A DNA stretch of 14,274 nucleotides from Archangiaceae bacterium (GTDB taxonomy: Bacteria; Myxococcota; Myxococcia; Myxococcales; Myxococcaceae). Both the position numbers and the translations under genes were made by a program. Position 1 is the first letter of the stretch. Every line of letters starts with the position of its first letter. Shown here piece by piece: positions 1 to 14,274 of this stretch. A model generated the notes under the pieces. It was not told where the DNA came from. It ran no database searches and worked only from the letters and a program-made list of their open reading frames with translations. The stretch is from the NCBI GenBank assembly GCA_043750125.1, contig JAYVCD010000345.1, positions 1-14,274 on the forward strand, given 5' to 3'.

Positions 1-96
1 AGGACAAGAACTCAAGAAGCGGTAGTCTGATTGTTCAACTTGGGGTGGATCAGTTTCACGCCGCCCAGGTGGATCAGTTTCAGAGCGGCCGGATCA
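1..96 (+). mobile_element. IS21-family insertion sequence terminus (probably right end), element extends beyond window
   Basis: The exact 15-bp direct repeat GGTGGATCAGTTTCA occurs at 44-58 and 68-82 (24-bp period) and the segment ends in CA at 95-96. Read inward it is TGATCCGGCCGCTCTGAAACTGATCCACC-N9-TGAAACTGATCCACC, the tandem transposase-binding-site layout of IS21 ends. Frame 1-30 (RTRTQEAVV*) could be the istB tail. Confidence 0.75.
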
Positions 97-254
97 CCAG
101 CAGCGGAGCGAGATTCCAGAAACGCCACCGAGGGCGCCGACTGGGCCAGGCACCCATAACGAATGGCATCGGGATCTACCGATGTGCCGGCATCCGAGGA
201 GCTCGGCTTCGCGTTTGGATTCGTGCCTGCCTTGAGCTCGTTGATGTCACTGAC
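97..254 (-). pseudogene. Fragment of an exported myxobacterial protein (TSP3-like Ca-binding motif plus MYXO-CTERM-like tail)
   Basis: Manual translation gives VSDINELKAGTNPNAKPSSSDAGTSVDPDAIRYGCLAQSAPSVAFL. This resembles the 'DGDGxSDxxELxAGTxPN...YGC' pattern of myxobacterial surface proteins. There is no start codon, and it is cut by the IS end and by the junction at 255/256. Confidence 0.55.
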
Positions 255-255
255 A

Positions 256-333
256 CGCTCGATGACCGCGTTCGACCCCGATGGCTACGCCTGTGAGTTC
301 GCGCAGGGCAAGCGCGGCCAGAACCAGACGTGG
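256..333 (+). pseudogene. C-terminal fragment of VOC/glyoxalase family protein (inverted relative to its N-terminus)
   Basis: RSMTAFDPDGYACEFAQGKRG matches the VOC C-terminal 'DPDGxxxE' motif. It lies inside the chimeric ORF 163..396. Confidence 0.7.
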
Positions 334-452
334 CGAATCATCGCGAACGCCGGCGCCGCGTTCACTTCGACCTTCAGTCCCAGCTTGCCGCTGTAAAAGG
401 CGACGGCCCGTTCAACGCTCTCGACGGTCAAGGTCAGTCCTTCGAACCTCAT
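333..452 (-). pseudogene. N-terminal fragment of VOC/glyoxalase family protein
   Basis: MRFEGLTLTVESVERAVAFYSGKLGLKVEVNAAPAFAMIR fits the VOC N-terminal 'V.S.ERA.AFY...LGL' motif. Similarity ends after 40 aa and the frame stops at 285. Confidence 0.75.
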
Positions 453-563
453 CTTTTCGCCCATGGTCAACGACGATAGGTTCAGGTTCGTGTAGCCGTA
501 TCGTACAAATTGGCCACCGGGCCCAAAGCTGCAAGTCGCATCTGACGGAAGCGTCCGCCGTCG

Positions 564-1031
564 CTAGGCCGGAGTGCAGACCAAAACCGCCACTCCACCG
601 TCCGGAGCAGGAGTGCAGTTGACGCGGTACGAGCACTTCGCCTTCGGTCCGTTGTAGCCGGCCAGCGACGTACCGGCAGCCTCGGCGAGCGCGGAATCAA
701 TCCACGGCCCCTCGCGCAGCAGACAGTCGCAATCGGTTGGCGAGCAGTTGACCGGGCGGGGCTCGCAGCACGTCTGGGTCGGGCTCGGGCTGGGCGGGAA
801 ATGGCAGTACACCGTCGACTGGATGTCCTCGGCCGCGTCACACGTGACCTGCGGCACCGCACACAACTCTTGATCTCCGGCTCCCGTCGGCGAGCGCAGC
901 GGGCCGTCGGAACACTTCTGCCGGGGATGCACCACCGGGCGGACCAAACCCGCAGCCGTGACCAGGTTTTCGGCCGGTCCACACCCGGCCAAGATTGAAA
1001 CTGTGAGCCCGATCATCCTTGCGTTGTTCAC
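564..1031 (-). CDS. Cys-rich hypothetical lipoprotein (155 aa)
   Basis: C-terminal part of ORF 564..1460. GTG at 1031 follows GAGGACAAA (SD-like). The signal peptide MNNARMIGLTVSILAG|C has an LAGC lipobox, and there are 12 further Cys. Confidence 0.7.
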   Translation of the reverse strand: MNNARMIGLTVSILAGCGPAENLVTAAGLVRPVVHPRQKCSDGPLRSPTGAGDQELCAVPQVTCDAAEDIQSTVYCHFPPSPSPTQTCCEPRPVNCSPTDCDCLLREGPWIDSALAEAAGTSLAGYNGPKAKCSYRVNCTPAPDGGVAVLVCTPA

Positions 1032-1167
1032 TTTGTCCTCTGCGTTTGCTTGAGCCCCTTGGACACCTACCGCCGCCTGAGTGGGACATCGGGCCCAACA
1101 AAATGCACAACCCCTGTCGGCGGACACTGTAAATCGCGACTCCTTGCGCGACATCGCTGCTCTCACG

Positions 1168-1308
1168 ACCAAACGCTTCCACAACCGCGCGACCGCGATC
1201 GAGATGGCGGAGGTAAAGCGCATGGAAAAGAAGACGGGCCTTCCGGTCTTCCTCACCGGCGACATGAACGAGACCACCGAGACCGACCAGAAGGTAACGG
1301 CCGGAACC
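1168..1308 (+). pseudogene. Internal fragment of endonuclease/exonuclease/phosphatase (EEP) family gene
   Basis: TKRFHNRATAIEMAEVKRMEKKTGLPVFLTGDMNE contains the EEP 'PxxxxGDxN' motif with high GC3. There is no credible start and the frame stops at 1318-1320. Confidence 0.6.
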
Positions 1309-1362
1309 GCTGCAGATTGAGGGGCCGGTGCCCTTGTCCAGCGAGCCGTAGGTCTGCACCTG

Positions 1363-1503
1363 GTTCGGGTGCTGGAAGGCGAGGCGATCTTTGCCGAACC
1401 GACGGGGGCCGCGGTGCGCAAGTGGCATTGGAAGCCCGCGACGCAGGGGGGCAAAGCCATCGCCGTCTACGAGGTGATTCGGGTCCCCTTCCGGCTTCAG
1501 TAA
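1363..1503 (+). pseudogene. C-terminal fragment of TonB-family energy transducer
   Basis: Manual translation VRVLEGEAIFAEPTGAAVRKWHWKPATQGGKAIAVYEVIRVPFRLQ* fits the TonB_C pattern 'AVxxWxxxPA..xG..V.....V.F.L'. An in-frame stop at 1318-1320 removes the N-terminal portion. Not in the ORF track. Confidence 0.7.
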
Positions 1504-1583
1504 CCGAAATGCGCACCTCGCGCTGAATGTCCGTGCCTCGCGCTGGCCCTGAGGGGAAACGAGAGCGAGGGGCGGAAAACAAA

Positions 1584-2179
1584 ATGAACGGATGGATGGA
1601 AGACCGGGTGTGCCTGATCACCGACGGCTGCTCGATGGACGGAAGACAGCTCGCCGTCTCGCTGGCGAGAATGGACGCGACGGTGGTGATCGTCGGCCCC
1701 GAAGGCAGCTGAAGTCGACCGAGCCGCTGCGCATCGTCAACGTCACCGCGGGCCGGCACGCCGATGCGCTCGAGCTGGACACCGTCAATGGTCCCCAACT
1801 CAGCTCCAGTCGCGCGTACGCGGCGGCGAAGTTGATGAACGTACTGTTTACCTACGAGCTGGCGCGCCGCACCGCGGGAACGAACGTGACCTGCAATTGC
1901 GTCCACCCCGCGGCGGGAATGTTTGCGACCGCTGCGACCGCTGCGGCCCGAGCCGTCGGCCCGCTGTTCCTCGCCACGTCCACGATGCTCGAGGACGTAA
2001 GCGGCAAATACTTCGTCGGAATGAAAGAAGCGAAGTCCGCCGACGTGTCCTACGACTCTGCGCTCGCCGGCAACCTGTGGAAGCTGAGCACCCAACTGGT
2101 CGGCCCGAACGCAGCCGCTCAGCCCACCCCTTCGATCACCCGCTCGCGGTTCCTCGCCAGAAATCCCGCGTTCAGCTGA
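1584..2179 (+). pseudogene. Short-chain dehydrogenase/reductase (retinol-DH-like) pseudogene
   Basis: The N-part MEDRVCLITDGCSMDG...DATVVIVG (degenerate TGxxxGxG) ends at 1712. The C-part is in another frame: RIVNVT...YAAAK (YxxxK)...LFTYELARR...NCVHP...VSGKYF...LWKLS. The central Rossmann segment is missing and there is a frameshift near 1710. Confidence 0.75.
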
Positions 2180-3696
2180 GCGAACGGCCGGGACACCGCG
2201 AAGGCCAGCGCGGCGAGCACCGCCATACCCGGAAGCAGCAGCGGCCGGGCGAAGTTGAACAGCGCCCACCAGGCGGAACCGAAGAGCGCTCCGCTGACCA
2301 GCGTGGTGGCGAGGCTGATCAACACCACCGGCAACGGAATCTGAGAGTTCTTCATGCTGGTGCGCTGCATTCGCCGCGGAAGCCAGATGCTGGTGCGCTG
2401 CCCGACCACGCCCTGGGCGAAAAAATAGCAGACGAAGAGCATCATTCCCGCGACCAGCTCATCGAGCTTCGGCTTCTGAATCAACAGCAACAGCCCGGTC
2501 AACAGCAGCGCCTGCAGGGCCTGCCAGGCCGCGAAGCCGAGCTGTTTTCCCTCGAGGATCGCGCGCTCGGAGATCGGCAACAGGAACAGCGCTTTCACCC
2601 CGTGCCCGTCGAGGCCGAACTGGTTGAAGCCCAGGCCGTTGGCGGCCAGCGAGATGTAGACGAACGCTCCGGGAATCAGCCACCGACCGGTGCCCGCCAT
2701 TTCACTGAACGGCCCGCGAATCAGAACCAGCGTCACCAGCGGCATCGCGAAGGCGAACTTTCCGAGGTGACTTCCCAGCAGCGTCTCGAGCTGAAGTCGC
2801 CCGACGCTGAGCACCGGGCTCGAGTGGCTCCACAGCTTCTGCGGCAGGCCGCTGCTGCCGACCACCGCCGAGTCGCGCTCGCGCAAGAGGACGAAGTAGC
2901 AGACGAGCAACACCCCGGCCGAGAGCAGCAACCCGCTCAGCAACCCCTGGAACTCGCCCAGGTGGGCGGCGCGAATCGCCTGCGAGGCCGGGAGGTAGGA
3001 CGCGAGCTCGACGACGTGTTCTCCGAATTTCCGCAACCCGGCGGCTCCTCCCCGCCCGCCCAGGGACGAGGGGCGGCTGGCGCGGGCGGCGATCACCTGG
3101 CTGAACACGAACGCCAGCCCGACGGTGGCCGCCAGCGCGCCCCGCATTCGCTTCACCAGCCGTTCGGCAAAGCTGCCCACCAACAGCTGCACGCACAACA
3201 GCAACAGCACCGACTGCAGCATCAGCAAGAACATCACCGGCGCCATCCGCGGCGCGGCGGCTGCGGTGGCGGCGCAGATTCCGAACAGCGCGGTGGCTTG
3301 AATCAGGGTGATCGCATCGCCCAGGCCGGCGAGGACTTCGGCGGAAAACAGCGTCATCGGGCTCAACGGATAGCCCCGGTACTGTTCCCACTCGAGCTGC
3401 TTGGCGCCGCCGGCGACGCCACCGACGATGCCGCCTCCGACTGAGACGGCGGTCAAGATGAGGCCGATGACGCTGCCCAGCTCGGGGCTTCCCTCGGGCG
3501 AGAAGGCCGAGCGGGCGACGAAGTAGGCGCCAATCGAAAAGCCGAAGACGATCGGAATCACTACGCTGACCGAGATCAGCAGGACGGCGATGGTCAACAG
3601 CACCACTCCGTTGGCTCCCAGCTGACGCACGAGCCGGTTCGACGAGGCCTGGAGGTGAGCGACGAGCACTCCGCGCAGCGGCGAAGTCAGAGCCAC
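2119..3696 (-). CDS. ABC transporter permease (multi-TM, ABC-2/export type), 525 aa
   Basis: Many hydrophobic helices. GTG at 3696 is preceded by AAGGAG and overlaps the 3' end of the upstream ATPase gene. Confidence 0.85.
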   Translation of the reverse strand: MALTSPLRGVLVAHLQASSNRLVRQLGANGVVLLTIAVLLISVSVVIPIVFGFSIGAYFVARSAFSPEGSPELGSVIGLILTAVSVGGGIVGGVAGGAKQLEWEQYRGYPLSPMTLFSAEVLAGLGDAITLIQATALFGICAATAAAAPRMAPVMFLLMLQSVLLLLCVQLLVGSFAERLVKRMRGALAATVGLAFVFSQVIAARASRPSSLGGRGGAAGLRKFGEHVVELASYLPASQAIRAAHLGEFQGLLSGLLLSAGVLLVCYFVLLRERDSAVVGSSGLPQKLWSHSSPVLSVGRLQLETLLGSHLGKFAFAMPLVTLVLIRGPFSEMAGTGRWLIPGAFVYISLAANGLGFNQFGLDGHGVKALFLLPISERAILEGKQLGFAAWQALQALLLTGLLLLIQKPKLDELVAGMMLFVCYFFAQGVVGQRTSIWLPRRMQRTSMKNSQIPLPVVLISLATTLVSGALFGSAWWALFNFARPLLLPGMAVLAALAFAVSRPFAQLNAGFLARNRERVIEGVG

Positions 3697-4430
3697 GACA
3701 GCTCTCCTTTTCGGCCGCCGCCCACCAGGCCGACGAAGTGCGACTCGAGGCTTTCTCCCGAGGCCTTGAGCTCGTCGAGCGCCCCGAACCCCTTCAGCTT
3801 TCCTTCGTCGATGATCGCGATCAACGGGCACAGCTTCTCGACCACCTCGAGGATGTGGCTGGTCAGCACCACCGTCACTGCGCGCTTCTGGAGCGAGAGC
3901 AGAATTTCCTTGATGGTGCGATTGGTCACCGCGTCGATGCCCTCGAACGGCTCGTCGAGGAACAACAGCCGGGGGCCGTGGATCAGCGCGGCGGACAGCG
4001 CGAGCTTCTTCTTCATTCCGAAGCTGTACTCGGAGATCAGCGCCTTCGCGGCGGGCTTCAAGTCGAGAATTTCGAACAGCTCGGCCGCGCGCGCATCGAT
4101 CGACTTGTCGTCCAGCCCGTACATCCGGCCGACGAAGCGCAGGTACTGGGGGCCGCGGAGCATCTCGAGCAGCGCCATGTCTTCGGGCATCACCCCCAGC
4201 TGGCGTTTGACTTCCAGCGGGTGCTCTTCGATCGAGAGGCCGAGCACCCGAATGCTGCCCGAGGTGGGCCGCAACAGCCCGGTCAACATCTTCAAGGTCG
4301 TCGATTTTCCCGCCCCGTTGCGGCCCAACAACCCGAGGAAGGAGCCAGGCTCGAGGGTGAGGCTCAGGTCATCGACCGCGACTTTGTCGCCGAAACGCTT
4401 GGTGACGTGAATCAGCTCGAGGGCGCTCAT
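3687..4430 (-). CDS. ABC transporter ATP-binding protein (ABC-2 type), 247 aa
   Basis: Walker A GRNGAGKST, signature YSFGMKKK, Walker B LFLDE, H-loop TSH. Start reassigned to MSALEL at 4430. Confidence 0.95.
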   Translation of the reverse strand: MSALELIHVTKRFGDKVAVDDLSLTLEPGSFLGLLGRNGAGKSTTLKMLTGLLRPTSGSIRVLGLSIEEHPLEVKRQLGVMPEDMALLEMLRGPQYLRFVGRMYGLDDKSIDARAAELFEILDLKPAAKALISEYSFGMKKKLALSAALIHGPRLLFLDEPFEGIDAVTNRTIKEILLSLQKRAVTVVLTSHILEVVEKLCPLIAIIDEGKLKGFGALDELKASGESLESHFVGLVGGGRKGELSWL

Positions 4431-4574
4431 GCTTTGCGCAGGTACATAGAGCCTGCGCGAATCGACACACCAGAAAATCAGAACATCCGCACCCCAACGT
4501 CGCTCTTGGGGCTGCGCTCGAATCGACGCCGGAAGGACGGAGCGGGGAGGCGTCCGTACCTCCCGGGCGGCTTG

Positions 4575-4587
4575 CAACGTCTTGATT
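4575..4587 (-). promoter_or_regulatory. Putative IHF binding site
   Basis: The reverse strand reads AATCAAGACGTTG, a perfect match to WATCAANNNNTTR. It lies 18-30 bp upstream of the sigma54 GG, in a locally AT-rich patch. Confidence 0.6.
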
Positions 4588-4602
4588 TTTCGAGCCCGAA
4601 GG

Positions 4603-4619
4603 CCGGCGCGGCGTTTGCT
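4603..4619 (+). promoter_or_regulatory. Putative sigma54 (-24/-12) promoter for the DUF1592 operon
   Basis: CCGGCGCGGCGTTTGCT versus consensus YTGGCACGNNNNTTGCW. GG (4605-06) and GC (4617-18) are separated by exactly 10 nt, and the site lies 13 nt before ATG 4632. Confidence 0.7.
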
Positions 4620-4631
4620 CAAGGGCTTCCC

Positions 4632-6305
4632 ATGTTCCGACGCCAGAACCTGTGCTGGTTGACCGCGGTCCTCTGGCTGGGGTGCGAGGGGCAGATCGAC
4701 GCACCCCTTCCGCGAGTCGCCGTCCCCACCGCCCACGCGGACGACGAGGTGCTGCGGACGCAGGACGAGAAGCTGTTCGACCTCGCGACACGGTATTTCC
4801 CCGGCCAGGATCCAAGTCCGGGTTCGACGCGCTTGTCCCGTCTGACCCGCCCGCAGCTCGACGCCACCACCCGCGCGTTGCTGCCGATGCAGTACGGGGC
4901 GTCGGCGGTGGCCGCGCTGCCGCGAGATCCGCTGCAGAAGAATTACGAGTACGCGGCCAACCTCGGCTTTACGCCGGTGAACTTCACTCCGTACCTGAAG
5001 TGGGTCGAGCCGAAGGTCGAGGGCGTCCGCGCGAATCCGGGTGGGGTGATTGCCTGCGCCGCGGGTAATTCTGCCTGCCTCGATACGGAAGCGCGGAAGT
5101 TCGTTGCCCGGGCCTTTCGCGGCGTGGTCACCGAGGCCAGGCTTGCGACGTTTGCCGCTTTTTATCTGGCGAACACCGCGCAGCTCGGGGTCGCGGACGC
5201 CACGGCCGACCTCGTCGACGTGACGCTTCATTCACCGGGCTACGTGTTTCGCGAAGAGATCCAGGTCGACGCGGCGGGCTTGCTCGCGCCCGCGCAGCAG
5301 CTGCAGAACCTGACGTACGTGCTCGCGGATGCTCCGCCCGAGGCGCTCGCGATGTCGTCGGCGACGCCTCAGCTGTACCTGCAGACCCCCGAAGAGCTCG
5401 CGAAGACCGTCGACCGGATCCTCGCGACGCCCGAGGCGCGGGCGAAGCTGCTCGGCTTCTTCGTCGCGTGGCTGGAGATCAAGGCGGCCGACGAGCTCAC
5501 GCTGAGCCCGAGCACCTACCCCTCGTTCACTCCGGCGGTCGCCGCCGCGGCCCTGGAAGAGACGCAGCGTTTTCTCGAGTTTTACCTGGGCAAGCCGAGC
5601 CCGAAGTTGAAGGACCTGACGCAATCCACCCAGTCGTTCGTCTCGCAGCCGCTGGCGGCGATCTACCAGCTGACGCAGACCCCATTGAACGGCGCGACGT
5701 TGATCGATCTCGACCCGGCGACGCGGCTGGGCCTCTTCACCCAGCCGGCGGTGATCGCTTCTCACTCCGGGCCGACGAGCACCCGGTTGGTCAAGCGCGG
5801 CGTCTTCTTCACCCGCAAGGTGATGTGCCTGCCGCTCGGCGCGGTGCCCAGCGATGTCAACACCATGCTCCCGGTGACCAACGGTCAGACCGAACGGGAA
5901 CGGATCGAACCGCCGACCCAGGCCGCGAAGTGCGCGGGCTGTCATTCGTTCATCAACCCGTTCGGGTTCGTGCAGGAGAACTACGACGCCGACGGGAAGT
6001 GGCGCACCACCGACAACGGGGTGGCGATCAACGCGGCGATCTCGGTGTCGTTTCTCGACGAAGGGAAGCTCGAGACCCAATCTCCGGTGACTGCGCTGAA
6101 GGCGTTCACCAGCTCGGCGCGGTTCAAGCAGTGCTTCGTGCGGCAGCTGTTTCGCTTTTACATGGGCCGAGACGAAGAGCCCGGCGACGACCCGCTGCTG
6201 CGCAAGATGTTCTTCGGCTTCGCGCGCAACGACGAGCAGGACCTGATCGGCCTGCTGCGCATGCTCGCTACGTCTTCTCACTTCTCACAGCGGGTGGCCC
6301 GATGA
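4632..6305 (+). CDS. DUF1592/DUF1595/DUF1588/DUF1585-domain lipoprotein with CxxCH motif, 557 aa
   Basis: Signal peptide with LWLG|C lipobox. Motifs RLTRPQL, ARAFR, LHSPGYVFREE, LTYVLADAPP, RLGLFTQPA...VKRGVF...MC, CAGCH (5931-5945)...NPFGFVQENYDADGKWR and CFVRQLFRFYMGR are recognised from this myxobacterial/planctomycete family. Start reassigned within ORF 3738..6305. Confidence 0.88.
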   Translation: MFRRQNLCWLTAVLWLGCEGQIDAPLPRVAVPTAHADDEVLRTQDEKLFDLATRYFPGQDPSPGSTRLSRLTRPQLDATTRALLPMQYGASAVAALPRDPLQKNYEYAANLGFTPVNFTPYLKWVEPKVEGVRANPGGVIACAAGNSACLDTEARKFVARAFRGVVTEARLATFAAFYLANTAQLGVADATADLVDVTLHSPGYVFREEIQVDAAGLLAPAQQLQNLTYVLADAPPEALAMSSATPQLYLQTPEELAKTVDRILATPEARAKLLGFFVAWLEIKAADELTLSPSTYPSFTPAVAAAALEETQRFLEFYLGKPSPKLKDLTQSTQSFVSQPLAAIYQLTQTPLNGATLIDLDPATRLGLFTQPAVIASHSGPTSTRLVKRGVFFTRKVMCLPLGAVPSDVNTMLPVTNGQTERERIEPPTQAAKCAGCHSFINPFGFVQENYDADGKWRTTDNGVAINAAISVSFLDEGKLETQSPVTALKAFTSSARFKQCFVRQLFRFYMGRDEEPGDDPLLRKMFFGFARNDEQDLIGLLRMLATSSHFSQRVAR

Positions 6306-7735
6306 CTCCTTTCACCCGCCGAGATCTGATCAAGCGGTTCGGAATGCTGGCGTTCGTGCTCACCCCGGTCGTCCGCGCGATGGGCGCGTATGCGACGGCC
6401 CCGTTCAGCTCGGCGCCGCGGTTCGTGATGTTCTTCAAGGGCGGCTCGTACCATTCGCCCTCGGTGAACCCGGCGTCGATTGCGAATCTCGCCGGCACCC
6501 CGCTGGCTCCTCTGCAGCCGCACGCCAACGACCTCATCTTGTTCAAGGGAATGAGCATTCACGGCGGCTCGCCGAAGTCGAACGGCTACCAGGAAGAGCA
6601 CGGCGCGGGCCTGCTCGGGTGCGTGACCGGCAACAGCTACAAGTACACCCAGAACGACTCGTATTACGCCTACACCGACTTCGAATCGATCGACGTGAAG
6701 ATCGCCAATCACTACAAGGCGAACGTTCCGGCGCTGGCGAACTTGCCGTTCTCGAGCCTGCACATCGGAGCCGGGGCTCATTCCGACGCCGACAATGTCG
6801 GGCTCGGCCAACGCTACATCTCGTTTCGCAACCGCCAGGCAGGCGACTCGACCTACGGCAACGCCATCTCGCCGATTCAAGACGCGGGGCAGGTCTACGA
6901 CACGCTGATCCAACGCATCAACCTGTTGTGCTCGACCCAATCGAACCAGCCGAACACCGACAACGCGAAGCTGCGCGCGGCGCTGCTGCACAAGAAGAGC
7001 CTGCTCGACTTCAAGCTCGACGACCTGAAGACCGCGAAGAACGTGCTCGGGCTGGACTCAGAGCATTCGCGCAAGCTCGACGGCCTGGTCGATGGCTGGC
7101 GCGAGGTCGAGGCGGTCAACAACGCGCAGTTGCTCGCGGCGTCCGACGGCGGCACTCCGGGGTCGATCACGGCCGCCTGTCCGACGGGGATCCGGCCGAC
7201 GGGCAACGGGACCAACAAGCAGAACCTGGATCAGCTCTCGGTGGTGCACGATCAGATGATCAGCCTGATCAAGCTGGCCTTCGAATGGGACCTCACCCGG
7301 GTGATCGCGTTCACCCTGTCCGGCGCGTCGTGCGGACAATCGATTCCCAGCCGCGGCGTCTCACAGGCCCACCACACGCTCGAGCACAGCGCCAACGTCG
7401 CGGGGCAGAACACCATCGACACCTACTACTCGGAAAAGTTCGCGCTGCTGCTGACCGCGCTGAAGGGCATCGACGACGGGGGCGGGAAGACGGCGCTCAA
7501 CAACAGCTCGGTCGTGCTCGGAATGGAATGCTGGAGCAACAGTTCGAGCGGCCACTTCCTCACCAACATTCCGTTCGTGCTTGCCGGCCAGGGCGGGGGC
7601 AGGTTCCAGACCGGCCGCATCGTCAACGCCGCGGGGCGCAACAACAATGACCTGCTCGTCTCGGTTCAAAACGCGGCGGGGATCGCCTCGAACACGTTCG
7701 GGCTTCCCAGCCTCTGCGCGGGGCCGATTGTCTGA
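6302..7735 (+). CDS. DUF1552 domain protein with twin-arginine signal, 477 aa
   Basis: ATGA overlap with the upstream gene and N-terminal TRRDLIK. Family-like motifs PRFVMFF, LAPLQP, SIDVKIA, KSLLD, KLDG, LAFEWDLTRV, HHTLEH, IPFVLAG and NDLLVSV. This is the usual partner of DUF1592. Confidence 0.88.
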   Translation: MTPFTRRDLIKRFGMLAFVLTPVVRAMGAYATAPFSSAPRFVMFFKGGSYHSPSVNPASIANLAGTPLAPLQPHANDLILFKGMSIHGGSPKSNGYQEEHGAGLLGCVTGNSYKYTQNDSYYAYTDFESIDVKIANHYKANVPALANLPFSSLHIGAGAHSDADNVGLGQRYISFRNRQAGDSTYGNAISPIQDAGQVYDTLIQRINLLCSTQSNQPNTDNAKLRAALLHKKSLLDFKLDDLKTAKNVLGLDSEHSRKLDGLVDGWREVEAVNNAQLLAASDGGTPGSITAACPTGIRPTGNGTNKQNLDQLSVVHDQMISLIKLAFEWDLTRVIAFTLSGASCGQSIPSRGVSQAHHTLEHSANVAGQNTIDTYYSEKFALLLTALKGIDDGGGKTALNNSSVVLGMECWSNSSSGHFLTNIPFVLAGQGGGRFQTGRIVNAAGRNNNDLLVSVQNAAGIASNTFGLPSLCAGPIV

Positions 7736-7782
7736 AAGCGCGACTGAACTCACCGGCCCGAACGTGCTAACCCGGTCGCTGG

Positions 7783-9075
7783 ATGTCGTTGGGCACGGTC
7801 GGTAAATACACGCTGCTCGAACGATTGGGCGAAGGGGGCATGGGCGAGGTCTATCGCGCCGCCACCGAGGGCCATTCGGGGTTCCGGCGCGAGCTGGCGA
7901 TCAAGCAGATGCGGCGGCGGCTCACCGGCGACGTGCGCCTGACCGAGCTCTTTCTCGCCGAGGCCCGGTCGCTGGCCGAGCTGCGGCACCGGAACATCGT
8001 GCAGGTGTTCGAGTTCGATGTCGCGAACGGCCGCCCGTACCTGGTGATGGAGCTGCTGCACGGGGTCAGCCTCGCTCCCTTCATCAAGCGCGTTCCGCTG
8101 CCGGTCGAGGGGGTGTGCTTCGTGGGGGCCGAGCTCTCAGACGCGCTCGCGGCGGTGCACAAGACGGGGCGCGCGGGCGGGCAGGGGGGAATGGTGCACG
8201 GAGACCTGTCGCCCTCGAACGTGATGGCCTGCGTCGACGGTGCGGTGAAGCTGCTCGACTTCGGGCTCGCCACCCACGAGCAGGCCGCCGGTGGGACTGG
8301 GCCCCAGGCGGGGAAGCTGCCCTACCTCGCGCCCGAAGTGCTGGCCGGGTCGCGGTGCGATGCGCTGACCGATGTGTATGCGGTGGGGGTCACGCTGTAC
8401 GAGCTGCTGATGGGCGAGCGGCTGTTTGCCTCGAGTCTTCCACCCGAAGAAGTCGCGGCCCGCATCGCGCGCGCGGATTATACGAAGCTGCGTGCCGACC
8501 TTCCGGCTGAAGTCCGGGCGGTGGTCGAGAGGTGTCTGTCGCGCGAGCGCGCGCATCGTCCAAGCGCGGCCCAGCTCGCGAAGGCGCTGCACGGATGTCA
8601 GGCCGCGTTCGGAGCGACCGAGCTCGCGCGCTTCGTTCGACAGGCGCAAGGCGGCCCGTCCGCCCTCGAGCCGACCGGCACCGTCTCTCGCGCTGCGGTT
8701 GTGGCCGTTCATGGGGAAGGACCCCTGACCGCGTCTGCGCTTCCGTTGGCCGCCATGCCCAGGGTTCGACGCAGTGGACTCAGGTGGGGGCTCGGACTGG
8801 TGGCCGTGATGGCCTTCGTTGCGATTGCGATCTCCCTGCGCCCTTCGCCTCCGGCGGTTGTGGTCGCAGTGCCCGTCGAGGCGCCGCCGATCGAGCCCGC
8901 CCGGCTCGAAGCGCCGCCGCCACTGCCGGTTGTTCCGTTGCCTGAGCCCGCTCCGATTGTCGCGAAGAAGAAGAGGAGGGCGACCGTTCCGGCGAAGGCC
9001 CCGAAGGCAGTGAAAGCGGCGCCGCCTCCACCCGACCGATTGGCGCCCGGCTTCATCGCCGACCCGAAGAGCTGA
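7783..9075 (+). CDS. Hanks-type Ser/Thr protein kinase with single TM helix and Pro-rich C-terminal tail
   Basis: LGEGGMGEVY, LAIK, HGDLSPSN, DFGL, YLAPE, DVYAVG. TM segment WGLGLVAVMAFVAIAISL. Confidence 0.95.
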   Translation: MSLGTVGKYTLLERLGEGGMGEVYRAATEGHSGFRRELAIKQMRRRLTGDVRLTELFLAEARSLAELRHRNIVQVFEFDVANGRPYLVMELLHGVSLAPFIKRVPLPVEGVCFVGAELSDALAAVHKTGRAGGQGGMVHGDLSPSNVMACVDGAVKLLDFGLATHEQAAGGTGPQAGKLPYLAPEVLAGSRCDALTDVYAVGVTLYELLMGERLFASSLPPEEVAARIARADYTKLRADLPAEVRAVVERCLSRERAHRPSAAQLAKALHGCQAAFGATELARFVRQAQGGPSALEPTGTVSRAAVVAVHGEGPLTASALPLAAMPRVRRSGLRWGLGLVAVMAFVAIAISLRPSPPAVVVAVPVEAPPIEPARLEAPPPLPVVPLPEPAPIVAKKKRRATVPAKAPKAVKAAPPPPDRLAPGFIADPKS

Positions 9076-9121
9076 CGGCAGGCACCGAGGTGATGGACCG
9101 AGCCCGAACCTCTGTGTTGTC

Positions 9122-10078
9122 GTGCCGGCCGTGTTCACCGCTCTCACTGGCAACGAAGCGGGAAGCCCCGGGTGGCGCGCGCTGTTCGCAATCGTCCTTG
9201 GCCTGGCCGGCTGCGGCGGGGGGGATCTCGAGATCCTCGTTCGCTCCGACGTGGGCCCGGTCGACTTCGTCAGCGCGGCGGTCTTCGGCCCGTCCGGGGT
9301 GCTGACCCGCTCCGACCGGCTGCCTGCAACCGGGGCCGCAAATCTGCCCAGCCGCTTGACCCTCGAACGCCCGGGGCGCAGCGCCCAGACGCTGACGTTG
9401 ATGCTCTGGGGCCGGCGCGGCGCAGCGACCGTCGGCTTCGCGGACCTCGTTCTTCCCAGCACGCCGACTCCGGGGCTGGAGGTCACCCTGGTCGCACCGC
9501 CGCCCGACGCCGATTCCGATGGAGTGCCCGATCGTCTCGACCGCTGCCACTTTCTGCCCGACCCGGACCAGCTCGACAGCGATGGCGACGGAAGCGGCGA
9601 CGTCTGCGGCTGCAGAGAAAACAGGTTTGCGGTGCCAACCTTCACCACGACCGCGGACTTCAGCCCGTGGATAGATCGCCAGAGCTCCACGCTCACCCTG
9701 GTCGACGGGCCCAATGGGACGAAGCGAATGAGGGTGTGCCGGACCGCGGCGGGCTCGCAGTTTGGGACCACCGCCAGCGTCCCGCTTCCGGCCGGCGCGC
9801 AGGAATTGGAATTGAGCGCGGTGGTGCTCTCGGCCAGCGGAACGGGCACGGCCGCTCCGTTGGCGCGGCAGGGGGCGAGCTGCAACTCGTGGGACGGCAG
9901 CTGTCATGGAGGGACGGTCATCGGGCCGGTGGATTTGTCGGCCACCCCCGCGACGCTCAGCACCCGGTTGAAGCCCAGCGGCACCGGCTCACTCGAGCTC
10001 GAGCTGACCTCGTTCGACCTTCCGCTTTCCACCTGCTTCGACGTGCAGCAGGTCTGCCTGGTGGTGACCAAGCCATGA
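9122..10078 (+). CDS. Lipoprotein with thrombospondin type-3 (Ca-binding) repeat and C-terminal beta-rich domain
   Basis: Lipobox LAG|C. TSP3 motif DADSDGVPDRLDRC...DPDQLDSDGDGSGDVC at about 9506-9608. Exact start uncertain (GTG 9122 or 9131). Confidence 0.8.
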   Translation: MPAVFTALTGNEAGSPGWRALFAIVLGLAGCGGGDLEILVRSDVGPVDFVSAAVFGPSGVLTRSDRLPATGAANLPSRLTLERPGRSAQTLTLMLWGRRGAATVGFADLVLPSTPTPGLEVTLVAPPPDADSDGVPDRLDRCHFLPDPDQLDSDGDGSGDVCGCRENRFAVPTFTTTADFSPWIDRQSSTLTLVDGPNGTKRMRVCRTAAGSQFGTTASVPLPAGAQELELSAVVLSASGTGTAAPLARQGASCNSWDGSCHGGTVIGPVDLSATPATLSTRLKPSGTGSLELELTSFDLPLSTCFDVQQVCLVVTKP

Positions 10079-10596
10079 TTCCCGCGCTGGTCCTGGTGAC
10101 GTTGCTCTCAGGTTCGCCTTCCGAGCAGCTGTTTCAGAAGGGCAAGGCGGCGTTCGGCGCCGGCAATCTGACCGAGGCACTCGAGGCCTTCACCCAGGCA
10201 CGGAGTCTCGACAAGGCGCCCGAGCTGTTGCTGAACATCGCGCAGTGCAACCGCGGTCTGGGGCGGCGGGCCGAGGCGATCGCGGCGCTCGAGGCGTTTC
10301 TGGCGCAGGCCCCGCGCCACCCGCTGCGGAAAGCGGCCGAAGGAACGCTGGCGGATCTTCGCGCCGAGCAGACCGCGTCCGACGTGCCCACCCGAGTCGA
10401 GCTCGCCCCTGTGCCGGCTGCGCCCGCCCCGCTTCTGCTTGCGCCTGTGGAGCAACCTCCGCGCCGGGTCTGGCCCTGGGTCGTCGGCTCGGTCGCAGCG
10501 GCCGCCGTCGCTGGCGCGGTCGTGGTGGGGGTGGTTTGGGCGAGCAGCTCCAGCCATTCGGATCTCGGCACCGTGCACGTGCCGCCGCCGCAGTAG
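10075..10596 (+). CDS. Exported TPR-repeat protein with C-terminal TM anchor, 173 aa
   Basis: ATGA overlap with the previous gene and signal MIPALVLVTLLSG. TPR-like helices (LFQKGKAAF...EALEAF; LLLNIAQCNRGLGRRAEAIAALEAFL). 'RRVWPWVVG' precedes a TM helix. Confidence 0.85.
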   Translation: MIPALVLVTLLSGSPSEQLFQKGKAAFGAGNLTEALEAFTQARSLDKAPELLLNIAQCNRGLGRRAEAIAALEAFLAQAPRHPLRKAAEGTLADLRAEQTASDVPTRVELAPVPAAPAPLLLAPVEQPPRRVWPWVVGSVAAAAVAGAVVVGVVWASSSSHSDLGTVHVPPPQ

Positions 10597-10601
10597 CTGG
10601 G

Positions 10602-11924
10602 TTAGAGCAGCCCGCGTTTCTTCAGCAGGCGCTTGAGCTGCATCCGCTCGATTCCTGACAGCCGTGAGGCCAGCTTGATGTTGCCTTCGGATTTCTTGAG
10701 CAGGTCGGCGAGGAACTCGCGCTCGAAGTGGTCGACGACCTGCTCCTTCTGTTCCTGAAAGCTGGTGGTCGGATCTCGCTTCAGCGAGGGAGCAGGAAGA
10801 TCGAACGACAGCTCGAGCCGGGCGAAAGGCCGCGGAGCTCCGGCCAGGGTGAGCGCGCGGCGCAACACGTTCTCGAGCTCGCGCACGTTGCCGGGCCAGC
10901 CGTGGGTGCGAAGGCGCGCCAGACCATCGCCCTCGATCGGCCCGGGCTCTTTGACCCCCAGCTTCACCAGCAACGAGCCGATCAGCCCCTGCAGGTCTTC
11001 GCCGCGCGCGCGCAGCGGGGGCAGATCCACCGTCACCACGTTCAGCCGGTAGAAGAGGTCTTCCCGGAACGCGCCGCGGGCCACGAGGCCGGGGAGCTCT
11101 TCACGCGTCGCCGCGATCACCCGCACGTCGACCTCGATCGGCGTGCCGGTACCCAGCGGAGTGATCTCTTTGCGATCCAGAAACCGCAGCAGCAACGGCT
11201 GGAGTTCGAGCGGAAGGCTCGCCACTTCGTCGATGAAGAGCGTGCCGTGGTGGGCCAGCTCGAGCGCTCCCTTTCGGGCGGCGACGGCTCCGGTGAAGGC
11301 GCCAGCGCCGTGACCGAACAAGGCGGCGTGGAGCAGGCTCGGAGTAATCGCGCTGCAGTCGACGACCACGAACGCGTTCTTCCCCCGAGCGCTGGCCGCA
11401 TGAAGGGATCGCGCCGCGAGCTCTTTTCCGGTGCCGGTGGGACCCTGGAGCAGCACCGTCGAGTCCGTGGCCGCAGCGCGTTCGAGGGCGGTGAACACCT
11501 GGCGCATCAATCGGCTCTGGCCTTCGAGCGTGCCGAAGCGGGTGTTTCGGCTCGGAGCCAGCCCCGAGCTGCGTTCGGTCGCCACCAGCTGCAGCCAGGA
11601 ATCTCCGACGCGGATCAACGCTCCGGGAGGAAGGGCAATCTCTGAGACGCGCGAGCCTTCGAACCAGGTGCCGTTGCGGCTGCCGAGATCTTTGATCAGC
11701 ACTGCGTCTGAGCCCGCTTGAAGCTGCACGTGCCGACGCGAGACGCGGGGATCCGTCAATCGCAGCGCCGCCTCGCTCGAAGATCCCACCAGCGCCGGCT
11801 CGGGACCCAGCTCGATGCTGGTTCCCCGCTCGGGCCCCTCGACCACGCGCAGCCGGCAGCGCCCGAGACTGCCGCCCTGCTGCGGAGCCGTCTGGGTGTG
11901 CGGCGGGGTTCCGTCTTGCTTCAT
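10602..11924 (-). CDS. FHA-domain sigma54-dependent transcriptional activator (FHA-AAA+-Fis HTH)
   Basis: FHA motifs VSRRH and DLGSRNGT. Walker A GPTGTGKE, GAFTGA, Walker B LFIDEV, FREDLFYRL, WPGNVREL, and a C-terminal HTH. Confidence 0.95.
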   Translation of the reverse strand: MKQDGTPPHTQTAPQQGGSLGRCRLRVVEGPERGTSIELGPEPALVGSSSEAALRLTDPRVSRRHVQLQAGSDAVLIKDLGSRNGTWFEGSRVSEIALPPGALIRVGDSWLQLVATERSSGLAPSRNTRFGTLEGQSRLMRQVFTALERAAATDSTVLLQGPTGTGKELAARSLHAASARGKNAFVVVDCSAITPSLLHAALFGHGAGAFTGAVAARKGALELAHHGTLFIDEVASLPLELQPLLLRFLDRKEITPLGTGTPIEVDVRVIAATREELPGLVARGAFREDLFYRLNVVTVDLPPLRARGEDLQGLIGSLLVKLGVKEPGPIEGDGLARLRTHGWPGNVRELENVLRRALTLAGAPRPFARLELSFDLPAPSLKRDPTTSFQEQKEQVVDHFEREFLADLLKKSEGNIKLASRLSGIERMQLKRLLKKRGLL

Positions 11925-11933
11925 TTCGGTGTC

Positions 11934-12416
11934 TTACTTTTTACCCTTCGCCTTCTGCTTCGGCTGGTTCAGCTTCTTGTCCATCTCGGCGGCCTCGTTC
12001 ACTTCCGGGTCGGCGGCGGTCTTCCCGTTCTTCTCGATCACGATTTCTTTTTTCCCCGCCGGCTTCGGCGCGCTCGCTTCTTTCGCGGCGGCGGCGTCCT
12101 TCGCGTCGAGCGCCTTGGCGGCCGCGTCGGTGCTGGCCTTGTCTTCGCGGCCGAGCTTCGAGCCCGAGCGCGCAAAGTCTTTGGGGTCGACGCCCGCCTT
12201 TTCGAGCACCTCGCGCTCAGCGCCCGCTTTTTCCTTCATCATCGATTTGCGCTCTTCGGCCGACAGCTCGGACGGCTTCTTGTTGCCGTACTTCTTGTCG
12301 ACCGCGTCCGACGCTTTTTGCTGATCGTGCGCCAGCGCGGCTCTCTTCTCGGGGGTCAGGTCTTCGGCGTGCGCGAGCAGCGCGGTGAGCATTGAAGCCA
12401 GGAGCAAAGGGCGCAT
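11934..12416 (-). CDS. Secreted Lys/Ala/Glu-rich hypothetical protein, 160 aa
   Basis: ATG at 12416 follows GGAGGA. Signal peptide MRPLLLASMLTALLAHA|ED and strong codon bias. It ends 9 bp upstream of the activator start, so the two are likely co-transcribed. Confidence 0.85.
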   Translation of the reverse strand: MRPLLLASMLTALLAHAEDLTPEKRAALAHDQQKASDAVDKKYGNKKPSELSAEERKSMMKEKAGAEREVLEKAGVDPKDFARSGSKLGREDKASTDAAAKALDAKDAAAAKEASAPKPAGKKEIVIEKNGKTAADPEVNEAAEMDKKLNQPKQKAKGKK

Positions 12417-12472
12417 CGGTTCCTCCAGGAAGGGGAGCGGGACTTTAGGCCGTTCGTGGTAGCTCGAGGGCA

Positions 12473-13165
12473 ATGACGCGCCCACGAAAAGCCTTGCTCT
12501 GGATTGCCGCGACCCTTGCGCTGCTGGGCGGTGCGGCCTTCGTCGTCCCTCCGCTGCTGTTCAGCGATGGAGTCGACTATTCGAAGTCGGTCTCGATCAA
12601 GACGGCCCCCGCGTACCAGGACCCGGCGCTGCTCGAGAAGGCCTGGGCGCTGCCGGTCGCCGCGCTCTACAAAAAGGGAATCGACTTTCAGCGCAACGGC
12701 AGCTTCTGCGGGCCGGCCAGCGTGGTGAACGTGCTGCGTTCGGTGGGGACGCCGGCGGACCAGGACACCGTGCTCGCAGGCACCGACACTCCCACGGTGA
12801 TGGGAGGCGTCGTCGGCGGGCTGACGCTGGACCAGTTGGCTGAAATCGCGCGGAAGAAATCGGGGAAGAGAGTGACGGTGTTTCACGATCTCGACCTCGA
12901 AGGATTCCGGGCCCAGCTGGCCCGCGCGAATGATCCTTCGGTGCGGATGATCCTCAACTTCCACCGGGGGCCGATCTTCGGACAAGGCGGGGGACATCAC
13001 TCGCCGATCGCCGGTTACCTCGCCGCCGAAGACCTGGTGCTCGTTCTCGACGTGAACGAGAAATACCAGCCGTGGTTGGTCTCGCCCCAACGGCTGTTCG
13101 AAGCGATGAACACCGTCGACAAGGGCGCGGGAAAGAAGCGCGGCCTGCTGGTGATCGAGCTCTAA
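12473..13165 (+). CDS. Phytochelatin synthase family protein (papain-like)
   Basis: Oxyanion Gln and catalytic Cys in FQRNGSFCGPAS, His in GHHSPIAGY, Asp in LVLDV, C-terminal RGLL. N-terminal hydrophobic segment. Confidence 0.92.
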   Translation: MTRPRKALLWIAATLALLGGAAFVVPPLLFSDGVDYSKSVSIKTAPAYQDPALLEKAWALPVAALYKKGIDFQRNGSFCGPASVVNVLRSVGTPADQDTVLAGTDTPTVMGGVVGGLTLDQLAEIARKKSGKRVTVFHDLDLEGFRAQLARANDPSVRMILNFHRGPIFGQGGGHHSPIAGYLAAEDLVLVLDVNEKYQPWLVSPQRLFEAMNTVDKGAGKKRGLLVIEL

Positions 13166-13317
13166 ATCACCCGGCCCACAGCAGCTTTCCCTCGCGCCTC
13201 ACTGACGGATACGTCGCTGCGTCGGCGACCGGTATGTAGATTCTTGCTTCGTTCTCCGCGTCTTCCCGAAGAGCTCGAGCGGATTGGTCACCGGACCCAG
13301 AAGGAAGGTGACTTCCG

Positions 13318-14148
13318 TTACCGAGGTGGCGTCAGGTACATCAAGAGAGAGCTTCCTGCGTTCACCATCATCGTTCTGCTGCCGATAACCAATGGCACGA
13401 GTCCCGGCACAGAGCTGGTCACGTAGAGGGCCACAAGCACCCCGTCCCCGAGAGGCTCGATTGCGGAAGCTGCGAACCCCGCGGGCGAAGAAGTTCCGCC
13501 AGCAAGGCAGTGCATCCACAACAAGTCTCCAGTCGTCGCGTCATGAACGGCCAGCACTGCATTGCCATTATTTGTTGCTGGTGGACAAACAACCTCGATC
13601 CCATTCTGATTAGTATACCGCGTCGAGTTATTTGGCTGAATGCCTTGCTGAAAGGCACCAAGAAGTTTGTTTGATGACCACGCGCGCAGCTCAAGCACTT
13701 TTATGGTCCGGAAAGGGTCGCCTGATGGTCCGTTTTCCGTGGTCGTGAGCGAGCTCCACGCCTCTGTGAGGCCATCATTTCGGCGAGACATTGCGAGGGA
13801 AGGATTCGGCGAATTAAGTGAACCCTGTGCGTAGTAAACAGGGGCGCGAGTGGCAGGAAAGAAAAAGTTCCCCAGCCGTTGGTTGGGACCGTTGACGTCT
13901 ACAAGTCTGACACAACCGCCATCTTCAGTCAGTTCAGCCAGGAATGACTGTATTGGGTAGCTCGGCACCCCTGAACAATCGGGAAAGCCCAGGCCGCCAT
14001 CGGAAAACCGATATGCTTGCGTTAAAAAAGTTTCGCGTCCGGTAGGGTAAAAACCTGCCCCCGCGTTTGCAACGAAACTATTCCGCACCAAATTGAAATC
14101 ATCTGAAAATGACACCACGCGATGGCTGTCTGGCAAGAACCCAACCAC
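13318..14148 (-). CDS. Hypothetical beta-rich protein, lower GC, probably 5'-truncated
   Basis: 276-codon open frame in AT-richer DNA with a propeller-like 'AVHDATTGDLLW' motif. There is no SD or signal peptide at the GTG, and the frame stays open upstream until it enters the putative IS end. Confidence 0.6.
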   Translation of the reverse strand: MVGFLPDSHRVVSFSDDFNLVRNSFVANAGAGFYPTGRETFLTQAYRFSDGGLGFPDCSGVPSYPIQSFLAELTEDGGCVRLVDVNGPNQRLGNFFFPATRAPVYYAQGSLNSPNPSLAMSRRNDGLTEAWSSLTTTENGPSGDPFRTIKVLELRAWSSNKLLGAFQQGIQPNNSTRYTNQNGIEVVCPPATNNGNAVLAVHDATTGDLLWMHCLAGGTSSPAGFAASAIEPLGDGVLVALYVTSSVPGLVPLVIGSRTMMVNAGSSLLMYLTPPR

Positions 14149-14166
14149 TGCTTTCTCGGAGAGCTT

Positions 14167-14274
14167 GGTCAGATTCCAGGGGTCGGGATCTCATCCTGAG
14201 CGGAGTCGTTGTGCGGGTGTGACCATCTGAGGCAAGAGGGTCGCGGGAGGAGCCCGCGATGCCGAAGAGGAAGA
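14167..14274 (+). mobile_element. Possible left end of an insertion sequence with start of a transposase-like ORF (MPKRK..., 14259 to window end)
   Basis: Composition shifts back to GC-rich near GGTCAGATTCCAGGGG. A GGAGG SD and the A of the ATG lie within a hairpin (14241-14259), the upstream ORF looks interrupted, and the window ends here. Family not identified. Confidence 0.4.

What the first reader, a model, noticed from the sequence alone, without database searches (positions are those of the whole stretch)
4575..11924. Candidate self-contained circuit: envelope sensor trio to Ser/Thr kinase to FHA-sigma54 activator to DUF1592/DUF1552 operon
Seen: a sigma54 promoter with an IHF site precedes DUF1592-DUF1552, followed co-directionally by a membrane kinase, a TSP3 lipoprotein and a TPR membrane protein, converging on an FHA-AAA+-HTH activator. 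Known: sigma54 promoters strictly need an enhancer-binding protein, FHA domains bind phosphothreonine, and the DUF1592/DUF1552 pair is widespread in myxobacteria and planctomycetes with, to my knowledge, no established function. Inference: the local kinase and FHA activator switch on this exported heme-protein pair in response to an extracytoplasmic cue, possibly with feedback if the kinase genes are read through from the same promoter.
Basis: partly seen in the sequence, partly recalled or inferred. Interest (0 to 1): 0.75.

Follow-up and report, generated by a model that had tools for sequence, protein, structure and literature searches.

The report
Kinase module beside sigma-54 cytochrome operon
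In this uncultured myxobacterium, a movable four-gene signalling module (membrane kinase, sugar-binding-type lipoprotein, TPR protein, sigma-54 activator) sits next to an exported cytochrome/metalloprotein pair of unknown function and probably switches it on, which offers a first handle on how this common gene pair is regulated and what it may do.

Summary
The six genes, the sigma-54 site and the IHF-consensus site are real. The promoter belongs to a genome-wide near-leaderless sigma-54 class (GG 27 nt before the ATG). DUF1592 genes are strongly enriched in it (7/18 vs 72/3007; 12/36 in two other genomes). The circuit is not a fixed unit. Kinase-lipoprotein-TPR-activator is a separately conserved module with swappable cargo, and most orthologues of this DUF pair sit beside ECF/FecR/GH114 or Fe-S/triheme genes instead. 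Yet FHA activators of many clades recur beside DUF1592 genes (20/136 within 6 kb; 4.3 expected; control genes 0/48). The orthologous activator in another genus flanks a different DUF pair that has the same promoter type. Local control is likely but unproven: most sigma-54 DUF operons lack a local activator, this FHA lacks the GR arginine, and the kinase gene has its own extended -10-like element, so read-through feedback is not needed. Only DUF1592 has a heme motif. DUF1552 models as an alkaline-phosphatase/sulfatase fold (Z 17.5) with an invariant His in the nucleophile register, suggesting a heme-coupled metalloenzyme. The lipoprotein ends in a CBM4/9-like domain, hinting at a glycan cue.

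The parts
4460..11930 (.). Accessory cassette (approximate limits). In congeners G001, G002 and G004 the ABC ATPase gene and the 11934 ORF are separated only by one SH3-domain gene
   Evidence: GC3 of cassette genes 0.82-0.89 vs genome median 0.83
4458..4527 (+). Candidate enhancer repeats: CGAATCGAC at 4458 and 4519, CAACGTC at 4495 (second copy at 4575). Not shown to be activator sites
   Evidence: AACGTCGCG occurs twice before the sigma-54 promoter beside a related activator (L174); AACGTC is not enriched in the promoter class as a whole (2/66 vs 60/2958)
4575..4587 (-). Exact IHF-consensus site, 30 nt upstream of the -24 GG
   Evidence: CAA at -30/-31 from GG in 10 of 66 promoters of the class vs about 0.8 per position expected
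4603..4619 (+). Sigma-54 -24/-12 promoter (GG 4605-4606, GC 4617-4618); predicted start about 4630, i.e. a leader of about 2 nt
4632..6305 (+). DUF1592-type (PSCyt3 group III) lipoprotein, lipobox LWLGC18 (by eye), single heme-c motif; confident model with no matching solved fold
5931..5945 (+). CxxCH heme-c motif (CAGCH, residues 434-438)
   Evidence: invariant in 75/75 rows
6302..7735 (+). DUF1552 (HXXSHH), twin-arginine signal, alkaline-phosphatase/sulfatase fold; His100, His362, His418 invariant, His358 94/95, Glu/Asp409 93/95
7764..7773 (+). Extended -10-like element (GTGCTAACCC) before the kinase ATG; likely a separate sigma-70-family start for the signalling genes
   Evidence: TGnTA peaks at -15 to -21 genome-wide; TAnnnT at -14 to -19 before three homologous kinases
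7783..9075 (+). Hanks-type kinase (non-RD, HGD139-141; K41, E60, DFG, APE intact), one TM, Pro-rich outer stalk and a conserved tail L[AS]PG[FY][IL]A[DE]P
9122..10078 (+). Lipoprotein (LGLAGC31): N-terminal domain, TSP3-like Ca-binding repeats, C-terminal CBM4/9-like domain
   Evidence: 2 of 7 homologues pass CBM_4_9; this protein does not; 0.88, lead only; xylanase Y, E 0.01
10075..10596 (+). Exported TPR protein with a C-terminal hydrophobic helix (136-154)
10602..11924 (-). FHA-AAA+-HTH sigma-54 activator; Walker A, GAFTGA, Walker B and R-finger present; FHA has SxxH and NG but GS instead of GR

Best explanation
A portable signalling module has been placed next to one of its typical cargoes. 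Shown by sequence statistics: the DUF1592-DUF1552 operon has a sigma-54 promoter with an IHF-type site and should be made as a near-leaderless mRNA, so it needs an enhancer-binding protein. Shown by comparison: kinase, lipoprotein, TPR protein and FHA activator travel together, and FHA activators of many lineages lie repeatedly beside DUF1592-DUF1552 operons. Inferred: a lipoprotein with a CBM4/9-like domain senses an outside ligand, most likely a glycan; the TPR protein holds the kinase's conserved outer tail; the kinase activates the neighbouring activator, possibly by a non-canonical contact or by phosphorylating it; the activator opens the sigma-54 promoter 6 kb away. The kinase genes are made at a basal level from their own sigma-70-type start, so the loop is open and other activators among the genome's about 41 may also act. 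Inferred output: a periplasmic two-subunit enzyme, a monoheme cytochrome lipoprotein plus a Tat-exported phosphatase-fold protein whose nucleophile is replaced by His, giving a His-rich metal site suited to redox or non-covalent chemistry.
For: Positional peak and consensus emerging at unselected positions (C 44/66 after GG; A/T 50/66 after GC), Shine-Dalgarno-poor 5/66 vs 764/3024. DUF1592 leaders 7/18 vs 72/3007, p 1.6e-7; 12/36 in G008 and G012 vs 0/36 and 2/36 at control offsets, and the motif moves to DUF1552 in 2 of 3 loci where that gene comes first. Quartet or parts of it in G002, G027 (twice), G064, G065, G072. FHA activator within 6 kb of DUF1588 hits 20/136 vs 4.3 expected and vs 0/48 FG-GAP and sulfatase genes, p 0.002. 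DUF-linked activators need 10 label changes on a tree, at least 7 forced. The 65%-identical activator of G064 flanks a 26-28%-identical DUF pair with the same promoter at -28; a 48% relative in G027 flanks a beta-helix lipoprotein with it at -27. Among orthologues the near-leaderless motif was found in L055 and L057 (L056 by eye at -31), the loci with an adjacent activator, and in none of the other 54 of 56 scored. Fold Z 17.5, rmsd 3.3, 249 aligned. GH114 genes near 15 of 67 orthologous loci.
Against: Promoter presence does not track a local activator across paralogues: 5/9 vs 16/52, p 0.25. In G000, FHA activators are no closer to near-leaderless sigma-54 genes than random genes (4/18 vs 249/1500), whereas other activators are (10/23). 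Five further relatives of the activator (50-55%) have no DUF pair adjacent and no credible sigma-54 cargo within about 9 kb; G027:C102 and G002 also show none. FHA lacks the GR arginine in 8 of 8 aligned activators. L055-L057 are close kin, so they count once, and L053 has a sigma-54-like site about 70 nt upstream with no activator in 14 kb. Profile comparison of DUF1552 with PafA-like phosphatases gave only 1.2% probability; the active-site register is read by eye. No GH114 was found in G000 (89% complete). At 8 kb the control comparison weakens to p 0.044.
Confidence: 0.5

Rival explanations
1. The sigma-54 promoter is real but is driven in trans by an unlinked activator shared by many DUF1592 paralogues; the quartet is a neighbour in an accessory island and acts on other targets.
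For: 16 of 52 DUF operons without a local FHA activator still carry the promoter. The quartet and its relatives persist without cargo. A shared CAA element at -30/-31 occurs across unrelated promoters of the class.
Against: Enrichment of FHA activators beside DUF genes over both a uniform null and two exported-gene controls; the same activator clade sits beside two unrelated DUF paralogues, each with the promoter; DUF1552, TPR remnant and activator lie on one congener contig.
Confidence: 0.3
2. The local activator controls the operon, but the kinase does not signal through its FHA domain; the FHA is a degenerate contact or autoinhibitory domain and the kinase trio acts elsewhere.
For: GR is GS here and G-R is kept in only 2 of 14 parsable FHA activators of G000; GR, SxxH and NG are described as crucial for pThr binding (PMC3162421); G002 keeps lipoprotein-TPR-activator with no kinase upstream.
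Against: Kinase genes are enriched near FHA activators in G000 (8/101 vs 130/5682 genes) and accompany them in most homologous loci; SRxH and NG are retained; the same paper notes an Arg-less chlamydial FHA that is still phosphorylated by its kinase.
Confidence: 0.15
3. The motif is not a working sigma-54 promoter, and the six genes are a chance assembly.
For: No transcript data; high-GC DNA gives many GG-N10-GC matches; gene starts come from my own simple caller.
Against: Sharp positional peak with spacing controls, replication in two complete genomes, exact IHF site at the expected distance; RpoN-box and HU/IHF-like genes present (recalled motifs).
Confidence: 0.05

Closest known systems
FHA-domain sigma-54 enhancer-binding proteins of Myxococcus xanthus (Jelsbak, Givskov, Kaiser 2005, PMC549468; title seen in reference lists; text not held; content recalled)
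   Same: FHA-AAA+-HTH architecture; proposed coupling of Ser/Thr kinases to sigma-54 transcription.
   Different: Here the activator travels with a CBM-like lipoprotein, a TPR protein and a kinase with a conserved outer tail peptide; the FHA lacks the GR arginine; a concrete cargo family recurs beside it.
PSCyt3 (group III) gene next to DUF1552 gene in Verrucomicrobia/Planctomycetes (He et al. 2017, PMC5615132; passages and supplement passages read)
   Same: PSD3-PSD5-PSD4-PSCyt3-PSD2 protein adjacent to DUF1552; function unknown; carbohydrate role suggested from context.
   Different: The passages read give no promoter, regulator or fold; here the pair is a lipoprotein plus Tat protein under near-leaderless sigma-54 control, and one subfamily is shared at 51-79% identity by Myxococcota, Hyphomicrobiaceae and Bdellovibrionales.
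Alkaline phosphatase/sulfatase superfamily (ENPP7 5udy, choline sulfatase 7pth, PafA 5too)
   Same: Core alpha/beta fold (Z 15.6-17.5); by eye the D-x3-H and last His metal ligands map to His358/His362/His418 and the strand-end Asp to Glu409.
   Different: By eye, His100 replaces the Ser/Thr/Cys nucleophile (9 residues before TG, as in PafA-like sequences), and the first-strand Asp and the His after the second Asp are lost; identity 9-13%; obligate cytochrome partner.
PexR-dependent sigma-54 promoters PkatB/PahpC of M. xanthus (PMC12754779; passages read)
   Same: Validated -24/-12 promoters activated by a neighbouring enhancer-binding protein in Myxococcota.
   Different: GAF sensor rather than kinase/FHA; the leaderless mRNA mentioned there is from a sigma-A promoter, not sigma-54.

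Membership tests
Sigma-54 promoter | GG-N10-GC with consensus context | tested here: met
   11/13; PWM 12.0 of about 15
Sigma-54 promoter | Conserved position and enrichment over controls | tested here: met
Sigma-54 promoter | Mapped start site and rpoN dependence | not testable with these tools
   needs 5'-end mapping and genetics
Sigma-54 enhancer-binding protein | AAA+ with GAFTGA, Walker A/B, R-finger, C-terminal HTH | tested here: met
   PF00158 E 8e-60, PF02954; motifs (ESELFGH reads HAALFGH)
Canonical pThr-binding FHA domain | GR, SxxH and NG motifs | tested here: not met
   G47-S48 instead of GR; S62-H65 and N84-G85 present
Hanks-type Ser/Thr kinase | Gly loop, catalytic Lys/Glu, HxD..N, DFG, APE | tested here: met
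   PF00069 E 1e-38; non-RD
PSCyt3 group III + DUF1552 pair | PSCyt3 with PSD4 (often PSD2/3/5), next to DUF1552 | tested here: met
   definition
c-type cytochrome | Exported protein with CxxCH; maturation genes in genome | tested here: met
   two WGxxWxWD proteins (recalled motif); heme binding itself untested
Alkaline phosphatase/sulfatase superfamily | Core fold | tested here: met
   VIA-align Z 17.5; Foldseek E 9e-5
Alkaline phosphatase/sulfatase superfamily | Ser/Thr/Cys(FGly) nucleophile and first-strand Asp | tested here: inconclusive
   By-eye register puts His100 and Lys46 there; hhalign 1.2% covers only the last His; no residue-level structural alignment was returned
CBM4/9 carbohydrate-binding module (lipoprotein C-terminus) | Pfam PF02018 match | tested here: inconclusive
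   no hit for the window protein; 2 of 7 homologues pass; atlas 0.88
   no second complete copy seen

The most novel reading that the evidence does not exclude
DUF1592-DUF1552 pairs, 17-44 per genome in this family, are an unrecognised class of periplasmic enzymes in which a phosphatase/sulfatase scaffold has traded its nucleophile for a four-His metal site wired to a new-fold monoheme cytochrome, acting on glycans. Each paralogue is switched on by an interchangeable surface-sensing module: CBM-lipoprotein/TPR/kinase/FHA activator through leaderless sigma-54 promoters in Myxococcaceae, or ECF/FecR-TPR beside GH114 in Polyangia.
Probability: 0.25. Interest if true: 0.82.

Novelty: new variant of a known kind. 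Interest (0 to 1): 0.58.

Why it matters
The DUF1592/DUF1552 pair is abundant in myxobacteria and PVC bacteria and has no assigned function or regulator in the papers I could search. This locus and its relatives supply a predicted promoter, a candidate activator, a candidate class of cue (glycan, with GH114 substrates as a first guess) and four His residues to mutate. It also gives a compact test case for two open points in myxobacterial regulation: how Ser/Thr kinases reach FHA-type sigma-54 activators that lack the pThr-binding arginine, and whether sigma-54 makes leaderless mRNAs.

Tried and rejected
No RNA holder listed for the stretch. Sequence searches of PDB with both DUF alignments found nothing credible (MnSOD E 0.02 treated as chance). 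DUF1592 model: no fold match (Foldseek best E 0.47, VIA best Z 5.0); it was searched whole (511 aa), so a domain match is not excluded. Sigma-70 scan found 0 sites and no terminator in the 7735-7783 gap. GG-N9-GC before the kinase has the wrong spacing for sigma-54. The congener contig G003:C468 joins activator residues 1-332 in frame to DUF1552 157-477 over a 7-bp overlap; I treat it as a rearranged remnant or assembly chimera, not a functional fusion. L120 (49 aligned residues) was dropped from the 68 loci. A 6-kb Fisher table held a wrong control count and was recomputed. The first scan of G064 missed its promoter because of a mis-called start (vs 113), so other negatives may share that fault. 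Literature: DUF1592/DUF1552 (4 listed), HXXSHH/PSCyt3/DUF1588/DUF1501, leaderless + sigma54, FHA activators in Myxococcus, His nucleophile in the AP superfamily, kinase/PEGA/TPR in myxobacteria: judged from listings, none describes this module, the promoter class or the fold; subscription journals are largely missing. One supplement file of PMC5615132 (a figure PDF) could not be searched.
Full report
Observation. The window is all of contig C345 of a 6.17-Mb, 65% GC, 89%-complete genome. The closest titled loci are Myxococcaceae/Archangiaceae. All six genes and domains are as described. DUF1592 and DUF1552 overlap by 4 nt, as do the lipoprotein and TPR genes; the activator converges 5 nt after the TPR stop and starts 9 nt after the stop of the upstream 11934 ORF. 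Logan contigs bridge the internal junctions without mismatches. The genome has 17 DUF1552 matches over the Pfam cut-off, about 41 sigma-54 activators of which 18 have FHA, and about 101 kinases, so adjacency alone proves little.

The promoter. CCGGCGCGGCGTTTGCT (4603-4619) has GG 27 nt before the ATG. With my own gene caller, GG-N9-TGC peaks at -27 among 3024 operon-leading genes (38, then 16 at -28 and 12 at -29; 2-12 at the other offsets that could be scored); wrong-spacing controls give 11 and 1 at -27. The 66 genes at -27 to -29 rebuild the sigma-54 consensus at unselected positions, rarely have a Shine-Dalgarno (5/66 vs 764/3024), mostly start with ATG (55/66) and are rich in exported proteins (39/66 vs 1024/3024). 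With canonical spacing the transcript starts about 2 nt before the ATG (inference). DUF1592 genes are enriched: 7/18 vs 72/3007, p 1.6e-7. In two complete genomes I fetched 40 regions covering 43 of 45 DUF1588 hits; 12 of 36 operon-leading DUF1592 genes carry the motif, against 0 and 2 at control offsets and 20/227 for neighbouring genes (p 2e-4); in 2 of 3 loci with DUF1552 first the motif is on DUF1552. The IHF-consensus site is exact and rare, and its CAA half recurs 30-31 nt before GG in 10/66 promoters and in four orthologous loci; it could also be an activator half-site.

The six genes are two separable units. The DUF pair belongs to a subfamily found at 67 loci at 51-79% identity in Myxococcota, Hyphomicrobiaceae (gene order reversed) and Bdellovibrionales. 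Their neighbours differ: ECF sigma (11 loci) with FecR-TPR (10) and GH114 (15 in all, three phyla), or an Fe-S flavoprotein (13, one doubtful) with a membrane triheme cytochrome (12) in Hyphomicrobiaceae. An FHA activator plus kinase is adjacent in L055-L057 (a different activator clade, 42%), about 6 kb away in L059, and as a rearranged remnant on a congener contig. Many contigs are short. The near-leaderless motif was scored in 2 of 56 loci with enough upstream DNA, L055 and L057, and seen by eye in L056. The signalling lipoprotein was found in 6 of 208 family genomes. Its loci show kinase-lipoprotein-TPR><activator in G027:C102, G072 and G065 (kinase tail at the contig edge), a shuffled order in G027:C197, no kinase in G002 and no TPR seen in G064. 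In G001, G002 and G004 the site between the ABC gene and the 11934 ORF holds only an SH3 gene, so the 7.5-kb block is accessory; G000 has a 65% SH3 homologue elsewhere.

The link is nevertheless recurrent. In five family genomes, 20 of 136 DUF1588 hits have an FHA activator within 6 kb; 4.3 are expected under uniform placement, and 11 of the 20 are in one genome (activator list limited to E < 1e-62 and 150 scored candidates). Control exported genes give 0/48 at 6 kb (p 0.002) and 2/48 vs 22/136 at 8 kb (p 0.044). On a tree of 35 activators the 15 DUF-linked ones need 10 changes, at least 7 forced by strong branches, so the link arose or was lost many times. The activator of G064 (65% identical) flanks a DUF pair only 26-28% identical to ours, with the promoter at -28. 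A 48% relative in G027 flanks a beta-helix lipoprotein with the promoter at -27. Against local control: promoter presence is 5/9 with and 16/52 without a local FHA activator (p 0.25; hand tally, test); FHA activators of G000 are not enriched near this promoter class (4/18 vs 249/1500); and five more distant relatives show no such cargo.

Signalling steps. The kinase keeps its catalytic residues (non-RD) and has no folded outer domain, only a Pro-rich stalk ending in a tail motif shared by five homologues. Docking of this tail on the TPR domain is my inference and was not tested. The lipoprotein's C-terminal domain is CBM4/9-like. The FHA keeps SxxH and NG but has Ser at the GR arginine, as do all 8 aligned activators and 12 of 14 parsable ones in G000; these motifs are described as crucial for pThr binding (PMC3162421, passages). 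A TGCTA element 18 nt before the kinase ATG falls in the genome-wide extended -10 peak, so basal expression need not depend on read-through.

The output. DUF1592 is a lipoprotein with one invariant CxxCH and no family-wide distal Met/His; its model (pLDDT 95.8) matched no solved fold. DUF1552 has a twin-arginine signal. Its model (pLDDT 89.8) matches the alkaline phosphatase/sulfatase superfamily in all 50 listed rows, best Z 17.5. His100, His362 and His418 are invariant in 95 rows, His358 in 94, Glu/Asp409 in 93. Compared by eye with PafA-like proteins, His100 lies in the nucleophile register, His358-x3-His362 in the D-x3-H register, and His418 at the last metal His; hhalign supports only the last (1.2%). 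A His-rich site with an obligate cytochrome partner, and redox partners in Hyphomicrobiaceae, point to a redox metalloenzyme; a non-covalent hydrolase or a binding protein is not excluded.

What is known. FHA activators in M. xanthus are published (Jelsbak 2005: title only seen, content recalled). The gene pair is published as functionless (PMC5615132: passages and supplement passages; PMC2754498: one table row). PMC12754779 was read in passages; PMC11980068 and PMC4320627 only for reference-list passages. The searches listed under Tried and rejected found no description of the module, the promoter class or the fold. Earlier AI notes of this scan mention leaderless sigma-54 promoters, the phosphatase fold and kinase-TPR-lipoprotein modules; they are not independent support. 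Verdict: observation confirmed; interpretation partly supported; a new variant of known regulatory parts with testable predictions for an orphan gene pair.

Noticed in passing
G000 genome-wide: About 45-66 genes have a sigma-54 promoter 27-29 nt before the start codon and rarely a Shine-Dalgarno; a separate TAnnnT/TGnTA peak at -12 to -21 suggests many leaderless sigma-70-type genes too.
   Followed up: partly
G003:C468:776-2722: In-frame join of the activator (1-332) to DUF1552 (157-477) over a 7-bp overlap, followed by a reversed remnant of the TPR gene; remnant or assembly chimera.
   Followed up: partly
L067, L068, L076, L078, L091, L096, L103, L105, L109, L114, L118, L119: In Hyphomicrobiaceae the orthologous pair (order reversed) is flanked on either side by a membrane triheme cytochrome gene, in 11 of these 12 paired with a 4Fe-4S flavoprotein gene; a small PAN-domain gene follows in five loci of this group.
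   Followed up: partly
L059, L066, L080, L084, L086, L088, L092, L098, L108: Conserved GH114 + ECF sigma + FecR-TPR + unknown membrane protein block directly upstream of the orthologous pair in Polyangia-like genomes.
   Followed up: partly
window 12473-13165 +: Phytochelatin-synthase-family protein (PF05023) with an N-terminal hydrophobic segment, conserved at this site in congeners.
   Followed up: no
window 11934-12416 -: Lys/Ala-rich exported protein without Pfam match, 67-75% conserved in congeners; its stop lies 9 nt before the activator ATG, so the activator may be read through from it.
   Followed up: partly
window 2119-4430 -: ABC ATPase plus a 525-aa membrane protein without Pfam match, conserved in the four congeners; shares the 200-nt intergenic region with the sigma-54 promoter.
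   Followed up: no
window 1144-2179 +: Short-chain dehydrogenase sequence appears in pieces over several short frames; probably a broken gene.
   Followed up: no
window 13200-14274: GC drops to about 54%; a 276-aa ORF (13318-14148 -) has no Pfam match.
   Followed up: no
L151 (G000:C300): A 331-aa activator without FHA lies directly upstream of another DUF1592 operon that has the near-leaderless sigma-54 promoter.
   Followed up: no
L055 and L077, L091, L104: DUF1592 or DUF1552 matches split over two frames; frameshift or sequencing error.
   Followed up: no
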